Virus record (IMG/VR): IMGVR_UViG_3300034102_001457
Location: 1-64,000 of that record
Strand: one strand, 5' to 3'
Source: a virus
DNA length: 64,000 bases
The notes beneath the pieces are model-generated. The model did no database searches. It was not told where the DNA came from and worked only from the letters and a program-made list of their open reading frames with translations. Shown here piece by piece: positions 1 through 64,000 of this stretch. How positions within the stretch are numbered: the stretch's first letter is position 1; each line of letters begins with the position of its first letter. The position numbers were made by a program, and so were the translations under genes.

Positions 1-47
1 TTGATTACTTTGCTTGTTGCTACCTTTACTGTGATTTGTCTGCTCAT
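1..47 (-). CDS. Partial small early gene (MSRQITVKVATSKVI...), runs off the window
   Basis: ATG at 47, GAAAGG RBS at 55-60 and a conserved promoter upstream. Confidence 0.6.
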   Translation of the reverse strand, partial: MSRQITVKVATSKVI

Positions 48-75
48 TGTATTTCCTTTCGTTGGTTGGTTGATT

Positions 76-97
76 AGTATAGCAGGGGGGTCTGACA
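76..97 (-). promoter_or_regulatory. PafBC/RecA-NDp-type promoter P1
   Basis: Minus strand reads TGTCAG-acccccctgc-TATACT. Confidence 0.75.
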
Positions 98-179
98 TTT
101 CCACCCGAAGGTGGAGAGTTCTTACTTACGACATTGGACTAGAACACTCTCTAAACTGTCCCTGTTTCGTTATGCTTAT

Positions 180-338
180 TTAGTTAGCAGTTGCGCTTGT
201 CCAGCGTTCCTTGCCTTCTACATCAAGCAGAATACGATTTACTCCGCTAGGGTGGTTATCAACGGCTTTGATAACTCCTGTGATACCGCTTGTTGTTGTT
301 GTGTAGGTTTGACCTACTTCTAGTGTTGCGTTTGTCAT
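180..338 (-). CDS. Hypothetical 52-aa protein (MTNATLEVGQTY...)
   Basis: Translated by hand; AACGAAAGG RBS and promoter P2 upstream. Confidence 0.7.
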   Translation of the reverse strand: MTNATLEVGQTYTTTTSGITGVIKAVDNHPSGVNRILLDVEGKERWTSATAN

Positions 339-367
339 TTGTTTCCTTTCGTTTGGTTGGTAGTAGT

Positions 368-389
368 ATTATAGCGGATACCACCGACA
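368..389 (-). promoter_or_regulatory. PafBC/RecA-NDp-type promoter P2
   Basis: TGTCGG-tggtatccgc-TATAAT. Confidence 0.8.
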
Positions 390-417
390 TTTCCCCCCAT
401 TTCTAGGGGGAGTGTCG

Positions 418-433
418 TGTGATACTAGTCACA
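418..433. promoter_or_regulatory. CRP/GlxR-type site
   Basis: TGTGA-tactag-TCACA, perfect consensus. Confidence 0.75.
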
Positions 434-694
434 CTCAGGTAGCCAAAATCCTAAGTGGTGTTGGTCAATAATAGCGGAGGCAGGTGCTGTATCTAATCCT
501 TTATAAGATACGCCTTCAGGCATCTTTATCTGTCGATCAAAATCCTCATCATAGTATGCGTCAATAGCATCTATGCAAGGTTGCACCATAGAAAGTGGAA
601 CGGGTGGGTAATGATTACCCTGTAAGTGATAGGCTAATTGTGTTTCTAAATCTAACACGCTATCCTGAATACCTAGTGCAGTTATGCTTCCCAT
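425..694 (-). CDS. Hypothetical phage protein (HLQGNHYPPVP motif)
   Basis: ORF track; GAAGGT RBS; same strand as neighbours. Confidence 0.75.
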   Translation of the reverse strand: MGSITALGIQDSVLDLETQLAYHLQGNHYPPVPLSMVQPCIDAIDAYYDEDFDRQIKMPEGVSYKGLDTAPASAIIDQHHLGFWLPECD

Positions 695-696
695 TG

Positions 697-921
697 TTAG
701 TTACCTTCCTTGATAGTCATTTCAGCCCAAGTGTTAAACTCATTAGCAGTTTTTAATACATTAGATTGAGCAAGGGCGTGTAGCGTTGCTTCCTTGCACA
801 TCTCTGTCATTGTTTTTTCATCAAGAGCAATTAAGCGTGGCAATAAGTTTGCAGGGATAGTATCAAGGTTAATGATAGCCTCGAAAGTTATTGTGTGTGG
901 AACTTTGATTAGATTAGACAT
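697..921 (-). CDS. Hypothetical protein
   Basis: ORF with GAAAGG RBS downstream of P3. Confidence 0.7.
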   Translation of the reverse strand: MSNLIKVPHTITFEAIINLDTIPANLLPRLIALDEKTMTEMCKEATLHALAQSNVLKTANEFNTWAEMTIKEGN

Positions 922-950
922 TTGTTACCTTTCGTTGTTGGAATAAGAGT

Positions 951-972
951 ATTTTAGCATACCCCACTGACA
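951..972 (-). promoter_or_regulatory. PafBC/RecA-NDp-type promoter P3
   Basis: TGTCAG-tggggtatgc-TAAAAT. Confidence 0.8.
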
Positions 973-1000
973 TTACCTAATCTATTCCCCGCATAAGCCT

Positions 1001-1016
1001 TGTGATAAATCTCACA
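1001..1016. promoter_or_regulatory. CRP/GlxR-type site
   Basis: TGTGA-taaatc-TCACA. Confidence 0.75.
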
Positions 1017-1029
1017 AATTTCCAGGGTT

Positions 1030-1059
1030 TGTGGATAACTCCCGTAAACCTGTGGATAA
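1030..1059 (-). promoter_or_regulatory. Two tandem DnaA boxes
   Basis: TGTGGATAA (reverse complement TTATCCACA) at 1030-1038 and 1051-1059. Confidence 0.7.
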
Positions 1060-1080
1060 CCCCGTAGTATTGCGGGCCTT

Positions 1081-1203
1081 TTATTCCTCCTGGCCCCATA
1101 TGTCGGGATCTATTTCTGCTAAGTACTCTTTAGCAGCTTTTTTCTGATCTTGATCACCAACAACAGAATTTATTAATGCATTAAAATAATTAAGCTCCGC
1201 CAT
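1081..1203 (-). CDS. Hypothetical 40-aa protein (MAELNYFNAL...)
   Basis: Translated by hand; AAGGAG RBS. Confidence 0.6.
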   Translation of the reverse strand: MAELNYFNALINSVVGDQDQKKAAKEYLAEIDPDIWGQEE

Positions 1204-1215
1204 TTTTATTTCTCC

Positions 1216-1935
1216 TTATTTTTTAGTTGCGCTAAATCTAATATCTGCTTTACCATAAACACATAACCCACACGATACACACGCAGAACCTGCATTGCTA
1301 ATTAGTGGAATTGATTTCATATTTTCAGGGCACTTAGCACCAGGCTTGCCCGTCAATTCTTTCATTGTGCTTTCGGTGACGGCGAATGTCTTCCCTAAAT
1401 ATGCAAGGCGAATTCCCTCATTTACTTTTAGTTCGTGGCCGATTTCTTTATTCTCATCGTCGGTAGAATAGTAAAGAGATAAATTAGATACATCCTTTAG
1501 AATAAGCGCTGCAGACTTTACACGTGTGTAAACCCAGAATTGAACATCGGTGTGCTCATTGATTACATTCTTCCAGGCATAAGTATAGAAATCATTGAAG
1601 AAATCTCCGTCCCAGTGGATACGGAATAGCATAGGAGCGTCTTTCTTTACACAATCAGCCTTGAAATCAATAATCATTTCATTTAGCAATTGATACATTG
1701 TTTCCATATCGGCATTGCGTAGCAATTCCCAATTGTGTAGCAGATTAGTTTTTACTCCCTTGAAGAGTTTTTCCAATTTGCCTGCATAGCAAACAGTCTC
1801 GCAGATAGACGTAGCGCCAGGACATGAGAAATCTTTTCCTGCGGGTAATCCGAACGTGTTAGCAATTGCGGCTTGCTTTCCATTTTTTGTGACAAGGTTA
1901 GCCACCTTTCTATCATTAGAGCGTTTCAATTTCAT
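1216..1935 (-). CDS. GP88-like Cys-rich (radical-SAM-like) protein
   Basis: CPGATSICETVCYA, RIHWDGDF, WVYTR and C-terminal CxxCxxC motifs; start moved to 1935 on the basis of the RBS and P4. Confidence 0.75.
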   Translation of the reverse strand: MKLKRSNDRKVANLVTKNGKQAAIANTFGLPAGKDFSCPGATSICETVCYAGKLEKLFKGVKTNLLHNWELLRNADMETMYQLLNEMIIDFKADCVKKDAPMLFRIHWDGDFFNDFYTYAWKNVINEHTDVQFWVYTRVKSAALILKDVSNLSLYYSTDDENKEIGHELKVNEGIRLAYLGKTFAVTESTMKELTGKPGAKCPENMKSIPLISNAGSACVSCGLCVYGKADIRFSATKK

Positions 1936-1963
1936 TAGTTGGCCTTTCGTTGGTAAGGTTGTA

Positions 1964-1985
1964 AGTATAGCAGAATGGACCGACA
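1964..1985 (-). promoter_or_regulatory. PafBC/RecA-NDp-type promoter P4
   Basis: TGTCGG-tccattctgc-TATACT. Confidence 0.8.
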
Positions 1986-2012
1986 TTTTACGCAACACGC
2001 TGCAAATTCCAG

Positions 2013-2028
2013 GGTGTTTTAGATCACA
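2013..2028. promoter_or_regulatory. Degenerate CRP-type site
   Basis: GGTGT-tttaga-TCACA keeps the GTG-N8-CAC core and lies at the conserved distance from P4. Confidence 0.5.
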
Positions 2029-2055
2029 GTCGTAACGACACGCCCGACTCCGCAG
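2029..2055. repeat. 27-bp exact repeat, copy 1 (copy 2 at 3485-3511)
   Basis: GTCGTAACGACACGCCCGACTCCGCAG. Confidence 0.9.
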
Positions 2056-2067
2056 CTCTGCGGGCTT

Positions 2068-2083
2068 TCGAACACCTGTTCTA
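2068..2083. promoter_or_regulatory. Actinobacterial LexA (SOS) box
   Basis: TCGAAC-acct-GTTCTA, one mismatch from TCGAAC-N4-GTTCGA. Confidence 0.6.
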
Positions 2084-2088
2084 ATTAA

Positions 2089-2220
2089 TTATTGATCGAA
2101 TTTATTTTTATGTTTTATTTTGCGTGTGTATTTTTTTTTATTGCGAACAGGTTGCGCCGCATTACTGCGACGCAATTCCTGAATGCGTTTTACTTTATCT
2201 TGAAGAGAAGTTAGGAACAT
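2089..2220 (-). CDS. 43-aa highly basic protein (ELRRSNAAQPVRNKKKYTRKIKHK)
   Basis: Translated by hand; overlaps the end of the upstream gene. Confidence 0.6.
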   Translation of the reverse strand: MFLTSLQDKVKRIQELRRSNAAQPVRNKKKYTRKIKHKNKFDQ

Positions 2221-2386
2221 TATACCCACTCGCTTCGTGAAATCGTTTTACATCAAATCGCTCATTATCTTTCGCAAACATTTCAGCGAAATCATTTACA
2301 ATTTTAGAAAATACAGCAGGGTGAGTTTTGTTGCTAGCATACTTTAGAATTTCTGCGGTTGCTATGTAGTCTTTTCTAGTCATCAT
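2195..2386 (-). CDS. Hypothetical protein (MMTRKDY...DNERFDVKRF)
   Basis: ORF track; start trimmed to the ATG overlapping the upstream stop. Confidence 0.7.
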   Translation of the reverse strand: MMTRKDYIATAEILKYASNKTHPAVFSKIVNDFAEMFAKDNERFDVKRFHEASGYNVPNFSSR

Positions 2387-2586
2387 TTTACTACGACCTC
2401 TCCTGTGCGATAAAATAGTTTTGTATAGCATTTGCCAGTTGGTGTAAATAAATTTACAGTTGAGTATTCATTAGCAGAACCCCAATCGGTAAAACGGAAA
2501 AAGTTTTCCCACGCACCAAATTCATTTTCGTATTCGGCAGACCAGTGGGGGGCGTTGCTATCATAGGCGCAAGTTAGTTTATACAT
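2383..2586 (-). CDS. Hypothetical protein
   Basis: ORF with GAAAGG RBS, downstream of P5. Confidence 0.7.
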   Translation of the reverse strand: MYKLTCAYDSNAPHWSAEYENEFGAWENFFRFTDWGSANEYSTVNLFTPTGKCYTKLFYRTGEVVVK

Positions 2587-2630
2587 TAGTTTCCCTTTCG
2601 TTAGTTATACATTTACATTGTGTTATTACT

Positions 2631-2652
2631 ATTGTATCAGTTGCCACCGACA
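2631..2652 (-). promoter_or_regulatory. PafBC/RecA-NDp-type promoter P5
   Basis: TGTCGG-tggcaactga-TACAAT. Confidence 0.75.
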
Positions 2653-2704
2653 CAATAGCGAGAGTATCGCAATTATCGCAAATCCACATTTCAGCAATTT
2701 TCAT

Positions 2705-2851
2705 TTATTTATTCTCCTGAAAAAAACTGAGCGGATTACATTGGCAAGCCTCTACATCATAATTATTTTCATCTCCGTAGTATAGCCAGCCATTTCCGTA
2801 GCAGGTATCACACTCTAAAATCTGAGTGTATAATTCTTTCATTCTACCCAT
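2705..2851 (-). CDS. 48-aa Zn-finger-like protein (CDTCYG...CQC)
   Basis: Translated by hand; GAAAGG RBS; downstream of P6. Confidence 0.65.
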   Translation of the reverse strand: MGRMKELYTQILECDTCYGNGWLYYGDENNYDVEACQCNPLSFFQENK

Positions 2852-2883
2852 TTAGGTTTTCCCTTTCGTTTGTTGATTTTGTA

Positions 2884-2905
2884 ATTGTAGCAGATAGCAC
2901 TGACA
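2884..2905 (-). promoter_or_regulatory. PafBC/RecA-NDp-type promoter P6
   Basis: TGTCAG-tgctatctgc-TACAAT. Confidence 0.75.
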
Positions 2906-2965
2906 AGGCTTGCGCCTTGCTTGCCTCACGTTGTGCGATAACGTGTTGTTTGAATTCGTCTAAGT

Positions 2966-3091
2966 TCATTCGAACGCACCTTCCTCTAATAATCCTAATT
3001 CGATGTTGAATAATTCATCGGGTGTTGCTTCGGATAAATCTACCCAGCCAGCACCCTCGTTGTCCATTCGGAAAATTTCGATGTATCCCAT
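2966..3091 (-). CDS. 41-aa acidic protein (MGYIEIFRMDNEGAGWVD...)
   Basis: Translated by hand; tightly packed with neighbours. Confidence 0.6.
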   Translation of the reverse strand: MGYIEIFRMDNEGAGWVDLSEATPDELFNIELGLLEEGAFE

Positions 3092-3093
3092 TA

Positions 3094-3300
3094 TTATTCA
3101 CCAACCTTTACTGCGATTGTTGCGAATTTATTTCGCAGACCGCCCGCATTTATTTCGATTAGATACGCTTCAGTTTTTTCACCATACCAAATTTCTGGGC
3201 GGTGTTCGGCAGATACAATTTCGCCAGAAAAGTGGCGATTGCGTGAGCGATAGTTTTTCCCTACAAGTAGGCTTTCGATTGTGTATAGTTTGGTAGCCAT
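3094..3300 (-). CDS. Hypothetical protein
   Basis: ORF track; RBS; downstream of P7. Confidence 0.7.
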   Translation of the reverse strand: MATKLYTIESLLVGKNYRSRNRHFSGEIVSAEHRPEIWYGEKTEAYLIEINAGGLRNKFATIAVKVGE

Positions 3301-3335
3301 TGGCAGACCTTCTTTCGTTTGTTGTTATGTATGGA

Positions 3336-3357
3336 ATTATACACGAACCCACTGACA
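3336..3357 (-). promoter_or_regulatory. PafBC/RecA-NDp-type promoter P7
   Basis: TGTCAG-tgggttcgtg-TATAAT. Confidence 0.8.
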
Positions 3358-3405
3358 TTTTCACATTACTAGCCAGTAAATCCAAATAGTGAGACGCTCA
3401 AGCCG

Positions 3406-3421
3406 TGTGATACTAATCACA
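3406..3421. promoter_or_regulatory. CRP/GlxR-type site
   Basis: TGTGA-tactaa-TCACA. Confidence 0.75.
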
Positions 3422-3484
3422 TCAAAATGTCCGATTTGTCTGTCAAATCGACACGCCGTAGAATTCAGGGATTTTTATAACAAT

Positions 3485-3511
3485 GTCGTAACGACACGCC
3501 CGACTCCGCAG
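3485..3511. repeat. 27-bp exact repeat, copy 2
   Basis: Identical to 2029-2055. Confidence 0.9.
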
Positions 3512-3559
3512 TAGTTGCGGGCCAGCTTGATTTTGTCAAGCCGACACGCCGTTATTTAT

Positions 3560-3757
3560 TTATTCATTTTCTAATTCCGCTAAATAATCTTCGTGTTCTA
3601 CTAAACCAATCGCAAACGCAACGGGATCGCAACACTCTAAGATTTCGGCGGGTGTAAAAGTTGAGTAACCAATTTTTACAGTTGGATAAATGTCATTTAG
3701 TAAATCTATAAAACTTTCTTTGATTTCTAAATCTTTTTCTAATTGTGATTTACTCAT
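3560..3757 (-). CDS. Hypothetical acidic protein
   Basis: ORF track. Confidence 0.7.
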   Translation of the reverse strand: MSKSQLEKDLEIKESFIDLLNDIYPTVKIGYSTFTPAEILECCDPVAFAIGLVEHEDYLAELENE

Positions 3758-4337
3758 TTAGTCCCCCATTTTTTATGTCTTTGATTACTGCGATTAGTAG
3801 CGGGATAGTTACGCCCGCTAGTAGTAATTGGACGGCGGTAGTTAGTAAGCGATTAGTAGTCATTACTTATTCTTCTTTCTCTTGTAAATCTTATAGGCGA
3901 TTAGTAGGGCGGTAGTAATTAGGATAGTGTGCCAAGGTAAGTAGATAGCCCCTAAGAAACTATCAAACTCTAATCCGTAGTCGCTAGTTATGTATAACTC
4001 AAATCCGTTTATAGTCATTATTAGTTATCCCAATCTAATGTTAGTGCGGACATTTCTTCTTCTTCGTATTCGCTAAGGCGCAAATCTAAGCCCTCTGCTA
4101 GTGCCTTGTTATAGGCTTCTTCTTCTTCTAGATAGACATAAGCGTCTGCTACATCTGCCTGAATAGTATCCCATTTAGTCATCATTACTTTACCTCTACT
4201 TCTCTAATGTTGTAAGTGAAACCCTTACCTAGTTTTTCTAATTCTTTTATTACGGCTAAGATTTCTTCGGGCTTGTTAGCCTTTTGATTTACGGCTAATA
4301 GTTGAGAGCCTTGCCATAGTGTATAAGTGATAGTCAT
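3750..4337 (-). CDS. Four tiny coupled ORFs (4337-4185, 4185-4021, 4018-3863, 3863-3750); the last two are membrane peptides
   Basis: Translated by hand; stop/start junctions overlap or abut; downstream of P8. Confidence 0.55.
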
Positions 4338-4372
4338 TATCTGTTCTTCTTTCGTTAGTAGTTATAGTAGGA

Positions 4373-4394
4373 ATTGTAGCGCATAGCGCCGACA
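4373..4394 (-). promoter_or_regulatory. PafBC/RecA-NDp-type promoter P8
   Basis: TGTCGG-cgctatgcgc-TACAAT. Confidence 0.8.
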
Positions 4395-4423
4395 TTGTAT
4401 AGCGACACGCCGTTAGGCGTTAG

Positions 4424-4439
4424 TGTGATTATGGTCACA
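4424..4439. promoter_or_regulatory. CRP/GlxR-type site
   Basis: TGTGA-ttatgg-TCACA. Confidence 0.75.
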
Positions 4440-4521
4440 CACGGACTCGATTTCGTGTCCGAACTCCTCTACGAGTTCCTCGTAGATTTCGTCCATATAA
4501 TCAAGATAATCGTTCATTAGA

Positions 4522-4728
4522 TTACTCCCAACTTCTAGTAGTAGCATAAACCTTGCGAGTGCTAGGCTTGTAATTTTCTAACTCTCTTAGATTAGTTTCT
4601 AAGATAGTGCCTCTTAGGGCTAGTAGGTCAAGATACTCATTAGCATCTTGTTCGGTATTCATTAGAACACCTAAGCAAGTAGAAAACTCGGTGTCCGAGT
4701 ATTGGACTTTATAACTTAGTGAAAACAT
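4522..4728 (-). CDS. Hypothetical protein
   Basis: ORF track; GAAGGA RBS; downstream of P9. Confidence 0.7.
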   Translation of the reverse strand: MFSLSYKVQYSDTEFSTCLGVLMNTEQDANEYLDLLALRGTILETNLRELENYKPSTRKVYATTRSWE

Positions 4729-4779
4729 TTTGTTTTCCTTTCTTTATCAAGAACCTTTCTTGATTTTCTTTATAGTATA

Positions 4780-4801
4780 ACTCTAGCAGGGGGGACTGAC
4801 A
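4780..4801 (-). promoter_or_regulatory. PafBC/RecA-NDp-type promoter P9
   Basis: TGTCAG-tcccccctgc-TAGAGT. Confidence 0.7.
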
Positions 4802-4839
4802 AAAAGGGGGGTTACTGGCAAGTATTCTCAAACTATTTT

Positions 4840-4855
4840 TGTGATTAGCATCACA
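4840..4855. promoter_or_regulatory. CRP/GlxR-type site
   Basis: TGTGA-ttagca-TCACA. Confidence 0.75.
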
Positions 4856-4967
4856 CTCACGCTCAAAGTTAGTAGCCTATGGGCGCACTAAATAGACAAA
4901 ACGGACATTTATTTATTCGTGATCATACATGATAAAAATATATTAACATTTTGTGAAATATGAAATG

Positions 4968-5318
4968 CTAGTCGACTGAGATTTTATTCCTAAGTTTTTT
5001 TCTATACGAAGTATCGACGGGTGCATACCTAGGATGTTTCTTTGGCTCATTTGTTCTATTACCTTTAGTAAGGTTGCAGATACCGTGAGAAGGCTTTACG
5101 TTTATAAGCTCGTCAGATCCTCCTTTGGTTAAAGGGATTACATGATCTAGCTGTAGTCCATACTTCCATCCAGGTACAAAAGCTTGGCGGGGTGCAGAGT
5201 AATCTATCTGCATACCACATATGTGACAATTACCCCCATGTATAATAAAAATTTCATAGAAGGAGTATAGGTGTGGATCCGTATATCTCTCTATGTTTGC
5301 TTTATTGTTTACTGGCAT
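4968..5318 (-). CDS. HNH endonuclease
   Basis: CHICG...LDHVIPLTKGG...N...HGICNLTKG. Confidence 0.9.
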   Translation of the reverse strand: MPVNNKANIERYTDPHLYSFYEIFIIHGGNCHICGMQIDYSAPRQAFVPGWKYGLQLDHVIPLTKGGSDELINVKPSHGICNLTKGNRTNEPKKHPRYAPVDTSYRKKLRNKISVD

Positions 5319-5393
5319 AACAAAATATTATCAAATAAAAAAAGTTTCGTCAACCCCTTGACCTTAGAATATTTCAAATGTTATACTTCCATA

Positions 5394-5487
5394 GGGGGGT
5401 CGGGGGGTCAGAAAATACAGAAAATACAAAAAATACAAAATATAAAACATATAACATATAACATATATAACATATATAACATATATA
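5394..5487 (+). repeat. G-runs followed by degenerate ~9-bp AT-rich tandem repeats
   Basis: GGGGGGTC x2, then CAGAAAATA/CAAAAAATA/ACATATATA units. Confidence 0.85.
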
Positions 5488-5488
5488 G

Positions 5489-5517
5489 TTGACTAGAATG
5501 TATAGATAGTATATAAT
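5489..5517 (+). promoter_or_regulatory. Sigma70/SigA-type promoter
   Basis: TTGACT-17bp-TATAAT; ATG 6 nt after the -10 (leaderless). Confidence 0.8.
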
Positions 5518-5523
5518 AAATTA

Positions 5524-5631
5524 ATGGCATCGTCAAGATTAGTAAAATGTGATAAATGTGGGCGGGAGATTGAAGTAAGATCTGGGTTTGCACATATGAC
5601 ACTTAATAATCATCAGAAAAGCTGTAAATAA
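5524..5631 (+). CDS. 35-aa C2HC zinc-finger peptide
   Basis: CDKC...HQKSC; leaderless start. Confidence 0.6.
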   Translation: MASSRLVKCDKCGREIEVRSGFAHMTLNNHQKSCK

Positions 5632-5677
5632 AATTTTATTAACATTTAATAGAATCCAAAAGTAGATTAGGCATAAA

Positions 5678-5827
5678 ATGACAATCAAAGCATTTATTTA
5701 TGACATTGCAATCAAGGTAGCTGTAATGGCTGAAACCGAAGAAGAAGCAAATGAAAAAATGGACCAGGGACAAGCTTCACAGATCTCAATGGAGAAGAAG
5801 CTGGTCAATACTGTAGATATTGCGTAA
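5678..5827 (+). CDS. Hypothetical 49-aa protein
   Basis: Translated by hand. Confidence 0.55.
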   Translation: MTIKAFIYDIAIKVAVMAETEEEANEKMDQGQASQISMEKKLVNTVDIA

Positions 5828-5835
5828 CCCATAGC

Positions 5836-6030
5836 ATGTCTGTCAAACCTTGGGATATGTTAAATCCTAATGAACCTAGAGCTAGCGAAGAGCTATTTCA
5901 GGAACGATGGGAGATATGCAAATTTTGTCCAGAATTAATTTCGCTCACTTCACAATGTAAAAAATGCGGGTGCGTAATGAACTGGAAAGCCAAGTTAGAA
6001 AAAGCCACATGCCCAATAGGCAAATGGTGA
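5836..6030 (+). CDS. Small Cys-rich protein (DUF6171-like)
   Basis: CxxC...CxxCGC...CPxGKW. Confidence 0.75.
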   Translation: MSVKPWDMLNPNEPRASEELFQERWEICKFCPELISLTSQCKKCGCVMNWKAKLEKATCPIGKW

Positions 6031-6042
6031 TATAATTAAATA

Positions 6043-6186
6043 ATGCACGATCATAACAATATGACATTGACCCCAGGTGGATCCATTGATGAGATGACTC
6101 TGATGTGGATCCTAATGGGCTTGATGGCTATTCACCATGCATGGATGTGGTGGAAGATGAAGAAGAAAAACTGTAGCTGTAAGTGA
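6043..6186 (+). CDS. 47-aa Met/His-rich membrane peptide
   Basis: MHDHNNM...MWILMGLMAIHHAWMWW; TATAAT 6 nt upstream. Confidence 0.6.
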   Translation: MHDHNNMTLTPGGSIDEMTLMWILMGLMAIHHAWMWWKMKKKNCSCK

Positions 6187-6275
6187 AACTTATTGCACTT
6201 ATCACTATAGTAATAGTTCTCACTTTCTTTGCTGGAATAATATTTCAAGTAATATCTTAGTCGACTGGGATTAAT

Positions 6276-6992
6276 ATGTATAATTTTGATGTATACGAAC
6301 TTCCAGGACCTACTGCAATTTTAGAACCTTTACCAACGAAAAGACAATGGGCTACAGATCTGCCTTATCCTCACGCATATAAATGTTTTCCAATGACCCT
6401 TGCTAATCAAATGGGTTATGGCATATCTTTTCCAGATGATATCATTCTTGAGTGGGACGGAAACATGAATGTGTTGCCATCTAGCGTTAAAGTAACTTCA
6501 GGACATAAATGGGTTAATATGGATAGAGGTTGGGGCACTGTTAGCTTTAACACAGGACTAGTATTTAAAACAGATGAAGATGTAAGTATGCTTTCATACC
6601 CAGTGCCAAACCTATTCGTAGAAGGATTTCAACTTTTTACAACACTGATATCTACTTCTTTCTTTGAAAGCCCTTGGCAAGTTGCAGGACAAATTACAAG
6701 ATCAAATTATAAGATAGTTCTACCAGCAAGAACTCCAGTATCTGCTGTTATGCCAATATCGCTTGGTCAGCTAAATGATTCTGTAGCAACCAAAAAGCCA
6801 TTTGAAGAATTAGAGTATAATAAGAATACAGGATATGAGTATCATAAATATAATGCTATGATGCAAAAGCTAGGCAAGACTACTGGTAATTACAGAAATG
6901 GTGTAAACCATAAAGGTGTAGTTTACGGTAAACATGAAGTTAAATCTATTAAGTTGAGGTATGATAATGGTAACTTACCACTGGATGAATAG
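6276..6992 (+). CDS. DUF6065-like protein
   Basis: HAYKCFPMTLANQMGY motif. Confidence 0.7.
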   Translation: MYNFDVYELPGPTAILEPLPTKRQWATDLPYPHAYKCFPMTLANQMGYGISFPDDIILEWDGNMNVLPSSVKVTSGHKWVNMDRGWGTVSFNTGLVFKTDEDVSMLSYPVPNLFVEGFQLFTTLISTSFFESPWQVAGQITRSNYKIVLPARTPVSAVMPISLGQLNDSVATKKPFEELEYNKNTGYEYHKYNAMMQKLGKTTGNYRNGVNHKGVVYGKHEVKSIKLRYDNGNLPLDE

Positions 6993-7800
6993 AGCTGACG
7001 CAGCTTTAAGTATATTTACAATGAAAAGAATGTTTGCTCATAAAGAAAAGTTTGGGTATGACTCAATTCTTTTAACATCTAAAGGTAGCAACTCTGATAA
7101 CTGGATAAAAGCTGCTCACATTGTAGATCCCAGTAAAAAAATTAAATTTATGATAGCAGTTAGACCATATCAGCAGACTGCTCAAATTGTAAATCAAATG
7201 GCAGCAGCATTTGCTGAAATTGCTCCACATAGATTAATGCTTAATGTTGTTTCTGGAGAAATGGGTGGAAACGAAATTGGTCTTATCCCAGAAGGAAGCT
7301 ATGAAGTAAATACTGACATAACTACTCCACTGGGAAGACTTGAGTTTATTCCTGAATGGATGGAAAGACTTTCTAAAACATATGTAATGGGAAGAAAACC
7401 AATTATTCTACTAGGAACAAGAAATAAAGATGTAATCCTTAAGGCTGCTAAATATGCAGATATTGGGCTAGTAATGCTAGATGATTTTTTGGCAGATCCT
7501 GATCTATTTTTGTCAAATTATAAGAGGGTAATGGTTAGTGCTCAAATTGTTATAAGAAATACATATGAAGAAGCTCACTATGAATTAGAAAATAGTTTTT
7601 CTACACATATAAGAATCAAGAGATGGGCTATATATGGAAGTAGAGAAGATATAAAGAAAAAGTTATTAGAATTAGAAGCAATGGGAGTAACTGATATTTT
7701 ACTTAGCAACGGTACAGATGTTGTTAGTCAATCAGATGGTCCTGTAGATGAATTAGTTTGGGAAATAATTCAGGAAAGAAAAAATAAAGTAGTTGACTAA
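6961..7800 (+). CDS. Luciferase-like (LLM-class, SsuD-like) flavin-dependent monooxygenase
   Basis: GYDSILL, KFMIAVRP and RLMLNVVSG motifs. Confidence 0.8.
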   Translation: MIMVTYHWMNRADAALSIFTMKRMFAHKEKFGYDSILLTSKGSNSDNWIKAAHIVDPSKKIKFMIAVRPYQQTAQIVNQMAAAFAEIAPHRLMLNVVSGEMGGNEIGLIPEGSYEVNTDITTPLGRLEFIPEWMERLSKTYVMGRKPIILLGTRNKDVILKAAKYADIGLVMLDDFLADPDLFLSNYKRVMVSAQIVIRNTYEEAHYELENSFSTHIRIKRWAIYGSREDIKKKLLELEAMGVTDILLSNGTDVVSQSDGPVDELVWEIIQERKNKVVD

Positions 7801-7882
7801 GATATAAAAAAGCGGGATAGGCTAAGAAGCATTCTTTGCTACAATTAAGCCATAATGATCTATATCTCAGGCATTATCTAGC

Positions 7883-8164
7883 ATGAAGAGTGAAAAGCTC
7901 TCTATAGCCAAACAGAAGGCTCATTTGGCGCAATACATTAGAGACCTTAAAGAAGCATCCCCTTGTATGGACTGTAAGGAATATTATCCATACTATGTCA
8001 TGGACTTTGACCACGTACGTGGTAAGAAGCATGCAAATGTTATGGAACTTATTCCTACTCTGGATAAAAAGAAGATTGATTTAGAAATCGCTAAATGTGA
8101 AATAGTATGTTCTAATTGTCATCGTATTAGGACTCATATGAGACGTATAGCTAAAATTAAGTAG
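7883..8164 (+). CDS. HNH-like protein
   Basis: CMDC...MDFDH...CSNCHRIRT. Confidence 0.8.
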   Translation: MKSEKLSIAKQKAHLAQYIRDLKEASPCMDCKEYYPYYVMDFDHVRGKKHANVMELIPTLDKKKIDLEIAKCEIVCSNCHRIRTHMRRIAKIK

Positions 8165-8192
8165 CTCTTCTTCCGCCGACGCACTTTCGCTG

Positions 8193-8324
8193 CTATCTTC
8201 TAAATATAAACCAAAGCTTAAATCTAATAGACTGGATAATTCTCTCTATTTTCTGCTCGACTTTAATATCCTTCTGATTGTAGCTTTTAGGACTATTACT
8301 TAGATTAAAGAAGTGTCTGGGCAT
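8193..8324 (-). CDS. Hypothetical 43-aa protein (MPRHFF...)
   Basis: Translated by hand. Confidence 0.45.
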   Translation of the reverse strand: MPRHFFNLSNSPKSYNQKDIKVEQKIERIIQSIRFKLWFIFRR

Positions 8325-8367
8325 ATAATAATTATATCTTATATTTGTATAAGGCTTCTAGTTCCGC

Positions 8368-8403
8368 CGCACTTTTTCGGGCGCACTTTTCAATTCGCAC
8401 TTT
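8368..8403. repeat. Three CGCACTTT direct repeats with 14-bp period (fourth copy at 8180-8187)
   Basis: Copies start at 8368, 8382 and 8396. Confidence 0.85.
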
Positions 8404-8423
8404 ATTTAGTATAATAGAATTAT

Positions 8424-8496
8424 TGGACCATAGCTCAGTTGGCAGAGCGGGAAGCTGTTAACTTCTAGGTCCCTGGTTCGAGTCCAGGTGGTCCAG
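8424..8496 (+). tRNA. tRNA-Asn(GTT)
   Basis: TGGACCA/TGGTCCA acceptor stem; GGAAG-CTGTTAA-CTTCT anticodon arm; TTCGAGT T-loop. Confidence 0.95.
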
Positions 8497-8500
8497 CGAT

Positions 8501-8574
8501 GCGAGTGTTACATAATGGTAGTGTCTCTGCCTTCCAAGCAGATAGTGCCAGTTCGATTCTGGTCACTCGCTCCA
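8501..8574 (+). tRNA. tRNA-Gly(TCC)
   Basis: GCGAGTG/CACTCGC acceptor stem; TCTGC-CTTCCAA-GCAGA; encoded CCA. Confidence 0.95.
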
Positions 8575-8575
8575 T

Positions 8576-8647
8576 ATCTCTATAGCTCAGCGGAAGAGCA
8601 ACAGGTTTCTACCCTGTGTGTCGGGAGTTCGAATCTCTCTAGGGATA
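8576..8647 (+). tRNA. tRNA-Arg(TCT)
   Basis: ATCTCTA/TAGGGAT acceptor stem; ACAGG-TTTCTAC-CCTGT; GGA in the D-loop (A20). Confidence 0.9.
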
Positions 8648-8650
8648 CAA

Positions 8651-8750
8651 AGAAAAAACCCCAATCAGAGGCGGATCCGATTGGGGTTTTCTAGTGTATT
8701 GCTACACGTTATACTGGGAGCTTAATCTGTGGGATGCTACAACCAGTACT
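8651..8750 (-). ncRNA. Candidate ~100-nt structured sRNA
   Basis: Own promoter TTGACA-17-TATACT (8756-8784); no ORF; internal stems; ends in a U-tailed hairpin. Confidence 0.55.
8655..8690. terminator. Bidirectional intrinsic terminator
   Basis: AAAACCCCAATC ... GATTGGGGTTTT. Confidence 0.8.
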
Positions 8751-8788
8751 TATGAAGTATAAAATAGCTTAAATTATATGTCAAGGGT

Positions 8789-8989
8789 TTATTCCCAGAG
8801 AAGTTTCTTTCCTGGATCAAATAGCCACTCTTCTTCTTTGTACTTGTTGTCTTCTGTCATTTCGTAGAGTATATCCATAAGTACTTTGCAGTCTTCATGT
8901 TTCCAGGTTAAGTTACACCTGCCATCTTTTACATTTAAGCACTTATTTAAATAAGACTCTACAACATTAATGCTTTGAGGGCTATGCAT
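8789..8989 (-). CDS. Hypothetical protein
   Basis: ORF track; start trimmed to MHSPQ. Confidence 0.6.
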   Translation of the reverse strand: MHSPQSINVVESYLNKCLNVKDGRCNLTWKHEDCKVLMDILYEMTEDNKYKEEEWLFDPGKKLLWE

Positions 8990-9194
8990 TGTCTTCTTGT
9001 TCTCCAGGGCTAAATGATGGGGCAGGGCCCAATAGGTATCCCTGATCATGATATTCAACCATCTTAGATACATCTTCTGGGCCAACTAGCTTATTAGCAA
9101 TAAGTGTTAAAAGGTCATATATTCTATGTAGCATAATATAATTAACCATAGGCAGGTTATCTTCTAAATTTTGTGGCTTTTCATCCTCGATCAT
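8982..9194 (-). CDS. Hypothetical protein
   Basis: ORF track. Confidence 0.7.
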   Translation of the reverse strand: MIEDEKPQNLEDNLPMVNYIMLHRIYDLLTLIANKLVGPEDVSKMVEYHDQGYLLGPAPSFSPGEQEDNA

Positions 9195-9268
9195 TTGGTC
9201 GTCCTAAATCTTCCCAAAACTTTTCTCGACCCATTTGGTCTGTTTCTATTATTTGTCCGCCATCGGTA

Positions 9269-9475
9269 TTAATTTGAATCGACGGCTCTTTTGAGTCTTT
9301 CATACATCTCCAGCCCAATATTGTTTTTATACTGACAAGATAAGCAGTATAGATAAATTATACCCTCATTTGTTTCGTTGCACATTAAAGGGCCCTGATC
9401 CATGGGACATTCAAGTCTAGGAACAAGGCCCTTCTCTGCGAGTTGAAGGTACTTAGACACGTACTGTATCTTCAT
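9269..9475 (-). CDS. Zn-ribbon-like protein
   Basis: CPMD...CLSC. Confidence 0.7.
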   Translation of the reverse strand: MKIQYVSKYLQLAEKGLVPRLECPMDQGPLMCNETNEGIIYLYCLSCQYKNNIGLEMYERLKRAVDSN

Positions 9476-9487
9476 GTACCTTCCTCT

Positions 9488-10045
9488 CTAATCTTTGAAT
9501 TCGGTTAGGAACTCTTTGTATCTTGCCCCATTCAGGGAAGACCACGATGACCAATCATTACCGCCTTTAGTCATATAATACGTTATCTCTGCATTTATTA
9601 CGGGGTCAAACAATAAAATGTTTGACCTTAGATCAAATTTTTCTTTACGATCAATGCCGAGTTCACCCAACATATTAATCTGAAAAATTCCGTAGGAACT
9701 GTCTCCAGTTTTCCTGTTACCATTGTAAGCCAGAGGTCTTGAATTAGACTCTGCCTTAGCAATAGCCCAAGCCTGTTTAAGGGCTTTTCCTTCAAAACCA
9801 ACAGCTGATAGGAGTTCTTTTAGTTCTCCGTCTGTTAGCATCTCAGAAGGCTTGTACACAGTAGTGCTGTACTTCTCTAAGGTTTCTTTCTTTAGTTGTA
9901 CTGTTGATTTAGGTGTTTCCACCTGCAATGCTTGTGTAATTGTTGGTCCAGGCTGGACAGTAAATAAAAATAATGTTATCATTCCTATATACGACCAGTT
10001 ATGAGCAACATCACTCAAGCGCTGTTTTATATTCTCCATTGGCAT
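9488..10045 (-). CDS. Lysozyme-like/lytic transglycosylase protein with N-terminal hydrophobic anchor
   Basis: AIAKAES...SYGIFQIN...DWSSW. Confidence 0.85.
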   Translation of the reverse strand: MPMENIKQRLSDVAHNWSYIGMITLFLFTVQPGPTITQALQVETPKSTVQLKKETLEKYSTTVYKPSEMLTDGELKELLSAVGFEGKALKQAWAIAKAESNSRPLAYNGNRKTGDSSYGIFQINMLGELGIDRKEKFDLRSNILLFDPVINAEITYYMTKGGNDWSSWSSLNGARYKEFLTEFKD

Positions 10046-10125
10046 TTCCTCCTTTAGAGATAACGAACTATAATAATAACATTACTTGATAGTAGCTGTC
10101 AAGTTAGTCAACCAGAAAGAAATAC

Positions 10126-11121
10126 ATGAACATATCTCTTTATACGCCAAGATCAGGATTAAATCCTGCTGTAGGCTTTGGATATGCTTCACAACATATA
10201 GTTAAATCATTACAACAATTAGGTCATACCGTAACTTGGTCAAATCCAAAAGCTCCAGTACAAATAAACTTTACTCAACCTCATTTATATAAATTACATA
10301 AGGGGCAATATCAAATTGGATATACTCCCTGGGAGTCTACTGGGATGCGACCAGACTGGGTAGATAGATTTAATTTATGCGACGAAGTTTGGGCAACATC
10401 AACTTGGAACTCAGAAGTATTTAAAGAAAACGGCGTTAATAAAGATATAAAGGTTTATCCTCATGGTATCGAAGATGTTTGGAAACCAAGGCGAAGAGTT
10501 GTTAAAGATGTCTTTAAATTTTTGCATATTGGAGAGCCTTCTCCCAGAAAAGACGGGCAATTAGTTTTAGATACTTTTATTAAAATGTTTGGCAATGATC
10601 CAAAATATCATTTAACCATTAAAGCTCATTTAACAACTTCAATTAGAATTTATGATAAAGTTGGAAACCTTGTTTCTCCATCATCTGTTTATAATAACAT
10701 TACTATAATTACAGACGAATATAACATAAATGAATTGGTAAGCCTTTATCATAGACACCACGTTCTTATCTATCCTACTTGGGGAGAAGGCTTTGGATTT
10801 ATTCCGCTACAGGCACTTGCATCAGGCATGCCAACAATAACAACTTATCCATGGGCGGAGTATAAAGAGTTTATCGGACCCCTTGCATTAAAGTCTAGAC
10901 TTACAGATGAGACTCTTCCAAAAGCAGTAGGTGATCCGCATATTGGTAAAATGTTTAAACCAGATGCAAAACATTTAGAGGATTTAATGTATGATTCAGT
11001 TATAAACTTTAAAGCATATTCAGGTTACTATTTTGCTCAGTCGACTAGGATACATGAAAAGTATAACTGGATTAAGTTGACCAAGAATGCTTTTAGCGAT
11101 TTAGATAAAAAATTTTCTTAG
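10126..11121 (+). CDS. GT4-family glycosyltransferase
   Basis: RKDG and GEGFGFIPLQALASGMP motifs. Confidence 0.9.
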   Translation: MNISLYTPRSGLNPAVGFGYASQHIVKSLQQLGHTVTWSNPKAPVQINFTQPHLYKLHKGQYQIGYTPWESTGMRPDWVDRFNLCDEVWATSTWNSEVFKENGVNKDIKVYPHGIEDVWKPRRRVVKDVFKFLHIGEPSPRKDGQLVLDTFIKMFGNDPKYHLTIKAHLTTSIRIYDKVGNLVSPSSVYNNITIITDEYNINELVSLYHRHHVLIYPTWGEGFGFIPLQALASGMPTITTYPWAEYKEFIGPLALKSRLTDETLPKAVGDPHIGKMFKPDAKHLEDLMYDSVINFKAYSGYYFAQSTRIHEKYNWIKLTKNAFSDLDKKFS

Positions 11122-11209
11122 CCCTTCCCCTTTTAATTAAACTTTGGTAGAATTGAGCTTCAACTAAAAAATCATATACCGCAAGGCGGAGAAAAGGTGT
11201 CATTTAAAA

Positions 11210-13144
11210 ATGTCAAAAACTATTGAAAACCCATACGAAAACTTTATTGCTTTATCTAGATATGCACGATGGATTCCAGAGGATAACCGTCGTGAGACAT
11301 GGGGAGAGACAGTAGATAGATACTTTGATTTTATGCTGAATCACCTTTTTAAAGAATACTCATATGAGCCAGAATCAAAACTAGTTGAAGAACTAAAGTC
11401 TGCTGTGTTCAATAGAAATGTAATGCCATCAATGAGATCCGTAATGACTGCAGGTGCTGCCCTAGACAGAGATAATGTTGCAGGATACAATTGTTCATTT
11501 GTACCAGTAGACAATCCAAGATCATTTGATGAAACAATGTATATTCTTATGTGTGGCACAGGTGTTGGCTTTTCTGTTGAGTACAAGTATGTTAATAAAC
11601 TTCCCGCAGTGCCAGAATCATTTGAAAAGTCTGATACAGTAATAGTTGTAGAAGATTCTAAGCAAGGTTGGGCAAAGTCATACCGTGAACTACTTGCATT
11701 GCTTTGGTCTGGACAAATTCCAGCAATTGATGTATCTAAAGTTCGTCCCGCAGGCGCAAGACTTAAAACAATGGGTGGCAGATCATCTGGTCCACAACCA
11801 TTAGTTAATTTATTTGATTTTACTATTGCAAAGTTTAAGTCAGCAGCAGGACGCCAGTTAAAGCCTATTGAAGCGCATGACATTATGTGCAAGATTGGCG
11901 AAGTAGTTGTAGTCGGAGGAGTTCGTCGCTCAGCAATGATTTCTCTTTCTAATATTAATGATATTGAAATGGCTGCAGCAAAGTCTGGTAATTGGTGGGA
12001 GAATAACACACAACGTGCATTATCAAATAATTCTGTTGCGTATTCACGCAAGCCAGATATGGAGCAGTTTATTGCAGAATGGAAATCTTTGTATGACTCA
12101 AAGTCAGGAGAACGAGGTATATACAACGTGGCCGCAGCTCAGGCCCAAGCAGCCAAGTATGGAAGAAGAGATCCAGATATTCACTACGGAACTAACCCGT
12201 GCTCAGAGATTATTCTACGTCCTTACCAGTTTTGTAATCTTTCAGAAGTCGTATTACGTGAAAATGATACAAAGAAAGATATCGAACGTAAGGTTCAATT
12301 AGCTACAATCCTTGGAACATGGCAGTCTACTCTTACAGACTTTAAGTACCTACGTAAAATCTGGAAAGATAACACAGAAGAAGAGCGTCTGCTAGGAGTA
12401 TCTTTAACTGGACAATTTGGACATAAGTTTATGTCAGGCAAAGAAGATTTGGTTTCCCTAGAAGAATTCTTGATGACTCTTAGAGAATCAGCAAGAGCAA
12501 AGAATAAAGATGAGGCTGGGAAAATTGGGATTCCTGAGTCTGCCGCTATTACTTGTGTAAAGCCATCTGGAACAGTATCTCAATTGGTCGGGGTATCTTC
12601 AGGAATGCATGCATGGCATTCTCCATATTACATTCGTACAGTACGTGGTTCAAAGGGAGATCCTATTTCTACATTTTTGAAAGAAGTTGGAATTCCAGTA
12701 GAAGACGACGTAATGAAGCCAAACGAGACTTACGTATTTTCGTTTCCAGTAAAGGCACCAGAAGGTGCAATTGTTAGAAATGATTTAACAGCTATCGAAC
12801 ACCTAAACATTTGGTTAGTTTATCAACGTGCATGGTGTGAGCATAAGCCATCTATTACAGTTTCTGTAAAAGAAGATGAGTGGATGGAAGTTGGAGCATG
12901 GGTCTATAAGCATTTTGACGAAGTCTCTGGAATTTCATTCCTGCCACATTCTGACCACTCATACAAGCAGGCTCCATACCAAGAAGTTAGCAAAGAAGAT
13001 TACGAGGCACTTGTTGCAAAGATGCCAAAAGAAATTCGCTGGGAAGATTTGTCTTTTTATGAAACAGAGGATGGAACTTCTACAAATGCTACGCTTGCCT
13101 GCAGTTCAGACGGTAATTGCGAGCTTGTAGACATTTCTGCCTAA
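11210..13144 (+). CDS. nrdJ: Class II (adenosylcobalamin-dependent) ribonucleotide reductase
   Basis: YNCSF, GGVRRSA, NPCSEI, KPSGT and a C-terminal Cys pair; no beta-subunit gene adjacent. Confidence 0.93.
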   Translation: MSKTIENPYENFIALSRYARWIPEDNRRETWGETVDRYFDFMLNHLFKEYSYEPESKLVEELKSAVFNRNVMPSMRSVMTAGAALDRDNVAGYNCSFVPVDNPRSFDETMYILMCGTGVGFSVEYKYVNKLPAVPESFEKSDTVIVVEDSKQGWAKSYRELLALLWSGQIPAIDVSKVRPAGARLKTMGGRSSGPQPLVNLFDFTIAKFKSAAGRQLKPIEAHDIMCKIGEVVVVGGVRRSAMISLSNINDIEMAAAKSGNWWENNTQRALSNNSVAYSRKPDMEQFIAEWKSLYDSKSGERGIYNVAAAQAQAAKYGRRDPDIHYGTNPCSEIILRPYQFCNLSEVVLRENDTKKDIERKVQLATILGTWQSTLTDFKYLRKIWKDNTEEERLLGVSLTGQFGHKFMSGKEDLVSLEEFLMTLRESARAKNKDEAGKIGIPESAAITCVKPSGTVSQLVGVSSGMHAWHSPYYIRTVRGSKGDPISTFLKEVGIPVEDDVMKPNETYVFSFPVKAPEGAIVRNDLTAIEHLNIWLVYQRAWCEHKPSITVSVKEDEWMEVGAWVYKHFDEVSGISFLPHSDHSYKQAPYQEVSKEDYEALVAKMPKEIRWEDLSFYETEDGTSTNATLACSSDGNCELVDISA

Positions 13145-13214
13145 ACGGTATATAATAAATATTGGGGGAAACCCCAAAATTCCTGGGCACAATGCCCAGA
13201 AATAGGAGGATCTA

Positions 13215-13439
13215 ATGAAACAAGATCTAAACAATGATGGAAAGGTAACCATGCAAGAGAAAATTCTAGCAGCGTTAGCAAGTTATGGTCGTCACTTTTT
13301 GGGTGCAGCCATTGCTCTTTACATGACTGGAAATACTGACCCAGGAGACTTAATCAAGGGTGGTATTGCGGCTTGTCTACCAGTTATTTTGAAGGCACTT
13401 AATCCAAATGAAAGCTCATTTGGCTTTACAAAGAAGTAA
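13215..13439 (+). CDS. Holin-like small membrane protein
   Basis: Two hydrophobic segments and an LNPN...FG tail; AGGAGG RBS. Confidence 0.55.
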   Translation: MKQDLNNDGKVTMQEKILAALASYGRHFLGAAIALYMTGNTDPGDLIKGGIAACLPVILKALNPNESSFGFTKK

Positions 13440-13507
13440 AATTAAGAAAGTAATTAGGACGGCTCCTGTGCTAAAATAAGCATAGGAGTCTTCCTATTAG
13501 GAGAGAA

Positions 13508-13855
13508 ATGTCAGCCCAAAAAAACTTTCAAGTTGATCAAAACACAACCTTCAGGTTTGTTGTTGAATATAAAGATAGCCAAGACAATCCTATTAATCTG
13601 ACTGGATCTTCTGCAAAAATGCAGGTAAGAGATGGAACATCTGCTTCTAAGCTAGCAGCAACTCTAACATCACCATTGGGTGGAATTGTGATAGACCCTC
13701 TTCTGGGCAAGATAACAGTCACGATGACGCCAACTCAAACAAATAAATTATTTTATCCAAAGTCTGCTTACGATTTAATCTTGGTAGACAGCAATTCAAA
13801 CAGAATAAAAATTATTGAGGGATTTTTAACCCTTAATAAAACGGTGACCATCTAA
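13508..13855 (+). CDS. Virion accessory protein (BppU-like beta domain)
   Basis: INLTG..AKMQVR...YDL motifs. Confidence 0.6.
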   Translation: MSAQKNFQVDQNTTFRFVVEYKDSQDNPINLTGSSAKMQVRDGTSASKLAATLTSPLGGIVIDPLLGKITVTMTPTQTNKLFYPKSAYDLILVDSNSNRIKIIEGFLTLNKTVTI

Positions 13856-14304
13856 TGCCAACTAATAATAGTAATAACATCGTAGTAACCGAAGAAGTTC
13901 ACAAGGTCGTAGTTCCTAATGTTGGAATTCAAGGACCTAGAGGAAAGAGCATACTCAACGGTCTTGGAGAGCCCGCAGCCAATTTTGGTGTCGAAGGAGA
14001 TTTCTACTACGACAAAAATACAACAAGATTCTATGGCCCAAAGCCAAACGATCTTTCTTGGGCGGGAGCAACAAATTACCTTTTAAGCACAGCAACCCTA
14101 ACTTACCCATTTTCAATAAGTCAGGTCATAGATCAAGGATCTTATTGGGCGCTTGAAATAACTCACAACATGGGATACAACCCAAATGTCACTGTTAAAA
14201 ATAGCGCAGGAGACATATTAGAAACAGGAATAGACTATAATAGTAACATGAAGATTACGCTGACAATGGCTCAACCATTCGGCGGGACAGCATACCTGTC
14301 TTAA
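13855..14304 (+). CDS. Fibre-associated structural protein
   Basis: GIQGPRG, GDFYYD and THNMG motifs. Confidence 0.6.
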   Translation: MPTNNSNNIVVTEEVHKVVVPNVGIQGPRGKSILNGLGEPAANFGVEGDFYYDKNTTRFYGPKPNDLSWAGATNYLLSTATLTYPFSISQVIDQGSYWALEITHNMGYNPNVTVKNSAGDILETGIDYNSNMKITLTMAQPFGGTAYLS

Positions 14305-14317
14305 AGGAGAATAGAAA

Positions 14318-15703
14318 ATGGCAAGATTATTTGTAACTGATATCAATCTGAATAAGAATGAACTTCAGAATGCCAGAATTCAGGGGCTTACAGCAAATCC
14401 ATCAGCTCCTGTAACTGGACAGATTTACTACAACACAGTAGAAAATGTAATGTACTACTACAATGGACTTGCATCACCTAATGGTCCATGGATGCCAATG
14501 TCTGGCTCCCAAGAAGTCATTCAAGATGTTATCGGTTCATCAGTTCTTGGCGGAACAGCATTAACTGCTACATATAACGATACAGCAGGAACAACAACTC
14601 TTAAACTTAATGATACTACAGTAACACCAGGATCATATGGATCACAAACACAGATTCCTACTTTTACAGTAGATGCACAAGGTCGCTTAACAGCAGCAGG
14701 AACAGTAGATGTTGCAACAACACTTACAGTTTCAGGCGATGGAGCAGATTCAACATCAATCAATTTATTGACAGAAACACTAGAGGTTAACGGCGGAGAA
14801 GGAATTGATGTTCTTGTAACAGATAACACAATTACAATATCAGCAGAAGATGCAACCTCATCAAATAAGGGTGTTGCAAGCTTTGACGCAACAGACTTTA
14901 CAGTAACATCAGGCGCAGTAACATTAAATGCTGAGCGTGTACAAGATATTGTTGGCGGACAAATTGTTGCAGGCGAAGGCATCGATGTAACATACGATGA
15001 TGCAGCAGGAACCCTAACAGTAGATGCAGAAATTGCAACAACTACAAACCGTGGTGTTGCTTCTTTTGCTACAGCAGATTTTACCGTAACAGATGGCGCA
15101 GTATCTGTTAAGAACGTAAACCTTGGAACACAAACCACTGGTGATTACGTTGCAAATATCACAGGAACAGCTAACGAAGTAACAGTTAGCCCTACATCTG
15201 GAGAAGGAACCACAGTAACAATTGGTTTACCAGATGATGTAACAATTACCAACAACTTAAATGTTGGCGGAAACCTTAATGTAACTGGAACAATTAACTC
15301 AGTAAATACCACTCAGGTAAATATTGTTGATAATAAGATTAACCTTAATACTGACTTTACTGGAACTCCAACAGCAGATGCTGGAATTCGTGTAGAGCGT
15401 GGCGAAGGTGCAGATGTAGAAATTCTATGGAACGAGTCTGATGATCGCTGGACCCTTACAAATAATGGTACAAATTATCACGCAATTACAAGAAAGTTTT
15501 CAGGAACAATTGGAAACGGTGTTTTAACACAGATACCTGTAACCCACAACCTTGGAGCAAGAGATGTCTCTGTTCAAGTTTATGATTCTAATACATACGA
15601 AACCGTAGAGTGCGATGTAGTTAGAACTTCTACAAGTGTTGTAACACTAGGATTCACAGTAGCACCAGCCGCTGGAGCATATACGGTAGTAATCGTAGGA
15701 TAA
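14318..15703 (+). CDS. Tail-fibre-like structural protein
   Basis: Repeated QD.VG and KGVASF units; Thr-rich. Confidence 0.7.
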   Translation: MARLFVTDINLNKNELQNARIQGLTANPSAPVTGQIYYNTVENVMYYYNGLASPNGPWMPMSGSQEVIQDVIGSSVLGGTALTATYNDTAGTTTLKLNDTTVTPGSYGSQTQIPTFTVDAQGRLTAAGTVDVATTLTVSGDGADSTSINLLTETLEVNGGEGIDVLVTDNTITISAEDATSSNKGVASFDATDFTVTSGAVTLNAERVQDIVGGQIVAGEGIDVTYDDAAGTLTVDAEIATTTNRGVASFATADFTVTDGAVSVKNVNLGTQTTGDYVANITGTANEVTVSPTSGEGTTVTIGLPDDVTITNNLNVGGNLNVTGTINSVNTTQVNIVDNKINLNTDFTGTPTADAGIRVERGEGADVEILWNESDDRWTLTNNGTNYHAITRKFSGTIGNGVLTQIPVTHNLGARDVSVQVYDSNTYETVECDVVRTSTSVVTLGFTVAPAAGAYTVVIVG

Positions 15704-15714
15704 GGGGGCATTAA

Positions 15715-16017
15715 GTGTCTGTAAAAAGATTAGTCCCTTTACATGCAGTAGCATTAGAATCAGATCCAGTTGTAGGTAGAATTGGTGATCTTTATTATAA
15801 TGTAACAGAATCAGAGCTAAGATACTATGATGGTACCACCTGGAATCCAATCGGTGGCGGAGCAATTACTGGCTTATTAGACCATGTTCATACTTACGAC
15901 GGAAATGTTTTTTCTGTTTCGGAATCTACAGTTGCATCAACTGGAACCTTAGATGGAGGAAATCCATTTTCAGAGTTTGGAAACTTACCAGGAAATCTTG
16001 ATGCAGGTGAAGCGTAA
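15715..16017 (+). CDS. Small fibre-associated protein
   Basis: GDLYYN...YYDGTTW. Confidence 0.6.
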
Positions 16018-16973
16018 TGGCTATTGTACAAATAAGACGTGGCACTACATCTCAATGGTCTCAATCTACTAAAATATTAAAAGTAGGCGAGCTTGGAATA
16101 GATACAACTCTTAATAGATTAAAAATTGGTAACGGTACAAGTCTTTGGAGTAACCTTCCTTTTATTATAGGAGATAGAGGTGCAGATAGTACAGTTCCAG
16201 GTCCAAAGGGCGATACTGGAGATCAGGGCCCAGTTGGCCCAACAGGTGCAGCAAGTACTGTGCCTGGACCACAAGGTCCAGCAGGGCCGCAAGGGCCACA
16301 AGGACTAAAAGGCGATACAGGATTAACAGGACCAAAAGGCGATACAGGATTAACTGGCGCAGCAGGTGCACAAGGAATTCAAGGTTTAACAGGTCCACAA
16401 GGTTTAAGAGGAGAAACAGGTTTAACAGGTGCAGCAGGTGCAGCAAGCACCGTACCTGGGCCACAGGGTTTAAAGGGAGATACTGGTGACACAGGACCAC
16501 AAGGTCCACAAGGATTAAAGGGCGATACTGGAGATCAGGGCCCAGCAGGCGCAGCAACTTTTAATGGACAAACAGATGTAACAAACGCTGGTCTTACAAT
16601 TGATAAAATTGCTTATCCTGCAATTACTAGGTTAGATGTAACAAATAGTGGATCTTCAGCATATCTATTTATGAATCAATATGGCGGAAGCAATCCAACA
16701 ATATATGCAATTTCAGGTACAACCATAGCATTTAATTTAAATGTTTCTGGACACCCATTTTTGATTAGATTTTCTGGAGCAAATTACAACACAGGGCTGA
16801 TTCACGTTTCAACAACAGGAGTCATATCTACTGGTACCGATGCTCAAGGCAAAACTAGCGGAACCCTATATTGGCAAATTCCTCAAGGTATAAACGGAAA
16901 TTACGGATACCTTTGCTCGTTTCATAGTGGAATGACTGGTACCATAACTATTAAGGATATAGCAACAATATGA
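16017..16973 (+). CDS. Fibre protein: Mtd_N-like head, collagen repeats, cupredoxin-like tip
   Basis: IRRGT...GELG; long (GXY)n run; GHPF...CSFHSGM. Confidence 0.8.
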
Positions 16974-17200
16974 CAATAGAGACCGTAGGTAATTGGGAAT
17001 GGGAAGTAGAGGAAAGCGATACAGCGCCTCTGCTTAATTTGACTATCAAAAATATTTCTGAAAATAAAACAGTAAAACTACTTAATATTAATTGGGCTAC
17101 TGGAAGAGAAGACTTTTTAGAGCACTCTTACAATATGGCAATTGAAACTCTGAGCGGAGGAGACAACTGCTGTCTTGAAGGAAAGGTTGTGATGATATAA
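16970..17200 (+). CDS. Hypothetical protein
   Basis: ORF track; ATGA coupling. Confidence 0.6.
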
Positions 17201-18673
17201 ATGGCATCTAGAATAAGAATAAGAAGAGGCACAACAACTCAATGGAACTCTTCTACCAAAATTTTGGAGTCTGGCGAACTTGGTATTGACACAACTTTAA
17301 ACAAGGTAAAAGCAGGAAACGGAATTAATATCTGGTCAGCCTTGCCTTATCTAACACCACCAGTTGCAGAAGTACAAGAAATGGCACAAGATGGAGTAGC
17401 CGCAGCTTTATCTGCTGGAACGCATTCAAATATAGTTGTATCTTACAGTGATGAGAATAACAGCATAAGTCTTTCAACTGGTCCAGATGTAGTAACAACA
17501 ACTAGTCTTTCAACAACTTTAACAGATTCAACAACTGGATATGTTCCATACGGAGATATTGGTCAGCCAGATGGAGTGGCTTCACTAGATTCAAGTGGTA
17601 AGATTCCAGACTCAGAAATTCCAGCCACTATTGCTAGAGATACAGAAATTCCATCATCAACATCTTCTCTATCAGAAGGAACAAATCTTTATTTTACAGA
17701 TGAGAGAGCACAAGATGCGGTAGGTAACAGCCTTGGATCTGGATTATCATACAATGATACAACTGGTGCAATATCTGTAGATACTTCAATTATATCTACT
17801 AAGACATATGCTGAGACAACAGCTACTACAGCAGCTACTACAGTATTTAATAATATATTGGATTCTGCTCCGACAGCTTTAAATACTTTAAATGAACTTG
17901 CAGCAGCAATAAATGATGATCAAAACTTTGCAACCACTATTACAACAGCATTAGGAACAAAATTAAATACAGCAACGGCAGCTTCTGACTATTTAAAGAT
18001 AACTGATGCTGCTTCTACATATTTATCACAAACAGCAGCTACAACAACCTACCTAGCTAAAACTCAGCCAGCTTTAGACTATCAGATTTTTAATAGTGGA
18101 ACAGGTGGATACGTAGTAAATGGAACTATAAATGGACCAATTACTTTAATTCCTGGAAAGCCTGCCAGAATTTCTATACAAGCACCAGGACATCCGTTTT
18201 GGTTTCAAACTTCATATGGAGCATACAATCAAGCAAATGTTTATGAGACTGGTATAGCAGGATCTGGAACAGCTACTGGACAAATAGAAATTTTACTTCC
18301 ACTAGATGCTCCACAGCTTTACTATGCATGTCAATTCCATGAGCCAATGAAGGGTGTTGTTTTATTTGAAAAAGATAGCAGCCTTCAAACATTTGCCGCC
18401 AAGACTGGGTCTTATACTGCAGTTTTAATGGATATGGGAAAGATTATTGAAATGTCAGGTGGCGGAACCTTTACAATAACAGATTCAACATCATTCCCAG
18501 TAGGAACAACATTTGAAGTTCTTCAAACTGGATCTTCTCAGGTAACAATAGCTGGAGATGGTTTTACTATTAATGCTACACCAGGTTTAAAGCTCAGAAC
18601 ACAGTGGTCTGCCGCAACTATAATCAAAAGAGGCACGAATAGCTGGGTCGCTTTTGGAGACTTGGTAGCTTGA
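17201..18673 (+). CDS. Fibre protein: Mtd_N-like head with internal cupredoxin-like domain
   Basis: IRRGT...GELG; LNTLNELAAA; GHPFW...CQFHEPM. Confidence 0.8.
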   Translation: MASRIRIRRGTTTQWNSSTKILESGELGIDTTLNKVKAGNGINIWSALPYLTPPVAEVQEMAQDGVAAALSAGTHSNIVVSYSDENNSISLSTGPDVVTTTSLSTTLTDSTTGYVPYGDIGQPDGVASLDSSGKIPDSEIPATIARDTEIPSSTSSLSEGTNLYFTDERAQDAVGNSLGSGLSYNDTTGAISVDTSIISTKTYAETTATTAATTVFNNILDSAPTALNTLNELAAAINDDQNFATTITTALGTKLNTATAASDYLKITDAASTYLSQTAATTTYLAKTQPALDYQIFNSGTGGYVVNGTINGPITLIPGKPARISIQAPGHPFWFQTSYGAYNQANVYETGIAGSGTATGQIEILLPLDAPQLYYACQFHEPMKGVVLFEKDSSLQTFAAKTGSYTAVLMDMGKIIEMSGGGTFTITDSTSFPVGTTFEVLQTGSSQVTIAGDGFTINATPGLKLRTQWSAATIIKRGTNSWVAFGDLVA

Positions 18674-18676
18674 TAA

Positions 18677-19759
18677 ATGTCAAGACTCAATAAAAAATTT
18701 TTTAGCCGATTAGGTATCAGAAAAGTAGATGTACCCAACCTATCTGGATTAAATAGAGACCAGGCAATAGCTGTATTAAATGCCGTTGGCTTAGTGCCAG
18801 TAGATACTCCAACAAATACAGAAAATATTAATTTAAATCTAGGAATTGTTTCTCAATCGCAAGCTGCAGGATCTACGGTTTTAATTGGTTCACAAGTTTC
18901 TTTTAATTATTATAATTATGTAGCTCCACCAAACTTTAACCCAGGATTTAACCCAGGATTCAACCCAGGATTTGCTAACCCAGGATTTAACCCAGGATTT
19001 GGTGTTGTTTGTGATTATGTTGATGCACCAACTTACTGTACTGGTGTAGACTCTCAAGGCTACGGAGATGCTTATCAGCGGTCATGGACAGCTGGATGTC
19101 CAGATGTTTATTTAGGAAGAAGTTTCTGTGGTGTTCCTAACCCAGGATTTAACCCAGGATTCAACGAACCAGCATTCAACGAACCAGCATTCAACGAACC
19201 AGCATTTGACACACCGCTCTTTGGAGGATCTGGAGATCTGACTAATCTTGATCTTAGCGCACTATTTAGTTTTGGTGGCAAAAGCGTTGGCATTACAACT
19301 TTAGTTAGAACTACCGATGGTCTTGTTAAAGCAGGAGATTTACGAGTCGGAGACACTCTTTTATCTGCAAATATTGAAGGATTCCCTTATGAAGGAGATG
19401 AAGGAATAACTGCTCAAGCGATTGCTTGGTCAGATAATAATCCTAGCATAATCCCAGAAGTTACAACTATAGCTAATATCTATAAAACACAATCTGCATA
19501 TGCGGTTGTAATTAATGAAGATATATTTTCTCAATACCACTATATTTTAATTAAAAGAAATGGCGTATCTAAGTTTGAAACTTCAGTAAATATAGTTAAA
19601 GAAACTGATTTGGTTTATTCATATGACACTAGCAGCTGGGAGCCTATTTATCTTTATGAAATAGTTCAGGCTCCACACGATATTATTTCTATCAACTGTG
19701 AGCCATACGATATGTTTTTTACAGAAAGGATGTTAACTCATGATTCAAGCGCAATATAA
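18677..19759 (+). CDS. PASTA domain + NPGF/NEPAF repeats + C-terminal Hint domain protein
   Basis: VPNLSGL...IVSQS (PASTA); 7x NPGF and 3x NEPAF; SVGITTLV..DG...DLRVGD...INCEPYDMFF...LTHDS (Hint). Confidence 0.75.
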   Translation: MSRLNKKFFSRLGIRKVDVPNLSGLNRDQAIAVLNAVGLVPVDTPTNTENINLNLGIVSQSQAAGSTVLIGSQVSFNYYNYVAPPNFNPGFNPGFNPGFANPGFNPGFGVVCDYVDAPTYCTGVDSQGYGDAYQRSWTAGCPDVYLGRSFCGVPNPGFNPGFNEPAFNEPAFNEPAFDTPLFGGSGDLTNLDLSALFSFGGKSVGITTLVRTTDGLVKAGDLRVGDTLLSANIEGFPYEGDEGITAQAIAWSDNNPSIIPEVTTIANIYKTQSAYAVVINEDIFSQYHYILIKRNGVSKFETSVNIVKETDLVYSYDTSSWEPIYLYEIVQAPHDIISINCEPYDMFFTERMLTHDSSAI

Positions 19760-20285
19760 TATTATAGAGATGAAAATGGTCGGAGAAAACCTTGTGCCCG
19801 TATTTTCTGCAATGCCTAATGAACTAAAGGGCTCCTGGATACATGTTACAAAATTAAACCATTCATCTATAAAATATGTAAGCGCAATTTATTTTAATGA
19901 TGTGCATCCCGAAAACACTGTCGTTATTTCAGATTATTTTCCTACAGAATACCCAGACTTGTATTGCACCGTTAATAAAAATGGAAGAAATGAAAGAGTT
20001 TATGTAAATCCAAAATATAGAAAAATGGGGTTGCTGGGAGTTTCTGGATTAGTTGCTAGAGCAATATTTAATGATTATTTAAATATAATTATGGATGTGC
20101 CTTTAGATAGAAGCGAAAAAACTGAAAAAGCTACTAAATTAGTTAAAGATGTATGGCAAGAAAAAATAGAAAGCATTCCTCTAGAACAAAAATCATCAAT
20201 ATCAGTATTTGATATTGACCCGCCAAGAGATCCAGCTTATCCAGATGTTTGGCATGGCCACAGACCAGGAGGAAAAAATGGTTAA
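19740..20285 (+). CDS. GNAT-like acetyltransferase-fold protein
   Basis: VYVNPKYRKMG resembles acetyl-CoA-binding motif A. Confidence 0.55.
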   Translation: MIQAQYNIIEMKMVGENLVPVFSAMPNELKGSWIHVTKLNHSSIKYVSAIYFNDVHPENTVVISDYFPTEYPDLYCTVNKNGRNERVYVNPKYRKMGLLGVSGLVARAIFNDYLNIIMDVPLDRSEKTEKATKLVKDVWQEKIESIPLEQKSSISVFDIDPPRDPAYPDVWHGHRPGGKNG

Positions 20286-20808
20286 TAAAATATTTTCAGA
20301 ACAGGATATAAGTGTTTACAGTTTTTCATATATAAGAGACACAGAGCTTCAAGTTATGCTTTCAAGCTTTGAAGAGATTTCATGGATAGAAAGAGTAAAT
20401 GGTTTTAAAGAAGGAATAATTAAAACAACAAACTTTAAAAATTTAAATTTAGAAAATAGGAGGCTATATATTAGCTATATTTCTGAAATAAATTCTTATC
20501 TTCATGACAGATCCCTTGCATTTGTTTATCCAATAGAGAATGTGTTTTTAAAAATAATTCCAGAAACATCATACATGCAAGAGTTTTTAAACCCAGGACT
20601 AATAGATACCATATCAATTATTTATATAGTAAATAGCAATCACACGGGATCTAATATTACATTCTTAAACAAAGATATTTCTATACCACTATCAAAAGGT
20701 AATTTAATAATTTTCCCATCTTCAGAAGAATATAGGTATAAGATTTCTGAAGTTTCTTCTGGAGAAATGATTGTTGGAGTTTCTTACGTAGAGGTTAAGA
20801 ATGATTAA
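20278..20808 (+). CDS. Degenerate 2OG-Fe(II) oxygenase-fold protein
   Basis: SIIYIVN...G.ITF...GNLIIFPS...VSSG pattern, but Fe ligands not evident. Confidence 0.6.
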   Translation: MVNKIFSEQDISVYSFSYIRDTELQVMLSSFEEISWIERVNGFKEGIIKTTNFKNLNLENRRLYISYISEINSYLHDRSLAFVYPIENVFLKIIPETSYMQEFLNPGLIDTISIIYIVNSNHTGSNITFLNKDISIPLSKGNLIIFPSSEEYRYKISEVSSGEMIVGVSYVEVKND

Positions 20809-21391
20809 TACAGAAAGTCAAAATAAAAACGAAAACGTTATATACAGAGAAAAAAGAAAAACAATCTCAGTTAAAGATAAATTTGATACACTGGGCCTAT
20901 ATGAAAAAATAATAAATGAATTAGATAAATCTGAAAAATTCTATGATTTCCCACATTCTAATGAAAAAGATATCAAGGTATACGATAAAAATAATTACAA
21001 TCCATTTTTTATGCATGACGAACAAATGTATTTTCTTTTTCAAAAAGTATCTCTATTAATAAAAAATGCATGTGAAAAATATCAATTTAGCTACTTAAAA
21101 AATAAATATTTTATTTACTCTTCATTAATTGAAGACCAGGACCCGTCTTTATGGTATGATGCTGGTGGTACATCAAGACCCTCAATGTTTGGAATAATTT
21201 CTCTAGACTCAGAAAAAACAAGATTACTAATTAATGAAGAAGAGTTTGAGATAGAGCCTGGAGAAATTATTGTTTCGGAAGCGGGCAATAAAATTGTTTA
21301 TTCTAATAGATTTAAATCAATAGTGTTTTATGTAAGCCCATTATCAGAAATAAAAAATCAGTATTCACAAAAGTGGATACCTTTAGTCTAA
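20801..21391 (+). CDS. Hypothetical protein, possibly a degenerate cupin/2OG fold
   Basis: C-terminal beta-rich EPGEIIV pattern; gene context. Confidence 0.45.
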   Translation: MINTESQNKNENVIYREKRKTISVKDKFDTLGLYEKIINELDKSEKFYDFPHSNEKDIKVYDKNNYNPFFMHDEQMYFLFQKVSLLIKNACEKYQFSYLKNKYFIYSSLIEDQDPSLWYDAGGTSRPSMFGIISLDSEKTRLLINEEEFEIEPGEIIVSEAGNKIVYSNRFKSIVFYVSPLSEIKNQYSQKWIPLV

Positions 21392-21407
21392 AATAAAAGG
21401 AGATATT

Positions 21408-22058
21408 ATGATAATTGACACCCCAGCAATTGGAATAAAAATATATAGAAACGCTTTGCCAGAAGCAATGAACATTCCAGCAAGGCTAGAAAAGGTCTTA
21501 AGTTCAGGTAAAAGCTCAATGTTTAAGTGGTCGATTGCCACAGTTGGAGACCACGTACAAAAATTAGATTACAGAGATTGTGTCGATTTTAAAATCAAAA
21601 GAGATTCTTTGAGGCCAGGGAATGAACTATCTGACGAAATAATATCTGTTCATGATCAAATAACAGAAAAGCTTCAAGAGTGTTTAAAGGATTACATGAG
21701 AGCATACAATACGAACACACTGCACTACATGGAAGCTATAAACTTTGTTCGTTATGGAGAAGGACAGCATTTTAAAACACACCCAGACAGCGGCCCAAGC
21801 TATTCATGCGACGTATCTACTGTTATGTATTTAAATAGCGACTATGAGGGTGGAGAGCTGTACTTCCCCCATTTTGACTATACCTATGTTCCTCAATATG
21901 GCGACATTGTGCTATTCCCATCTAGCTATCTTTTTTCACATGCCGCCTTACCAGTAAAGTCTGGAATAAAGTATTCTGCAGTAACTATGTTTTCATATAA
22001 CGATAGAAACCATCAAGATCATGGTAGGTATCAGGGCCAGGTTTCTAAAGTTCTATAG
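21408..22058 (+). CDS. Prolyl-4-hydroxylase-like 2OG-Fe(II) oxygenase
   Basis: HPD...YLNSDYEGGEL...FPS...H...V.SG.KY. Confidence 0.9.
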   Translation: MIIDTPAIGIKIYRNALPEAMNIPARLEKVLSSGKSSMFKWSIATVGDHVQKLDYRDCVDFKIKRDSLRPGNELSDEIISVHDQITEKLQECLKDYMRAYNTNTLHYMEAINFVRYGEGQHFKTHPDSGPSYSCDVSTVMYLNSDYEGGELYFPHFDYTYVPQYGDIVLFPSSYLFSHAALPVKSGIKYSAVTMFSYNDRNHQDHGRYQGQVSKVL

Positions 22059-22106
22059 ATAGGTAAAGAAACATTTAAGGTATAATTAGGGAAGAGGTGT
22101 AAGCAA

Positions 22107-23873
22107 ATGGCAACAAATTTCCCAGCGTCTTTAGACGTTCTAGTTAACCCACAGCCGAATGATTCGGTTGAGGAAGTTTCCCATTCCGCCCAACATGCAA
22201 ATGCCAACGATGCAATTGAGGCATTGGAGTCTAAGGTCGGTGCCAATAACTCTACCGACCCAAACTCTTTAGACTATAAGGTCAAAACACTTGAAACAAA
22301 TATCCTAGATATTGAAGAGGTGGAAGATCTTGTCGGCGGCTTGCTTACCACTGGAACCCATAACAATATTACAGTAGCATACGACGATGTTGCTAGAAAA
22401 ATAAATTTAACTGCTACCTATGACGATGAAGAGGTCATGGATGCAATTGCTACTTCTTTGACAGCAGGCAACGGAATAACAAAAACTTATGATGATGTTG
22501 CAAACACAATAACTTTAGCGGTAGATACCTCAGTTATGGCAGATAAGACCTACGTAAATACCGCAATATCAAACCTTGTAGATTCAGCACCAGGACTGCT
22601 AGACACTCTAAATGAAATTGCGGCAGCAATAGGAGACGATGCAAATTTTGCAACAACAATAACATCCGCTCTAGCAACAAAGTTAAATATTACAACAGCA
22701 GCAAGCACATACCTTTCAATAGCTGATGCCCCAGAGACAATATCAGATACAACAGGAGCAATGTTTGCACATAATGGGCATACAAATGTAGTTGCAACTT
22801 ATGATGATACAACTAATAGGGTAAACCTTTCAGTAATTGCTCAATTAACACAAGAACAGGCTCAAGACTATATCGCTCCTCTTTTTGTACATAATTTAAA
22901 TCCAAACATTACAGCAACCTATGATGATGAAGCAAACAAGCTAATACTAGAAACAATAATCCCTCCGTCTAAAGCTATTATGTCAGCTTCTGCCCCATCA
23001 TCTCCGTCAGACGGTCAATTCTGGCTGGACACTGATGAATTTAGAAGTGGCACAACTAGAGCCCTCAAAGTATGGAATGCTTTAACTTCAACTTGGGAAT
23101 ACATAAGCTCAGACCTATCTCTTTCTACTACAAATACCTGGACCTCAAAGAATACTTATACAAACGGTATTATTATTGGTTTAGATGCCGCACCAACTAC
23201 TCCAGTACACGGACAAATTTACTACAATAAAATTCTTAACAAGCTAAATGTTTGGGACGGCTTATTGTGGAAGGAAGTATCTGGTTCTGGCGGTGGTGGA
23301 GGCGGACTCACATTAATTCCAACAGATGCTTCTGCACCAGCAAGTACATTTTTCGTAGGTCTTATCGAGCCACCAGCGGGAGCAACAACTCTAGGAGATT
23401 TGTGGATAGACGTTGATGATGATGCTGGCGCAACAGAATTTATTTATGCTGGACCAGAAGCCCCAGCAAATTATAATACAGATACTCTTTGGATTGACAC
23501 AGATGAACCGATAACAGAATTAATATATAGTGCAAATGAGCCAGCAACCCCTTCTTACACAGGAGAGCTTTGGATAGACTTAGATGATACTTCAGGACAG
23601 TCTATTGTCTCCTCTTTGACCCCTCCAACGCCTGCAGAAACAGATCTTTGGATAGACCTAGCAAACGAAGAGGGATACTTAGAGTATAAAGATTTATTTA
23701 AAAATGGAGCAGCGTCAGTTCAAGCTTTTTCAAATTTGCCTACTGCTTCTCTTTATCCAGGGGCAATGATATACGTAGTTTCACAAAAAACAATATATGT
23801 ATCTGTTGATAATCAATGGAAAAAGATGTACCCAAACTCAGATTCAGAAGTCCTGTCTTGGATAGGATTTTGA
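22107..23873 (+). CDS. Fibre/decoration protein
   Basis: LDTLNEIAAA, YDD repeats and LWID repeats. Confidence 0.7.
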   Translation: MATNFPASLDVLVNPQPNDSVEEVSHSAQHANANDAIEALESKVGANNSTDPNSLDYKVKTLETNILDIEEVEDLVGGLLTTGTHNNITVAYDDVARKINLTATYDDEEVMDAIATSLTAGNGITKTYDDVANTITLAVDTSVMADKTYVNTAISNLVDSAPGLLDTLNEIAAAIGDDANFATTITSALATKLNITTAASTYLSIADAPETISDTTGAMFAHNGHTNVVATYDDTTNRVNLSVIAQLTQEQAQDYIAPLFVHNLNPNITATYDDEANKLILETIIPPSKAIMSASAPSSPSDGQFWLDTDEFRSGTTRALKVWNALTSTWEYISSDLSLSTTNTWTSKNTYTNGIIIGLDAAPTTPVHGQIYYNKILNKLNVWDGLLWKEVSGSGGGGGGLTLIPTDASAPASTFFVGLIEPPAGATTLGDLWIDVDDDAGATEFIYAGPEAPANYNTDTLWIDTDEPITELIYSANEPATPSYTGELWIDLDDTSGQSIVSSLTPPTPAETDLWIDLANEEGYLEYKDLFKNGAASVQAFSNLPTASLYPGAMIYVVSQKTIYVSVDNQWKKMYPNSDSEVLSWIGF

Positions 23874-23912
23874 ACAAATTTATAGTATAATGACACTTGG
23901 AGGAATTATAAT

Positions 23913-24533
23913 ATGTCACTAAAGCGTTGGAATGGAACGGCCTGGGTTGTAGTAGCAGGATCACGACCAGGAGCACAAGGTCCTCAAGGTTTACCTGGAC
24001 AAGCAGCAACAATATCTGTAGGCGCAGTAAACACATTACCTTCAGGATCAGCACCGACTGTTACAAATAGCGGAACATCTTCAGCGGCAATATTAAATTT
24101 TAGTCTTCCTACTGGAACGCAGGGCCCAGCGGGTGCTGCAGGTGCAGCGGGACCTCAAGGAACAGCTGGACAAAGAGGTTCATATAATTTCACTGGAATT
24201 GCAGATCCAACAGCACAAAACCCAGCAAACAAATTAGGTTTAGATAATTATTTAAATACAACAACGGGCGATTGGTTCCAATATAATTCAACTACATCGA
24301 CATGGACATTACAGGGAAATATTAGAGGCCCACAAGGACAGCAGGGATTAACTGGAGCAACAGGTGCAGTTGGACCTTCTGGTAATGAACTAGCTAATGA
24401 TATACTTAAGGAAACAACGGTAGCTAGGGTAGATGCAATGCTAAACCTAGGTCTATATTATCCAAAGTATACAAGTACTTTGACTCAAACAGAGTTGAAC
24501 AGTAAATTTGCAGCAACAAGTTATTTATTTTAG
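23913..24533 (+). CDS. Collagen-repeat structural protein
   Basis: GXY tracts. Confidence 0.7.
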   Translation: MSLKRWNGTAWVVVAGSRPGAQGPQGLPGQAATISVGAVNTLPSGSAPTVTNSGTSSAAILNFSLPTGTQGPAGAAGAAGPQGTAGQRGSYNFTGIADPTAQNPANKLGLDNYLNTTTGDWFQYNSTTSTWTLQGNIRGPQGQQGLTGATGAVGPSGNELANDILKETTVARVDAMLNLGLYYPKYTSTLTQTELNSKFAATSYLF

Positions 24534-24542
24534 GAGAATATA

Positions 24543-27500
24543 ATGTCAAGAAGACAAATAGAACACGCATACTACGTATTTAAGCCAGAATTAGATCAGA
24601 TTATTATTCCAAGAATAGTAAGACAAGATCGATTGATGCTTATCACAAATACGACACAAGGTAAGGTCATCTACAACTTCTCCGATCCTAATTTAACTGC
24701 AATATCTTTTTCAGTAGACAATGAAGTTGGCTATGAGCCAAAGACAATTATTACTCTTAAGTACAACTGTGCATCAATGGCTGCTACCGATCAACTTGCA
24801 ATCATTGTTGACGAGCCAGCAGAAACAGTAACATTTACAGAGCCGCTTATGGATGCGGTAAATAAACTTAGAGTCGCCCCACCACAATCTTTAATGGATA
24901 CAGACTTTGAATATGGTATTCAGAGCTCTAAGTGGGAAGCCTTGGTATTAACATCAAATTACCCATCATTCTTTTCTAGAGCAACAGGCGGAAACTCATT
25001 TGACGTAGTAAGCGTAACTGGCGATGGCGCAGCGCCAAGATCTACAGTTACTGTAGTTGTTTCTAGCCCAGCAACAGAACTTGTTGCAGGAGATGTTGTT
25101 TCACTTCAAGATACAAAAAATCCTTTAGCTGAAGGAACTTTCCCAGTTGAAACAGTAAGCGCAGACGGATTTACATTTACATATTTAGCAAGCGGAATTG
25201 TTTCTGGATCAATTTCAGATGGAAGCCTTACATCAGTTACTGGTGGAGGAATCTTCGATAACGCACACATTCCAGGCGGAAACGATTCTCTCGGACTTCA
25301 AGGATGGTCTGCAAACTCAGACGGAGCAGCACAATCTACAATTACAATTACAACAAGCACAGCTCATGGACTTCTTCCAGGAACACCAATTCTAATCGGA
25401 AGCCAGAATGCAAATTGCTCAATCAAGGGATCTTGGAGAATATTTAACGTCTCAAGTCCAAATCAAATGAAGTTTAAAATGGATTCACAGGTTTCTAACC
25501 CAATTGTCACAAATGGCGTAGGACTTTATGCAAAGCCAAATGGTTATGTTCAGCACAGACCACACGATGGAGGAGTTATTCTTTCAACAACAGACAATGT
25601 CTGTGGAGTAAGAGTTATTCGTCAAACACGTCGTCACTTTAGATATCAGTCAGGAAAGTCAATTCAGTTCTCAACTGGTGTAAAGTTTACCCCTACGTTT
25701 GACGTAGATCAGATATCTGTAGCTGGAGTTTTGATTGGAAATCAGGTTGTAACAGTCCGTACAATTCAAGATCACGGAATGCAACCAGGAGCAAAAATTA
25801 AGGTAGACGGAGTTCAAACAGCAGGAACTTACAACCCATGGAATGGCAAGTTTACGGTTACAAATGTTTTAGGAACAAATGAGTTCCAATATATAATGCC
25901 TATTACACAAAATTTAACTGCTACTGATCAGTTCCCAGGAGGAGTTGACGTAACAATTACTGTTTACAAGTGGGAAGGTGCTGCAACAAGAACTGGTATG
26001 TACAATGACCAAAACGGATTCTTCCTTGAATACGATGGCACATACCTATATGCGGTTAGAAGATTCTCTAAGAAAGATCTTTTTGGTAAAATTGCTGCAA
26101 CTAAGTTTTCAAACACAATTACTGGTATAAATACAAGATTCAGAAAGCAGTTGCTGGTCGGAGACCAGATTGTTATTAAGGGAGCAAACTACACAGTTAT
26201 TGAAATTGCATCAGACACTAATATGAAGGTTAGCCCTGCATATAAGGGAGATTCTCTAACAAACTCATCTTATGTTATAACTCAAGAAATTAGAGTTCCT
26301 CAGACCGAGTGGAACGTAGACAAGCTAGATGGTAAGGGACCTTCAGGATACACATTGGACCCAGCATTGATGCAGATGGCCTACATTGACTACACATGGT
26401 ATGGTGCGGGATTTATTAGATTCGGATTTAGAGGCACAGAAGGAAATATTGTTTATTGCCACAAGATGCCTAACAACAATAGAAACACAGAAGCTTACAT
26501 GCGTTCTGGAAACCTTCCAGCAAGATATGAAGCTATTAACTCACCATTCTTTAGCACAAAGCTAAAGGCGGGATCATCAGGAATTGTTGGATCTCCATTA
26601 TCCCCAACAATGATTGTTATGTATGTTGATAGTGTTAAATTCTGGCCAGACCAAGGATTCTTGGTTATAAAAGACGACACCAATTTTGAAATTTGTTCTT
26701 ATACAATTACTAATAGAGAATATAATGCAATTGCACAAGGATATCCTGTTAATATTAACAGAAGACAGCCAATGACCTCTTATCTACAGGGTCAGGCAGT
26801 TCAGCTATCAGGATCTTCTAGCAATGCAACATATCTTCCAGATAATACTATTACAAATGGAACTGGAACTGCACAAGTTTCTGTTCAAACAATTACAAAT
26901 ACCTGTGCTCCAGTAATTAGCCACTGGGGATCATCTGTTATCATGGACGGTAAGTTTGATGATGATAAGAACTTTATCTTTACCGCTGGTATGCAGAGAT
27001 TCGTAAACGTTGCAGGTTCTGGTGAAGTTATTGCAAAGATTGCTTCAAAGTCTGCTACATCAGGTGTTGCAACAGTAACAACTGCTGCACCGCACCAGTT
27101 GCAGGTTGGATATCCAATTAGAATTTCTGACGTAAATACTTCAGCATCAATAACAAGTATTGTAAGAACTTCTGCATCTACAATAAGAGTTACAACTCAG
27201 GGTTCTCACAACTTTGTTCAAGACCAAAACGTAACTATATCAAATTCAGTTCTTTCTAGAAACCTTCAAAATGGACAGATTCAAACTACCGCAATAGTTG
27301 GTGTCTTGAACGGGATTAGAACAATATCTGCAGTGCCATCGTCAAACCAGTTCGATGTAATCCTTGCAGGTGTATATGGATACACTGCTCAGCCTCAAAC
27401 AAATTCAAGCGCTGTAGAAAGTTCAACATTTAATGGAACATTTACAGTAAGCGCAGTAACAAGCAATACAATTCAGTACACGATACCATTTGGAACTACA

Positions 27501-28103
27501 ATTCCAACAAGTATTGTTACCCCTCAAGGATCCGCTTCACAGAGCTTTGGTTCTTCAGCAATTGCAAGACCACTTCTTTCAATCAGAATTGCTCCTTCAG
27601 CAGATAATGGAATTGGAAGAAATTACGGTAAGAGAGAAACTCTTAACACTATGCAGCTAGCACTAAGTTCGCTTGGTATTCTTGCTCAGGGAGCATTCTT
27701 GATTCAGGGTATATATAACCCATCAGCTTTCCCTACTGGAGTAAACCTTCCAGGCGATTGGGAAACTATTAGAATCCCTGGTGGATCTCTAGCACAGGTT
27801 ATCTACCATGATAATACTGGTAGAACAGGTTCTACTGTAACCAACCCTATAACAACAATCAGAGGTGGAGATCAGGCGTTTGCTTTCTACACCGACGGTA
27901 CTGGTGGTACAAACTACTCAGCTACAACATTTGATTTGTCAAAGGTTAAGGATCTTGGAACATCAATTCTTTCTGGTGATGGAAACTTTAAAGCACCAGG
28001 ATTCCCAAATGGTCCAGATATTTTAACAATCGTCGCAACAAACCTAGGATTAACATCTGGAGATATTTCAGCCCGTTTATCTTGGACAGAAGCTCAGGCA
28101 TAA
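24543..28103 (+). CDS. Large virion structural protein (beta-rich repeats)
   Basis: 1186 aa with repeated T...HG/L..G...I modules. Confidence 0.7.
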   Translation: MSRRQIEHAYYVFKPELDQIIIPRIVRQDRLMLITNTTQGKVIYNFSDPNLTAISFSVDNEVGYEPKTIITLKYNCASMAATDQLAIIVDEPAETVTFTEPLMDAVNKLRVAPPQSLMDTDFEYGIQSSKWEALVLTSNYPSFFSRATGGNSFDVVSVTGDGAAPRSTVTVVVSSPATELVAGDVVSLQDTKNPLAEGTFPVETVSADGFTFTYLASGIVSGSISDGSLTSVTGGGIFDNAHIPGGNDSLGLQGWSANSDGAAQSTITITTSTAHGLLPGTPILIGSQNANCSIKGSWRIFNVSSPNQMKFKMDSQVSNPIVTNGVGLYAKPNGYVQHRPHDGGVILSTTDNVCGVRVIRQTRRHFRYQSGKSIQFSTGVKFTPTFDVDQISVAGVLIGNQVVTVRTIQDHGMQPGAKIKVDGVQTAGTYNPWNGKFTVTNVLGTNEFQYIMPITQNLTATDQFPGGVDVTITVYKWEGAATRTGMYNDQNGFFLEYDGTYLYAVRRFSKKDLFGKIAATKFSNTITGINTRFRKQLLVGDQIVIKGANYTVIEIASDTNMKVSPAYKGDSLTNSSYVITQEIRVPQTEWNVDKLDGKGPSGYTLDPALMQMAYIDYTWYGAGFIRFGFRGTEGNIVYCHKMPNNNRNTEAYMRSGNLPARYEAINSPFFSTKLKAGSSGIVGSPLSPTMIVMYVDSVKFWPDQGFLVIKDDTNFEICSYTITNREYNAIAQGYPVNINRRQPMTSYLQGQAVQLSGSSSNATYLPDNTITNGTGTAQVSVQTITNTCAPVISHWGSSVIMDGKFDDDKNFIFTAGMQRFVNVAGSGEVIAKIASKSATSGVATVTTAAPHQLQVGYPIRISDVNTSASITSIVRTSASTIRVTTQGSHNFVQDQNVTISNSVLSRNLQNGQIQTTAIVGVLNGIRTISAVPSSNQFDVILAGVYGYTAQPQTNSSAVESSTFNGTFTVSAVTSNTIQYTIPFGTTIPTSIVTPQGSASQSFGSSAIARPLLSIRIAPSADNGIGRNYGKRETLNTMQLALSSLGILAQGAFLIQGIYNPSAFPTGVNLPGDWETIRIPGGSLAQVIYHDNTGRTGSTVTNPITTIRGGDQAFAFYTDGTGGTNYSATTFDLSKVKDLGTSILSGDGNFKAPGFPNGPDILTIVATNLGLTSGDISARLSWTEAQA

Positions 28104-28115
28104 AAGGAGTATAAA

Positions 28116-30767
28116 ATGGCAGTATCAGATGTCCCAATAATTGGCACGGCTACCAAAACTGGATCGACAACAGCAACAGTAGCATTTGCGGCACCACTTA
28201 ATGATGGTGGCTCTACAATTACTAACTATACTGCCTTATCAACTCCTGGCAGTATAACTGCATCATCGGCAACATCTCCAATTACAGTCACAGGATTAAA
28301 CCCTGGAACAGAATATACTTTTACTGTAACGGCTACAAATGGAGATGGCGTATCTGGTCCTTCTGCTCCAAGTAATAGCATTACAACAGATGCTGTTGTT
28401 CCTGATGCTCCAACTGTTGGAACAGCTACAAAAACTGGAACAACAACTGCAACTTTAGCATTTCTCCCACCAACTTCTAATGGTGGTAGGCCAGTTACTA
28501 GTTATACAGTAACTTCTCTTCCTGGTAGCATTACAGCTACTGGAACATCTTCTCCAGTTTCAATTACGGGACTGACTTCAGGAACACAATATACATTTAC
28601 GGTAACAGCTACAAACTCTATTGGTACCTCTAGCCCCTCACAGGCAAGTAATGCTGTAACTACAGATTACGTAAATCCTAACAGCCCAGGTGCACCAACA
28701 ATTGGAACTGCTGCAAAGACTGGTTCAACAACAGCAAATGTTCCATTCACAGCGCCAGCATCAGATGGCGGATATGCAATTACTACATACACTGCCATAT
28801 CAACTCCTGGTGGTATTACTGGAACACTTTCTCAAGCAGGCAGCGGAACAGTTCCCGTTACTGGACTAACCCCTGGAACAGATTATACATTCGTAGTATT
28901 TGCAACAAACTCACAAGGCGCTGGTAGTAACTCATCTGCAAGTAATACAATTACAACAGATGCAGCAGCACCTAGCGCCCCTTTAAATCCTGTAGCTACT
29001 AAATTAAGCTCAACAACTGCAAGAGTTACGTTTAATGAGCCAGCTACAAGCAATGGAGCAGCAGTAACTACTTACACAGTTACATCAACTCCTGGAAATG
29101 TCACTGCCACTGGATCAGGATCTCCTATTACAGTTACAGGACTAACTGCTGCAACAGCCTATTCATTTACAGTAACAGCTACAAACTCCGCTGGCACATC
29201 TGTTGCCTCAGCGCCAAGTAATCAGATTGTTTCAGATGCCACAGTTCCTGGAGTACCAACTGTTGGTACAGCAGTAAAGCTAACATCAACATCAGCACGG
29301 ATTCCATTTACGCCACCAGCTTCAAATGGTGGAGCAGCAATTTCTAACTACACAGTTACATCAACTCCTGGCAACATCGTTGCCTCATCAACAACATCAC
29401 CTATTACTATTACAGGATTAACTCCTGCGACATCATACACATTTACCGTAAAGGCAACTAACTTTGTTGGAGACGGAAACGCTTCCGCTTCAAGTAACAG
29501 CATAACAACAGACGCAGCAGACGTATTTGCACCAGATGCCCCAACAATAGGAACAGCAACAAAAACAGGATCTACAACAGCAACTGCTGCGTTTACTGCT
29601 CCAGCTTCAAATGGTGGCGCAGCAATCATTGGATACATTGGTACATCAACCCCTGGTGGCATTATTGCTTCATCAACAACATCGCCAATGACTTTCACAG
29701 GATTAACTCCTGCTACACACTATACATTTAAGGTAAGAGCAGTTAACTCTGTTGGCACTGGACCTGAATCAGCTGCAAGTAATATTGTAAATACAGACAG
29801 TGCTCCTCCTGGACCACCAACTGTTGGAATTGCTTCAAAAACTGGAGCAACAACTGCAGTACTTGCATTTACTCCACCAACCGTAACTAACGGTCAGACA
29901 ATTACTGGATACACTGTTTCATCAACCCCAATCGGTGGATCAGGTGCAGGAGCCACATCCCCAATACTTGTGACAGGTCTTACTCCAGCAACAGCCTACA
30001 CCTTTAAGGTTAGAGCGATTACAAGCTCTTCTGAGGGTGAGCAATCAAATTCAAGTAATATTATTACAACTGACTTTGGAAGCTCAGCTAACTACGCTAC
30101 ATTGTCAAATCAAATTGAGACAATCAAGACAAAAATTAATGCTTTAACATCTACAAACTTAAATGCAGAGCAGATTTTGTATGTGTCAAAGTCTTTAGTT
30201 ACTTTATCTGAGGCACTAGGCGTAGAAGATGTTGTTGAAGCCACCGCAAATGCAATTGAAAGAATTGATGATGCTGGAGCGGCAGCAATTACGCTTGTTA
30301 GCGGAACAGCTAATGGGGCAGCAGTTGCAAATCTAAGCAATAAGTATACTGCACTACAGGCAACATATGACAATATTAATCCTAGAGTAACCTCTCTTGA
30401 AGGAGTGATTACAAATCAAGAATCAAATATTGCATCAGCATCAGCCCTAGCAGTAAGCGCTGGATATAATCCATGGCAAATTTTAACAGCTAACAAGCTT
30501 CTAGTAAATAGAGATAGAGTTTTTGTTAACACACCAGCACTTGGCGGTGGAGTAGGTGGATTAACATTAACACTTCCAGCAGGACCTGCAATAGGACATG
30601 TTGTAGAGATAGTAGATATTTCTGGAAATGCATCAACAAACTTCTTTACTATAGCTAGAAATGGCGAAAGAATTCAAGGAGTAGAGGAAGACCTTATCTT
30701 CAACGTAAACAATAAGGCTATGAAATTAATATATTCAAATACTGCAAAAGGATGGAGAATCGCATAA
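28116..30767 (+). CDS. Seven-FN3-repeat virion protein
   Basis: 7x P.APT.GTA...F..P..NGG..IT.Y...GL.P.T.Y.F.V.A.N. Confidence 0.85.
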   Translation: MAVSDVPIIGTATKTGSTTATVAFAAPLNDGGSTITNYTALSTPGSITASSATSPITVTGLNPGTEYTFTVTATNGDGVSGPSAPSNSITTDAVVPDAPTVGTATKTGTTTATLAFLPPTSNGGRPVTSYTVTSLPGSITATGTSSPVSITGLTSGTQYTFTVTATNSIGTSSPSQASNAVTTDYVNPNSPGAPTIGTAAKTGSTTANVPFTAPASDGGYAITTYTAISTPGGITGTLSQAGSGTVPVTGLTPGTDYTFVVFATNSQGAGSNSSASNTITTDAAAPSAPLNPVATKLSSTTARVTFNEPATSNGAAVTTYTVTSTPGNVTATGSGSPITVTGLTAATAYSFTVTATNSAGTSVASAPSNQIVSDATVPGVPTVGTAVKLTSTSARIPFTPPASNGGAAISNYTVTSTPGNIVASSTTSPITITGLTPATSYTFTVKATNFVGDGNASASSNSITTDAADVFAPDAPTIGTATKTGSTTATAAFTAPASNGGAAIIGYIGTSTPGGIIASSTTSPMTFTGLTPATHYTFKVRAVNSVGTGPESAASNIVNTDSAPPGPPTVGIASKTGATTAVLAFTPPTVTNGQTITGYTVSSTPIGGSGAGATSPILVTGLTPATAYTFKVRAITSSSEGEQSNSSNIITTDFGSSANYATLSNQIETIKTKINALTSTNLNAEQILYVSKSLVTLSEALGVEDVVEATANAIERIDDAGAAAITLVSGTANGAAVANLSNKYTALQATYDNINPRVTSLEGVITNQESNIASASALAVSAGYNPWQILTANKLLVNRDRVFVNTPALGGGVGGLTLTLPAGPAIGHVVEIVDISGNASTNFFTIARNGERIQGVEEDLIFNVNNKAMKLIYSNTAKGWRIA

Positions 30768-31702
30768 TGGCATCATTAGACACGCTTTTAACATTATCGT
30801 CAGGACTTAAAGCGTCCGAACTAGCAACTCTAGGAGTAACTGGAGCATCGCTAGGAATTACTCCAGCATCTCTTGGAGTGGTAGATGCAGAATCAAGAAT
30901 GAATAGAGAAGTAACTGACGGCACACGTCGTCCTTACATGATCCCTACAATTACAACAGTAAATGAAAGAAACCAGTCATGGTGGCAAATTTGGTCATCT
31001 GGAGACCCATGGACAGGCTACTACAATTATTTAACTGGAACAACGCAGGCGGATTGCGAAAGAGCATTCTGGTTCTCTCTTGGAACAAATACTAGACAGA
31101 ATACCGTAGGCTATGCTACAAGCTCATTTGACAACAATAGATTAATCTATGCAAAGAACTCTGTAGTAGGAAATGACGATGTTCATATTGCTCACGGAAG
31201 AAACTCCGCATACTCACCATTTAGACTAAGAACTATGTTCCTTAGAAATCATCATCCAACCCTACAAAAGACAGTATCGATGTGGGGAAGCTATTCAAAT
31301 TACTGGGCATCTGGTCATGATGGCTCAGGAGTTTGTATTGGAACACCTAATACAAGCGGTAATTATAATACCGTTACTGATATTAGCTGGTCAGTTCCAG
31401 TAAATAGAACTGGTGGAAACTCATACTACCAGTGGTCATGGAACGTAACAATTCCAGCCAAGACAACTGTAGTTGTTGTACAAACTAATACAATGTACTA
31501 CTGGCAGTCAGGGTATGTTCACTGGTACCTAGATCAAAATATGTTCTATGATTTGCATACTACATTTTCTGATTTCTGGATTCAGCCAGATCTTAAAATG
31601 ACTCAAGCAGCACTTCAATATAATGATCAATTAAATGAATTTAACGTAAAAAGCTCCTGGCGCATTTGGGCCAGAACAGCAGAAATGTTTGGTAACCGAT
31701 AA
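30767..31702 (+). CDS. Putative receptor-binding/fibre tip protein
   Basis: Aromatic/Asn-rich; followed by a fibre chaperone gene. Confidence 0.55.
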   Translation: MASLDTLLTLSSGLKASELATLGVTGASLGITPASLGVVDAESRMNREVTDGTRRPYMIPTITTVNERNQSWWQIWSSGDPWTGYYNYLTGTTQADCERAFWFSLGTNTRQNTVGYATSSFDNNRLIYAKNSVVGNDDVHIAHGRNSAYSPFRLRTMFLRNHHPTLQKTVSMWGSYSNYWASGHDGSGVCIGTPNTSGNYNTVTDISWSVPVNRTGGNSYYQWSWNVTIPAKTTVVVVQTNTMYYWQSGYVHWYLDQNMFYDLHTTFSDFWIQPDLKMTQAALQYNDQLNEFNVKSSWRIWARTAEMFGNR

Positions 31703-32079
31703 TGTACTACATTAAATTTGACGCAAATAATATTCAAGAGCAGATGATTCTTTCCGAAGAAAATCCAGGTGCTGGATGGCACGGAGTCGGAGAAGATATT
31801 GATGGCAAGATGTTTAAATTAGTATCTGGAGCACCCATTGCTATGACAGACGAAGAGAAAGATGAATATTATCTTTCACTAAAAACTACATATTCATATG
31901 CTGCTCTAAGGGCAGATAGAAATGAAATGCTAATGAGATCAGACTGGACTCAATTACCAAATTCTGGTTTATCAGAAGCAAAAAGAGCAGAATGGGAAAC
32001 CTATAGACAAGCGCTTAGGGACCTCCCAGAAACAATGACGGAAGACCTTGAATATACTCTTCCAGAGGTTCCAGCATAA
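31702..32079 (+). CDS. Tail fibre assembly chaperone
   Basis: RNEML..SDWTQL...W..YRQALRDLP. Confidence 0.85.
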   Translation: MYYIKFDANNIQEQMILSEENPGAGWHGVGEDIDGKMFKLVSGAPIAMTDEEKDEYYLSLKTTYSYAALRADRNEMLMRSDWTQLPNSGLSEAKRAEWETYRQALRDLPETMTEDLEYTLPEVPA

Positions 32080-32116
32080 TGAATTTTATGATACAATATT
32101 CTAGAGGAGTAACAAA

Positions 32117-32440
32117 ATGACAACACTTACCGCACAAATTGAGCTAGCAAAGACAAAGATCAATGCTTTGTCAGCAGCTACACTTACATCACAAGACATC
32201 GTATTCTTGGCTAAATCCCTTGAGTCCCTTGGATCACTCCTAGGAGTTAATGACATTGTGGCAGTAACAAATACAAAAATTTCAGAGATAACAAATGCAT
32301 CTAGCGGACAGGTTCAAACAATTACTAATGCTGGGTCTTCTCAGGTAAATGCTGTGGTTACTTCTGGAAATCAACAAATCGCATTAGTACAATCAGCAGT
32401 AGATAACTACAATCTATTCGTAAACATGGGAGTAATATAA
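32117..32440 (+). CDS. Helical adaptor protein
   Basis: Paralogous to the post-FN3 segment of 28116-30767 (QIE..KTKINAL). Confidence 0.6.
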   Translation: MTTLTAQIELAKTKINALSAATLTSQDIVFLAKSLESLGSLLGVNDIVAVTNTKISEITNASSGQVQTITNAGSSQVNAVVTSGNQQIALVQSAVDNYNLFVNMGVI

Positions 32441-32441
32441 A

Positions 32442-32759
32442 ATGGCACAAATTAGTTTACCAGCAAGAATATTCGGTGGAACAGTTCCAGTAACTGAATC
32501 TCAGGTGTATACAGTTCCAGCGGGAGAGACAGATGTAATTACATCTATTACCCTATGTAACACTACCGATGTTGCACAACAGTCAAGCGCAAAGTTTGCA
32601 GGAATTTTCTTTTACAAGAACATTGACCTAGCACCTCGTCAGATCACAGTTATAGATGTTAAGCAGGTTCTAAATGCAGGAGATGCAATTATTCTCAGTG
32701 CAGGTTTAGCAAACTCTGTTAACGTCTTTATCTCTGGCGTCAAAATAACAACAATTTAA
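32442..32759 (+). CDS. Small structural protein
   Basis: Paralog of 37633-37965 (ISGV tail). Confidence 0.6.
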   Translation: MAQISLPARIFGGTVPVTESQVYTVPAGETDVITSITLCNTTDVAQQSSAKFAGIFFYKNIDLAPRQITVIDVKQVLNAGDAIILSAGLANSVNVFISGVKITTI

Positions 32760-32785
32760 TTAAAAATATTTAGGAGAAATAAAAA

Positions 32786-34297
32786 ATGGCAGTTGCAAAT
32801 ACAGTTACGCAAATTGTTCTACCTGGCATAGACAAGGTAGTTCAAGATCAGACCACGGCAGCACTGGCTTCAAACCCAACAGTCGCAGCGATCATATCAA
32901 ATCTTGCACAGTCTGGAAGCACAGCGCAACTAAATGCAGCAATTGCAAACGCAAATGCCGTAGTTACAGAGCTTCCTTCTGTAAACGCTCTGCCTACATT
33001 TGCAACGTATTCATGCCGAGACAACAGACCGTTTTGGAATATTTACAACAGTAGATTCAGACCAATCGATGCAGGAAGCCAACACACTGACTCAGAACTT
33101 TGGGCACCATGGGCTGGATGGAACTATACAAACTCACTTATTGGCTCAAGCACAGTAACCACATCTTGGAGTCAAGCAACACCATTTCAGCAGGCAGACG
33201 GACACTGGATGATGAGACTTATGGCGGGTAACAGAACTTATACCGCAGTAAATCCTGATGTTATGCAGTCATACATGCCTTACTTTGGAGTTGTTATTGG
33301 AAAGCGTGGAATCAGACAGAACTTCTCTTTATTTAGCTCAAACAACACATTAAGAATTATGGAACGTGGAATTGCTGAAGGATATTACGAAACTATAAAT
33401 CTTAACCAATCAATATATTCTACATGGACTGGACAGGGAGTAACCTATGGTTCAGCTGGCTACAACGATAGAACTAGAACGCTTGTAGTTATTCAAACAA
33501 TAGATGCAAATAATAACTACAGAATGCACATCTGGAAGAACGAAGGAACAGATAGATCTTTAAATAGCGACAATTACTACCCAGGAACACTGGCTGCTTT
33601 CTTAAGAGAAGCAAAAACAGGCCTACTTGATGCAGGTCAAGGCGCTGGAGCGGTTAGCTATGCATTTAGAGATTTCCAGTGGCAAGCAAGCAACTCTCAG
33701 AGCTATGATGAATCAAGATATCGTATGCGTGTGGTAGTTGGAGATAATGGAATTATTGGAATGGCAAGAATGGTTCCTTCAAATCAAAGTCAATATGCAA
33801 CATATAATCCAGCAACTTCACAACTGGTAACATCTTTTAATGCAATTGGACTTACAACTTCATATGGTATTGAGCAGGGTCAAAGATACGGAATGAGACA
33901 TCAAATATCTTGGGACAATAACTGGGTGGCAGCGTATAACTGCTACTACTACTATGGCTCAGGCATGAATGTTTATTTCATTGATACAAGAGATCCTAGA
34001 AATTACTTTATTGGCCAACATGGAACTACAAGCCACGGATGCCAAATAGTTCCTTACCAAGAAGATAAATTCTTGTTTAACGATTCTACTCACAACGTTG
34101 ACAACAACTACGGGCTAAGACTCTTTATTCAGGAGCCGCAAGCGGCGCTAGAAGGAAGAACTACGTCTTCAACTATAGCTAATGGTGGTAACTTAGGTTT
34201 AGTAAACAATCCACAGTGGGGTCTGTTTGATACAGACTACACAAGCACAAATTACCCAGGGCTCCAATCAATGGCGCACTGGACAAGAAGAGTATAA
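32786..34297 (+). CDS. Putative receptor-binding protein, paralog A
   Basis: Shares DFQWQ...YDESR, TTSYGIEQG and WDNNW with 35050-36603. Confidence 0.65.
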   Translation: MAVANTVTQIVLPGIDKVVQDQTTAALASNPTVAAIISNLAQSGSTAQLNAAIANANAVVTELPSVNALPTFATYSCRDNRPFWNIYNSRFRPIDAGSQHTDSELWAPWAGWNYTNSLIGSSTVTTSWSQATPFQQADGHWMMRLMAGNRTYTAVNPDVMQSYMPYFGVVIGKRGIRQNFSLFSSNNTLRIMERGIAEGYYETINLNQSIYSTWTGQGVTYGSAGYNDRTRTLVVIQTIDANNNYRMHIWKNEGTDRSLNSDNYYPGTLAAFLREAKTGLLDAGQGAGAVSYAFRDFQWQASNSQSYDESRYRMRVVVGDNGIIGMARMVPSNQSQYATYNPATSQLVTSFNAIGLTTSYGIEQGQRYGMRHQISWDNNWVAAYNCYYYYGSGMNVYFIDTRDPRNYFIGQHGTTSHGCQIVPYQEDKFLFNDSTHNVDNNYGLRLFIQEPQAALEGRTTSSTIANGGNLGLVNNPQWGLFDTDYTSTNYPGLQSMAHWTRRV

Positions 34298-34307
34298 GGG
34301 GAAAAAA

Positions 34308-34592
34308 ATGAAATTTAATTACTATGATGGAGTCGCATCCTTCAATGAAAACGGCGAATACGAGACAGACATTGTCACATCTTTGCCACATAGACTATCA
34401 GTTGTTGACGGAGTTGTTGTTGACAAATATCCAGGAATGACAGATAATGAAGTAAGGATTGCAGACCACGAAGCAGCACTTGAGCGTTTAGCACAAGATA
34501 GAGCTGAGTGGGATGAGTTGGATGACGAAATTAAAGCAAAAGTAGAGCGCCCAGCAGATTTGCCTGAGCTAGATCTACCAGAAGAGGAATAA
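34308..34592 (+). CDS. Small acidic protein (possible chaperone)
   Basis: AAGGGG RBS before ATG 34308. Confidence 0.6.
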   Translation: MKFNYYDGVASFNENGEYETDIVTSLPHRLSVVDGVVVDKYPGMTDNEVRIADHEAALERLAQDRAEWDELDDEIKAKVERPADLPELDLPEEE

Positions 34593-34593
34593 A

Positions 34594-35031
34594 ATGCCAA
34601 TTACACAGACCCCTAATTCAGTAGTACCAGCACTTTGGACTTACACATATCTCCAGGCTCCAATCAATGGACAAGGAAAGCCATATTTTAATATCCCAGC
34701 TCAGTTTGTTGATCTAGGAACCAAGTCAAGCGGAACCCTTACCCTAGACTTAGCGGCTTCAAATGTTTTTAGAGTAATTGCTGGAGGTAACTTTACAGTA
34801 GCCTTTTCAAACATTGCAAATACAGCAAGCGTAGCACAATTCTGGCAGATGGAAATAAAGTCTGGCGGAAGCTATACTATCAACTGGCCAGCAGGAATTG
34901 TATGGGATGGTGGCGGTGCTTCAAACATTCAGCCAGTACTATCACTAGATACAACAGTTTTAAATTTTTACACTAGAAATAATGGAACAACAATCTTCGG
35001 ATCATACGCATTCTCAGATTTGAAAATCTAA
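34594..35031 (+). CDS. Fibre-associated protein
   Basis: TINWP..I.W.GG motif. Confidence 0.6.
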   Translation: MPITQTPNSVVPALWTYTYLQAPINGQGKPYFNIPAQFVDLGTKSSGTLTLDLAASNVFRVIAGGNFTVAFSNIANTASVAQFWQMEIKSGGSYTINWPAGIVWDGGGASNIQPVLSLDTTVLNFYTRNNGTTIFGSYAFSDLKI

Positions 35032-35049
35032 CATAAATAGGAGAACAAA

Positions 35050-36603
35050 GTGGCAATATCAACAATAGCATCAAACAGTACCTCGGTAGCATTACCAGAC
35101 TTAGACGTATCGGTTTTTAGCAATCTAAATGCTGGATTGAACACAAGCCCTCAGATGCTGTCTATCCTACTGTCATCTACAGCAGCAGTTAGCTTAAGCG
35201 CTTCTATTGCACAGGTAGACTTAATTGATGATAATATTAAAAATAATGCTGTTACAAAAAACCCACCACTTCCTACATGGGCTACCTATACAAATAGATC
35301 TAACGAGCCAGCATTTGTTACTTACGGCAGCAACATGCAGCCTATGTTTGGCGGATACTTAAGAGATGATACAGAAGGTCAAGACTGGCCTGATAGAGGT
35401 GCAAGATATACAAATACATCTCAAGGATCTAGAAGCACTGGACACTCTTCAGTAAAAGGAACTAACTTCCAGCAAGATGAAGGTAACTGGCTTGTACGTC
35501 TACCAGGACACGCCCCTGCTTCAGGTTCTGACGGTCAATTCTCACACTCAGTTTGGTACAACATGGTTAATGAGTACTGGCCATTCTTTGGAACAATGAT
35601 TCAAAAATCAGGAGTTCGTCCAAGAAATTCAATTTATTACAGAAACAACAACTTAGGAATATATCCTAGAAGCGGAGTTTCTCCACTAGAGCATGTTCCT
35701 ATGAGCAGCACATACGCATCATGGACCAACACTAATACTGGATACACAGCTATTTCTTACAACGTTAGAACTAATACTCTAGCAGTTTTAGAGCCTAGAG
35801 ATAACTCAAACAACTACAGACTTCATGTATGGAAAAACGCAAACCCTAATAGAGATTTAGATTCAGAAAACTATACAGCTGGAACTATGCACAGATTTTT
35901 GTTAGAAGCAAAAACTGCGGGAACACCAACAGCATTGACACAAACAGCTTATTACTACTACAACGATTTTCAGTGGCAAGCTAGCTCATCTCAAAACTAT
36001 GATGAGTCAAGAAGAAAAGCATACATTGTTATGGGAGATAACAACCTTGTTGGAATAGCAAGATTTGTTCCTTCAAACATAACTCACTATGCAACATTCC
36101 AGCCTAACTTTGCTACAACTTCTGGAACCCTAACTACCTTGAATGGTATTGGAAATACAACATCATACGGAATTGAGCAAGGCACTTACTTCGGTATGCG
36201 CTACATGCAGACTTGGGACAATAACTGGTTTGCAGCTTATGCGCCATATTACTACTATCAGTCAGGATTCAACTGTATTTGGTTTAACTCGCAAGACCCT
36301 TCAAAGTATTACATTTCACAATGGGGAAGCACCGACTGGGGAGCACAAATTGTTCCTTTCAAGAAGGATAAATTCCTTTTCCACGCAGGATCTTCTAACA
36401 ACGACGGAAACGTAGGTATGAGACTATACGTTGTTGATTTAGGTGGACTTCTAAAATATGGACGGGACTCTGACGGAACAGCGCAGGCGAATGGTTCAAA
36501 CATCAGCCTTTTCAAGTCAACCTTCACATACTCATTTGATACAAGATATCAGTCTACAAATTATCCACTGATTGTTCCAATGGCTGAATGGACACACGGC
36601 TAA
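35050..36603 (+). CDS. Putative receptor-binding protein, paralog B
   Basis: Paralog of 32786-34297. Confidence 0.65.
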   Translation: MAISTIASNSTSVALPDLDVSVFSNLNAGLNTSPQMLSILLSSTAAVSLSASIAQVDLIDDNIKNNAVTKNPPLPTWATYTNRSNEPAFVTYGSNMQPMFGGYLRDDTEGQDWPDRGARYTNTSQGSRSTGHSSVKGTNFQQDEGNWLVRLPGHAPASGSDGQFSHSVWYNMVNEYWPFFGTMIQKSGVRPRNSIYYRNNNLGIYPRSGVSPLEHVPMSSTYASWTNTNTGYTAISYNVRTNTLAVLEPRDNSNNYRLHVWKNANPNRDLDSENYTAGTMHRFLLEAKTAGTPTALTQTAYYYYNDFQWQASSSQNYDESRRKAYIVMGDNNLVGIARFVPSNITHYATFQPNFATTSGTLTTLNGIGNTTSYGIEQGTYFGMRYMQTWDNNWFAAYAPYYYYQSGFNCIWFNSQDPSKYYISQWGSTDWGAQIVPFKKDKFLFHAGSSNNDGNVGMRLYVVDLGGLLKYGRDSDGTAQANGSNISLFKSTFTYSFDTRYQSTNYPLIVPMAEWTHG

Positions 36604-36604
36604 A

Positions 36605-36901
36605 ATGTATTATGCGATACTTGACGGAGAAACTGTAAAGAGATCTGGAACACTAAACACTTTATTTCCAAATTCCTCTTTTCCACTTTCAGGTCCTAAT
36701 GACGACTTTAAAGAAGAGAATGATCTAGTTGAGGTTTTAGAATATTTAGAGCATGACTCAGAAACACAGAAAATGATATTCTGCGACCCATACTTTTTAG
36801 ATGGATCTGTTTATAGAGTTGAGCTTGTAGATTTTACTTCAGAAGAGCTAGAATCAAATCTGGCTGGTATTGAAGAATTTGAATCCTTACAGGGGGAATA
36901 A
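36605..36901 (+). CDS. Small acidic protein (possible chaperone)
   Basis: LFPN.SFP motif; coupled start. Confidence 0.6.
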   Translation: MYYAILDGETVKRSGTLNTLFPNSSFPLSGPNDDFKEENDLVEVLEYLEHDSETQKMIFCDPYFLDGSVYRVELVDFTSEELESNLAGIEEFESLQGE

Positions 36902-37623
36902 TGTTAGTAAACCAGAGATCAGTATTTAAGAGATCAAGATACAGCCAGTTTGGCTTACAGCTATGGCTAGACGGCACAGCTGTTGATAACTTTGAAGTAA
37001 CTCCTGTTACAAACAAATGCTTCCTAGCAAAAGAAAGATCTCAGTATCTAAGAAATTTTGTGCAGGCAACTCCAGCAAATCAGCCTACTTACGTAATAGC
37101 AGCAATTAACTCATTGCCAGCACTAAGATTTGATGGCGTAAACCAATTCATGACATTCTCAGACCCTACACTATCATGGCTTGCAAATACATCTTTTACA
37201 TTTTTTTATGTTGCAACCAAAACAGCAAAGACTGGCAGCTCATTTGTTATCGGAGGACAAGGAGTGGCAACAAGATCTAACCTAGCTTTTGGTTATACTA
37301 TTCCTACTTCATCCAGAGCTGTTTTTGGAAATGATGATATCAATGCTATTGTTCCAGCGGTAACTCCTGGACAACCAGAGCTTTATGCTATAAGATACGA
37401 TAACACAAATAATAGAAGAGAAGTTAGAAGAAACGGTGTAACTGTAGCCCTTGGAGCCTCAGACGGAGCCCCATCTAACATGACAGGGCAGACAATCGGA
37501 CGATACCTTTCTACATACGGACAGTTTGACCTAGGCGAAATACTTATTTACAACAGAGCAATAAGTGATTATGAAATGGGTCAGGTTGAAAGAGACCTTA
37601 TTTCTAAGTGGACAATCGTCTAA
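36901..37623 (+). CDS. LamG/ConA-like lectin domain protein
   Basis: LWLD...RFDG...EILIYNRAIS..E. Confidence 0.75.
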   Translation: MLVNQRSVFKRSRYSQFGLQLWLDGTAVDNFEVTPVTNKCFLAKERSQYLRNFVQATPANQPTYVIAAINSLPALRFDGVNQFMTFSDPTLSWLANTSFTFFYVATKTAKTGSSFVIGGQGVATRSNLAFGYTIPTSSRAVFGNDDINAIVPAVTPGQPELYAIRYDNTNNRREVRRNGVTVALGASDGAPSNMTGQTIGRYLSTYGQFDLGEILIYNRAISDYEMGQVERDLISKWTIV

Positions 37624-37632
37624 GGATAAAAA

Positions 37633-37965
37633 ATGGCATATGAACCCCAAAGATTTGTTGGCCCTTTAATACTAACTCAATTAGCAACTACCCCACTAGA
37701 GACCTTTGCTAACAAAGCAATTATAAAAAACATTATTGTTTCAAACATTTATAATGGAACATTAAAGTATTCTATCTATGTAGCCCCTGCTGGTGAAGAC
37801 GCTCAAAATTATAACAAGGTTTTCCCAGACATGACAGCCCCAGAAAAATCTATTATCTCTCACGATGTTACAATAGTAGTAAATCCAGGAGACAGAATAT
37901 TTGCTCAGGCTAGCATTCCAGGCGGTATCCTTCTTACCATTTCTGGCGTAGAAGTCATTCCTTAA
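37633..37965 (+). CDS. Small structural protein
   Basis: Paralog of 32442-32759. Confidence 0.6.
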   Translation: MAYEPQRFVGPLILTQLATTPLETFANKAIIKNIIVSNIYNGTLKYSIYVAPAGEDAQNYNKVFPDMTAPEKSIISHDVTIVVNPGDRIFAQASIPGGILLTISGVEVIP

Positions 37966-37997
37966 ACACTTCTTTGTAAGTGTAGTATAATATAATT

Positions 37998-39743
37998 ATG
38001 AGTTATGAACTGAAGGTAATCAAAGATTATCCGATTGGCTTTTGGCCTCTGGATGAGTCTTCGGGTACCACTGCCGCAGATATCTCTGGATGTGGAAATA
38101 ACGCTACTTATGTAGGGTCTCCTGCATCTAATATGCTGCCAATTATTCCAGGCGGCGGGTCAGGAACAAAGATAACCAATACTGCTTATATAACAGTACC
38201 AACATCAAAAGACTTCTATGGTTCATCTGTTTCAAATGGGCTAGGCAACAAATATTCTTCAGACAATGACTTTACATTAGAGCTATGGGTAAGTCCATCT
38301 ATTCAGTCATCTAACCTAACAACCTTATTTGCAGACACTACAGATAAAATTGGTTTGTATTGGGAAAAGGGAGATGTCGTATTTAAGGTTACCGACACAG
38401 AACAAATTAGGTGGGCTACAACTTATACCAAAAAGGCAATGCATATTGTAGGCATATATTCCGTAAGCTCTATTTCTTTATATATCGACGGAACTCAAGT
38501 AGCAAATAAAACCATAGACTCTAATTTTAAATTTACAAATACATCGCTAGATCTACAGATAGGACCAACTTCAGATGCGGGAGACTACCTTGTAGTAGAT
38601 GCTCCAGCAGTTTATCGATATGGACTAAACGAGGCATCTATTAAAAGACATTATAACGATGCTAATTATTACATTCAGCCAATACATGTTGTTAACCCAG
38701 AAGAAGGAGTTTTATTTTCTTGCTCTGACAGAACAAATAGAATAGATTTTAGTTACACCTATGGGGTCGATACCGAATGGGATAGCCTTATAGATTCAAA
38801 TACTTATTATGACGACAAAGGAAAGTATATTGGATTTATCCCAACCTCTACCCCCCAATCAAAATCATATGTAATTGATGACTTTATTTTCATTCCAATG
38901 GAGTCAGGTTTTGTAAATTCTAAAATTGAATGGCGTAATGAATTAGGTATATCCGTTCAGACTAGCACTGATGGGGTAAGCTACCTAAACTGTGTAAATG
39001 GAGAAGCGGTGCCTCAGTATAGAAAGGGAAACTTTAATACAAGCGGTCTTCTATATATTAAAATAACTATGTCTACCACAGACGCCAGCAAGTTCTTGCC
39101 AAGATTATCGTTTTTTTCAATTAAGTTTTATAGCCAGTCTAAAATTTATGCTGATAATTTTAATAGTTATATTGAATCTAGCAATCAATTTGCCATAGGG
39201 TCCTTAAACTACTCTCCCCTGATGAGACATTATAATAATGGGATTAGGCCAAATTCAGGATATGGATTTGATATAAGTCCTAATTCAATTATAAATACAG
39301 TAGAGATGTTTTTTACTCCTAAAACAAATGGAGCCAATACTTTATTCTATGATCCAATAACTGGCACCAAGTATGCCTGGAATGGGTCTGGCGTGGTCTC
39401 TAAGGCCTCTATAAGCAAAGTTTATATCAATGGGGTAGATAAGACCTCACAGACCAATATAAGCAATTTCCTGGTCGCTGGAGAGCCTCACCACGTAGTT
39501 CTTGTATTTGATGGGGCTGTAAATGGACCCATTCAGTTTAATTATGAAAATACAGGCGGCCCAGATAATTTATACAACAACATATCGCTATATAATAGAG
39601 AGCTTACTCAGTCAGACGTTACTACCCATTTTGATTTATATTGCGGAAGACCTGCTTCTACAATAATAGATCCAGTAATGAGCCTGACAGAATTGCCTGC
39701 TGAATACTATGACAATGACTGGGTTGTGGTTCAAAGCGTATAA
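37998..39743 (+). CDS. LamG-domain virion protein
   Basis: FWPLDESSG..A.D.SG; FTLELW; LYIDG. Confidence 0.75.
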   Translation: MSYELKVIKDYPIGFWPLDESSGTTAADISGCGNNATYVGSPASNMLPIIPGGGSGTKITNTAYITVPTSKDFYGSSVSNGLGNKYSSDNDFTLELWVSPSIQSSNLTTLFADTTDKIGLYWEKGDVVFKVTDTEQIRWATTYTKKAMHIVGIYSVSSISLYIDGTQVANKTIDSNFKFTNTSLDLQIGPTSDAGDYLVVDAPAVYRYGLNEASIKRHYNDANYYIQPIHVVNPEEGVLFSCSDRTNRIDFSYTYGVDTEWDSLIDSNTYYDDKGKYIGFIPTSTPQSKSYVIDDFIFIPMESGFVNSKIEWRNELGISVQTSTDGVSYLNCVNGEAVPQYRKGNFNTSGLLYIKITMSTTDASKFLPRLSFFSIKFYSQSKIYADNFNSYIESSNQFAIGSLNYSPLMRHYNNGIRPNSGYGFDISPNSIINTVEMFFTPKTNGANTLFYDPITGTKYAWNGSGVVSKASISKVYINGVDKTSQTNISNFLVAGEPHHVVLVFDGAVNGPIQFNYENTGGPDNLYNNISLYNRELTQSDVTTHFDLYCGRPASTIIDPVMSLTELPAEYYDNDWVVVQSV

Positions 39744-39805
39744 ATTTGTCACATTGAGTGACAAAAAGCTGGACTTAGACAGTAAATAATGGTAAAATAA
39801 AACTT

Positions 39806-40144
39806 ATGGAAATGAATAACATACGTCGTCAAGTAATAGAAGAATCACCACTTGGGATATATGTGTGGGAAATGCCTGATGGCAGATGGATTGGAGATGA
39901 CGATGGGAACTTTCTTTCAGTCACGGCCAAAAAAGGAAATAGATCCCTCATCGATGCTTTGGCTAGAGAAGTTCGCTCATATGGCATATATGAAGGCGGG
40001 CCTAAGTTTCTTTCCGCTAGGCGCAAAATTAACGACGAAGAATTTGCAGAACAAAAGCAAAGACTTGAATGGGGACTAGTTCCAGATCCATTTGATATTG
40101 GAAACTATAAAGACGAAATTAAAAAGTTAGGTAAATTGAAATGA
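39806..40144 (+). CDS. Conserved hypothetical protein upstream of portal
   Basis: ORF track; TGGTAAAAT -10 just upstream. Confidence 0.7.
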   Translation: MEMNNIRRQVIEESPLGIYVWEMPDGRWIGDDDGNFLSVTAKKGNRSLIDALAREVRSYGIYEGGPKFLSARRKINDEEFAEQKQRLEWGLVPDPFDIGNYKDEIKKLGKLK

Positions 40145-41724
40145 CAAAGTATGTAGAAGATGATGACTCTCAGGATATTGTAGTTTCAAACGTAGCGGAC
40201 TGGATGAAGTTTAATACTCCAAGAGAAGAAACAACTACAGATTTATTTAAAGTAAGTGGAGAAGAGCTTACAAAGATTTCAGGGCTTAGCCCAGCATTTC
40301 GTCGCAAGATGAATAGAGACCTTCAAAAAAGATTCCAGGGTATTGATGGAACAGAAACTCAGCAGAACTTATTGCAGCAAGCAGTTACTGGCTACGCAAT
40401 GTTTGATCTTGTTGAGCCTCCATACAACCTAGACTACCTATCAACTATTTACGAAATTTCCCCATACAACTATTCAGCAATTAATGCTAAGGTTTCAAAT
40501 ATTGTGGGTCTTGGACACGACTTTATTGAAACACGTAAGACGCAAGAAGCTTTTGATAATATTACAGATGATAAGTCATTAGAACGTGCCCGTCGTAAAT
40601 TAAATCGTCTTCGCCAAGATCTTTATGACTGGCTAGAAGAATGTAATGAAGAAGAAACATTTACTGAAACTTTAATTAAGGCTTACACAGATGTTGAAGC
40701 AACAGGCAATGGCTACATTGAAATCGGAAGAACGTCAGCAGGTAAGATTGGATATATTGGACATATCCCAGCAAAGACAATGCGTGTGCGCCGCCTACGT
40801 GATGGCTTTATTCAATTGCTTTATGGCAAGGCAGTTTTCTTCCGCACATTTGGAGATCAAGAAACAGAGAATCCAATTGCAGGCGGGCTAGATAGACCGA
40901 ATGAAATTATTCACCTAAAGAAGTATACGCCTACAAATAACTATTACGGTATCCCAGACATTGTGGCCTCATCAAATGCTATGGCAGGAAATGAATTTGC
41001 TGGAAAGTATAACCTAGATTACTTTGAAAACAAAGCAGTCCCTCGCTATATTATTACAGTAAAAGGAGCAAAGCTTTCTACGGAGTCTGAGCGTAAGCTA
41101 CTTGAGTTTTTCCAGGTTGGGTTAAGAGGAAAGAATCACAGATCCCTTTATATTCCGCTTCCACCAGATTCCCCAGATTCTAAAACTGAATTTAAGATGG
41201 AGCCAATTGAGGCAGGAACTCAAGAGTCTTCATTTAACGTATATCGTAAATCAAATAGAGACGAAATCCTTCTATCCCACCGTGTGCCAATTAATAAAAT
41301 TGGAACCCCAGAAGGAGTTAACTTGGCGGTGGCAAGAGATGCCGATAAGACATTTAGAGAGCAAGTATGTCGTCCAGCACAAATGAATTTGGAAAAGAAA
41401 TTAAATAAGATCATTGAAGAGATGACAGATGCCCTTATTCTTAAATTTAATGAGCTTACCCTGACAGATGAAGACACTCAATCTAAAATTGATGAGCGTT
41501 ATTTAAGAATGCAGGTAGTGACTCCTAATGAAATAAGAATTAGAATGGGCATGGTTCCACTTGAGGGTGGAGATAAAGTTGTTGAATTAAAGCCACAGGC
41601 ACAGGCAGAGACCAGAGCACAGGCAGGCAAAACCAGAACTAGAGATTCTGAAAGGTCTGCAAATTCCCCCGATATTTCTGGAGAGGGAAGAAATGCTCAA
41701 GGAGATGGAAGACAAGTCGACTAA
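40141..41724 (+). CDS. Portal protein
   Basis: TGNGY, IIHLK...YYGIP, VTPNEIR. Confidence 0.9.
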   Translation: MTKYVEDDDSQDIVVSNVADWMKFNTPREETTTDLFKVSGEELTKISGLSPAFRRKMNRDLQKRFQGIDGTETQQNLLQQAVTGYAMFDLVEPPYNLDYLSTIYEISPYNYSAINAKVSNIVGLGHDFIETRKTQEAFDNITDDKSLERARRKLNRLRQDLYDWLEECNEEETFTETLIKAYTDVEATGNGYIEIGRTSAGKIGYIGHIPAKTMRVRRLRDGFIQLLYGKAVFFRTFGDQETENPIAGGLDRPNEIIHLKKYTPTNNYYGIPDIVASSNAMAGNEFAGKYNLDYFENKAVPRYIITVKGAKLSTESERKLLEFFQVGLRGKNHRSLYIPLPPDSPDSKTEFKMEPIEAGTQESSFNVYRKSNRDEILLSHRVPINKIGTPEGVNLAVARDADKTFREQVCRPAQMNLEKKLNKIIEEMTDALILKFNELTLTDEDTQSKIDERYLRMQVVTPNEIRIRMGMVPLEGGDKVVELKPQAQAETRAQAGKTRTRDSERSANSPDISGEGRNAQGDGRQVD

Positions 41725-41777
41725 CCCTGCTCAACCATTATTTGCCTTATATACGATAACGTTATAAAATTAAGCAT

Positions 41778-43076
41778 ATGAACATTGAAAAATCCTTATG
41801 GTCTTCCAATGGCGATCAGATAGTTTTATCGGTCCCATTTACAAAAGTCAACCGTGAAAAGCGTACTGTCTCGGGCTTTGCAACACTAGACAACGTTGAT
41901 CAGACAGGTGACGTAGTTACCATGGAAGCAAGCATTAAAGCTTTTGAAAATTTCCGTGGAAACATTCGTGAGATGCACAGCTCAAACGCAGTAGGCAAAA
42001 TGATTTCATTTAAGCCAGAAACATACTATGATGCAAAGTCACAAGAATTTTACAACGGAGTTTATGTAGATGCATATGTTTCAAAAGGCGCTCAGGATAC
42101 CTGGGAAAAAGTTCTAGACGGAACACTAACAGGATTTTCAATCGGCGGAAAGATCATTGAATCAGACAACGAAGTTAACAAGTCAACTGGCAAGACTACA
42201 AGATTTATCAAAGATTACTCATTGATGGAACTTTCAATTGTCGACTCTCCAGCAAACGAACTTTGCAACATCTTGTCTATATCTAAGATGAATGGCGAAC
42301 TAATATTTAAAGGAATAGCAACTGAGGTTAAAGCAGAAAACATTTTTTATTGTGCAGACTCAGACTCAGTATTTATTTCAACAGAAGCATCATACGATTC
42401 CCCAGTTACAGGAAAACCTGCAACACTAATTGGATGGGTAGAGTCAAACGATGTTAACAAAGCAAAAGAAATAAACAAGATTCTTGATTTACATAAAAAA
42501 TCAAGATTGTCCACGCCTGAAACACAAATTGCAAAACAGGCAGACATAGAAGGAGGTAATGAAGTGTCAGAGAATACAGAAAACACAACAGTCGAAGAGA
42601 CTGTAGTAGCAGAAGCACCAGTTGTTGCTGAAGAAGCACCAGCAGTTGAAGAAGCACCAGTAGAAGACGCTCCTGCCGAAACTCTAGAAAAAGCAGCCGA
42701 TGTATCAGAAGTTATGGTTGATGAACCTGATTTTGCTAAAATGCTTGGCGACCTTAAGGGATTTTTCTCAGAGACATTGAATAAAGCTACAGAAGCAAAT
42801 GCAGTACAGGTTTCAACAATTAAAGATACAGTTGAAGCGTTCAGCAAGAGCGTAGATAGCCGAATTTCAGAGTTGGCAGAACAACACACAGCACTCTCAA
42901 CTGCTGTTGAAAATATCAAGAACACGATTGATGGTGTACAGAAGCGTGTCGATGCAGTAGAATCAGAGACTGCAATTAAGAAGTCCTCTGACCTTGGCGG
43001 GTCTCAGGAAGTAATGATCAAAAAATCAAAGTGGAACGGTTCTTTCCTTGGTTCCGTGAACGAAATTTTTAACTAA
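41778..43076 (+). CDS. Prohead protease fused to scaffold
   Basis: D..GD, EMH, GFSIGG and ELSIVDSPAN motifs; acidic coiled-coil C-terminus. Confidence 0.88.
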   Translation: MNIEKSLWSSNGDQIVLSVPFTKVNREKRTVSGFATLDNVDQTGDVVTMEASIKAFENFRGNIREMHSSNAVGKMISFKPETYYDAKSQEFYNGVYVDAYVSKGAQDTWEKVLDGTLTGFSIGGKIIESDNEVNKSTGKTTRFIKDYSLMELSIVDSPANELCNILSISKMNGELIFKGIATEVKAENIFYCADSDSVFISTEASYDSPVTGKPATLIGWVESNDVNKAKEINKILDLHKKSRLSTPETQIAKQADIEGGNEVSENTENTTVEETVVAEAPVVAEEAPAVEEAPVEDAPAETLEKAADVSEVMVDEPDFAKMLGDLKGFFSETLNKATEANAVQVSTIKDTVEAFSKSVDSRISELAEQHTALSTAVENIKNTIDGVQKRVDAVESETAIKKSSDLGGSQEVMIKKSKWNGSFLGSVNEIFN

Positions 43077-43100
43077 AATAAAGGTAGGTGAAAATATAAA

Positions 43101-44150
43101 ATGAGTAATGAAAACTTAGAAAAAGCTATCGCTGCAGGTACAACTGCAACAGGTACTTTTGCAGGAGTTACAGGTGTCGGCGGTCAGCATAAAGCTGGCG
43201 AGTCAGGCAATGCTGGTCTCCTAAACGCAGAACAATCAGCTCGCTTCCTGGACTACATGTTCGACGCTACCGTAATTGGTAAGGTCGCCCGTACAGTTCG
43301 TATGAAGGCAGACACATCTGAGATTGATCGTATGTCCGTTGGTGAGAAGCTTATGAAGCTTGCAACCGAAGGTGACAATACAGCCGTAAATGGCGCAGTA
43401 ACTTTCTCAAAAATCTCTTTGACAACAAAGAAACTCCGCATGGATTGGGAGCTTTCAACAGAGTCTCTAGAAGATAACATCGAAGGTGCAGATCTTGAAG
43501 ATCATATTGCACGTTTGATGGCAACACAGGCAGGTAATGACATTGAAGATGTAATCCTCAATGGAGATACTGCACTAACAGGCGATGCCCTATACAAGTC
43601 ATTTGATGGCGTTGTAAAGAAGGCAAAGGCTAATGCACACGTAGTAGATGCTCTTGGAGCAGGCGTAAGCCGTGAGTTGTTTAACAAGGCACTCAAGGCA
43701 ATGCCACGTAAGTACAAGCAACGTCGTGCAGACCTTCGCTTCCTAGCAGGATCAAACCTGATTCAGGATTTCCTATATGCTAACAGCATTGGAACAAACC
43801 AAACAATTCCACAAGATATCGCATCAAGCGTAATCCGTGGTGGAACTGCACCTCTAGGTGGACCAGCAGGATATGTGGCACCATTCGCATTCGGTATTCC
43901 GATTGTTGAAGTACCACTTCTTAATGAGACACAGACAGGTTCATACACATCTCCATCAGGAGTACACGGCGACGTCCACTTGACATTCCCAAATAACGTA
44001 GTTATTGGTATCAAGCGTGATGTAACAGTTTACCGCTTCTTCGAGCCACGTAAGGACTCAATCGAGTACACATTGTATACTCGTGTTGGCGTTCAAATCG
44101 AGCAGGCAGACGCCTGGGTAGTTGTTCGCAACGTTAAGGTTGCTTCCTAA
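43101..44150 (+). CDS. Major capsid protein (HK97 fold)
   Basis: Position, size and ELSTESLEDNIEG...LNGD motifs. Confidence 0.9.
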   Translation: MSNENLEKAIAAGTTATGTFAGVTGVGGQHKAGESGNAGLLNAEQSARFLDYMFDATVIGKVARTVRMKADTSEIDRMSVGEKLMKLATEGDNTAVNGAVTFSKISLTTKKLRMDWELSTESLEDNIEGADLEDHIARLMATQAGNDIEDVILNGDTALTGDALYKSFDGVVKKAKANAHVVDALGAGVSRELFNKALKAMPRKYKQRRADLRFLAGSNLIQDFLYANSIGTNQTIPQDIASSVIRGGTAPLGGPAGYVAPFAFGIPIVEVPLLNETQTGSYTSPSGVHGDVHLTFPNNVVIGIKRDVTVYRFFEPRKDSIEYTLYTRVGVQIEQADAWVVVRNVKVAS

Positions 44151-44172
44151 TTAATTAGGATTTAACCAGCTG

Positions 44173-44204
44173 GAAAGGCCCCCAATTAATTTTGGGGGCT
44201 TTTC
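44173..44204 (+). terminator. Intrinsic terminator
   Basis: GGCCCCCAA / TTGGGGGC followed by TTTT. Confidence 0.85.
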
Positions 44205-44255
44205 ATTTTAATTTAACAATGCTATAATTGCTTTAAGTAGAAATAGGAGATTTGC

Positions 44256-44657
44256 ATGTCATTTGAGACATTAAAGATATCAGAGCTAAAAAAGATTGCA
44301 GAAGACTTTGCAGTCGATGCCGACGGCCTAAAGACTAAAGCCGACATTGTTGCCGCTCTTGCAGAAGAGGGCGTTACTTGGTCTGTATATAACAGCACTA
44401 TTAAAAAGATAGAAGAAGAGTCAGAAGATATGTCAGTAGAAATATTGCCAAAGTTTGATCCAAAAGCAGCACAGCCAGAAAACACAGTATTAGTAAGAAT
44501 GACAAGAGAGAACTTTAGATTTGATATTATGGGAGTCACCTTCACAAAAGAACACCCATTCGTAGCAGTATCTGAAGATGTAGCACAAGAAATTTTTGAT
44601 AAGGAGGAGGGCTTTAGATTAGCGTCTCCCAGAGAAGTACAGGAGTACTACAGTTAA
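44256..44657 (+). CDS. Protein with N-terminal HeH/Rho-N-like motif
   Basis: LKISELKKIA...KTKADIVAAL. Confidence 0.6.
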   Translation: MSFETLKISELKKIAEDFAVDADGLKTKADIVAALAEEGVTWSVYNSTIKKIEEESEDMSVEILPKFDPKAAQPENTVLVRMTRENFRFDIMGVTFTKEHPFVAVSEDVAQEIFDKEEGFRLASPREVQEYYS

Positions 44658-44671
44658 TCTAAGCCTATAAA

Positions 44672-45652
44672 ATGGCAGAGATATTAATTAATTCACAATC
44701 ACCGATTGTCCATCAGATCTTTTGGAATGGTGACATTGCAGTTGCTGACGCTTTACCTGTTGTAAAAATATATGACGTAACGCTAGATGCAAGAGTTAGC
44801 CCTGCCGTACTCCCAACAACCGTACTTGCAACAATAACCTCTACACTAGACGAAAATAATCCTGGAACGTATGTGGTTAACGTGCCCTATGCTCTTACAA
44901 ATAGAAACAAAACATTAAAGGTAAATTGGGAATACTCCGTAGGAGGGGTGGCGGTAGTAAGATCAGATGATGTACAGGTAGTAACTCCATACATAGACTT
45001 CAACTATATTCAAGATCTTGGATATAGCACAGATTCTTCAGACCCGTCATATAAGTCTTACAAAGAATTAATTAGAGCAGAAAGATATGCTCGTAAACAA
45101 ATAGAAGAATATACAGGTCAGAAGTTTTATCTCTATGACGAGACTTTGACGGTATATGGGTATGAGTATGATACTCTTCCATTGCCAGCTAAAATTTATC
45201 AACTTCACACATTGTCTGTAAACGACATACTTCTCAGAGACAATATTAATAATATTGATAATTGGAACTTCCCAGTTCAAATTTCTGAGAGCGGATATTC
45301 AATTAGAATCAATAGAGCAGGAATGGTAGACAATACCGTATATACTGCTAACGGAATGGTTCCTCCAAGTATTCACGATTATTCAGGAGTGTTTCACTCT
45401 GGAGTTCCTTACAAAGTATTTGCAAGATTTGGCTGGGAGAAAGTTCCTGAGAACGTAGAATTAGCAACAGCTGAATTGATGAAAGATTATTTTTCTAAGG
45501 ATACTATCTGGCGCAACAAGTACGTAAAGTCTATATCTACATTCGATTGGGATTTTGAGTACACTGGAGATGCCTACACTGGCACAGGAAACGCCCTAGC
45601 AGATAATCTTTTAGCCGACTATGTCTTAACAATTAAAGCAGAGATTATATAA
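44672..45652 (+). CDS. Head-tail adaptor
   Basis: IEEYTGQKF and FGW..VP.NV..A motifs; position. Confidence 0.7.
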   Translation: MAEILINSQSPIVHQIFWNGDIAVADALPVVKIYDVTLDARVSPAVLPTTVLATITSTLDENNPGTYVVNVPYALTNRNKTLKVNWEYSVGGVAVVRSDDVQVVTPYIDFNYIQDLGYSTDSSDPSYKSYKELIRAERYARKQIEEYTGQKFYLYDETLTVYGYEYDTLPLPAKIYQLHTLSVNDILLRDNINNIDNWNFPVQISESGYSIRINRAGMVDNTVYTANGMVPPSIHDYSGVFHSGVPYKVFARFGWEKVPENVELATAELMKDYFSKDTIWRNKYVKSISTFDWDFEYTGDAYTGTGNALADNLLADYVLTIKAEII

Positions 45653-46080
45653 TGAGTAGCATCGTAGACTCTGTCTTGTCTATGAATTTAGATGTTTATA
45701 GACAGTTTGAAACTCAGGATCCAGATACTGGAGCAATCGTAAAAGAGTGGAATTACTATAAAACAATTGCATGTCACGCAAAGGGTGTAATTAGCAACTC
45801 TGCAACTACCAGATCTAGCGATAAACAAATTTTTTCAAATAAGTATTTAAATGATCAAGTTATTCAAGTAAGAACTTCTGAAAAATTAACAATCAGAGAA
45901 AAGGTAACTAACGTAAGAGATGTCGAGGGGAATACAATTTGGAATGAAATTAACTATCCAAACGAGACCCCAACAGTATTTGAAGTAATGGGAACAACAC
46001 CAATAACAGATCCATTTGGAAGAGTGATTGCTTATAACTCATCCCTAAAGAGATCGGAGAATCAGCAAATTGGACAATAG
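45652..46080 (+). CDS. Head closure/stopper protein
   Basis: Position and size. Confidence 0.6.
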   Translation: MSSIVDSVLSMNLDVYRQFETQDPDTGAIVKEWNYYKTIACHAKGVISNSATTRSSDKQIFSNKYLNDQVIQVRTSEKLTIREKVTNVRDVEGNTIWNEINYPNETPTVFEVMGTTPITDPFGRVIAYNSSLKRSENQQIGQ

Positions 46081-46852
46081 CGGAATGCTGATTCAAGCAG
46101 CAAGCGGACTTGAAAGAATGATGTACTCTAATCAAAACGGACCATTAAAAGATAGTACAGTAGCTCAAATATCAGCATACGTATATTATGAGGCAGCAGT
46201 TATATCTAAGCTAACCACCAATAGAGCATTTCAAAATTCATTTGGCAAGCTAATGTTTGATCAGATAAATCTTGATTTTGGAAACTATATAGATGCATTG
46301 GCTAGAAGTAAGCCTAAGTCATTACACCACGTTTACGAATGGAAGAAGACGGGCAACAAGTCAGCCAGACTATTTAAATTAAACAAGGGCGTACAGGTAG
46401 GATTATCATTTAGCATCAACTATCAGTTTTTGCCATCCAGAACAATAGTCCCATCATCCAATGGTAAAAGAAGACATATGTTTATTGGCAAGGCTTCAGT
46501 CATGGAAAGAGGAGAGCCTTTGGTAATTAGGCCAAAGAACGCAGAGCGACTTGTTTTTGAGATAGATGGCGAAACGGTATTTATGCCAAAAGGAGCTTCG
46601 GTTACAGTTAAAAGACCTGGAGGCTCAGCGGCACGTAATCAATTTACACTAGCTCATTCAAGATTTTTTAGTGGCAATTTAATAAATGATTCAATCAAAA
46701 GATCTGGCTTTCAAAGACTATTCAACTCAAGCATAACAAAAGCACTAGGAGTACCATCAAACATTAAAAGAGTTCAGTATTCATTTTCAGCAAATACTAT
46801 TAGATCTCAGGCTGACGAAGCCTTGACCCTAGCATTCGGAGGTGCAATGTGA
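46070..46852 (+). CDS. Neck/tail completion protein
   Basis: Position; IRPK...L.F motif. Confidence 0.55.
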   Translation: MDNSGMLIQAASGLERMMYSNQNGPLKDSTVAQISAYVYYEAAVISKLTTNRAFQNSFGKLMFDQINLDFGNYIDALARSKPKSLHHVYEWKKTGNKSARLFKLNKGVQVGLSFSINYQFLPSRTIVPSSNGKRRHMFIGKASVMERGEPLVIRPKNAERLVFEIDGETVFMPKGASVTVKRPGGSAARNQFTLAHSRFFSGNLINDSIKRSGFQRLFNSSITKALGVPSNIKRVQYSFSANTIRSQADEALTLAFGGAM

Positions 46853-47379
46853 CGGCTAACTACAAGTTGGATGCAATGCTAGAATTAAGAAAGTATCTAT
46901 GGGAAGAGTTATCCAGCAGAGAGATATTTGACGCAGATGATTACTGGAGCGATAACCTAAACGAGAATATTGTCCCAATTATTCCAGTTCAGCAGGCTCC
47001 AGAATTAAATCAATTTATGAGCGGAAAGAAGCATATTGTCTATGACAAGATCGGGATGTCCTACGATGATAACTGGCTAATATGCTGTGAGCAGATTCTG
47101 TTTACCGTATATTCAACTGCGGTGGCAGAGATAAATGAGATTAGAAATTACATGACAGATGAGTTTAGAAGAATGGACGAGTCGGCTAGAGATATAAACA
47201 GATGGGCAGGACTTTCAGATAAGTTTAAATTCCATAGCGTACATATAGCCGACATATCCCCAACGGCGCCATCTGAAGAGCTTCAGGGATTCTTCTCTTC
47301 TGAGATTATCCTAGAGATAAAGTACTCAAGAGACACAGATACAAATGGGGCTTCAAGCACACTGGGCAGATTCCTCTAA
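46849..47379 (+). CDS. Tail terminator-like protein
   Basis: Position before the major tail gene. Confidence 0.55.
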   Translation: MTANYKLDAMLELRKYLWEELSSREIFDADDYWSDNLNENIVPIIPVQQAPELNQFMSGKKHIVYDKIGMSYDDNWLICCEQILFTVYSTAVAEINEIRNYMTDEFRRMDESARDINRWAGLSDKFKFHSVHIADISPTAPSEELQGFFSSEIILEIKYSRDTDTNGASSTLGRFL

Positions 47380-47492
47380 GGTTTGCGTTTTTACCCATAC
47401 TAATATAAACTTGGCTTAAGAGGAAAGAAGCCTAGCCAGCTTGAATTTAAGATTTAAATATATATATATTGAAATATAGGAGGAAAAAAACT

Positions 47493-48203
47493 ATGGCACA
47501 ATCCGTAGGTAATGCTAGAAATATTCTAGTCGGTGCATCACCACTGTTCTTGTCAACTATTGACGTTAACGACGCTGATTACATCGAAAACGCAGAAGCA
47601 GGCGTTGCTATTGCAGCAGGCACTAAGACTGTCGGCGTACCAGCATTTGCATCAGGCGTATCATACGCTAACACACTAAATGCCGTCGATCAGACAGCAG
47701 GAAAGTTTGGATACCGTAACGTTGGTTTTACTAACAATGGTCTTCAAATCACATACAACCCAACATTCGACTCAGTAACTGTAGATCAGTTGCTTGATAC
47801 AGCTAAGCTGTTCAAGTCAGCGATGGAAGTTATGATTGCAACAGAAATGTCAGAAGGTACTCTTGAGAACATTGCAACAGTATTCGGACAACCAGCATCA
47901 ACTCTTTCAGACAATGGTTTGGCTGGGGCACAAAATAAGAAGGAACTCGGTCTTGAGGCAGGTGCACTTGGTGCAGCTCCAACAGAGCGTCAGTTAATTG
48001 CAGTTGGACTAGCTCCAACAGCATCTTCAACAGCATCAGAGCGTGTATACTATGCTCGTAGAGTATTGTCTGTACAACAGTCACAATTCTCACTTGCTCG
48101 TACAACACCAACAACATTCCCAGTAACTTTCCGTTTACTCCCAGATGCTAGCTACGCTGGCTCAGAGTACGGCAAGATTATTGACCGTGTTCTAGTAGCA
48201 TAA
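47493..48203 (+). CDS. Major tail protein
   Basis: VGFT..G...Y.P......VDQ motif; AGGAGG RBS; followed by a terminator. Confidence 0.8.
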   Translation: MAQSVGNARNILVGASPLFLSTIDVNDADYIENAEAGVAIAAGTKTVGVPAFASGVSYANTLNAVDQTAGKFGYRNVGFTNNGLQITYNPTFDSVTVDQLLDTAKLFKSAMEVMIATEMSEGTLENIATVFGQPASTLSDNGLAGAQNKKELGLEAGALGAAPTERQLIAVGLAPTASSTASERVYYARRVLSVQQSQFSLARTTPTTFPVTFRLLPDASYAGSEYGKIIDRVLVA

Positions 48204-48232
48204 TAAATTTAATTTATTAACTATACTACAGA

Positions 48233-48257
48233 GGCCCCTAAGAAATTAGGGGCTTTT
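48233..48257 (+). terminator. Intrinsic terminator
   Basis: GGCCCCTAA / TTAGGGGC followed by TTTT. Confidence 0.8.
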
Positions 48258-48320
48258 GTGGTTGTATTAGGATATTTCTTTTAGTATAATGTTTATGAGT
48301 AGATCCTAGGAGGACCTAAA

Positions 48321-48982
48321 TTGGCAACAACAGTATATAGCGTAGAAGAGGTACAGCTTCAAAACGGTCAGACCGTAAAGCTAAAGCCACTATCAATAGC
48401 AGAGCTTCGTAAGTTTATGCTAGCAGTTAAGAGAACAGCAGAATCAGAAACAGAAGATGAGACCCTAAACATCTTGATCGATGCCTGTGCAATTGCAATA
48501 GAAAGACAACTTCCAGAACTAGTAGCAGATAGAGAAGCATTTGAGAACGCCTTAGATGTTCCAACTATGAATCGCATCCTAGAAGTTTGCGGAGGGATTA
48601 AGCTTGACGACCCAAACCTACTAGCGGCAGCGGTTCTGGCTGGTCAGAACTAGACTTAGCCGCTTTAGAGGGGGAAGTTTTTTTACTAGGACATTGGAAG
48701 AATTACCAGGAACTAGAAGAAAATCTTTCAATGCCAGAACTTGTAAATACTTTAAAGGCTTTAAAGAAAAAGGATTACGACAGTAAAAAGTTTCAGGCTT
48801 CTTTAGCTGGAGTAGATATAGGCGAATACGAAGAAGAAAAGAAAACTTCTAGTTTCGACGAGATACAGTTGAGAGCTGCAGGCATAACTGCTAGCGCAGA
48901 CGATGTTGTATCACTTCAAGGAAGATTCGCAGCAGATGCTGGTTTCGGAATTGGAGCAGGACTAGGATACGTTAAGGAGTAA
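48321..48982 (+). CDS. Tail assembly chaperone (short form 48321-48653; -1 frameshift form to 48982)
   Basis: Slippery C CCA AAC at 48611-48617; the -1 frame is open from 48608 to 48982. Confidence 0.8.
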
Positions 48983-48993
48983 TCTGAATACAA

Positions 48994-51900
48994 ATGGCTG
49001 ACGAAACAATCAGTACCAAGATAGTCGCTAATGCCGACTTTTCAGGTCTTATCGCCGATGTGCATAAGGTTACAGCCAGCCTATCAAAACTTCAGGAAAA
49101 ATTAGCTAGCTCTAATAAGATGATGGCAAATCAAATTGCCGTCATGAACAGATCATTTTCTGACACACTAAGAAGTACAGGTCAGTTCTCCACACACTTT
49201 GTAAGTTTAACTTCAGATGTAGAAAAGTTTGGAAAAAATCTAGATAGCGGAAAGTTAAAGTTAAATCAATACTTTAATGCTTTTAGAGATCAGACTAAAA
49301 CATCTGGTGGTCTTATTAGAGATCTAGCAAAACAACAGGTAGCATTACAAAACTCAGTTCTTCAGCCACTTGGAAGAAATGCACAAGGTCTTATGCAGTT
49401 CAATGTTCAGGTTCCAAGAGGACTTGATACAGTAAAGAACGCTGCAGCGCTAGCAAGAACAGAACTTCAAATTATGAATAAGGTTGTCCAGGATGGTGCT
49501 GGTCAGATTATTAACTTTGGTAAAAATACTCAGTGGACAGGTCGTCAGTTAACAGTCGGACTTACCGTACCGCTAGTAGCATTTGGCAACGCCGCTGCAA
49601 AAGCTTTTAGAGAAGCAGATCAAGAATTAGTAAGATTAACAAAGGTTTACGGTGATGTTGCAGGAACTTCTGCAGTAGAGCTTGGCAAAGTAAGAGATGA
49701 TGTTGTTCAGACATCAAAAGAAATTTCACAGGCTATGGGAGTTTCCTTTAAAGAAACAATTGCATTAGCGGCAGATATTGCAGCAACTGGAAAAACTGGA
49801 GACGATCTTTTAGGATCAGTAAGGGAAACAACCAGGCTAGCAGTGCTTGGTGAAGTAGACCGTCAAGAAGCAATGAAAGCAACACTCGCTATTCAATCAG
49901 CTTTTAAGCAAAATACAGATGAGCTTTCAGAATCTATTAACTTCCTTAACGCAGTTGAAAACCAAACTTCAACAACTCTAAATGACCTCGTAGAAGCTAT
50001 TCCAAAAGCAGGTCCAGTTATTCAAGGATTGGGAGGAAGCGTACAAGACTTAGCTCTTTACTTAACTGCTATGCGTGAAGGTGGCATTAATGCATCAGAA
50101 GGTGCAAACGCATTAAAGTCAGCACTAGCGTCTTTGATTAACCCAACAGATGTAGCTGTTAAAAAGTTTCAAGGACTCGGCATAGATTTACTCGGTGTAG
50201 TAAATAACAATGCTGGAAATCTTACTGGCACACTAATGGCATTACAAGGAGCTTTAGATAGTTTAGATCCACTGCAGAAGCAGCAAGCGATTGAACAACT
50301 ATTTGGAAAGTTTCAATTTTCAAGACTAAATGCTCTTTTTGAAAACTTAGGAAGACAAGGAAGTCAGACCTTACAGGTTTTGGATTTAATGAATCAGTCT
50401 ACTGCAGGATTAGCTCAGGTGGCTGATCGAGAATTAACAGCAGTAACAGAGTCAGCATCTGGTAAATATAGAAGAGCTCTAGAAGGGCTAAAGGCTTCTC
50501 TAGCCGAAGTAGGAGAACAATTTTTACAAATTAATACTGTTTTAATTACAGTAATAGATAAGATAGTTCAGTTTGCTATGAACTTGCCTGGCCCAGTTAA
50601 GCAGATACTAGCCCTACTTGGTGGAGTTACAGCAATAGCTGGCCCACTTATTATGTTAACTGGTCTTCTTGCAAACTTCTTTGGTAACATGGCAAAGGGT
50701 GTATTCCATATAAAGGCTTTCCTAAAAGGTGGAGAAGGCTTTAAATATTTAACCCCAGAAATGCTAGCAGCGGAAAAAGCTGGCAAGCTAGTAGAACAAT
50801 CTTTTTATAGTGATGCTAAAGCAGCAGCAGTACTACAACAAGCGCTAAGAAATTTATTAGATGAATTCTCTCTACTAGAAGCAAAGGCAAAATCTGGATC
50901 AATAGCTGTAAATCCAGCAGTCAGCACAATGGCTGGGAATCTTGTTATGGCAAGCGGAAGAGTTGTTAACCCAGCACATCCTCTAGTTGGCGCAATGGGA
51001 TCTCGTGCAAGCACTCATATGGTTCCTAGATCTGGAATGACAGAGACTGAAAGACTTCAGCAAACAATATTTGGAATGGTTCCAGGATCAATCCCAGTAA
51101 ATCAAAAAATTGGTCAAAACCCTCAAATATATATGAATGATAATTTGCCAGATGTTCCTGGACTTACTAAAATAGGTGGAACATCAACTGGAATTGTTGC
51201 AGGCGAAGCTGCAAAGCACCACGCAATGATGGCAACACTTGCAATGCAATCTAAAGCAGAAATAGACGAGCTTAAGAAGCAAATGGTTGCAACTGGATTA
51301 TTAAGTAAAGACTTTATGAATCAATTTGATGACATATTGCCAATTGTTTCAAAGCTAACAGATAACGCTGCAAGAGAGTCTGCGCTAATTGTTTCTGAAT
51401 TACGTGCAGGTAAACTAAACGTTGAGCAAGCTAGAGCAAAAATTATAGCATTAAATCTAGAAACTGAAAGAATGATTTCTTCATCCATGCAGGCTCATGC
51501 AGTTTCAATGGGAAGAACTATAAACCCAACAATGGTTCCTACATTAAACCAGCCTGTAGTAGATGCTACTGGCAAATCTAATATGAGAGAGCTATTCAAA
51601 AAAGGAAAGACTAGAGACTTTATTAATAAAGTAGCTGGAGCCCTAGGAGTGAGAACTTCAGGAGCAGGATATAATATTGAAACAACAGTTCCAAAAAGAT
51701 TAAATAGAGGAAACATTGTTCCAGGAACTGGCAATACAGATACAGTTCCAGCAATGCTTACCCCAGGAGAATTTGTTGTAAATAAAGAAGCAACCGCAGA
51801 AAATCTTCCTTTATTGCATGCAATCAATCAAGGCAACTTCGGAGGATCGGTATCTTCTGAAACTAGAAATTATGGTCCTATAAATCCAGCTCTTATGGCA

Positions 51901-54900
51901 AGTGTTGGAAAGATGTTTTCTAGAACTGGAAGTTTTGCTAGAAGATGGTTCTGGGATACAAGCACAGGATCAAGCCTTGCTGGACAAAGAAGTTCTTTAA
52001 TTAGATCTATTTCTAAAAGACCTATTTTAAATAGAAATGGAGTTCCTTACACAGAAGCAGAATTAAGAAAAGCGCCAAAAGAAGAAATACAATCCTTATG
52101 GGCTAATTATGATAGAGGTCACGTAGCCCCACACAGATCAATCAGCGGAAGCGACAGTTACTTTGCGCCAGGAATACTCATGCCTATGTTTAGGGGCTCT
52201 AATAGATCTATGATTAGCGGTGGAGATCCTGTAGCAATTGCAAAAAGTTTAGAAACCCAATCAATTCATCCAACAGTATTTTTAGATGAAGCGGCAGAAG
52301 CATTTGGATATACGGCTGGTGCAAGAACAGATGCTGCTTATAATGCACTTGTAAAAGCTTTATATGGCAGAGGTAATAAAAAGTTTGATCCAAAGTCTGG
52401 GGACTCTTTTGAAAAATTTGCATTTGACACAATCTCTCCATTTTTAAAAAATATTAAAAACGGTAGTGGCGCAAATCTTCTAGATGATCTTTCAAGAATT
52501 GGAACATTAAGAGGAACTCAATCTAATAGATCTTCTACTGGATCTGGAATAGGTTCTATAGGACCGTATGCAATTGCAGATGATTACTTTAATCTTAAAA
52601 TGAATTCTGGTGGAATGGTTCCAGGTTACAACGCAGGCGGAGTTATAGGAAATGTATTAAAGAGCACTGCATTTAAAAACCTAGGAGCAAAATTTGGTAA
52701 GATAGGAGATAGTTGGGGAGCCACTTCTCTATCTCTTGGCATGGGAAAGAAATTATTTGGAAGTTCAGGGCTTACTCCTAAAGCACAAAACTTAATGTAT
52801 GGAAAGCTCATCAGCAATCTTGAAAAAGAAAGACCGTATGGATATGTGACAAATGCTCAAGGACATCTTCAAAGAGCTTTAGAGCCAGATATTGTAGACA
52901 TACTTCTTAAATCATCAGCTAGCGATGTACTTAGTTCGGGCGGGAAAAGCTTAAGTAAAATTGATAGAGAAATATTGCGAACTAAATATGCAAACTGGGA
53001 CTCAAAATCATGGACTCCATCAACGTCTAAAATAAGAAAACAAATGTTTGGAATGAACAAGGGTGGAATGGTGCCAGGAGTTCAATACCTTAATGAAGGC
53101 GGAATGGTACAGGGCACCCAATATCTGGAAGATGGAGGAGAAGTTGCTCCCCGTAGAGGTGGAATGATAAGAGGTCTAATTGCTGGATCAGCAGTTGGCC
53201 TAGGCGGACAAATGCTTGGATCAAAGGTTGGCGGACCAATTGGAACTGCTATACAAATAGCATCTATGATTGCAAGCATGGGAATGGGCTTTGGCGCAGG
53301 CGGAGGTACAAAAGGTGGCGGGATGGTATCTAGACAAATGGATAAAATTCCTACTCAGTTAAAGCAACCAATAGGTCCATTAAATGGATTGGCACAGGCA
53401 GCAGCAAAAACTGGAGGAAGTCTTTCAGGAATACTAAGAGTATTTGGTCCGCTTCTTAAGGGATTCTCAACATTACTTAAGTTAACTAGTCCTTTAGGAT
53501 TAGCAATTACTGGACTGACCGCAGGCATAGGTTTATTTGTTAAGATAAAAAGAGAACAAGCAAAGGCTTTAGAGACAGGAAGACTTGCATACGGTATGGA
53601 TGCAGAGGCTGCTGAAAAGGCAGGCTTTAAATATACTGACTATAACGCTAAAATTAAAACAGCCATTGAAGATGCAAAAGCATTAAAAGAAAAAAATATA
53701 ATGGTTTATGAAAGCATGACAAGAGCTAACGTTCCAATGACTATGACAATTGAGCAATACAAAAAGCTTAAGGAACAAGTAAAGTCAACAATGGGAAGCT
53801 ATATAGATCTATTTAGCCAAACAGATAGAAAAGATGTTGGCACAGTAGCTGTTCAATTAAAGGCACAGTTTATGGCAGCAGGAGATTCTGCAGAAACTGC
53901 TACAGCTAAAATATTTACAATGATTAAGCAGTCTGAAAATGCTAACATGGCTGCACAGGCAATTAGCACTAATGCCTTCCAAAGCATTCAAAATATGGAG
54001 CAGGCTTCGGCACAGACAGTAAAAACTTTTGAGGCTGCAATGAAAACTGGAGATGCTGAATCGCAAGCCAGAGCATTGCACAGTGTATTCCAAGCAATGG
54101 ATGCAAGCCTACAGTCAACTGTCGATGAGCAAAAGAAGTTGGGAGATACTGGAGAAGATACTGCAAATAGAGTTGCTTCAGCGGTTGAAAATAAGTTAAA
54201 TAAAATCAACCAGCTATTTGGCACTCAGGCAAATCTATCTGAGGATGTTATTAACGAAATAGGAAAGACAGACCCACTTTTGGCTGAGATGCTCAATGAC
54301 ACAGATACACTAAATAGCGCATGGGCTAAGTATAGATTAACTATTAGCGGAGTTGCTATGAATTTCCAATTCATGAGTGGCGAAGCAGCAATTGCCGCAA
54401 ATCAATTAAATGAAATAGTAAAGGCCCAGGTTCAGCTTAATCCTGCTGTTGTAGCCGCAAACAAAACATATAAGGGCATGACTGATGAGATTGCAAGACT
54501 TGAAAAAGCCCAAAAGGGACAATCTGTAAAAGCTCAATATAATGCTAAAGAAGAAACCGATAGATTACAAAAACAAATTGCAGCAATTAAAAAAGCTGCT
54601 CAAGATAAAATTGAAGGAATTCGCAAAGCAACTGATGCAGAAAATACTCAGTTAGAAATTCAGAAGGCTCAGCTAAGAGCTCAACAGCAATTAATCCAAG
54701 GCAATATGTCTGCATATGCTGAAGAGCAAATGACTATTGAGCAGTTAATGAATGAGTCTAATCGTAAAGATGCAGAGGAAGCAATTCTTGCTAAGGCCGA
54801 CATTGACATTAAGCCTCTTCAGGATAAGCTAGATGCTATGGCAGACAAGCAAGAAGCCATGGCCAAGAAGGCGGCTCTTGCTGGGGAAAGCCTAACTGGA

Positions 54901-55797
54901 CTAAGATCTAAAGCTGATACATATAATTCTGGATTAACAGAGTACACAACTAATCTTAATAACCTAATGCTAAAGCTCCAGATAGAGGGAGATAAGTTTA
55001 AGATGACTGATGAGTTTAAGACAACCATGACTGCCCTTGAAAAGCTAGGAACATCTTTAGGCATAAAGACCACACCTCAACAAGTATTAGATCAAATTGG
55101 TGCAGCACTTTCTAAAAATCAAATTTTAGCACAAGAGGTTAATATATTAACTGGTAAGATTAGAGATGGAAGCATAACTGGATCTGGAACATTTAAAGAC
55201 CCATTTAGCTTAGGTGCACAAGGCATTGGAACCAAGGGAGATATTCAGGGTGCAAGCCTTAAGAATTATGGAAACGTATTAAAAGACTTTGGTGAAATAG
55301 GAATTAGCCAGAAGCTTAAGAACTTTGCTTACAAGCAAGGCTTAGTAATGGGAGATTATTTTTCAGCAGAAGACGAAAAGGGACTTGTTTCTGTGTTTAA
55401 GGTAAAAGATGAAGACGGAAATATTGAAAGAGTAAAAAATCCTTATGTAAAGAAATGGGGCGGCGGACCAGTAGTTAAAGGACAAACATATGCTACAAAT
55501 GATAAGCTTAATGCTCTAGGATATCAGCAAGAAGGCTTTATACCGTTTACTCCACAAGTGAGTGGAACTATTTATCCAAATATTGCCACTATGCCGAGAT
55601 ACGATATTGGCTCTAATACTAAAATGACTGGGGTTAATATTAGCAATAGCCCAAGCAGCAACAACGTTTATAATATTGATATAGCGCTAAATGGTACAAC
55701 CGTTACTGCAGAAGATGTAATGCGTAGCTTTAAGAGAGAGCTTGCGTTAGTCAATGCAAAAGAAGGAATTGACAGAAGATTTGGAGGAAGCCACTAA
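48994..55797 (+). CDS. Tape measure protein
   Basis: 2267 aa, helical; TMP core motifs; DTVPAMLTPGEFVV. Confidence 0.92.
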   Translation: MADETISTKIVANADFSGLIADVHKVTASLSKLQEKLASSNKMMANQIAVMNRSFSDTLRSTGQFSTHFVSLTSDVEKFGKNLDSGKLKLNQYFNAFRDQTKTSGGLIRDLAKQQVALQNSVLQPLGRNAQGLMQFNVQVPRGLDTVKNAAALARTELQIMNKVVQDGAGQIINFGKNTQWTGRQLTVGLTVPLVAFGNAAAKAFREADQELVRLTKVYGDVAGTSAVELGKVRDDVVQTSKEISQAMGVSFKETIALAADIAATGKTGDDLLGSVRETTRLAVLGEVDRQEAMKATLAIQSAFKQNTDELSESINFLNAVENQTSTTLNDLVEAIPKAGPVIQGLGGSVQDLALYLTAMREGGINASEGANALKSALASLINPTDVAVKKFQGLGIDLLGVVNNNAGNLTGTLMALQGALDSLDPLQKQQAIEQLFGKFQFSRLNALFENLGRQGSQTLQVLDLMNQSTAGLAQVADRELTAVTESASGKYRRALEGLKASLAEVGEQFLQINTVLITVIDKIVQFAMNLPGPVKQILALLGGVTAIAGPLIMLTGLLANFFGNMAKGVFHIKAFLKGGEGFKYLTPEMLAAEKAGKLVEQSFYSDAKAAAVLQQALRNLLDEFSLLEAKAKSGSIAVNPAVSTMAGNLVMASGRVVNPAHPLVGAMGSRASTHMVPRSGMTETERLQQTIFGMVPGSIPVNQKIGQNPQIYMNDNLPDVPGLTKIGGTSTGIVAGEAAKHHAMMATLAMQSKAEIDELKKQMVATGLLSKDFMNQFDDILPIVSKLTDNAARESALIVSELRAGKLNVEQARAKIIALNLETERMISSSMQAHAVSMGRTINPTMVPTLNQPVVDATGKSNMRELFKKGKTRDFINKVAGALGVRTSGAGYNIETTVPKRLNRGNIVPGTGNTDTVPAMLTPGEFVVNKEATAENLPLLHAINQGNFGGSVSSETRNYGPINPALMASVGKMFSRTGSFARRWFWDTSTGSSLAGQRSSLIRSISKRPILNRNGVPYTEAELRKAPKEEIQSLWANYDRGHVAPHRSISGSDSYFAPGILMPMFRGSNRSMISGGDPVAIAKSLETQSIHPTVFLDEAAEAFGYTAGARTDAAYNALVKALYGRGNKKFDPKSGDSFEKFAFDTISPFLKNIKNGSGANLLDDLSRIGTLRGTQSNRSSTGSGIGSIGPYAIADDYFNLKMNSGGMVPGYNAGGVIGNVLKSTAFKNLGAKFGKIGDSWGATSLSLGMGKKLFGSSGLTPKAQNLMYGKLISNLEKERPYGYVTNAQGHLQRALEPDIVDILLKSSASDVLSSGGKSLSKIDREILRTKYANWDSKSWTPSTSKIRKQMFGMNKGGMVPGVQYLNEGGMVQGTQYLEDGGEVAPRRGGMIRGLIAGSAVGLGGQMLGSKVGGPIGTAIQIASMIASMGMGFGAGGGTKGGGMVSRQMDKIPTQLKQPIGPLNGLAQAAAKTGGSLSGILRVFGPLLKGFSTLLKLTSPLGLAITGLTAGIGLFVKIKREQAKALETGRLAYGMDAEAAEKAGFKYTDYNAKIKTAIEDAKALKEKNIMVYESMTRANVPMTMTIEQYKKLKEQVKSTMGSYIDLFSQTDRKDVGTVAVQLKAQFMAAGDSAETATAKIFTMIKQSENANMAAQAISTNAFQSIQNMEQASAQTVKTFEAAMKTGDAESQARALHSVFQAMDASLQSTVDEQKKLGDTGEDTANRVASAVENKLNKINQLFGTQANLSEDVINEIGKTDPLLAEMLNDTDTLNSAWAKYRLTISGVAMNFQFMSGEAAIAANQLNEIVKAQVQLNPAVVAANKTYKGMTDEIARLEKAQKGQSVKAQYNAKEETDRLQKQIAAIKKAAQDKIEGIRKATDAENTQLEIQKAQLRAQQQLIQGNMSAYAEEQMTIEQLMNESNRKDAEEAILAKADIDIKPLQDKLDAMADKQEAMAKKAALAGESLTGLRSKADTYNSGLTEYTTNLNNLMLKLQIEGDKFKMTDEFKTTMTALEKLGTSLGIKTTPQQVLDQIGAALSKNQILAQEVNILTGKIRDGSITGSGTFKDPFSLGAQGIGTKGDIQGASLKNYGNVLKDFGEIGISQKLKNFAYKQGLVMGDYFSAEDEKGLVSVFKVKDEDGNIERVKNPYVKKWGGGPVVKGQTYATNDKLNALGYQQEGFIPFTPQVSGTIYPNIATMPRYDIGSNTKMTGVNISNSPSSNNVYNIDIALNGTTVTAEDVMRSFKRELALVNAKEGIDRRFGGSH

Positions 55798-56300
55798 TGC
55801 CTATGATTTTACCTAGAGGTTCGGTTTTGAGTATAGAGGCAAAAGACCTTCTAGCAACTCCAGAAGGAACTACTAAAATTTGGAATAAGATTACTGAGCA
55901 CAACAGATCAGACATTGGCATGTCCATAGAAAGAATTGAAAAGGTTGTAAGAACTTCTAACGGAACTTTAAGAAAGAACTATATTGCAGACAAAAGAAGG
56001 TTCTCTATGTCTTGGACAATGCTTCCATCTTATCGCACATTAACAGTTGACGGTGCATGGGGAGCAGAAGATTTAAGATCATTCTATTTAAGCGATGACG
56101 GCAAAAAAGAATTTAATATAAGACTTAACCTGGCAAAGGGTGGGGCAGATACATCTTCTTCAGGTGCCCTATATACGCCAAACATGGCAAAGACATCATC
56201 AGAGCTTTATACGGTGGTATTTGGAGGCTGTAATTTTTCAGTTGTAAAACGTGGTCTACAGCCACACTGGAATGTTTCTATTGAACTGGAAGAGGTATAA
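55797..56300 (+). CDS. Distal tail-like protein
   Basis: Immediately follows the TMP. Confidence 0.6.
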   Translation: MPMILPRGSVLSIEAKDLLATPEGTTKIWNKITEHNRSDIGMSIERIEKVVRTSNGTLRKNYIADKRRFSMSWTMLPSYRTLTVDGAWGAEDLRSFYLSDDGKKEFNIRLNLAKGGADTSSSGALYTPNMAKTSSELYTVVFGGCNFSVVKRGLQPHWNVSIELEEV

Positions 56301-59300
56301 TGATTTCGTCTCCTGCAGTTAAAACATTAATAGAAGAAAATACTACAATCCAAACTAATATTGGTTGTACAATTGAATATAATATGAATTCAATGGTAGA
56401 CAATATTTCAGTTGTTGGAACTGATTATGTTAGAGCAGATGGGGCCAAGCCTTATCAAAAGCTATTTCCAGCATCTTCTGTTGTCAAGGCTTTCAGACCA
56501 CTTGGGGCTGGAATCAAGTACGGTGTATTTGGAGACGTAGCTCTTAATACGTGGAAAGATCCTAAAAAGGTAGAGTACCCTTTAAACTTTAGAACTTATT
56601 ACCCTGGGCTAGATACATACTATAAATACTGGCTATCTCAAAAAGGCGTTGGGGCGAACATAGAGATTACATATAATGGACAAACAATACTAACGAATAA
56701 AATTGTTGTTAGATTTGAGATATCTCATTCTATTCCTGCAACATGGTCTGTGTATAAACAGGGCAACAGTCTTCTTGCAGAAGGAACAAGCGCTGCAATA
56801 AAGCCTTTCCCAACTGGTTCTGCAAAGAGCTATGATGCTGGAACATTAACTCTTTATTATAACGGAACGGCATGGGTAACCACAGAGCCTGCTACTATAT
56901 CCGCACCAGTATCTATTACAGGATTAAAGCTAGTAACGCCAGGTGTTACTAATGCTCACATAGGAGTAATTGAAGTTTCTCCTAGATGGGTTGCCGATAT
57001 AACAGATCACATTGTTGGATTTAGCACAAGCCAAGAATCTTCTACTAGTGCAGATGATATTCTTCCAGTTGGAAAAGTTTCTGCAAATTCATTATCTCTT
57101 GACTTAGTTTCATATGAAGCAGCCAGAAAAATTATTACTTATGATAAGGGTACTGCCTTTAGTTCTTCTAACCTATACATGTATAAGTCCGCAGAATTAA
57201 AACCATACATAAAGGTATATTATTCAGGAGCACCCTATACTGATTCAAAGGGTGCTTACGAGAAGGTAAAGCAAGGAACATACTATATTGATAACTGGAG
57301 CACCTCAGAGTTTGGAGATATTTCTTTAGACGCACTTGATGGAGCAAAGTTTCTTCAAGACATTTCCTGCCCTGGAATGGTTTCTAAAGATACTACTGCA
57401 GTAGGAATTATTAGAAGACTCTTGGACAACGTTGGATTTACAAACTATAACATAAACTATAAAACAGATTCTGCTGGAAAAATAACAGACACCTCTATCC
57501 TCAGCCCGTTCTATTGGTGGACAGACGACGGAGAAACTGTATGGAATGCTATTCAGGAATTATGTAGAGATTCTCAAATGGTAGCGACATTTGATGAAAA
57601 TAATGTTCTGCAATTTTACACAAGAGACTATTTGTTTTCGAGAACAGATGCTCATTGGAATTTTAAATATTCAAAAGATGGCAACATCCTTCCTAATATT
57701 ATTTCTTTTGAAAAGAAAGATTTGCCAGCAGTTAATCAGGTAAAAGTTTTATGGAGCCCAGTAACATCTAGTCAGCTTATTGGAGACGGACAGCCTCTAT
57801 GGAAGTCTGGATCTGCATACCTAGGCGCATATTCTTTATCAACAGATATTCCCGCTAGCACAAGCGGAGGCGGAGCTGGAACGGAAATTAGCCTAGTCCC
57901 TATAACAGTCAATCAAGACCTTAAGCAAATCATATATAACTTCGCTGGCTACTTGGTTATAGATTCTGAAATCATAGAGTATGATGCAATTGAATATCAA
58001 TACATAAATACTACACTGGGTAGAACAAAGGCATGGATAACTCAGATATCTGATTTGCAAAAAATAGCTAATGACATAACTACTACCATTGCAGCAAATA
58101 AAGCAATTGGGCAAACTGGAAAGATTAGGATCAAATCTAGAGGAGCGTTTGGGACAAGTGCTGTAGCTCATGCAAAAACTGGCTCAGTTACTGGATGGAC
58201 TGGATTTGATAATACATTTAGAACTAGTTCTGAAAATACGCAAGGGTCAAGCACTCCTTCAAGCATTTCTCAGGTTACTGCCACAATTCCAGACATAAAT
58301 ATTACTCCTTCAGAATCAGAAGAGGTAGAAGTATCTCCAGTTAAATTAATTCAAAAATCTTTATTCCAGATAACATCTAGCGGGTCGGCTGACAAACAAA
58401 ATAAATATTCTGTTTCTGTAAAAGATATGGAAATAGCAGATACTGGAAACTTCTATAATTTTGGAACAGGTTTATTTTTTAAAGGGGCTAAAAACGATAC
58501 AAAGGGATCTGGCGGTATAGGATTTTTTACAAGCTCAAATGGACTTGATGGATATTATGTTAAATTAGAAACAACAAGTAATCTTCCAGAAAGTGGATCA
58601 GATAGGCCTTTATCTATTTTTAAAGTAAAAAATGGAGTAATCACTCCTCTAAAAGATACTCAAGAAAAGGGAAGCAATAAATCTCTAGCCTATTTAGCTC
58701 AGGGAGTTTCTTATAAGGTTGATATTCGTGTAAAAGTTGAAAGTTCAATTGTTGCAATAGATGTTTTTATTAATAACTTTAAGGTAACAGCAGTTGACTC
58801 AGCAGATATAATTTCTCCAACAAGTAACGTGGCCCTATTCTCAAATGCCAACTCAACATTTTTTGATTATGTTTATTCTATTCCTCTTAACGAAACTCAA
58901 TACAAGGACGGAGTAATTGGAAACCAATACTCTGGAAGATTTGGGTCCACAACCCTAGACTTTTTATATGGGGATAAGCTTTCAAGCGGATTTGATAATA
59001 GTGGAATATCTGGGGGAGCCATAGATGAATTTGGAACTGTAGCCAGAGAACTTTTAAAAGTAAACATTAAATATGATTCTAGACCAGCCTTCCCAATCAT
59101 CACCAGTCTTGGCTTAAATAAGTTTGTAGAGCTTTTAGGATACAGGTTAAACTCCTTTGGCGCTGAGGTTTATGTTCTAAATAATGCTGGTACCTTTATT
59201 CCGCTAGACGATTCGAAGTTTGCCTCATTTAGCATAATTGGAAATACACTAGTTCAGTCTGGTCAAAATGAATACGTTGACAAAACAATAAACGAGTTTA

Positions 59301-59581
59301 CCGTTCCAGAGCAGGTTACATTTGAGTCGGTTTGGATTCAAAAAGAGTCTGATGCCAAGAGCCTTTCAGACTGGATAAAAGCTCAGTGGTCAAAGAAGCA
59401 GTCTGTTTGCGAACTAGAAGTTTTCTCAAACCCCTTGATTTCTGTAGGAGATATTGTTACAATTAACTATCCAGCCAATGGACTAAATGGCACACAAAAA
59501 TTTATAGTATCAAATATTAACAATTCATTTGACGGGGGGCTAAGTACCAGAATAACAACTAGATCTATTTATAGTTCATAA
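56300..59581 (+). CDS. Tail tip/baseplate hub protein
   Basis: Size, position and C-terminal NP.I..GD.V motif. Confidence 0.65.
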   Translation: MISSPAVKTLIEENTTIQTNIGCTIEYNMNSMVDNISVVGTDYVRADGAKPYQKLFPASSVVKAFRPLGAGIKYGVFGDVALNTWKDPKKVEYPLNFRTYYPGLDTYYKYWLSQKGVGANIEITYNGQTILTNKIVVRFEISHSIPATWSVYKQGNSLLAEGTSAAIKPFPTGSAKSYDAGTLTLYYNGTAWVTTEPATISAPVSITGLKLVTPGVTNAHIGVIEVSPRWVADITDHIVGFSTSQESSTSADDILPVGKVSANSLSLDLVSYEAARKIITYDKGTAFSSSNLYMYKSAELKPYIKVYYSGAPYTDSKGAYEKVKQGTYYIDNWSTSEFGDISLDALDGAKFLQDISCPGMVSKDTTAVGIIRRLLDNVGFTNYNINYKTDSAGKITDTSILSPFYWWTDDGETVWNAIQELCRDSQMVATFDENNVLQFYTRDYLFSRTDAHWNFKYSKDGNILPNIISFEKKDLPAVNQVKVLWSPVTSSQLIGDGQPLWKSGSAYLGAYSLSTDIPASTSGGGAGTEISLVPITVNQDLKQIIYNFAGYLVIDSEIIEYDAIEYQYINTTLGRTKAWITQISDLQKIANDITTTIAANKAIGQTGKIRIKSRGAFGTSAVAHAKTGSVTGWTGFDNTFRTSSENTQGSSTPSSISQVTATIPDINITPSESEEVEVSPVKLIQKSLFQITSSGSADKQNKYSVSVKDMEIADTGNFYNFGTGLFFKGAKNDTKGSGGIGFFTSSNGLDGYYVKLETTSNLPESGSDRPLSIFKVKNGVITPLKDTQEKGSNKSLAYLAQGVSYKVDIRVKVESSIVAIDVFINNFKVTAVDSADIISPTSNVALFSNANSTFFDYVYSIPLNETQYKDGVIGNQYSGRFGSTTLDFLYGDKLSSGFDNSGISGGAIDEFGTVARELLKVNIKYDSRPAFPIITSLGLNKFVELLGYRLNSFGAEVYVLNNAGTFIPLDDSKFASFSIIGNTLVQSGQNEYVDKTINEFTVPEQVTFESVWIQKESDAKSLSDWIKAQWSKKQSVCELEVFSNPLISVGDIVTINYPANGLNGTQKFIVSNINNSFDGGLSTRITTRSIYSS

Positions 59582-59597
59582 ATGGTATAATAAAAAA

Positions 59598-60014
59598 ATG
59601 GTATCCTCAAATAAGAAAAAGCCTTCAGTAAGCGGACAGCCGAACACGGCTGCCCTAGTTACCGTTGAGGGATCAGAGCTTGATTTTTATACAAATAAAA
59701 ACTATCTAGCCTATCAGTTAGCTCAATATGCAGCGGCACAAAGAGACGGCAAATTTGCTAATGATAAGATTGGCGACGATGTCCCAGGCGATGAAGAAGA
59801 AGAAGAGACGGGTGAAGGAGAAGAGACTGAAGAGGGAGAAGAAGGCTCAGAAGGAGAAGGAAAAGGGAGACCAAGTCTTTCTGATATTGAAATAGTTTCA
59901 AACGAAGTTGTTCTAGGCGTAGGAGATATCCCTAGTGCAAAAATAGTATTTAAGGTTAAGAACAGTAGTGGGGTAGAATTAAAAGCAATAAATGTAAGAG
60001 TGGAGAAAAAATGA
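59598..60014 (+). CDS. Acidic hypothetical tail-region protein
   Basis: E/G-rich tract. Confidence 0.6.
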   Translation: MVSSNKKKPSVSGQPNTAALVTVEGSELDFYTNKNYLAYQLAQYAAAQRDGKFANDKIGDDVPGDEEEEETGEGEETEEGEEGSEGEGKGRPSLSDIEIVSNEVVLGVGDIPSAKIVFKVKNSSGVELKAINVRVEKK

Positions 60015-60937
60015 TAACTAAATTTGGAAAAAGATTTTTGACAAGTTACCTTTCTGGTGGCAATGACTTTGCCTCAAAGGAATTAGCTCTAGGGATTGGG
60101 TCATCGACCCCTAATGCAAAAGGCAATGACACAAAATTAGATTTCGAGTTTTATCGTTTGCCAGTAGAACTATCTGGTTTTAATATTTTACAGTCTGGAG
60201 TAGACGTAGACGGAGACCCAGTGTACAGCTATTTTGTAACATACAAGTCTACAATACCACAAGATGTCTCTGGGGTAGTTTCTGAGGTAGGACTATATCC
60301 TGAAGGCAGACAATCCTTTAATAATTTTGATAGCAAATTTATTACATCCTTCACAAATGAGTTTAACTGGTTTAGTGGATCTGATAATCCTACATCACAG
60401 GGTAACACTCAAGACGCTAGCGGCAATTATACATTTTTATCAAAGGTTAGCGATAGCATGATAAAGGTTGATGTTGCTTCAGGACAAACAAAAGAATACA
60501 TAAACTCTTTTATTTCTGATGATATATCTGGATACAGTATAAACGACACCATATCTATTGCGTATAAAAAAGCAGACAATAATTTATCTAAGATTAGAGT
60601 AAAATTTTACAGTTCTGATTTAGCATATTATTATGTAGACTTTACACCACTGTCTGGAACTGGAGATCGGATACAGACGCTTACGCTAAACAATCTTTTT
60701 GCAAACTATACAGCTGCACCTAACTTGCCAGACCCATCTTCAATTATAAAAATTGGTGTGGCGACAACTGCATCAGGAGGCAACACAACCGTGTACTTTG
60801 ATGCGATAAGAATAAATGACGAAGATACATTTGACCCAGGGTACGGCTTAATCAGCAGATCTGTTCTGTCAACACCATTAATTAAAAAAGCTGGTAGACC
60901 AGTAGATATTGAATATAAGCTGCAGTTGGATTTCTAA
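60011..60937 (+). CDS. Tail/baseplate protein
   Basis: MIT..G...LALGIG...DT.L..E motif. Confidence 0.6.
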   Translation: MITKFGKRFLTSYLSGGNDFASKELALGIGSSTPNAKGNDTKLDFEFYRLPVELSGFNILQSGVDVDGDPVYSYFVTYKSTIPQDVSGVVSEVGLYPEGRQSFNNFDSKFITSFTNEFNWFSGSDNPTSQGNTQDASGNYTFLSKVSDSMIKVDVASGQTKEYINSFISDDISGYSINDTISIAYKKADNNLSKIRVKFYSSDLAYYYVDFTPLSGTGDRIQTLTLNNLFANYTAAPNLPDPSSIIKIGVATTASGGNTTVYFDAIRINDEDTFDPGYGLISRSVLSTPLIKKAGRPVDIEYKLQLDF

Positions 60938-63898
60938 ATGAGCAAAGACGCACAATACGATGCAAAGAACTTTCCATCTGACTTAAACAAAAACAATAAA
61001 GTCAAAACTGGACAAGACTACTTTACAATACCTGTTGTAGATTTAAACATCGGGCAAACGTATTCTTTTAATTTTCAGTGGGTGTACCCAAATGGCAAAG
61101 TAAGCCCTTGGTCAGACGGATATTCAGTAACAGCAGCATCTTATGTTTCTAAATTAACTAAGCCCACAATTACGGTTACCCCAGCATCACTGGGCTATAC
61201 AGTTTCTTACACTAAACAAACTGATAAAAATTTTGACAACGCTATTATTGAAGAGGCAATCTCTACATCAAATACAGCCCCAACAACTGGATATCAAGAA
61301 GTTGGAGTAACATCTTCAAACCCAATAACAATAACAGTTGGAGATGTTTTAAAAAGATGGGTAAGATTAAAGCTTACAGATAAAATTGCTGGCAACACAG
61401 CCTACTCAGATCCAGTATCAGTTACCCCTATAGACCCAGTAGCAGCATCTCTAGACTCTACTCCTCCCGCATCAGCAAGCAGCGTTGTGGCAATATGGTC
61501 TGGTAACAATATATTAATTACAGCAACAGTTGACGCTGACTCAAAAAAGTTTATTATAAAACTTACAAATGGAGTTAATGATGGTTTCTTTACTAAATTC
61601 CCATCAACATCTGGAACTTCACAATCAATATTAATTACACAATCCGAGCTGTTCAATACTTTTGGAGAGTACTATACTTCATTTACAGGTTTATTTATTT
61701 CAGCAGACTCTTTTGACAATCGTGATTCTGGAGCGTCATTTGTAGTAGGTACAAAAACAAATCCTTTATTGAACGTAGTTCCTTCATTTACACTAACTGG
61801 AATTACAAATGGTTACACTGCAACATGGACATTGCCACCAGGTGCTTCTTATGCAAAAGTTTACGAGTCTGGAACATCCTGGGGCGCAGGAGATCCCTCA
61901 GAATCTGATTTAGTATTTAGTGGTTCAAGCCCCGCAATTATAAAGAAAACTGTTTACACTCAAAGATTTGTTAAGATAAGATTTGTAACTGACGATGGAT
62001 TCACATCATCTTGGTCTGCTCAGCAGACGGTTACCCCTATTGACGCAATTGCAGCAGATGTAAATGCTCCAGATGCCCCAGCAACAATATCTGCTACGGC
62101 TGGAACAGATAATACTGGAACAGTAGGATTTAATGGTTTTGTTAATATAAGTTGGTCGGCAGTATCTGATTCAACTCTTCGTGGATATAGAATTAGATTT
62201 AGGCCATACAAAGCATCAGCCCCATTTGAAAATTATTCTTATGTAGATTCTCCAGGAACAGGAACAACCTACAGACTTGCAGGATTAGCTCTAGGTACTA
62301 CTTATGAAGTAGGTATTGCTTCTTATGATGAATTTAATAACACTTCTTCTGCATACACTGCTCTTTCTCCAAATATTCAGGTGGCTGGAGCACCATTTAT
62401 TGGTACAAACGTTTCGACTACTGGATATTTTGAGGCTGGAGTAAGTGGAACAGATACTGGAACATTTAAGTTTGGTTACGGAGTAGATACGGGTAAGCGA
62501 GGCCTTGTTTTAAATGCAAGCAACTACTGGTACATTGACTCTGCCCAGTCTGCATTATTTAAAATAGGTGGAGCATTAAACAACTTTGTTTCCTGGAATG
62601 GAACTAAGTTATCTATTGATGGAGATTTAGGAGTTGCAGGCGGAACAACTATTGGTGGCAATATTTCTATGGGAGCATCTGGTGCCTCTATTTTTCAAGG
62701 AACATTAAATGGGTCTGGGAATTTAACTAGCGACGGATTTTTGTTAAATAGTGGCGGGCTTGTAATTAAAAAGGGTTCTGTTCAATTAAGACTTGATACT
62801 TCAGACGGTGGAATCTATGCACAATACGGACAAATTGCTGGATGGACAATTGACTCATCTAAACTTGAAAGAGGATCTACTGGAACATACACTGGAATAA
62901 GTTCTTCTGGAACATATGCAATTTGGGCTGGCTCTGATGTATCTGCTGGAAACGCAACGGCTAATTTTTCAGTAACTCCAGCTGGTGCTGTAATAGCAAA
63001 AAATATAACAATTACTGGCGGATCTTTAACAGTAGGAGCTTCTTCAATTGCAGCATCTACTGGAAAGCTTATATCAACAGATGCAGAAATTACTGGTAAG
63101 ATTACGGCAAGCACTGGAAAAATTGGTAATATAAATATTGATAGTGGTGGACTTTATATATCAGATGCAACTCCACCAACATCAAGTACTGGGAATAGAG
63201 TTGTTTTTGCTGGCGGTGGAATCGCTGCATATGCAAGCGGAAGCGGTACTCCAAAATTCCAACTAGCATCGGACGGAACTGCAGTCGTTGGTGGATGGAC
63301 AATCAACGCTACGTCCTTGTCGGCATCGGGAATGACATTAGATTCTGGTTCTCAAACTATAAGCTTTACAAGCGGGTTCATAATAGATAATGATAATTTT
63401 ACATACAATGTAGCTGGCAGCACTCAAGAATCATCTACATATTACGCATCAGATGTAACAAATACAGATGGATCAGTACAGGATTCTTTTGTCTCATCTC
63501 CACCAGGAACAGCTATAGGAAGCTCAATTAGAATCAAGCCTTCTAGTAACTTTAGTGCAACAACATCTCCCGCACTAGTAATGTCAAAAGATGGAACTAG
63601 TTACTCAACACTGCAGGCTGGAGGATCTTATATTAGCTTAAGCAGCACAGGAGTTGTTATTAATACTAATACAACTGGTGGCATTGTGCTTAAAGGATTT
63701 GCAAGCGCATATCACAGAATGTATGATGCCACCAAAGAAGCAGGAGCAGTTTTGCAAATTTTTAGCGATGGAAGAGTTACTGCTGGTAGAGCATTCTATA
63801 GATCTGGTGCTTCAGAAAATTCTATTACAAACATAAATCATAGTACCTGGCCCTACGTTGGGCTCATAGGCGACGTTATATTTAGTACGGCGGATTAA
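60938..63898 (+). CDS. FN3-containing tail fibre/host-specificity protein
   Basis: FN3 modules and G.I.GW.I repeats. Confidence 0.75.
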   Translation: MSKDAQYDAKNFPSDLNKNNKVKTGQDYFTIPVVDLNIGQTYSFNFQWVYPNGKVSPWSDGYSVTAASYVSKLTKPTITVTPASLGYTVSYTKQTDKNFDNAIIEEAISTSNTAPTTGYQEVGVTSSNPITITVGDVLKRWVRLKLTDKIAGNTAYSDPVSVTPIDPVAASLDSTPPASASSVVAIWSGNNILITATVDADSKKFIIKLTNGVNDGFFTKFPSTSGTSQSILITQSELFNTFGEYYTSFTGLFISADSFDNRDSGASFVVGTKTNPLLNVVPSFTLTGITNGYTATWTLPPGASYAKVYESGTSWGAGDPSESDLVFSGSSPAIIKKTVYTQRFVKIRFVTDDGFTSSWSAQQTVTPIDAIAADVNAPDAPATISATAGTDNTGTVGFNGFVNISWSAVSDSTLRGYRIRFRPYKASAPFENYSYVDSPGTGTTYRLAGLALGTTYEVGIASYDEFNNTSSAYTALSPNIQVAGAPFIGTNVSTTGYFEAGVSGTDTGTFKFGYGVDTGKRGLVLNASNYWYIDSAQSALFKIGGALNNFVSWNGTKLSIDGDLGVAGGTTIGGNISMGASGASIFQGTLNGSGNLTSDGFLLNSGGLVIKKGSVQLRLDTSDGGIYAQYGQIAGWTIDSSKLERGSTGTYTGISSSGTYAIWAGSDVSAGNATANFSVTPAGAVIAKNITITGGSLTVGASSIAASTGKLISTDAEITGKITASTGKIGNINIDSGGLYISDATPPTSSTGNRVVFAGGGIAAYASGSGTPKFQLASDGTAVVGGWTINATSLSASGMTLDSGSQTISFTSGFIIDNDNFTYNVAGSTQESSTYYASDVTNTDGSVQDSFVSSPPGTAIGSSIRIKPSSNFSATTSPALVMSKDGTSYSTLQAGGSYISLSSTGVVINTNTTGGIVLKGFASAYHRMYDATKEAGAVLQIFSDGRVTAGRAFYRSGASENSITNINHSTWPYVGLIGDVIFSTAD

Positions 63899-63900
63899 TA

Positions 63901-64000
63901 ATGGCAGGTAAGTCATATATAAAAGTTGGTGCCTACGATTGGGACCGAATAAAAAAAATGTATGTAAAAACTGGTGGACAAACATGGTCTGCAATTAGAA
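63901..64000 (+). CDS. Partial tail-associated gene (MAGKSYIKVG...)
   Basis: Open reading frame to the window end. Confidence 0.55.
   Translation, partial: MAGKSYIKVGAYDWDRIKKMYVKTGGQTWSAIR

Follow-up and report, generated by a model that had tools for sequence, protein, structure and literature searches.

A promoter array in a lake actinophage matches the PafBC-dependent promoters of actinobacteria and probably borrows a host DNA-damage switch

Introduction

At one end of a contig from a lake phage, a run of small genes carries the same promoter-like element again and again, which raises the question of what reads this element and on what signal. The phage (IMG/VR record IMGVR_UViG_3300034102_001457) comes from a lake metagenome, is 63% complete and has a GC content of 38.7%; the window analysed here is the first 64,000 nucleotides of the 79,857-bp record. 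A sequence-only reading of this window had likened the element to the RecA-NDp motif of mycobacteria and proposed that the phage ties its early genes to the DNA-damage sensor of its host.

To our knowledge, PafBC and sigma adaptation have been described only in actinobacterial cells, as a pathway of the DNA-damage response, and our literature search turned up no report of PafBC-type promoters at phage genes. The PafBC-dependent promoters of Mycobacterium and other Actinobacteria, also called RecA-NDp or recA P1-type promoters, are read by such sigma adaptation (PMC8635444, PMC6789036, PMC11804915). Their consensus is tGTCgg(N10)tA(N3)T, with contacts at -23 to -28, an invariant GTC and no -35 element (PMC8635444).

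Results

An exact pattern search of the window for TGTCRG-N10-TAnnnT returned nine matches, all on the minus strand and all between 76 and 4801, at the very positions where the sequence-only reading had placed them. Dinucleotide shuffles of the window gave an expectation of 1.06 +/- 0.85 matches, and none reached nine; the element is thus enriched about ninefold, on one strand and confined to one module. For the stretch 76-4801 and its strand, the Poisson probability of at least nine matches is about 6e-19. The whole-genome scan that had been proposed found no further copies in the rest of the 79,857-bp record, and relaxing the spacer to 9-11 bp added just two matches, both within coding sequence. 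The 10-bp spacer is invariant (9/9), and the extended box TGTCRGTG is present in five of the nine copies, both as first described.

The architecture downstream of the elements is equally regular. The end of the -10 hexamer lies 28-51 nt from an ATG in all nine copies, and eight of the nine leaders contain ACGAAAG, a GAAAG-type ribosome binding site, which is replaced by AAGAAAGG in the leader of the 4780 site. A binding site and a start codon thus follow every element as claimed, but the gene is not small in every case, as that at 1216-1935 encodes 239 amino acids. No TTG-type -35 hexamer occurs 16-19 bp upstream of TAnnnT at any of the nine sites, in agreement with the earlier description, with the proviso that TTGTCA-N17-TATACT is a second possible reading of the 4780 site. 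Six sites have an extended -10 (TGn); the remaining three have neither TGn nor a -35.

All nine promoters are on the minus strand. Promoter 1 (76..97; TGTCAG-N10-TATACT with TGn) precedes a gene that starts at ATG 47 and runs off the contig end, and promoter 2 (368..389; TGTCGGTG...TATAAT, without TGn or -35) precedes a 52-aa gene at 180-338. Promoter 3 (951..972; TGTCAGTG...TGCTAAAAT) serves the genes at 697-921 and 425-694. Promoter 4 (1964..1985; TGTCGGTC...TGCTATACT) stands before a gene at 1081-1203 and the 239-aa gene (1216..1935, minus strand), which belongs to the GP88 family (PF17338, phrog_1392), whose homologues were found only in Mycobacterium and Streptomyces phages. Two promoters overlap coding sequence: promoter 5 (2631..2652; TGTCGGTG...TGATACAAT) lies within the 3' end of a small ORF at 2579-2704 and precedes 2383-2586 and the genes downstream of it, while promoter 6 (2884..2905; TGTCAGTG...TGCTACAAT) lies within the 3' end of the ORF at 2844-2969 and precedes a 48-aa Cys-rich gene at 2705-2851. 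Promoter 7 (3336..3357; TGTCAGTG...TATAAT, without TGn) is followed by 3094-3300 and 2966-3091, promoter 8 (4373..4394; TGTCGGCG...TACAAT, without TGn) by five small genes running from 4337 to 3560, and promoter 9 (4780..4801; TGTCAGTC...TGCTAGAGT) by 4522-4728 and 4413-4547. Most genes of the module are orphans.

Further sequence elements are interspersed with the promoters. Five perfect TGTGA-N6-TCACA palindromes of the CRP/GlxR type occur at 418, 1001, 3406, 4424 and 4840 (span 418..4855), centred at about -64.5, -64.5, -84.5, -65.5 and -74.5 relative to the predicted starts of promoters 2, 3, 7, 8 and 9, respectively. GGCGTGTCG has five minus-strand copies at 2036, 3449, 3492, 3542 and 4403 (span 2036..4411), all in intergenic DNA of the module, and the reverse complement of its core, GACACGCC, is conserved upstream of the recA LexA box in five of six host-like contigs. 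The module is bounded by a divergent intergenic region (5325..5536) in which both strands carry sites resembling canonical -35/-10 promoters (minus 5353-5325 and 5536-5508; plus 5358-5387 and 5489-5517), and an HNH endonuclease gene (4968..5318, minus strand) lies between these sites and the module. Elsewhere in the genome, intergenic promoters of the extended -10 or -35/-10 type lack TGTCRG at -28 to -23, and some other genes of this phage are evidently served by box-less extended -10 promoters. The proposed split into two promoter classes holds in this qualitative sense; overall, however, sigma-70-like consensus sites are not enriched (68 against 64.6 expected), so the split is drawn from individual intergenic sites.

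The phage is related to the Stanwilliamsviridae phages of Streptomyces (BE cluster: BillNye, Genie2, LukeCage, Coruscant, Mandalore). Its best portal matches are Streptomyces phages, at 55-60% identity, and it shares with this family the GP88-family gene, a WhiB orthologue and a genome size class of about 100-130 kb; it differs in GC content (39% here against about 50%), in habitat (lake water against soil) and in the enrichment of the box. WhiB is encoded by 10/10 complete relatives, in a portion missing from the present contig. The assignment as an actinophage is supported by the portal, by the GP88-family gene and by the presence of WhiB in every complete relative. The portal tree does not separate a position of the Streptomyces phages inside the lake lineages from one beside them. 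Parts of the stretch are also present in lake metatranscriptome assemblies, possibly as carried-over DNA.

The same promoter element was found in more than 100 related viral contigs spread over at least three deep portal lineages, and ten complete relatives have about 4-19 co-oriented copies each, mostly in one module of 10-15 kb. The 671 sites of related contigs yield the logo aaaTGTC(A84/G16)G-W-S-S...(T)G-n-TAtAAT, with G at -14 in 77%. When relatives were anchored on the extended -10 and the ribosome binding site only, with the box itself not required, the box letters still came out as T92 G93 T93 C94 R94 G91 (percent). TTG at -35 spacing is present in about 23% of family-wide sites and missing from 77%, and one lineage combines a full TTGACA -35 with the box. 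In cultured Streptomyces relatives the box is not enriched, its 0-3 copies being matched by a control pattern. A scan of MAG contigs with a stringent promoter plus ribosome binding site pattern returned chance singletons and mis-binned phage contigs, the latter in cyanobacterial, Bacteroidia, Polynucleobacter and unclassified MAGs.

Comparison with cellular promoters bears out the likeness to the mycobacterial RecA-NDp/PafBC motif. The phage element agrees with the PafBC consensus (PMC8635444) in both its letters and its spacing, and the likeness extends into the flanks: phage sites have A at 62-66% from -31 to -29, W at 90% at -22 and S at 90% at -21/-20. Among 79 unique recA promoters from high-GC actinobacterial metagenome contigs, A reaches 41-47% at -31/-30, W 82% at -22, S about 95% at -21/-20 and C 75% at -19. 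Since the search pattern that yielded these promoters included the box, the shared A-rich -31/-30, W at -22 and S at -21/-20, being free positions, and the context are the independent part of the comparison. The same box also occurs in low- and mid-GC actinobacterial contigs (44-53% GC), where a LexA box lies 50-75 nt upstream of it and the gene order is the actinobacterial dapA-RNaseJ-ftsK-pgsA-cinA-HTH-recA-recX. RecA of these contigs is 85-92% identical to that of MAGs labelled acAMD-5 and 'Ca. Nanopelagicales'. Additional copies of the box in these low- and mid-GC contigs stand before a LysM gene with a LexA box and before an HTH_3 gene adjoining recA, which indicates that the contigs do not use the box as a promoter element for genes in general. 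In the bona fide recA promoters, the box keeps the same register to a weak -10 (TAGCGT) with no -35.

The phage sites also depart from their cellular counterparts. They form a co-oriented array before small orphan genes, not DNA-repair genes; they prefer A over G at -24 (84% family-wide); and most copies combine the box with a near-consensus TATAAT and TGn, in contrast to TAGCGT without TGn at recA.

The alternative raised earlier, a WYL-type activator encoded by the phage itself, found no support: a WYL domain (PF13280) had no match in the record and none over the cut-off in 35 related records, ten of them complete. Sigma70_r2 and HTH_11 domains were likewise without a match over the cut-off in the ten complete relatives, and AsiA (PF09010) had none in the record or in four complete relatives, in a search that had no positive control.

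Discussion

The box and spacing of the phage promoters are those that actinobacteria use with PafBC at recA, which suggests that the phage probably borrows this DNA-damage switch from its host. In our estimate the chance is somewhat better than even that the nine elements belong to the PafBC-dependent, '-26 element' class of promoters and are read by a host PafBC that single-stranded DNA has activated. The TGTCRG box at -28 to -23 would take the place of the -35, always 10 bp from a -10 of the housekeeping sigma factor. As neither a WYL protein nor a sigma factor of the phage was found, docking of host PafBC on the box, adapting SigA-RNA polymerase to the phage promoters, is the most likely mechanism. 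Single-stranded DNA arising in infection or during phage replication would activate PafBC, and activated PafBC would then turn on the module, whose genes are small and mostly orphans and make up nine transcription units on this truncated contig. We infer PafBC as the factor, single-stranded DNA as the trigger and an early or host-takeover-like role for the module; that the trigger is incoming or nicked phage DNA, as first proposed, is speculation. The host is probably a freshwater actinobacterium, such as a member of the Nanopelagicales, and the lake habitat of the phage counts in favour of host PafBC. That recA of low-GC actinobacteria carries the box is indirect support for a PafBC in such a host.

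Several observations count against this reading. Six of the nine sites have an extended -10, an element that can dispense with both a -35 and an activator and that probably gives these sites some PafBC-independent basal activity. The roughly 23% of family sites with TTG at -35 spacing and the one TTGACA lineage also speak against it, as does the lack of box enrichment in Streptomyces relatives, whose hosts have PafBC according to the literature. Moreover, a promoter that needs an activator to be switched on first is an odd choice for immediate-early genes.

It is possible, but in our view unlikely, that the phage encodes a specificity factor of its own, belonging to no family that can be recognised, which reads the box and redirects host RNA polymerase, perhaps with the phage WhiB-like protein, in the manner of T4 MotA/AsiA at middle promoters. 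The likeness of the phage sites to PafBC sites would then be convergent. Cellular WhiB homologues bind domain 4 of SigA; every complete relative encodes a WhiB, and the many orphans of the module could hide a regulator. A box plus -10 without a -35 is also the established architecture of T4 middle promoters (discussed in PMC8635444), and the absence of arrays from Streptomyces relatives whose hosts have PafBC fits a phage factor. However, convergence would have to hit on the same hexamer, on precisely the same 10 bp between it and the -10, and on the W-S-S and A-rich flanks of host recA promoters. In the complete relatives no WYL, sigma or HTH_11 domain was detected, AsiA was not found in the four searched (without a positive control), and Streptomyces phages that have no arrays also encode the orthologous WhiB.

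We regard it as similarly improbable that these are ordinary SigA promoters working through an extended -10 (TGnTAnnnT), with the box in their spacer serving as an operator for a repressor or shut-off factor, or as a decoy array that soaks up PafBC and blunts the host's damage or defence response. The frequency of TGn here and of G at -14 family-wide, the box-less extended -10 promoters of the same phage, and the relatives that pair TTGACA with the box all agree with such promoters, and the copy number per relative genome would make a plausible sink. Three of the nine sites, however, have neither TGn nor a -35, and the rigid one-position register of box to -10 (over 90%) is typical of an element coupled to the polymerase, not of an operator. 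Bona fide recA promoters, in which the same box and register accompany a weak -10 and no -35, behave as if the box were an activating element (PMC8635444).

It is very hard to credit that the copies have no promoter function and arose by chance or along with duplications of intergenic DNA: some intergenic modules of the stretch are indeed repeated (for example GGCGTGTCG and hairpins), but conservation is limited to the box, -10 and ribosome binding site while spacers and flanks vary, the chance probability is vanishingly small, the arrangement recurs in deep portal lineages, and the metatranscriptome assemblies contain parts of the stretch, if not as carried-over DNA.

Returning to host PafBC as the factor, we can sketch a wider scheme, tentatively and at somewhat less than even probability. 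A whole lineage of abundant lake actinophages may have handed a small-gene, probably host-takeover, module to the regulators of its host, with PafBC as a sensor of the phage's own entry or replication that fires roughly 4-19 promoters, and with helically phased CRP-type sites and the recA-upstream motif as further, physiological inputs. By binding PafBC, the array may in addition draw it off from the repair and defence genes of the host.

If the promoters are PafBC-dependent, they would constitute the first phage regulon under a WYL-domain activator. A host alarm that is also linked to phage resistance would have become the phage's switch, one that the host could silence only at a cost to its own repair. 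PafBC would gain a role in the ecology of highly abundant freshwater bacteria and their phages, and hundreds of natural promoter variants would be at hand for dissecting recognition of the -26 element.

Known phage control systems offer partial parallels. The middle promoters of T4 consist of a MotA box at -30 plus a -10 and are served by 'sigma appropriation' through AsiA and MotA. There, as here, what sets a class of phage genes apart is a box in place of the -35, at a constant distance from the housekeeping -10; no AsiA was detected here (in a search without a positive control), and as the box corresponds to the site of an activator that the host itself uses, the adaptor probably comes from the host, unlike that of T4. 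Phage and prophage genes are also wired to host LexA, as in coliphage 186 tum, CTXphi and the Bacillus phage GIL01. These likewise tie phage gene expression to the sensing of DNA damage by the host, but they are temperate phages that act at single control points by de-repression on LexA cleavage, whereas here an activator pathway would drive a module of many promoters in a seemingly large, lytic-type phage. A further parallel, in organization, is the host-takeover module of SPO1, in which many small early genes each have their own strong promoter. Here as in SPO1, small genes are tightly packed, a promoter precedes every one to five of them and hairpins separate the transcription units; the early promoters of SPO1 differ in being plain sigma-A promoters with a -35 and a -10.

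A module of small genes with nine predicted promoters

As the sequence-only reading had claimed, nine copies of TGTCRG-N10-TAnnnT were found on the minus strand, at 76, 368, 951, 1964, 2631, 2884, 3336, 4373 and 4780, both by reading the minus strand of 1-5400 and by exact pattern search. The same search found no tenth copy anywhere in the whole 79,857-bp record. The 10-bp spacer is indeed invariant; spacers of 9 or 11 yield just two extra matches, both intragenic. Five of the nine elements read TGTCRGTG. A TTG-type hexamer at a spacing of 16-19 bp is absent from all nine sites, in agreement with the claimed absence of a canonical -35; site 4780 has an alternative reading, TTGTCA-N17-TATACT. 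The end of the -10 hexamer lies 28-51 nt upstream of an ATG at the nine sites, and the leaders are rich in A/C and poor in G, with ACGAAAG present in eight.

G+C-rich hairpins without a T-run (98-117 and 395-412) stand directly upstream of an A-rich tract and the box (TGTCRG at -28 to -23) of promoters 76 and 368, and probably terminate the unit that comes before, which would insulate the units from each other. Promoters 2631 and 2884 overlap coding sequence: each sits in the 3'-terminal part of a small ORF upstream (2579-2704 and 2844-2969, respectively). The module includes a minus-strand gene for a 239-aa GP88-family protein (1216-1935; Pfam GP88, phrog_1392), with homologues confined to phages of Mycobacterium and Streptomyces; a minus-strand HNH endonuclease gene lies at 4968-5318. 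No family could be assigned to the other small proteins of this stretch; the 48-aa protein encoded at 2705-2851 is rich in Cys and resembles a zinc ribbon. From gene content (small orphans and the GP88-family gene) and the layout of one promoter per unit, we infer that the module genes are early.

The proposed split into two promoter classes stands qualitatively, in that individual intergenic promoters lack the box, but not as an overall enrichment of sigma-70-like consensus matches (68 vs 64.6). Four good -35/-10 sites were found in the divergent region 5325-5536, and extended -10 promoters, some accompanied by TTGAC(A/T), occur in intergenic gaps at 7837, 11145, 13469, 44220, 67735, 68961 and 77611. 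TGTCRG at -28 to -23 is absent from these predicted promoters outside the module. The qualitative split thus marks the box, on sequence grounds, as an added, module-specific input.

The phage and its relatives

This IMG/VR viral contig has 38.7% GC and, by CheckV, 63% completeness; its portal shares 55-60% identity with the portals of Streptomyces phages of the Stanwilliamsviridae (BE cluster). Near-identical DNA is present in lake-water metagenomes from at least 14 studies and, in parts, in lake metatranscriptome assemblies, possibly as DNA carry-over. Three adjacent tRNA genes (Asn-GTT, Gly-TCC, Arg-TCT; 8424-8648) precede a strong hairpin of terminator type at 8653-8692.

A promoter-plus-RBS pattern matched at least 118 IMG/VR stretches. 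Nearly all matches listed have 33-44% GC, with as many as 16 copies in one orientation per ~13 kb, and a reversed control pattern was almost absent among the matches listed. Ten complete relatives (100-116 kb, five with terminal repeats) carry about 4-19 co-oriented copies per genome, gathered in most of them in one 10-15 kb module; the present contig ends inside that module. Portal identity of relatives to this phage runs from 48% to 98%, and in the portal tree three or more deep lake lineages form a polytomy with the Streptomyces clade. Four cultured Streptomyces relatives and one cluster-A mycobacteriophage show no enrichment (0-3 copies, as for the control pattern).

The logo of 671 sites among the matches listed reads aaaTGTC(A84/G16)G-W-S-S-nnnn-(T)G-n-TAtAAT and shows no sign of a -35. 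When only the extended -10 and RBS are used as anchor, each box letter still reaches 91-94%, exactly at -28 to -23. TTG at -35 spacing also occurs in ~23% of sites in relatives (among matches listed), and one larger-genome lineage (G024, seemingly a larger phage that has an ORF of 3,461 aa) has TTGACA-aa-TGTCAG. A full -35 joined to the box, TTGACA-aa(aa)-TGTCRG, was seen at phage loci L101/L136 (G024), L099 and L057, and on a host-like contig at L204:9806, before a LysM gene having a LexA box; the combination forms an inverted repeat, TGACA..TGTCA.

One 17-kb IMG/VR contig (L059) carries six co-oriented boxes in 4.5 kb at 50% GC, far above the rest of the group, a hint that the box also serves phages with other actinobacterial hosts. 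Whole or partial genomes of this group, with promoter arrays, are binned in public MAGs of unrelated phyla: one labelled cyanobacterium (contig 31; L126/L137), a Bacteroidia MAG (L124/L134/L138) and a Polynucleobacter MAG (L130). These are likely binning contamination. WhiB is carried by L126 and the Bacteroidia-MAG contigs.

Match to PafBC promoters and to recA of host-like bacteria

The claimed likeness to the RecA-NDp motif proved to be identity, in sequence and register, with the in vivo PafBC consensus tGTCgg(N10)tA(N3)T (PMC8635444). At such promoters, which lack a -35, PafBC slots in between DNA and SigA domain 4, and the PafB HTH reads -23 to -28 (PMC8635444).

As a test that does not lean on the published logo, metagenome contigs were scanned for the box, then 63-123 nt, then RecA FGKG..M codons, which gave at least 120 contigs; as the pattern required the box, its evidence is limited to the positions left free. 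Among the matches listed, 79 unique high-GC recA promoters have A at 41-47% at -31/-30, W at 82% at -22, S at ~95% at -21/-20 and C at 75% at -19. The equivalent positions of the AT-rich phage sites (among matches listed) have A at 62-66%, W at 90%, S at 90% and C at 48%; both sets deviate in the same direction, each from its own base composition. The sub-forms TGTCRG-TGG/TGC and TGTCRG-ACCC are common to both.

Seven of the recA matches listed are contigs of 44-53% GC with actinobacterial RecA N-termini. In all six low/mid-GC contigs inspected the box lies ~30-40 nt ahead of the recA start, with a LexA box, TCGAA(C/A)-N4-GTTCGA, 50-75 nt further upstream. This double-promoter layout is that of mycobacterial recA. 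One such contig (L235, 43.8% GC) has the order dapA-RNase J-ftsK-pgsA-cinA-HTH_3-recA-recX; its RecA is identical to proteins from MAGs labelled Actinobacteria/Actinomycetota, 92% identical to that of 'actinobacterium acAMD-5' and 85-87% to 'Ca. Nanopelagicales bacterium'. Across 71 kb of host-like contigs the box occurs 14 times: 11 at recA, two before the recA-adjacent HTH_3 gene and one ahead of a LysM gene that carries a LexA box as well, a layout resembling mycobacterial chiZ. In these bacteria the box is thus the mark of a small regulon of the damage type rather than a general kind of promoter.

Which factor reads the box

The nine sites are probably promoters of the PafBC type, at which the host's SigA-RNAP would act together with a putative host PafBC. 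PafBC is activated by ssDNA (PMC11804915), and ssDNA produced in infection or replication would be the trigger.

It is possible, if unlikely, that a phage factor of unrecognised family reads the box, perhaps together with WhiB. Each of the ten complete relatives encodes one WhiB-like protein, orthologous to Streptomyces phage WhiB, which marks the lineage as actinophages; the gene maps to a part absent from this contig. whiB-bearing low-GC lake phages have been assigned to freshwater Actinobacteria, chiefly 'Ca. Nanopelagicales' of ~42-47% GC (PMC10202952; 10.1101/670067). The phage-encoded WYL activator offered earlier as an alternative is not supported: a WYL domain was found in neither this record nor 35 relatives. 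Neither Sigma70_r2 nor HTH_11 scored above cut-off in the ten complete relatives, and AsiA gave no match in this record and four of those relatives, in a search that had no positive control.

Equally doubtful is that these are plain extended -10 promoters, with the box an operator or a PafBC decoy. An extended -10 (TGn) is present at six of the nine sites; the other three (368, 3336 and 4373) lack both TGn and a -35. Under PafBC control, the added TGn may yield stronger, possibly partly independent promoters. That the elements are repeats without function is very improbable: 1.06 ± 0.85 copies are expected in the window, no dinucleotide shuffle reached nine, and the Poisson probability of nine is ~6e-19 for the module stretch and strand.

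A literature search found no paper connecting PafBC-type promoters with phage genes; as cited in PMC12848934, a 2025 paper ties PafBC to mycobacteriophage resistance. The sites would extend a known promoter class to a new setting that spans a phage group, and differ from known PafBC promoters in their A at -24, TGn and co-oriented arrays.

Other repeated sites in the module

Five perfect TGTGA-N6-TCACA palindromes (CRP/GlxR-type; 418-433, 1001-1016, 3406-3421, 4424-4439 and 4840-4855) all fall within the module and nowhere else in the 79.9 kb; even the looser GTGA-N6-TCAC has an expectation of just 0.9. Measured from the predicted starts, the palindromes are centred at about -64.5, -64.5, -84.5, -65.5 and -74.5, which places them roughly on one helical face.

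The minus-strand motif GGCGTGTCG recurs five times in intergenic DNA of the module (2036-2044, 3449-3457, 3492-3500, 3542-3550 and 4403-4411; ~0.7 expected for the 8-mer), often with a short hairpin after it. The reverse complement of its core, GACACGCC, lies just upstream of the recA LexA box in five of the six low/mid-GC actinobacterial contigs (L235, L204, L193, L174 and L149), with a variant in L223; it contains GACAC, the WhiA core. Two copies of TGTGGATAA, the DnaA R-box TTATCCACA on the minus strand, are 21 bp apart (1030-1038 and 1051-1059) in the intergenic DNA upstream of promoter 951, and are the only copies in the window.

What the first reader, a model, noticed from the sequence alone, without database searches (positions are those of the whole stretch)
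418..4855. Five perfect CRP-type palindromes, helically phased to the early promoters
Seen: TGTGA-N6-TCACA at 418, 1001, 3406, 4424 and 4840, plus a degenerate copy at 2013. Ten fixed bases give a chance expectation of about 0.005 sites per 5 kb. Site centres lie 52.5 (P2), 52.5 (P3), 51.5 (P4), 53.5 (P8), 62.5 (P9) and 72.5 bp (P7) upstream of the first T of the paired -10, i.e. in steps of one helical turn. Established: this is the CRP/GlxR/Rv3676 consensus, and class I CRP activation needs this kind of phasing. Inference: early expression is co-gated by host cAMP-CRP, so metabolic state and damage signal would act as an AND-type logic.
Basis: partly seen in the sequence, partly recalled or inferred. 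Interest (0 to 1): 0.85.

Follow-up and report, generated by a model that had tools for sequence, protein, structure and literature searches.

The report
Phased CRP-type boxes on phage promoters
An uncultured lake phage of actinobacteria carries perfect copies of the DNA site of cAMP-receptor-type (CRP/GlxR) regulators, whole helical turns upstream of most promoters of its small-gene block, so a host global regulator probably helps switch these genes on; no binding has been tested.

Summary
The window has five perfect TGTGA-N6-TCACA palindromes, against 0.10 expected in 64 kb. All five lie in the first 4.9 kb, with no one-mismatch copies anywhere.

Each palindrome sits upstream of a minus-strand promoter of the form TGTCRG-N10-TAnnnT, the published PafBC motif.

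Related lake-phage contigs show the same layout:
- Five complete 110-115 kb relatives have 5-11 perfect sites, all in one block.
- Spacings fall at 42.5, 52.5, 62.5, 72.5 and 94.5 bp (period about 10.25 bp, p about 1e-14). An independent IMG/VR-wide scan gives p about 1e-28.
- About 10% of modules are half a turn off, including most orthologues of P3.

The arms are invariant, the spacer is free, and there is no hairpin covariation.

No CRP-family gene was found in the phages. Of 22 sampled small-genome actinobacteria, 21 encode a CRP with the M. tuberculosis/GlxR recognition helix.

The host-CRP reading is therefore likely but untested. The cAMP and AND-gate parts are unsupported. The inferred centres (-64.5 and so on) are about 3 bp off E. 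coli class I positions. This scan had already noted the same architecture in at least 10 related phage genomes.

The parts
418..433 (.). Perfect CRP-type palindrome S1 upstream of P2. Its centre is 52.5 bp from the first T of the -10 (inferred -64.5). It overlaps the stop codon (425-427) of the upstream ORF 425-694(-).
1001..1016 (.). Perfect palindrome S2 upstream of P3, at 52.5 bp. Most orthologues carry it at 57.5 bp.
2013..2028 (.). Two-mismatch copy upstream of P4 (the GP88 operon), at 51.5 bp. It is probably a decayed site.
3406..3421 (.). Perfect palindrome S3 upstream of P7, at 72.5 bp. It lies directly behind a terminator-like hairpin.
4424..4439 (.). Perfect palindrome S4 upstream of P8, at 53.5 bp.
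4840..4855 (.). Perfect palindrome S5 upstream of P9, at 62.5 bp (68.5 bp if TATACT is the -10).
76..97 (-). P1, a PafBC-type promoter (TGTCAG-N10-TATACT) with no palindrome.
   Evidence: motif per PMC8635444
368..389 (-). P2, a PafBC-type promoter (TGTCGG-N10-TATAAT).
951..972 (-). P3, a PafBC-type promoter (TGTCAG-N10-TAAAAT).
1964..1985 (-). P4, a PafBC-type promoter that drives the GP88 (PF17338) gene.
2631..2652 (-). P5, a PafBC-type promoter with no palindrome.
2884..2905 (-). P6, a PafBC-type promoter with no palindrome.
3336..3357 (-). P7, a PafBC-type promoter.
4373..4394 (-). P8, a PafBC-type promoter.
4780..4801 (-). P9, a PafBC-type promoter (TGTCAG-N10-TAGAGT). It can also be read as TTGTCA-17-TATACT.
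1..4728 (-). Block of about 20 small genes in short operons with strong Shine-Dalgarno leaders. Its early timing is presumed. No Pfam DNA-binding domain was found.
3431..3451 (-). Terminator-like hairpin that ends the P8 operon, immediately before S3.
1030..1059 (.). Two perfect DnaA boxes (TGTGGATAA at 1030 and 1051), just upstream of S2 with respect to P3.

Best explanation
The palindromes are high-affinity operator sites for a dimeric CRP/GlxR-type regulator of the actinobacterial host.

They lie upstream of, and never overlap, PafBC-type core promoters (-26 element plus -10, no -35). These promoters drive the phage's block of small, presumably early, genes. The sites sit on one face of the helix, with inferred centres at -54.5, -64.5, -74.5, -84.5 and -106.5. 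The bound dimer therefore most likely touches the transcription complex (RNA polymerase alpha-CTD or PafBC-adapted holoenzyme) and raises initiation. This is a class-I-like upstream activator arrangement on a non-canonical core promoter.

Shown here:
- the sites, their enrichment and their restriction to this block;
- arm-specific conservation and the helical phasing;
- the absence of a CRP-family gene in the phages;
- the presence of a matching CRP in candidate host lineages.

Inferred: that CRP is the binder, that the effect is activation, and that the genes are early. Dependence on cAMP is open.
For: - Five perfect sites against 0.10 expected. All lie in 4.5 kb and there are no one-mismatch sites.
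- In five complete relatives all 5-11 sites lie in one block, with a reversed-pattern control of 0.
- Eighty related loci carry 409 perfect sites. 61% of 698 unique promoter contexts have a site with at most one mismatch. No perfect site lies closer than 41.5 bp to the -10.
- Phasing: 77 pairs of ortholog group and spacing give R=0.65 at 10.25 bp, p about 1e-14. An IMG/VR-wide scan that allowed any spacing from 42.5 to 72.5 bp gave 109 new dereplicated modules with R=0.77, p about 1e-28. Within ortholog groups, spacing changes in steps of about 10 bp.
- There are 79 distinct 16-mers with invariant arms and a free spacer. The arms are footprints as strong as the -26 and -10 elements.
- In one-mismatch sites the GTG/CAC core is almost never hit. 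Only 1 of 19 two-mismatch sites is compensatory.
- The phages show no PF13545 or PF00027 hit and no HTH_3 hit.
- In the 22 small-genome Actinomycetia searched, 21 have a roughly 230-aa CRP with the helix GASRETVNKALADF, and all have tandem WYL (PafB/PafC-like) genes. The CRP is an orthologue of Rv3676 (3D0S/3MZH, E 8e-79) and of GlxR (4CYD).
- Literature: occupancy by M. tuberculosis CRP falls with mismatches, and upstream sites go with activation (PMC4117774). The whiB1 CRP1 site at -58.5 is activating (PMC2844151).
- Cellular precedent: Nocardia dnaX has a CRP palindrome upstream of a PafBC-type leaderless promoter in several Nocardia genomes.
Against: - There are no binding or expression data.
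- The host is not identified.
- The inferred centres are about 3 bp off the E. coli class I series, and the transcription start is not mapped.
- About 10% of modules are half a turn off. The P3 orthologue tolerates both 52.5 and 57.5 bp.
- Three of the nine promoters here, and whole ortholog groups elsewhere, lack sites.
- The 1.3-1.5 Mb actinobacterial genomes sampled have 0-1 perfect site of their own. They also lack a class III adenylate cyclase.
- Two weak HTH-like phage ORFs could be alternative binders: a 160-aa ORF with an HTH_17 hit and a roughly 50-aa ORF with a sigma70_r4-like hit, both below cut-off.
- The cultured relative Streptomyces phage Genie2 lacks both motifs.
- In Nocardia dnaX the spacing is not phased.
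Confidence: 0.55

Rival explanations
1. The palindromes are operators of a phage-encoded (or virion-delivered) dimeric DNA-binding protein. One version: a product of the palindrome-free promoters (P1, P5, P6) turns on a second wave. Another: a later protein shuts the block off. The likeness to the CRP consensus would then be coincidence or mimicry.
For: - There are two promoter classes, with and without a site.
- Most small gene products have no recognisable family.
- All five complete relatives have a conserved roughly 50-aa ORF with a weak sigma70_r4-like HTH. Four of five genomes searched have a 160-aa ORF with a weak HTH_17 hit.
- Helical phasing would be expected for any factor that contacts the polymerase.
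Against: - The half-site, the spacing and the tolerance profile (invariant GTG/CAC core) are those of the CRP family.
- No CRP-family domain (PF13545) and no Cro/CI-type HTH_3 domain was found in the five complete genomes; cNMP_binding (PF00027) was searched only in this contig and not found.
- The HTH_17 ORF was not found in G003, which has seven sites.
- The same intergenic regions hold exact sites of other host factors: PafBC-type promoters and DnaA boxes.
Confidence: 0.2
2. Host CRP does bind, but the main effect is not activation. The sites might damp or delay the block in certain host states (a hibernation-like brake). Or the perfect sites, multiplied by replication, might soak up CRP and so reprogramme host transcription.
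For: - The phage sites are perfect consensus, while the sampled 1.3-1.5 Mb actinobacterial genomes have 0-1 perfect site.
- Occupancy rises with match to the consensus (PMC4117774).
- The inferred centres are off the canonical activating face of E. coli (geometry).
- A minority class lies half a turn away.
Against: - A pure sponge needs no fixed helical phase with a promoter, yet the phase is very strong.
- The sites never overlap the core promoter, where CRP-family repression usually acts (PMC4117774).
- There are only 5-11 sites per genome.
Confidence: 0.15
3. The palindromes act as RNA or DNA structures and not as protein sites. Examples would be operon-end hairpins, processing sites or recombination hot spots.
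For: - They lie at the 3' ends of the preceding operons, and S1 overlaps a stop codon.
- They fold into 6-7 bp hairpins of -6 to -7.7 kcal/mol.
Against: - There is no U tract behind the hairpins, and z-scores are modest.
- The arms are sequence-invariant, with no compensatory changes (1 of 19).
- Position is quantised with respect to the downstream promoter, not the upstream gene end.
Confidence: 0.03

Closest known systems
Class I CRP (CAP)-dependent promoters of E. coli (lac P1 type; sites at -61.5, -71.5, -81.5/-82.5, -91.5/-92.5; as summarised in PMC2844151)
   Same: Both have the same 16-bp dyad, placed upstream of the core promoter without overlapping it. Both require one helical face, with steps of one turn. 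Tandem sites about two turns apart occur in some relatives (94.5 plus 71.5 bp).
   Different: The core promoter has no -35 element and instead carries a PafBC-type -26 element. The inferred centres (-54.5, -64.5, -74.5, -84.5) are about 3 bp off the E. coli series. The setting is a phage gene block with 5-11 perfect consensus sites. The role of cAMP is unknown.
M. tuberculosis CRP (Rv3676) and C. glutamicum GlxR regulons, for example whiB1 with CRP1 at -58.5 (PMC2844151; ChIP-seq in PMC4117774)
   Same: The consensus is the same. The recognition helix of CRP from candidate host lineages is identical. Upstream sites go with activation, and perfect sites are the best occupied.
   Different: Cellular regulons mostly use imperfect sites at varied positions. 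Here the sites are perfect, arrayed and strictly phased. No member of these regulons is known to me to sit on a phage.
PafBC-dependent (RecA-NDp) promoters read by sigma adaptation (PMC8635444)
   Same: All nine core promoters match tGTCgg-N10-tA-N3-T.
   Different: The published promoters are cellular DNA-damage genes, and no upstream CRP input is described.
Host-takeover early-gene modules of large lytic phages (SPO1 terminal redundancy, T5 pre-early region; from my own knowledge)
   Same: Both consist of many short operons of tiny genes, each with its own strong promoter and ribosome-binding site, at one genome end.
   Different: Those modules use plain strong housekeeping promoters. They have no arrays of host activator sites.

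Membership tests
CRP/GlxR (Rv3676-type) binding site | 16-bp dyad TGTGA-N6-TCACA | tested here: met
   Five perfect copies, and 409 in 80 related loci.
CRP/GlxR (Rv3676-type) binding site | The GTG/CAC core is the most constrained, the flanking arm positions are more tolerant and the spacer is free. | tested here: met
   Among 86 one-mismatch in-phase sites the mismatches fall at positions 5, 12, 16, 15 and 1; only 5 hit G2-T3-G4 and 9 hit C15. There are 79 different spacers.
CRP/GlxR (Rv3676-type) binding site | A cognate CRP with the RETVNKAL recognition helix is present in the host. | tested here: inconclusive
   The host is not identified. Of 22 small-genome Actinomycetia sampled, 21 have it, as an orthologue of Rv3676/GlxR. 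Complete relatives encode WhiB, which points to an actinobacterial host.
CRP/GlxR (Rv3676-type) binding site | Physical binding by CRP, and the effect of cAMP | not testable with these tools
   This needs EMSA or footprinting. PF00211 cyclase was not found in the 22 genomes or in the phages.
Class I CRP-dependent promoter | The site lies upstream of the core promoter and does not overlap it. | tested here: met
   No perfect site lies closer than 41.5 bp to the -10 in 698 contexts.
Class I CRP-dependent promoter | Helical-face dependence (steps of about 10.5 bp) | tested here: met
   R=0.65-0.77 at 10-10.25 bp, p 1e-14 to 1e-28. About 10% of modules are off phase.
Class I CRP-dependent promoter | Centres at -61.5, -71.5, -82.5, -92.5 from the transcription start | tested here: inconclusive
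   With the PafBC motif geometry (first T of the -10 at -12) the centres are -54.5, -64.5, -74.5 and -84.5, about 3 bp off. The start is not mapped, because the RNA runs gave contigs only.
Class I CRP-dependent promoter | Canonical -35/-10 core promoter | tested here: not met
   The conserved element is TGTCRG at -28..-23. No -35 consensus is present.
PafBC-dependent (RecA-NDp) promoter | Motif tGTCgg-N10-tA-N3-T | tested here: met
   Nine copies on the minus strand in 4.8 kb; the motif is as given in PMC8635444.
PafBC-dependent (RecA-NDp) promoter | Transcription depends on PafBC. | not testable with these tools
   Tandem WYL genes are present in all 22 sampled small actinobacterial genomes. 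No functional test was possible.
Intrinsic terminator or structured RNA | Stable stem followed by a U tract; covariation that keeps pairing | tested here: not met
   Hairpins of -6 to -7.7 kcal/mol with no U tract. Only 1 of 19 double changes is compensatory.
Phage repressor operator (Cro/CI type) | The phage encodes the cognate HTH repressor, and the operators overlap the promoter. | tested here: not met
   There is no HTH_3 in the five complete relatives, and the sites never overlap the core promoter. Other folds are not excluded.

The most novel reading that the evidence does not exclude
A large group of lytic lake actinophages starts infection through a two-input gate built entirely from host regulators. 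PafBC (the single-stranded-DNA/damage sensor) replaces the -35 contact. CRP, docked at -64.5 minus whole turns, acts on the PafBC-adapted polymerase in a geometry different from classical class I. This would let the phage tune or postpone its takeover programme according to the host's physiological state in nutrient-poor water.
Probability: 0.3. Interest if true: 0.85.

Novelty: new variant of a known kind. Interest (0 to 1): 0.65.

Why it matters
If host CRP really docks at these sites, a widespread group of uncultured freshwater phages reads a host global regulator at the very first step of infection. It would do so on promoters that already copy the host's DNA-damage promoters. That would be a clear case of a lytic phage wiring its takeover genes to host state using only host transcription factors.

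It would also provide a natural series of spacing variants (42.5 to 94.5 bp) for working out how a CRP-type activator cooperates with sigma adaptation by PafBC. No paper I could find addresses that question.

The test is easy. The recognition helix is identical in M. tuberculosis CRP and, as far as I know, in M. smegmatis Crp and C. glutamicum GlxR, so standard proteins and strains can serve as proxies.

Tried and rejected
- A near-identity search of the first 6 kb against cultured phages found nothing.
- The cultured relative Streptomyces phage Genie2 (portal 58% identical) has neither the palindromes nor TGTCRG promoters in its first 14 kb. The architecture cannot be studied in that cultured phage.
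- Host identification failed. The ribonucleotide reductase query found only phage-like contigs binned into unrelated MAGs. A 16.7-kb DNA query against 22 small actinobacterial genomes gave only tRNA-level similarity.
- Searches for a phage CRP-family, cNMP-binding, cyclase or Cro/CI-type HTH gene were all negative.
- Pfam and PHROGs on 19 small-gene products and neighbours gave no DNA-binding domain.
- RNA evidence: four lake metatranscriptome runs hold pieces of the region, but only as assembled contigs. They show no starts, ends or strand, and DNA carry-over cannot be excluded.
- The genome contigs composite scan is mostly at chance level: I estimate about 270 chance matches in 596 Gb. Only recurrent cases such as Nocardia dnaX mean anything.
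- The LexA-like box at 2068 is not conserved (5 of 80 loci) and was dropped.
- The terminator/hairpin reading was rejected.
- One look-up of earlier findings by motif returned nothing relevant.

Full report
**Setting.** The window is the first 64 kb of a 79,857-bp IMG/VR virus contig that CheckV estimates to be 63% complete. Its G+C content is about 39%. The portal protein is 58-60% identical to those of Streptomyces phages of the Genie2/BillNye type. The 260-aa product of 1216-1998(-) belongs to Pfam GP88, a family of mycobacteriophages and Streptomyces phages. Relatives are very common in lake metagenomes: 209 IMG/VR contigs encode a GP88 relative, and 80 were fetched (L006-L085). Five of these come from complete 110-115 kb genomes, G001-G005, four of which have direct terminal repeats. 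All five encode a WhiB-like protein, a family treated as diagnostic of actinophages (PMC10202952). The host itself could not be identified.

**The observation.** One search finds five perfect TGTGA-N6-TCACA sites, at 418, 1001, 3406, 4424 and 4840. Shuffles give a mean of 0.10 per 64 kb. None occurs elsewhere in the contig, and the window holds no one-mismatch site at all.

The genes of 1-4800 run on the minus strand. They form short operons of tiny genes, each behind a conserved leader with a strong Shine-Dalgarno sequence. Nine promoters of the form TGTCRG-N10-TAnnnT lie on that strand. I checked the motif in the paper: PMC8635444 gives tGTCgg(N10)tA(N3)T, with the 5' part at -28 to -23 and the 3' part as the -10. 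The match is exact.

Distances from palindrome centre to the first T of the -10 are 52.5, 52.5, 72.5, 53.5 and 62.5 bp, and 51.5 bp for the two-mismatch copy at 2013. P1, P5 and P6 have no site.

**Conservation.**
- The 80 related loci contain 409 perfect palindromes in 853 kb.
- In the five complete genomes every one of the 5-11 perfect sites lies in the same small-gene block. The reversed-pattern control gives 0.
- Of 698 unique promoter contexts, 270 have a perfect site and 158 a one-mismatch site within 130 bp upstream. No perfect site lies closer than 41.5 bp to the -10.
- There are 79 different 16-mers. The arms never change and the six central bases vary freely, with G/T/C at position 6 and C/A at position 11.
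- In alignments of orthologous promoter regions the arms stand out as footprints as strong as the -26 and -10 elements.
- Among in-phase one-mismatch sites the changes fall on positions 5, 12, 16, 15 and 1. The G2-T3-G4 core is hit only 5 times in 86.
- Only 1 of 19 two-mismatch sites is compensatory. As RNA the sites form hairpins of only -6 to -7.7 kcal/mol, with no U tract.

This is the behaviour of a sequence-specific protein site whose core is GTG...CAC, as in the CRP family. It is not the behaviour of a hairpin.

**Phasing.** I grouped contexts into orthologous promoters by their downstream sequence and counted each (group, spacing) pair once. This gave 77 pairs. They cluster at 42.5, 52.5, 62.5, 72.5, 83.5 and 94.5 bp. 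The Rayleigh statistic peaks at a period of 10.25 bp (R=0.65, p about 1e-14). Within groups, spacing changes in steps of about 10 bp, for example 62.5/72.5/82.5 or 42.5/52.5/61.5.

As an independent test I scanned all of IMG/VR for the palindrome followed, at any spacing corresponding to 42.5-72.5 bp, by a PafBC-type promoter. Only 8 fell at 57.5-58.5, 4 at 64.5-65.5 and 1 at 45.5 (R=0.77 at 10 bp, p about 1e-28). The sequences between site and promoter differ between groups, so this is not simple copying of one cassette.

The exception matters. Most orthologues of P3 carry the site at 57.5 bp, with an inserted CGACACGCC motif, whereas this window has 52.5 bp. At that promoter a half-turn shift is tolerated.

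**Absolute position.** With the published geometry the first T of the -10 is at -12. Leaderless cellular examples found here agree, since their start codon lies 6 nt behind the -10. The centres are then -54.5, -64.5, -74.5, -84.5 and -106.5. The E. coli class I positions are -61.5, -71.5, -81.5 and -91.5, and the activating whiB1 site of M. tuberculosis is at -58.5 (PMC2844151). The main phage series is therefore about 3 bp, or roughly 100 degrees, off the classical face. The minor class (-69.5/-70.5) is close to it. The start sites are not mapped and the core promoter is of the PafBC type. I therefore rate class I membership as inconclusive on this feature and not met on the feature 'canonical -35'. 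The likeness in working principle remains.

**Who binds?**
- No CRP-family HTH (PF13545) was found in this contig or in the five complete relatives. No cNMP-binding domain (PF00027) was found in this contig, the only record searched for it. No Cro/CI-type HTH_3 was found in the five complete relatives.
- The small-gene products have no recognisable DNA-binding domain.
- Two weak, sub-threshold HTH-like ORFs exist. One is 160 aa with an HTH_17 hit and was not found in G003. The other is about 50 aa with a sigma70_r4-like hit and is present in all five. They keep a phage-encoded binder possible.
- On the host side, the palindrome is far commoner than its reversed control across the 301 Actinomycetia genomes searched; for example, G141 has 20 sites against 0 and G225 has 18 against 1. 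That tally includes six genomes flagged as unpublished (G246, G012, G035, G032, G027, G284). No other claim rests on them.
- Of 22 genomes of 1.3-1.9 Mb, the size class of streamlined lake actinobacteria, 21 encode a roughly 230-aa CRP ending in the helix GASRETVNKALADF. It is an orthologue of M. tuberculosis Rv3676 (3D0S, 3MZH; E 8e-79) and of GlxR (4CYD). All 22 have tandem WYL genes of PafB/PafC size.
- ChIP-seq in M. tuberculosis shows that occupancy rises with match to the consensus and that upstream sites go with activation (PMC4117774).

Those small genomes have 0-1 perfect site of their own, so the phage sites would be the best CRP sites in the cell. This fits strong recruitment but also a sponge effect. 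None of the 22 small genomes, and none of the phages, has a class III adenylate cyclase domain, although the control finds it in C. glutamicum. M. tuberculosis CRP binds DNA with only a small cAMP effect. 'cAMP gating' and an AND gate with a damage signal are therefore not supported by anything I could test.

**Cellular precedent.** A scan of 185,579 species genomes for the composite is mostly at chance level. It did recover a conserved case: dnaX in several Nocardia genomes has a perfect palindrome upstream of a PafBC-type leaderless promoter. The gyrB gene of two freshwater actinobacterial MAGs and uvrC of Sanguibacter have a similar layout. In Nocardia the spacing varies from 54.5 to 67.5 bp and is not phased.

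**Novelty.** Full-text searches for CRP or GlxR sites at phage early promoters, and for PafBC together with phage, found no description of this arrangement. Within this scan the same architecture was already noted in at least 10 related phage genomes. Those are unchecked AI notes that I read after my own analysis, and they agree with it.

**Verdict.** I rate this a new variant of a known kind: upstream, phased CRP-type activator sites on PafBC-type promoters of a lytic phage. I put about 0.55 on host CRP acting as a phased upstream activator, 0.2 on a phage-encoded binder, 0.15 on CRP binding with a mainly negative or titrating role, and 0.03 on a structural RNA or DNA role.

Noticed in passing
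window 1030-1038 and 1051-1059: Two perfect DnaA boxes (TGTGGATAA) lie 21 bp apart, just upstream of the P3 palindrome. TTATCCACA occurs 253 times in 78 of the 80 related loci, against 1 for the reversed control.
   Followed up: partly
window 2036, 3449, 3492, 3542, 4403: A second repeated 9-mer, CGACACGCC (GGCGTGTCG on the coding strand), lies in the same intergenic regions. It occurs 510 times in 79 of the 80 related loci, against 0 for the control. Its ligand is unknown. It is the insert that shifts the P3 palindrome by 5 bp in most relatives.
   Followed up: partly
window 2029-2055 and 3485-3511: An exact 27-bp direct repeat (GTCGTAACGACACGCCCGACTCCGCAG) lies upstream of P4 and of P7. It contains the 9-mer above and the first arm of a CCGCAG...CTGCGG hairpin.
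   Followed up: no
window 2068-2083: An actinobacterial LexA-like box (TCGAAC-N4-GTTCTA). It is not conserved (TCGAAC-N4-GTTC occurs in 5 of 80 related loci), so it is probably chance.
   Followed up: yes
L133, L134, L138, L143, L146, L152, L180, L181, L184 (Nocardia spp.): The dnaX gene (DNA polymerase III tau/gamma) has a perfect CRP palindrome 54.5-67.5 bp upstream of the -10 of a PafBC-type leaderless promoter. A similar layout occurs at gyrB of two freshwater actinobacterial MAGs (L150, L161) and at uvrC of Sanguibacter (L204).
   Followed up: partly
G015-G300 (22 small actinobacterial genomes): All but one have a CRP orthologue in which the cAMP-pocket motif FGELS...RTS is kept. Yet no class III adenylate cyclase domain (PF00211) was found, and they have 0-1 perfect CRP palindrome per genome.
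   Followed up: partly
window 4968-5318(-) and 5400-5490: An HNH endonuclease gene sits at the border between the minus-strand small-gene block and the plus-strand genes. It is followed by short A/T-rich tandem repeats (ACATATA units) and a sigma-70-like promoter at 5358-5387(+).
   Followed up: no
window 8424-8648: Three adjacent tRNA genes (Asn-GTT, Gly-TCC, Arg-TCT). A contig of the 'Aquiluna' MAG (G006:C2) has an 89% identical tRNA-Gly/Arg junction. It may be another mis-binned phage contig.
   Followed up: no
contig 69955-70437 (L005:9955-10437) and G001:56883-56975: Two weak, sub-threshold HTH-like ORFs in the phage family: one of 160 aa with an HTH_17 hit and one of about 50 aa with a sigma70_r4-like hit. 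They are the only candidates for phage DNA-binding regulators seen by Pfam.
   Followed up: partly
window 1-5000: Assembled contigs of four lake metatranscriptome runs (four studies) cover parts of the block, some at 99-100% identity and some spanning promoter and palindrome (for example 142-474). Transcription is not proven, because DNA carry-over is possible.
   Followed up: partly

What the first reader, a model, noticed from the sequence alone, without database searches (positions are those of the whole stretch)
1988..4912. Mosaic intergenic modules built from further repeated motifs: a host-factor sensing or decoy array
Seen: (a) CGACACGCC five times exactly (2036, 3449, 3492, 3542, 4403). 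(b) A 27-bp exact repeat (2029 and 3485) ending in a CCGCA..TGCGG hairpin, echoed at 1061-1077. (c) AATT(T)C(C)AGGG at ~1017, ~2005 and ~3462. (d) TTACT-N4-AGTA at 3366 and 4812, both ~32 bp upstream of a -10. (e) AAATGTCCGWTTTGTC at 3425(+) and 4895(-). The gap 3360-3559 is almost entirely made of these parts. Established: GACAC is the WhiA(/WhiB) core motif. Inference: the gaps are combinatorial panels of binding sites for several host regulators. They could read host state, or coat the first-injected DNA with host proteins (sponge or camouflage).
Basis: partly seen in the sequence, partly recalled or inferred. Interest (0 to 1): 0.75.

Follow-up and report, generated by a model that had tools for sequence, protein, structure and literature searches.

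The report
WhiA-box regulatory cassettes between phage genes
The gaps between the small early genes of this uncultured lake phage are conserved cassettes (RNA hairpins, protein-binding words, a promoter). Their commonest word is a perfect copy of the DNA site of WhiA, the actinobacterial cell-division regulator, which hints at what phage WhiB proteins act on.

Summary
All five observations are at the stated coordinates. CGACACGCC occurs 5 times against 0.08 expected, only at 2036-4403 and always on one strand.

On the gene strand the word reads GGCGTGTCG. Across 80 related phage loci it occurs 413 times forward and 108 times reverse, against about 3 expected. In three complete relatives it is confined to 3.6 kb or less of the early region.

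Its core GACACGCC equals, 8 of 8, the WhiA/WhiB2 ChIP-seq and IDAP-seq consensus of M. tuberculosis. That paper places a WhiA peak 42 bp upstream of recA P1. In the phage family the box centre lies at -42 or -50 of the recA-P1-type (PafBC-type) early promoters.

Small actinobacterial genomes of the likely host order hold few copies of the 8-mer, at conserved intergenic sites. Their WhiA keeps all five DNA-contact residues. Five of five complete relatives encode WhiB and none encodes WhiA.

Part of the "panel" is RNA structure rather than protein sites. Most boxes form the invariant 5' arm of a hairpin, or directly follow one. That hairpin is selected on the mRNA strand and starts just after a stop codon.

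The cassettes also mark gene-shuffling junctions, like the PeSLs of T4-type phages. The decoy idea is untested but numerically possible. First readers of this scan noted the same box in related phages before.

The parts
4403..4411 (-). WhiA-consensus box (gene strand GGCGTGTCG), promoter-proximal class T3. It spans -45..-37 of the PafBC-type promoter at 4394-4373, 2 nt upstream of a -35-like TATACA. Its first bases form the 3' arm of a small hairpin ACGCC-TAAC-GGCGT.
3542..3550 (-). Box of class T1, 10 nt after the stop codon of ORF 3560-3757 and fused to TTGACA. It is the invariant 5' arm of hairpin 1.
3517..3541 (-). Hairpin 1 (GCTTGA-CAAAA-TCAAGC, extended by G.U pairs into the box). In the family it folds far better as sense RNA than as antisense RNA.
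3501..3516 (-). GC-rich hairpin 2 (CCCGCA-loop-TGCGG). Its arms co-vary in relatives (CCCACA/TGTGGG, CCCCTA/TAGGGG). Its 3' arm (3501-3511) lies inside the 27-bp repeat.
3485..3511 (-). 27-bp exact repeat, copy 2. It holds the class B box (TCG-GGCGTGTCG-TTAC, 3492-3500) and the mini-hairpin GTCGTTACGAC.
3461..3480 (-). TGTTATAAAAATCCCTGAATT: the A/T-rich block plus motif (c), lying 3 nt upstream of the next box.
3449..3457 (-). Box of class T2 (centre about -124 of the promoter at 3357), fused to TTGACA.
3421..3451 (-). Terminator-like hairpin TCGATTTG-ACAGA-CAAATCGG with tail ACATTTTGAT. Motif (e), forward copy, is its 3' arm plus tail.
3406..3421 (.). CRP-type palindrome TGTGA-N6-TCACA. It is the subject of another finding and is listed here as part of the cassette.
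3381..3402 (-). Conserved block CTTGAGCGTCTCAC between the CRP-type site and the palindrome. Function unknown.
3366..3379 (.). Palindrome TTACTAGCCAGTAA (motif d), centred at -44 of the promoter. Probable operator of an unnamed dimeric regulator.
3336..3357 (-). PafBC/RecA-NDp-type promoter TGTCAG-N10-TATAAT, followed by the conserved leader ACGAAAG and the start of ORF 3094-3300.
2029..2055 (-). 27-bp exact repeat, copy 1. It holds the class B box (2036-2044, centre about -83 of the promoter at 1985) and the 3' arm of the GC hairpin CCCGCAGAGCTGCGG, whose other arm lies at 2056-2060.
1995..2014 (-). Motif (c) CCCTGGAATT, followed by a degenerate box AGCGTGTTG next to the promoter at 1985.
4812..4824 (.). 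Palindrome TTACTGGCAAGTA (motif d, second copy), upstream of the promoter at 4801.
4895..4910 (-). Motif (e), inverted copy AAATGTCCGTTTTGTC. It has no hairpin partner, at about -128 of the promoter at 4801.
1017..1077 (-). Related cassette in the next gap: GC hairpin (1061-1076), two TTATCCACA words (1030, 1051) and motif (c) (1018-1027) abutting a CRP-type site at 1001.
3436..3464 (+). Possible antisense sigma-A-type promoter TTGTCT-N17-TAGAAT, with the box at 3449-3457 in its spacer. A-11, A-9 and T-7 are invariant in 26 orthologues.

Best explanation
The gaps are conserved composite terminator-operator-promoter cassettes of the early, small-gene arm of a large family of freshwater actinobacterial phages.

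Read along the genes (minus strand), a full cassette has four parts:
1. Directly after the upstream stop codon, an RNA hairpin whose invariant 5' arm is GGCGTGTCG-NN-TTGAC, then a GC-rich hairpin. Together these end or stabilise the upstream message and insulate the cassette.
2. One or more further GGCGTGTCG boxes and other short operators: CCCTGRAWTT, a TGTGA-N6-TCACA palindrome, a TTACT-N4-AGTAA palindrome, and sometimes TTATCCACA.
3. A PafBC-type promoter, TGTCRG-N10-TAnnnT.
4. A conserved leader and ribosome-binding site.

The box is a binding site for host WhiA. WhiA reads GACAC(GCC) and positions a WhiB-type partner on sigma-A. The phage family supplies its own WhiB from a consensus sigma-A promoter.

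The likely sequence of events is this. Phage WhiB is made first and pairs with host WhiA at the boxes. This raises or later shuts off transcription from the adjoining PafBC-type promoters, as at recA P1 of M. tuberculosis, where a WhiA peak lies 42 bp upstream.

Because the same modules recur many times, they also act as recombination points, and small gene cassettes are gained, lost and reordered there.

Shown here: the motifs, their conservation, positions and strand bias; the RNA-strand asymmetry of the hairpin; the identity of the box with the published WhiA consensus; the host's sites and its WhiA; and the mosaic junctions.

Inferred: actual WhiA/WhiB binding, the direction of the effect, termination at the hairpins, and the host order.
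For: - Box statistics. 5 copies against 0.08 expected in the window. 413 forward and 108 reverse copies against about 3 expected in 1.23 Mb of 80 related loci. Exact copies outnumber all one-mismatch variants together, 413 to 101, and mismatches fall mainly at the two end positions. In three complete relatives all 5-7 copies lie within 3.6 kb or less, with none elsewhere in 104-115 kb.
- Identity of the word. The WhiA and WhiB2 ChIP-seq and WhiA IDAP-seq motif of M. tuberculosis is GACACGCC, and a WhiA peak lies 42 bp upstream of the LexA-independent recA P1 (PMC13473873). WhiA-CTD reads GACAC in either orientation at variable spacing upstream of -35, and WhiB bridges it to sigma-A (PMC10243135).
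- Position. Box centres peak at -42 (forward, 38 distinct promoters) and -50 (reverse, 69) of PafBC-type promoters.
- Host. In 5 small actinobacterial genomes the 8-mer is rarer than its backwards control (6-23 against 21-37). It sits at conserved intergenic places: two sites around the nrdR upstream region, with the distal one flipped between genomes, and upstream of rpsL, a DUF4193 gene and PIN-PhoH. Their WhiA is highly similar to S. venezuelae WhiA (E 6e-161) and keeps R266, L274, K287, R293 and R295.
- Phage partner. 5 of 5 complete relatives encode WhiB and 0 of 5 a WhiA HTH. WhiB lies behind TTGACA-N18-TATAAT.
- Hairpins. The 5' arm is invariant and the 3' arm varies while keeping the pairing. 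Sense RNA is 6 kcal/mol more stable than antisense in 83 of 88 modules (z -3.4 against -1.15; composition alone gives 0.7). 110 of 139 modules start 0-20 nt after a stop codon. The T2 hairpin carries a U-rich tail.
- Shuffling. Homology blocks between the window and relatives break at the modules, and gene order differs. L003 carries an extra cassette between two copies of the module where the window has one.
Against: - No binding or transcript data.
- The record itself (63% complete) has no WhiB gene.
- The composite box-NN-TTGAC is absent from 300 of 301 genomes of the candidate host order. That arrangement is therefore a phage invention, with no host precedent to lean on.
- Most boxes (classes B, T1 and T2; 356 of 413) are not promoter-proximal. 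T1 and T2 have a perfect -35 but no -10, and simple promoter activation does not explain that.
- In the sepX structure WhiB occupies about 7 bp between -35 and the WhiA site. In forward phage boxes only 3 nt separate GTGTC from the hexamer.
- The host link rests on mis-binned phage contigs in 2 actinobacterial MAGs out of the 10 MAGs that hold such contigs, plus motif logic.
- The related loci share ancestry, so the counts are not independent events.
- The hairpins mostly lack U tracts.
Confidence: 0.55

Rival explanations
1. Decoy or sponge. The boxes, above all the promoter-less box-plus-TTGACA modules and the tandem triple boxes of some relatives, exist mainly to soak up host WhiA, WhiB2 and perhaps sigma-A holoenzyme. 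This would switch off host cell-division and replication genes as phage DNA multiplies.
For: - The host-order genomes hold only 6-10 copies of the 8-mer in the three complete-looking ones. A phage genome holds 5-7 perfect 9-mers, so a few phage copies would already outnumber the host sites.
- Most boxes have a consensus -35 next to them but no -10.
- Some relatives carry three tandem boxes.
- Near-perfect conservation of the consensus word suggests selection for maximal affinity.
Against: - Forward and reverse boxes have preferred positions at -42 and -50 of real promoters. That is what an operator needs and a sponge does not.
- The boxes are confined to a few gaps rather than spread over the genome.
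- The T1 box is also part of an mRNA-strand hairpin.
- Nothing here measures titration.
Confidence: 0.15
2. Structure-and-recombination repeats only. The modules are PeSL-like terminator/promoter repeats kept for termination and cassette shuffling, and the resemblance of the box to the WhiA consensus is coincidental or irrelevant.
For: - The hairpins are selected on the sense RNA strand and lie directly after stop codons.
- Mosaic junctions and an extra cassette are bounded by two module copies.
- There is a published precedent in T4-type phages (PMC2839356, PMC4122927).
Against: - A pure stem would let both arms co-vary. Here the 5' arm is invariant while the 3' arm drifts.
- The box also occurs without a hairpin and in reverse orientation at fixed distance from promoters.
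- The same 9-mer is conserved at host intergenic sites and is otherwise avoided in host genomes.
- An 8-of-8 match of the family's most conserved word to one published consensus is unlikely by chance.
Confidence: 0.12
3. The box is the operator of a phage-encoded early protein, or of PafBC itself (its -26 element TGTCRG shares TGTCG with the box), rather than of WhiA.
For: - The early arm encodes many small proteins of unknown function.
- The box-NN-TTGAC composite, palindrome (d) and perfect CRP-type palindromes are phage-specific and absent from host genomes.
- The promoter at 2652 reads GTGTCGG, overlapping box-like sequence.
Against: - The host genomes keep the same 9-mer at conserved intergenic sites, which points to a host factor.
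- No early protein has a recognisable DNA-binding family.
- PafBC-type promoters need the -10 at fixed spacing, and the boxes lack it.
Confidence: 0.08
4. Part of gap 3425-3560 is a small antisense RNA gene. A sigma-A-type promoter on the + strand (TTGTCT-N17-TAGAAT, 3436-3464) would transcribe about 100 nt through the two hairpins to the T-rich stretch at 3551-3565. The box in its spacer would act as a repressor site.
For: - The scan lists this promoter with 9 of 12 matches.
- In 26 orthologues the -35 is invariant and the -10 keeps A-11, A-9 and T-7 while other positions vary.
- Hairpins and a T-rich tail follow.
Against: - The hairpins fold much better on the other (sense) strand.
- The same conserved bases belong to motif (c).
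- No Rfam family matches.
- There are no RNA data.
Confidence: 0.1

Closest known systems
WhiA/WhiB-dependent promoters of Actinobacteria (S. venezuelae sepX, PDB 8DY7/8DY9; M. tuberculosis WhiA/WhiB2 regulon, including recA)
   Same: - The GACAC core and the full 8-bp GACACGCC consensus.
- Placement just upstream of the -35 region, in either orientation.
- Association with a recA-P1-type (PafBC) promoter, as reported for M. tuberculosis recA.
- A WhiB-family partner is available, here phage-encoded.
   Different: - The sites are on a phage and clustered 5-10 per genome in a few gaps.
- Most are fused at a fixed 2-nt distance to a consensus TTGACA that has no -10, and are built into an RNA hairpin. 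That composite is missing from 300 of 301 candidate host genomes.
- Binding is untested.
PeSLs (promoter-early stem-loops), the composite terminator/promoter repeats of T4-type phages (Arbiol 2010; Comeau 2014)
   Same: - Short conserved stem-loop-plus-early-promoter modules flank small genes of unknown function in a plastic early region.
- Indels and reorderings have their junctions at the modules.
- One cassette is bounded by two module copies.
   Different: - A different phage group and host phylum.
- The promoter is of the PafBC type, not sigma-70 early type.
- The stem-loop carries a host transcription-factor consensus, and the modules include several further operators.
- Mini-circle excision has not been shown here.
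PafBC-dependent (RecA-NDp) promoters, TGTCRG-N10-TAnnnT
   Same: All nine promoters served by these cassettes have this form. The candidate host uses the same form next to lexA.
   Different: This is the subject of a separate finding. The motifs examined here lie upstream of that core.
Phage-encoded WhiB proteins (for example mycobacteriophage TM4 WhiB; surveys of WhiB in actinophages, PMC8612146)
   Same: The family encodes WhiB (5 of 5 complete relatives).
   Different: From my own knowledge, published work treats phage WhiB as acting on host genes. I found no report of WhiA-consensus arrays on the phage's own DNA. Only one paper in the library holds the word GACACGCC.

Membership tests
WhiA binding site | Contains the asymmetric core GACAC | tested here: met
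   All five window copies and 521 family copies contain it. The core is as defined in PMC3781837 and PMC10243135.
WhiA binding site | Matches the extended consensus GACACGCC found by ChIP-seq and IDAP-seq in M. tuberculosis | tested here: met
   8 of 8 in every copy. Variation in the family is concentrated at the two flanking positions of the 9-mer.
WhiA binding site | Lies upstream of the -35 region of a promoter, in either orientation | tested here: met
   Centres fall at -42 (forward) and -50 (reverse) for 107 distinct promoters. This holds for only about a quarter of all boxes; the rest lie at -84 to -218 or next to a hexamer without a -10.
WhiA binding site | The host encodes WhiA with the DNA-reading residues, and a WhiB partner is present | tested here: met
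   WhiA of candidate host G001 keeps R266, L274, K287, R293 and R295. WhiB is found in 5 of 5 complete relatives. The host assignment itself is an inference.
WhiA binding site | WhiA protein binds the site and changes transcription | not testable with these tools
   Needs EMSA, DAP-seq or reporter assays.
PeSL-like mobile regulatory cassette | Composite stem-loop plus early promoter, repeated between small early genes | tested here: met
PeSL-like mobile regulatory cassette | Indels and replacements between close relatives have junctions at the repeats | tested here: met
   Breakpoints fall at 3532-3574, 3417, 3092, 2833-2863, 2591, 1944 and 1063-1078. The extra cassette at L003:7373-8150 is bounded by two modules.
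PeSL-like mobile regulatory cassette | Excision or integration through recombination between repeats (mini-circles) | not testable with these tools
   Would need PCR for circles in infected cells.
Intrinsic (rho-independent) terminator | GC-rich stem-loop directly followed by a U tract on the transcribed strand | tested here: inconclusive
   The T2 hairpin 3451-3431 has the tail ACATTTTGAT. Hairpins 1 and 2 of T1 are stable and favour the sense strand but lack a U tract. From my own knowledge, U-less terminators are reported in actinobacteria.
Transcription-factor decoy array | Sites titrate the factor away from host targets | not testable with these tools
   Only copy numbers are available.

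The most novel reading that the evidence does not exclude
Phage-encoded WhiB proteins, widespread in actinobacterial phages and of largely unknown role, act on the phage's own genome. Host WhiA reads an array of perfect GACACGCC boxes in the early region and docks phage WhiB and sigma-A there. This couples PafBC-type early promoters to the host's cell-cycle regulator. At the promoter-less box-plus-TTGACA hairpin modules it also parks or titrates WhiA-WhiB-holoenzyme, so host division and replication genes are starved as phage copies rise.
Probability: 0.3. Interest if true: 0.8.

Novelty: new variant of a known kind. Interest (0 to 1): 0.62.

Why it matters
WhiB genes are among the commonest host-like regulators carried by actinobacterial phages, yet their targets are mostly unknown. 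WhiB has no sequence specificity of its own and is placed on DNA by WhiA.

Finding the exact WhiA consensus repeated and conserved in the early region of a WhiB-encoding phage family gives a concrete, testable target: the phage's own promoters. The test needs only gel shifts and reporters in a model actinobacterium.

The finding also suggests that these phages copy more of the recA P1 control region than its PafBC core. It extends the PeSL idea, regulatory repeats as the joints of gene shuffling, to a very abundant group of lake phages.

All functional steps remain untested.

Tried and rejected
- RNA evidence. Lake metatranscriptome runs hold 13-26% of the sampled words of 1-5600, but they were never laid, so they count for nothing. 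I have no transcript starts, ends or strand.
- Near-identity search of phage records found nothing.
- RNAalifold on the MAFFT alignment of 96 modules found only the invariant TGTC/GACA pairing, because the stems shift register. I used per-sequence folds instead.
- Rfam: no match at E up to 1.
- Box-plus-TTGACA as a full promoter: no TAnnnT at 16-19 nt in the window copies or, on reading the family listing, in most relatives. Rejected.
- Box as a PafBC-type promoter (TGTCG-N10-TAnnnT): no -10 at that spacing in the window copies. Rejected.
- Chi-like recombination hotspot. The word is G/T-rich and strand-biased, but Chi words are over-represented in their hosts, whereas this one is under-represented. 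Rejected.
- Packaging or replication-origin iterons. The boxes are spread over several gaps between genes, and the same word is a conserved host intergenic site. Not favoured.
- Helical phasing of the boxes. The window copies sit at about -42, -83, -124, -167 and -217, but within gap 3301-3559 the spacing is 43 and 50 bp. No claim made.
- Host naming. Phage contigs are binned into MAGs labelled Chitinophagales, Bacteroidia, cyanobacterium, Methylococcus and others, so those labels are useless. Only two actinobacterial MAGs were used as entry points.
- The supplementary tables of PMC13473873 are not held, so I could not check whether nrdR, rpsL or phoH2 are WhiA targets in M. tuberculosis.

Full report
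**What the region is.** The window is the first 64 kb of a 79,857-bp virus contig of about 39% G+C, rated 63% complete. Bases 1-4900 carry small genes on the minus strand. Nearly all have no known family. They are served by nine promoters of the form TGTCRG-N10-TAnnnT, each followed by a conserved leader ACGAAAG. These promoters occur nowhere else in the contig (9 found, 1.4 expected). They are the subject of another finding of this scan, which reads them as PafBC (RecA-NDp) promoters. I use them here only as landmarks.

- CGACACGCC occurs five times, all on one strand and all between 2036 and 4403, against 0.08 expected.
- The 27-bp repeat at 2029 and 3485 is exact.
- AAATGTCCGWTTTGTC occurs at 3425(+) and 4895(-), against 0.00 expected.
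- TTACT-N4-AGTA at 3366 and 4812, and the CCCTGRAWTT words at 1018, 2005 and 3461, are present but weak on window statistics alone.

**Relatives.** The 239-aa protein of 1216-1935 has more than 570 relatives in IMG/VR. I fetched 80 loci (1.23 Mb) with 86-100% identity in that protein.
- The gene-strand box GGCGTGTCG occurs 413 times forward and 108 times reverse, against about 3 in shuffles.
- CCCTGRAWTT occurs 151 times forward and 0 reverse, against 11 expected.
- TACTKGCYAGTAA occurs 58 times forward and 1 reverse, against 0.4 expected.
- GACAAAWCGGACAT occurs 46 times forward and 37 reverse, against 0 expected.
- Exact boxes outnumber all one-mismatch variants together, and the mismatches fall mainly at positions 1 and 9.
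- In three complete relatives of 104-115 kb, all 5-7 boxes lie within 3.6 kb or less of the early region.
- In 26 distinct orthologues of the gap 3301-3559 (80% mean identity), these blocks are at least 97% invariant while loops and spacers vary: the three boxes, the TTGAC words, motif (e), both halves of the CRP-type palindrome, a block CTTGAGCGTCTCAC, palindrome (d) and the promoter.

The loci share ancestry, so the counts are not independent events. The contrast between invariant words and drifting flanks is the real evidence.

**Anatomy of the box.** The 413 forward boxes fall into four contexts.
- T1 (139 copies): the box, then two bases, then TTGAC. In 110 of 139 it starts 0-20 nt after the stop codon of the upstream gene.
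- B (167 copies): TCG-GGCGTGTCG-TTAY, directly after a GC-rich hairpin.
- T2 (50 copies): CCCTGAATT-yAC-box-ATTTGACAGACAAATCGGACATTTT, followed by the CRP-type palindrome.
- T3 (48 copies): the box two bases upstream of a -35-like hexamer of a real promoter.

Reverse boxes lie between a CRP-type palindrome and a promoter. Relative to the transcription start, inferred from the -10, box centres peak at -42 (forward, 38 distinct promoters) and -50 (reverse, 69). Palindrome (d) is centred at -44. In the window, 4403 is T3, 3542 is T1, 3492 and 2036 are B, and 3449 is T2.

**Part of the panel is RNA structure.** In an alignment of 96 T1 modules the 5' arm (box-NN-TTGAC) is invariant. The 3' arm differs in sequence and register but keeps the pairing, and the two spacer bases change together with their partners.

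As RNA, the sense strand folds 6 kcal/mol better than the antisense strand in 83 of 88 distinct modules, using about two G.U pairs. The z-score is -3.4 against -1.15, and shuffles of the same composition give a difference of only 0.7. So the hairpin is selected on the early-mRNA strand, at the 3' end of the upstream cistron.

The second, GC-rich hairpin (CCCGCA..TGCGGG) shows arm changes such as CCCACA/TGTGGG and CCCCTA/TAGGGG. The forward copy of motif (e) is the 3' arm and U-rich tail of a terminator-like hairpin whose 5' arm is again the end of a box plus TTGAC (3451-3431). The inverted copy at 4895 has no partner arm, so (e) is not only structural.

**What the box is.** A literature search found that the WhiA ChIP-seq, WhiB2 ChIP-seq and WhiA IDAP-seq motif of M. 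tuberculosis is the 8-mer GACACGCC (PMC13473873). No other paper in the library holds that word. The phage box contains it 8 of 8.

The same paper reports a WhiA peak 42 bp upstream of recA P1, the DNA-damage promoter that is independent of LexA and RecA. The phage early promoters copy that promoter type. The cryo-EM work on S. venezuelae shows three relevant points (PMC10243135):
- WhiA-CTD reads GACAC much as sigma region 4 reads TTGACA.
- Orientation and spacing vary between promoters.
- WhiB, which has no sequence preference, bridges WhiA to sigma-A just upstream of -35.

**Host side.** Contigs of this phage family are binned into many unrelated MAGs. Two actinobacterial MAGs (1.3 and 1.7 Mb) gave an entry to an order of 301 small genomes of 1.0-2.2 Mb. 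These are presumably the acI/Nanopelagicales group, which is my inference.
- In five of these genomes GACACGCC is rarer than its backwards control (6-23 against 21-37), and some of those hits lie on phage contigs.
- The remaining sites are largely intergenic and shared between genomes. Two flank the upstream region of nrdR in the lexA-LysM-nrdR locus, and the distal one is inverted between two genomes. Others lie upstream of rpsL, of a DUF4193 gene and of a PIN-PhoH gene.
- Most of these read CGACACGCC, the phage 9-mer.
- The WhiA of one such genome is highly similar to the S. venezuelae protein of PDB 8DY7/8DY9 (E 6e-161) and keeps all five DNA-contact residues tested there.
- Five of five complete relatives of the phage encode a WhiB-family protein and none a WhiA HTH. 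The WhiB gene lies behind a consensus TTGACA-N18-TATAAT promoter. The present record has no WhiB gene.

**Limits of the WhiA reading.**
- The composite box-NN-TTGAC occurs in 1 of 301 host-order genomes, on a 1.7-kb contig. It is a phage construction.
- Most boxes are far from a promoter, or next to a -35 that has no -10.
- In forward boxes only 3 nt separate GTGTC from the hexamer, whereas in sepX WhiB contacts about 7 bp there.
- Palindrome (d) and perfect CRP-type palindromes are not motifs of the host genomes. They may be read by phage proteins, or by host factors whose own sites are degenerate.

**Shuffling.** Homology between the window and seven relatives is broken into blocks whose ends fall at the modules, and the block order differs between genomes. 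In L003 an extra unit lies between two T1 copies (L003:7373 and 8150), where the window has a single copy. The unit holds T1, two TTATCCACA words, a reverse box, a promoter and three small ORFs. This is the pattern described for the PeSL terminator/promoter repeats of T4-type phages (PMC2839356, PMC4122927).

**Verdict.**
The gaps are dense, conserved regulatory cassettes. Their main word is very probably a WhiA site and is tied to the PafBC-type promoters as at recA P1.
- A good part of the repeated sequence is mRNA-strand hairpin, not protein site.
- The partners of (c), (d) and (e) remain unnamed.
- The decoy idea is open.
- First readers of this scan had noted the same box in at least five related phage genomes. 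Those notes were unchecked, and I tested their central claim here.

Noticed in passing
window 2068-2083: TAGAACAGGTGTTCGA matches 14 of 16 bases of the LexA-type box TCGAACAAGTGTTCGA found next to the candidate host's lexA gene (L101). One of the two mismatches lies in the N4 spacer, so it is a near-perfect SOS box. It lies about 96 nt upstream of the promoter at 1985 and is kept in only five close relatives.
   Followed up: partly
L101:1038-1075 and L107:1022-1060 (candidate host genomes): The gene divergent from lexA is preceded by TGTCGG-N10-TATGGT (TATATT in L107), followed by a LexA box. So the host order itself uses the same promoter form as the phage early genes.
   Followed up: partly
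candidate host genomes G003, G010, G050; phage contigs G001:C162 and G002:C382: Perfect TGTGA-N6-TCACA palindromes are absent from three complete-looking host-order genomes. They occur only on phage contigs binned into MAGs. The CRP-type sites of the early promoters may therefore not mirror host sites.
   Followed up: partly
L101, L103, L104, L098 (host G010) and L107, L109, L111 (host G003): The few host copies of CGACACGCC lie at conserved intergenic places: around the nrdR upstream region, and upstream of rpsL, a DUF4193 gene and a PIN-PhoH gene. This is a possible minimal WhiA regulon of streamlined actinobacteria.
   Followed up: partly
related loci (contexts printed): Some relatives carry three tandem boxes (GGGCGTGTCGT GGCGTGTCG GGCGTGTCGT) between an inverted TTATCCACA word and TCCACAG.
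   Followed up: no
L115-L119 (complete relatives): The phage WhiB gene lies 300-400 nt downstream of a consensus TTGACA-N18-TATAAT promoter. This is a second promoter class, distinct from the PafBC type.
   Followed up: partly
window 3381-3402: The block CTTGAGCGTCTCAC between the CRP-type site and palindrome (d) is invariant in 26 orthologues and matches no motif I know.
   Followed up: no
window 5400-5500: An A/T-rich run of short tandem words (AAAATACA, then CATATAA and CATATATAA) lies between the leftward early arm and the rightward genes. It is flanked by divergent near-consensus sigma-70-type promoters (5489-5517 +, 5536-5508 -). It may be an origin or a control region.
   Followed up: no
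window 4747-4766: The leader of the promoter at 4801 holds an 8-bp hairpin, ATCAAGAA-AGG-TTCTTGAT, just upstream of the ribosome-binding site.
   Followed up: no
window 1-104: The first minus-strand ORF runs off the contig start, and relatives have up to 18 such promoters. The early arm is therefore truncated in this record.
   Followed up: partly
L081-L093: Contigs of this phage family sit in MAGs labelled Chitinophagales, Bacteroidia, cyanobacterium, Victivallaceae, Methylococcus and Flavobacteriaceae. This is probably binning by low G+C, not host signal.
   Followed up: no
L104:1480-1530 (host G010, upstream of rpsL): AAAAATCCCTGAAAAT, a good copy of phage motif (c), lies 13 nt from the host GACACGCC site. 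It is not kept in the second host genome (L111).
   Followed up: no
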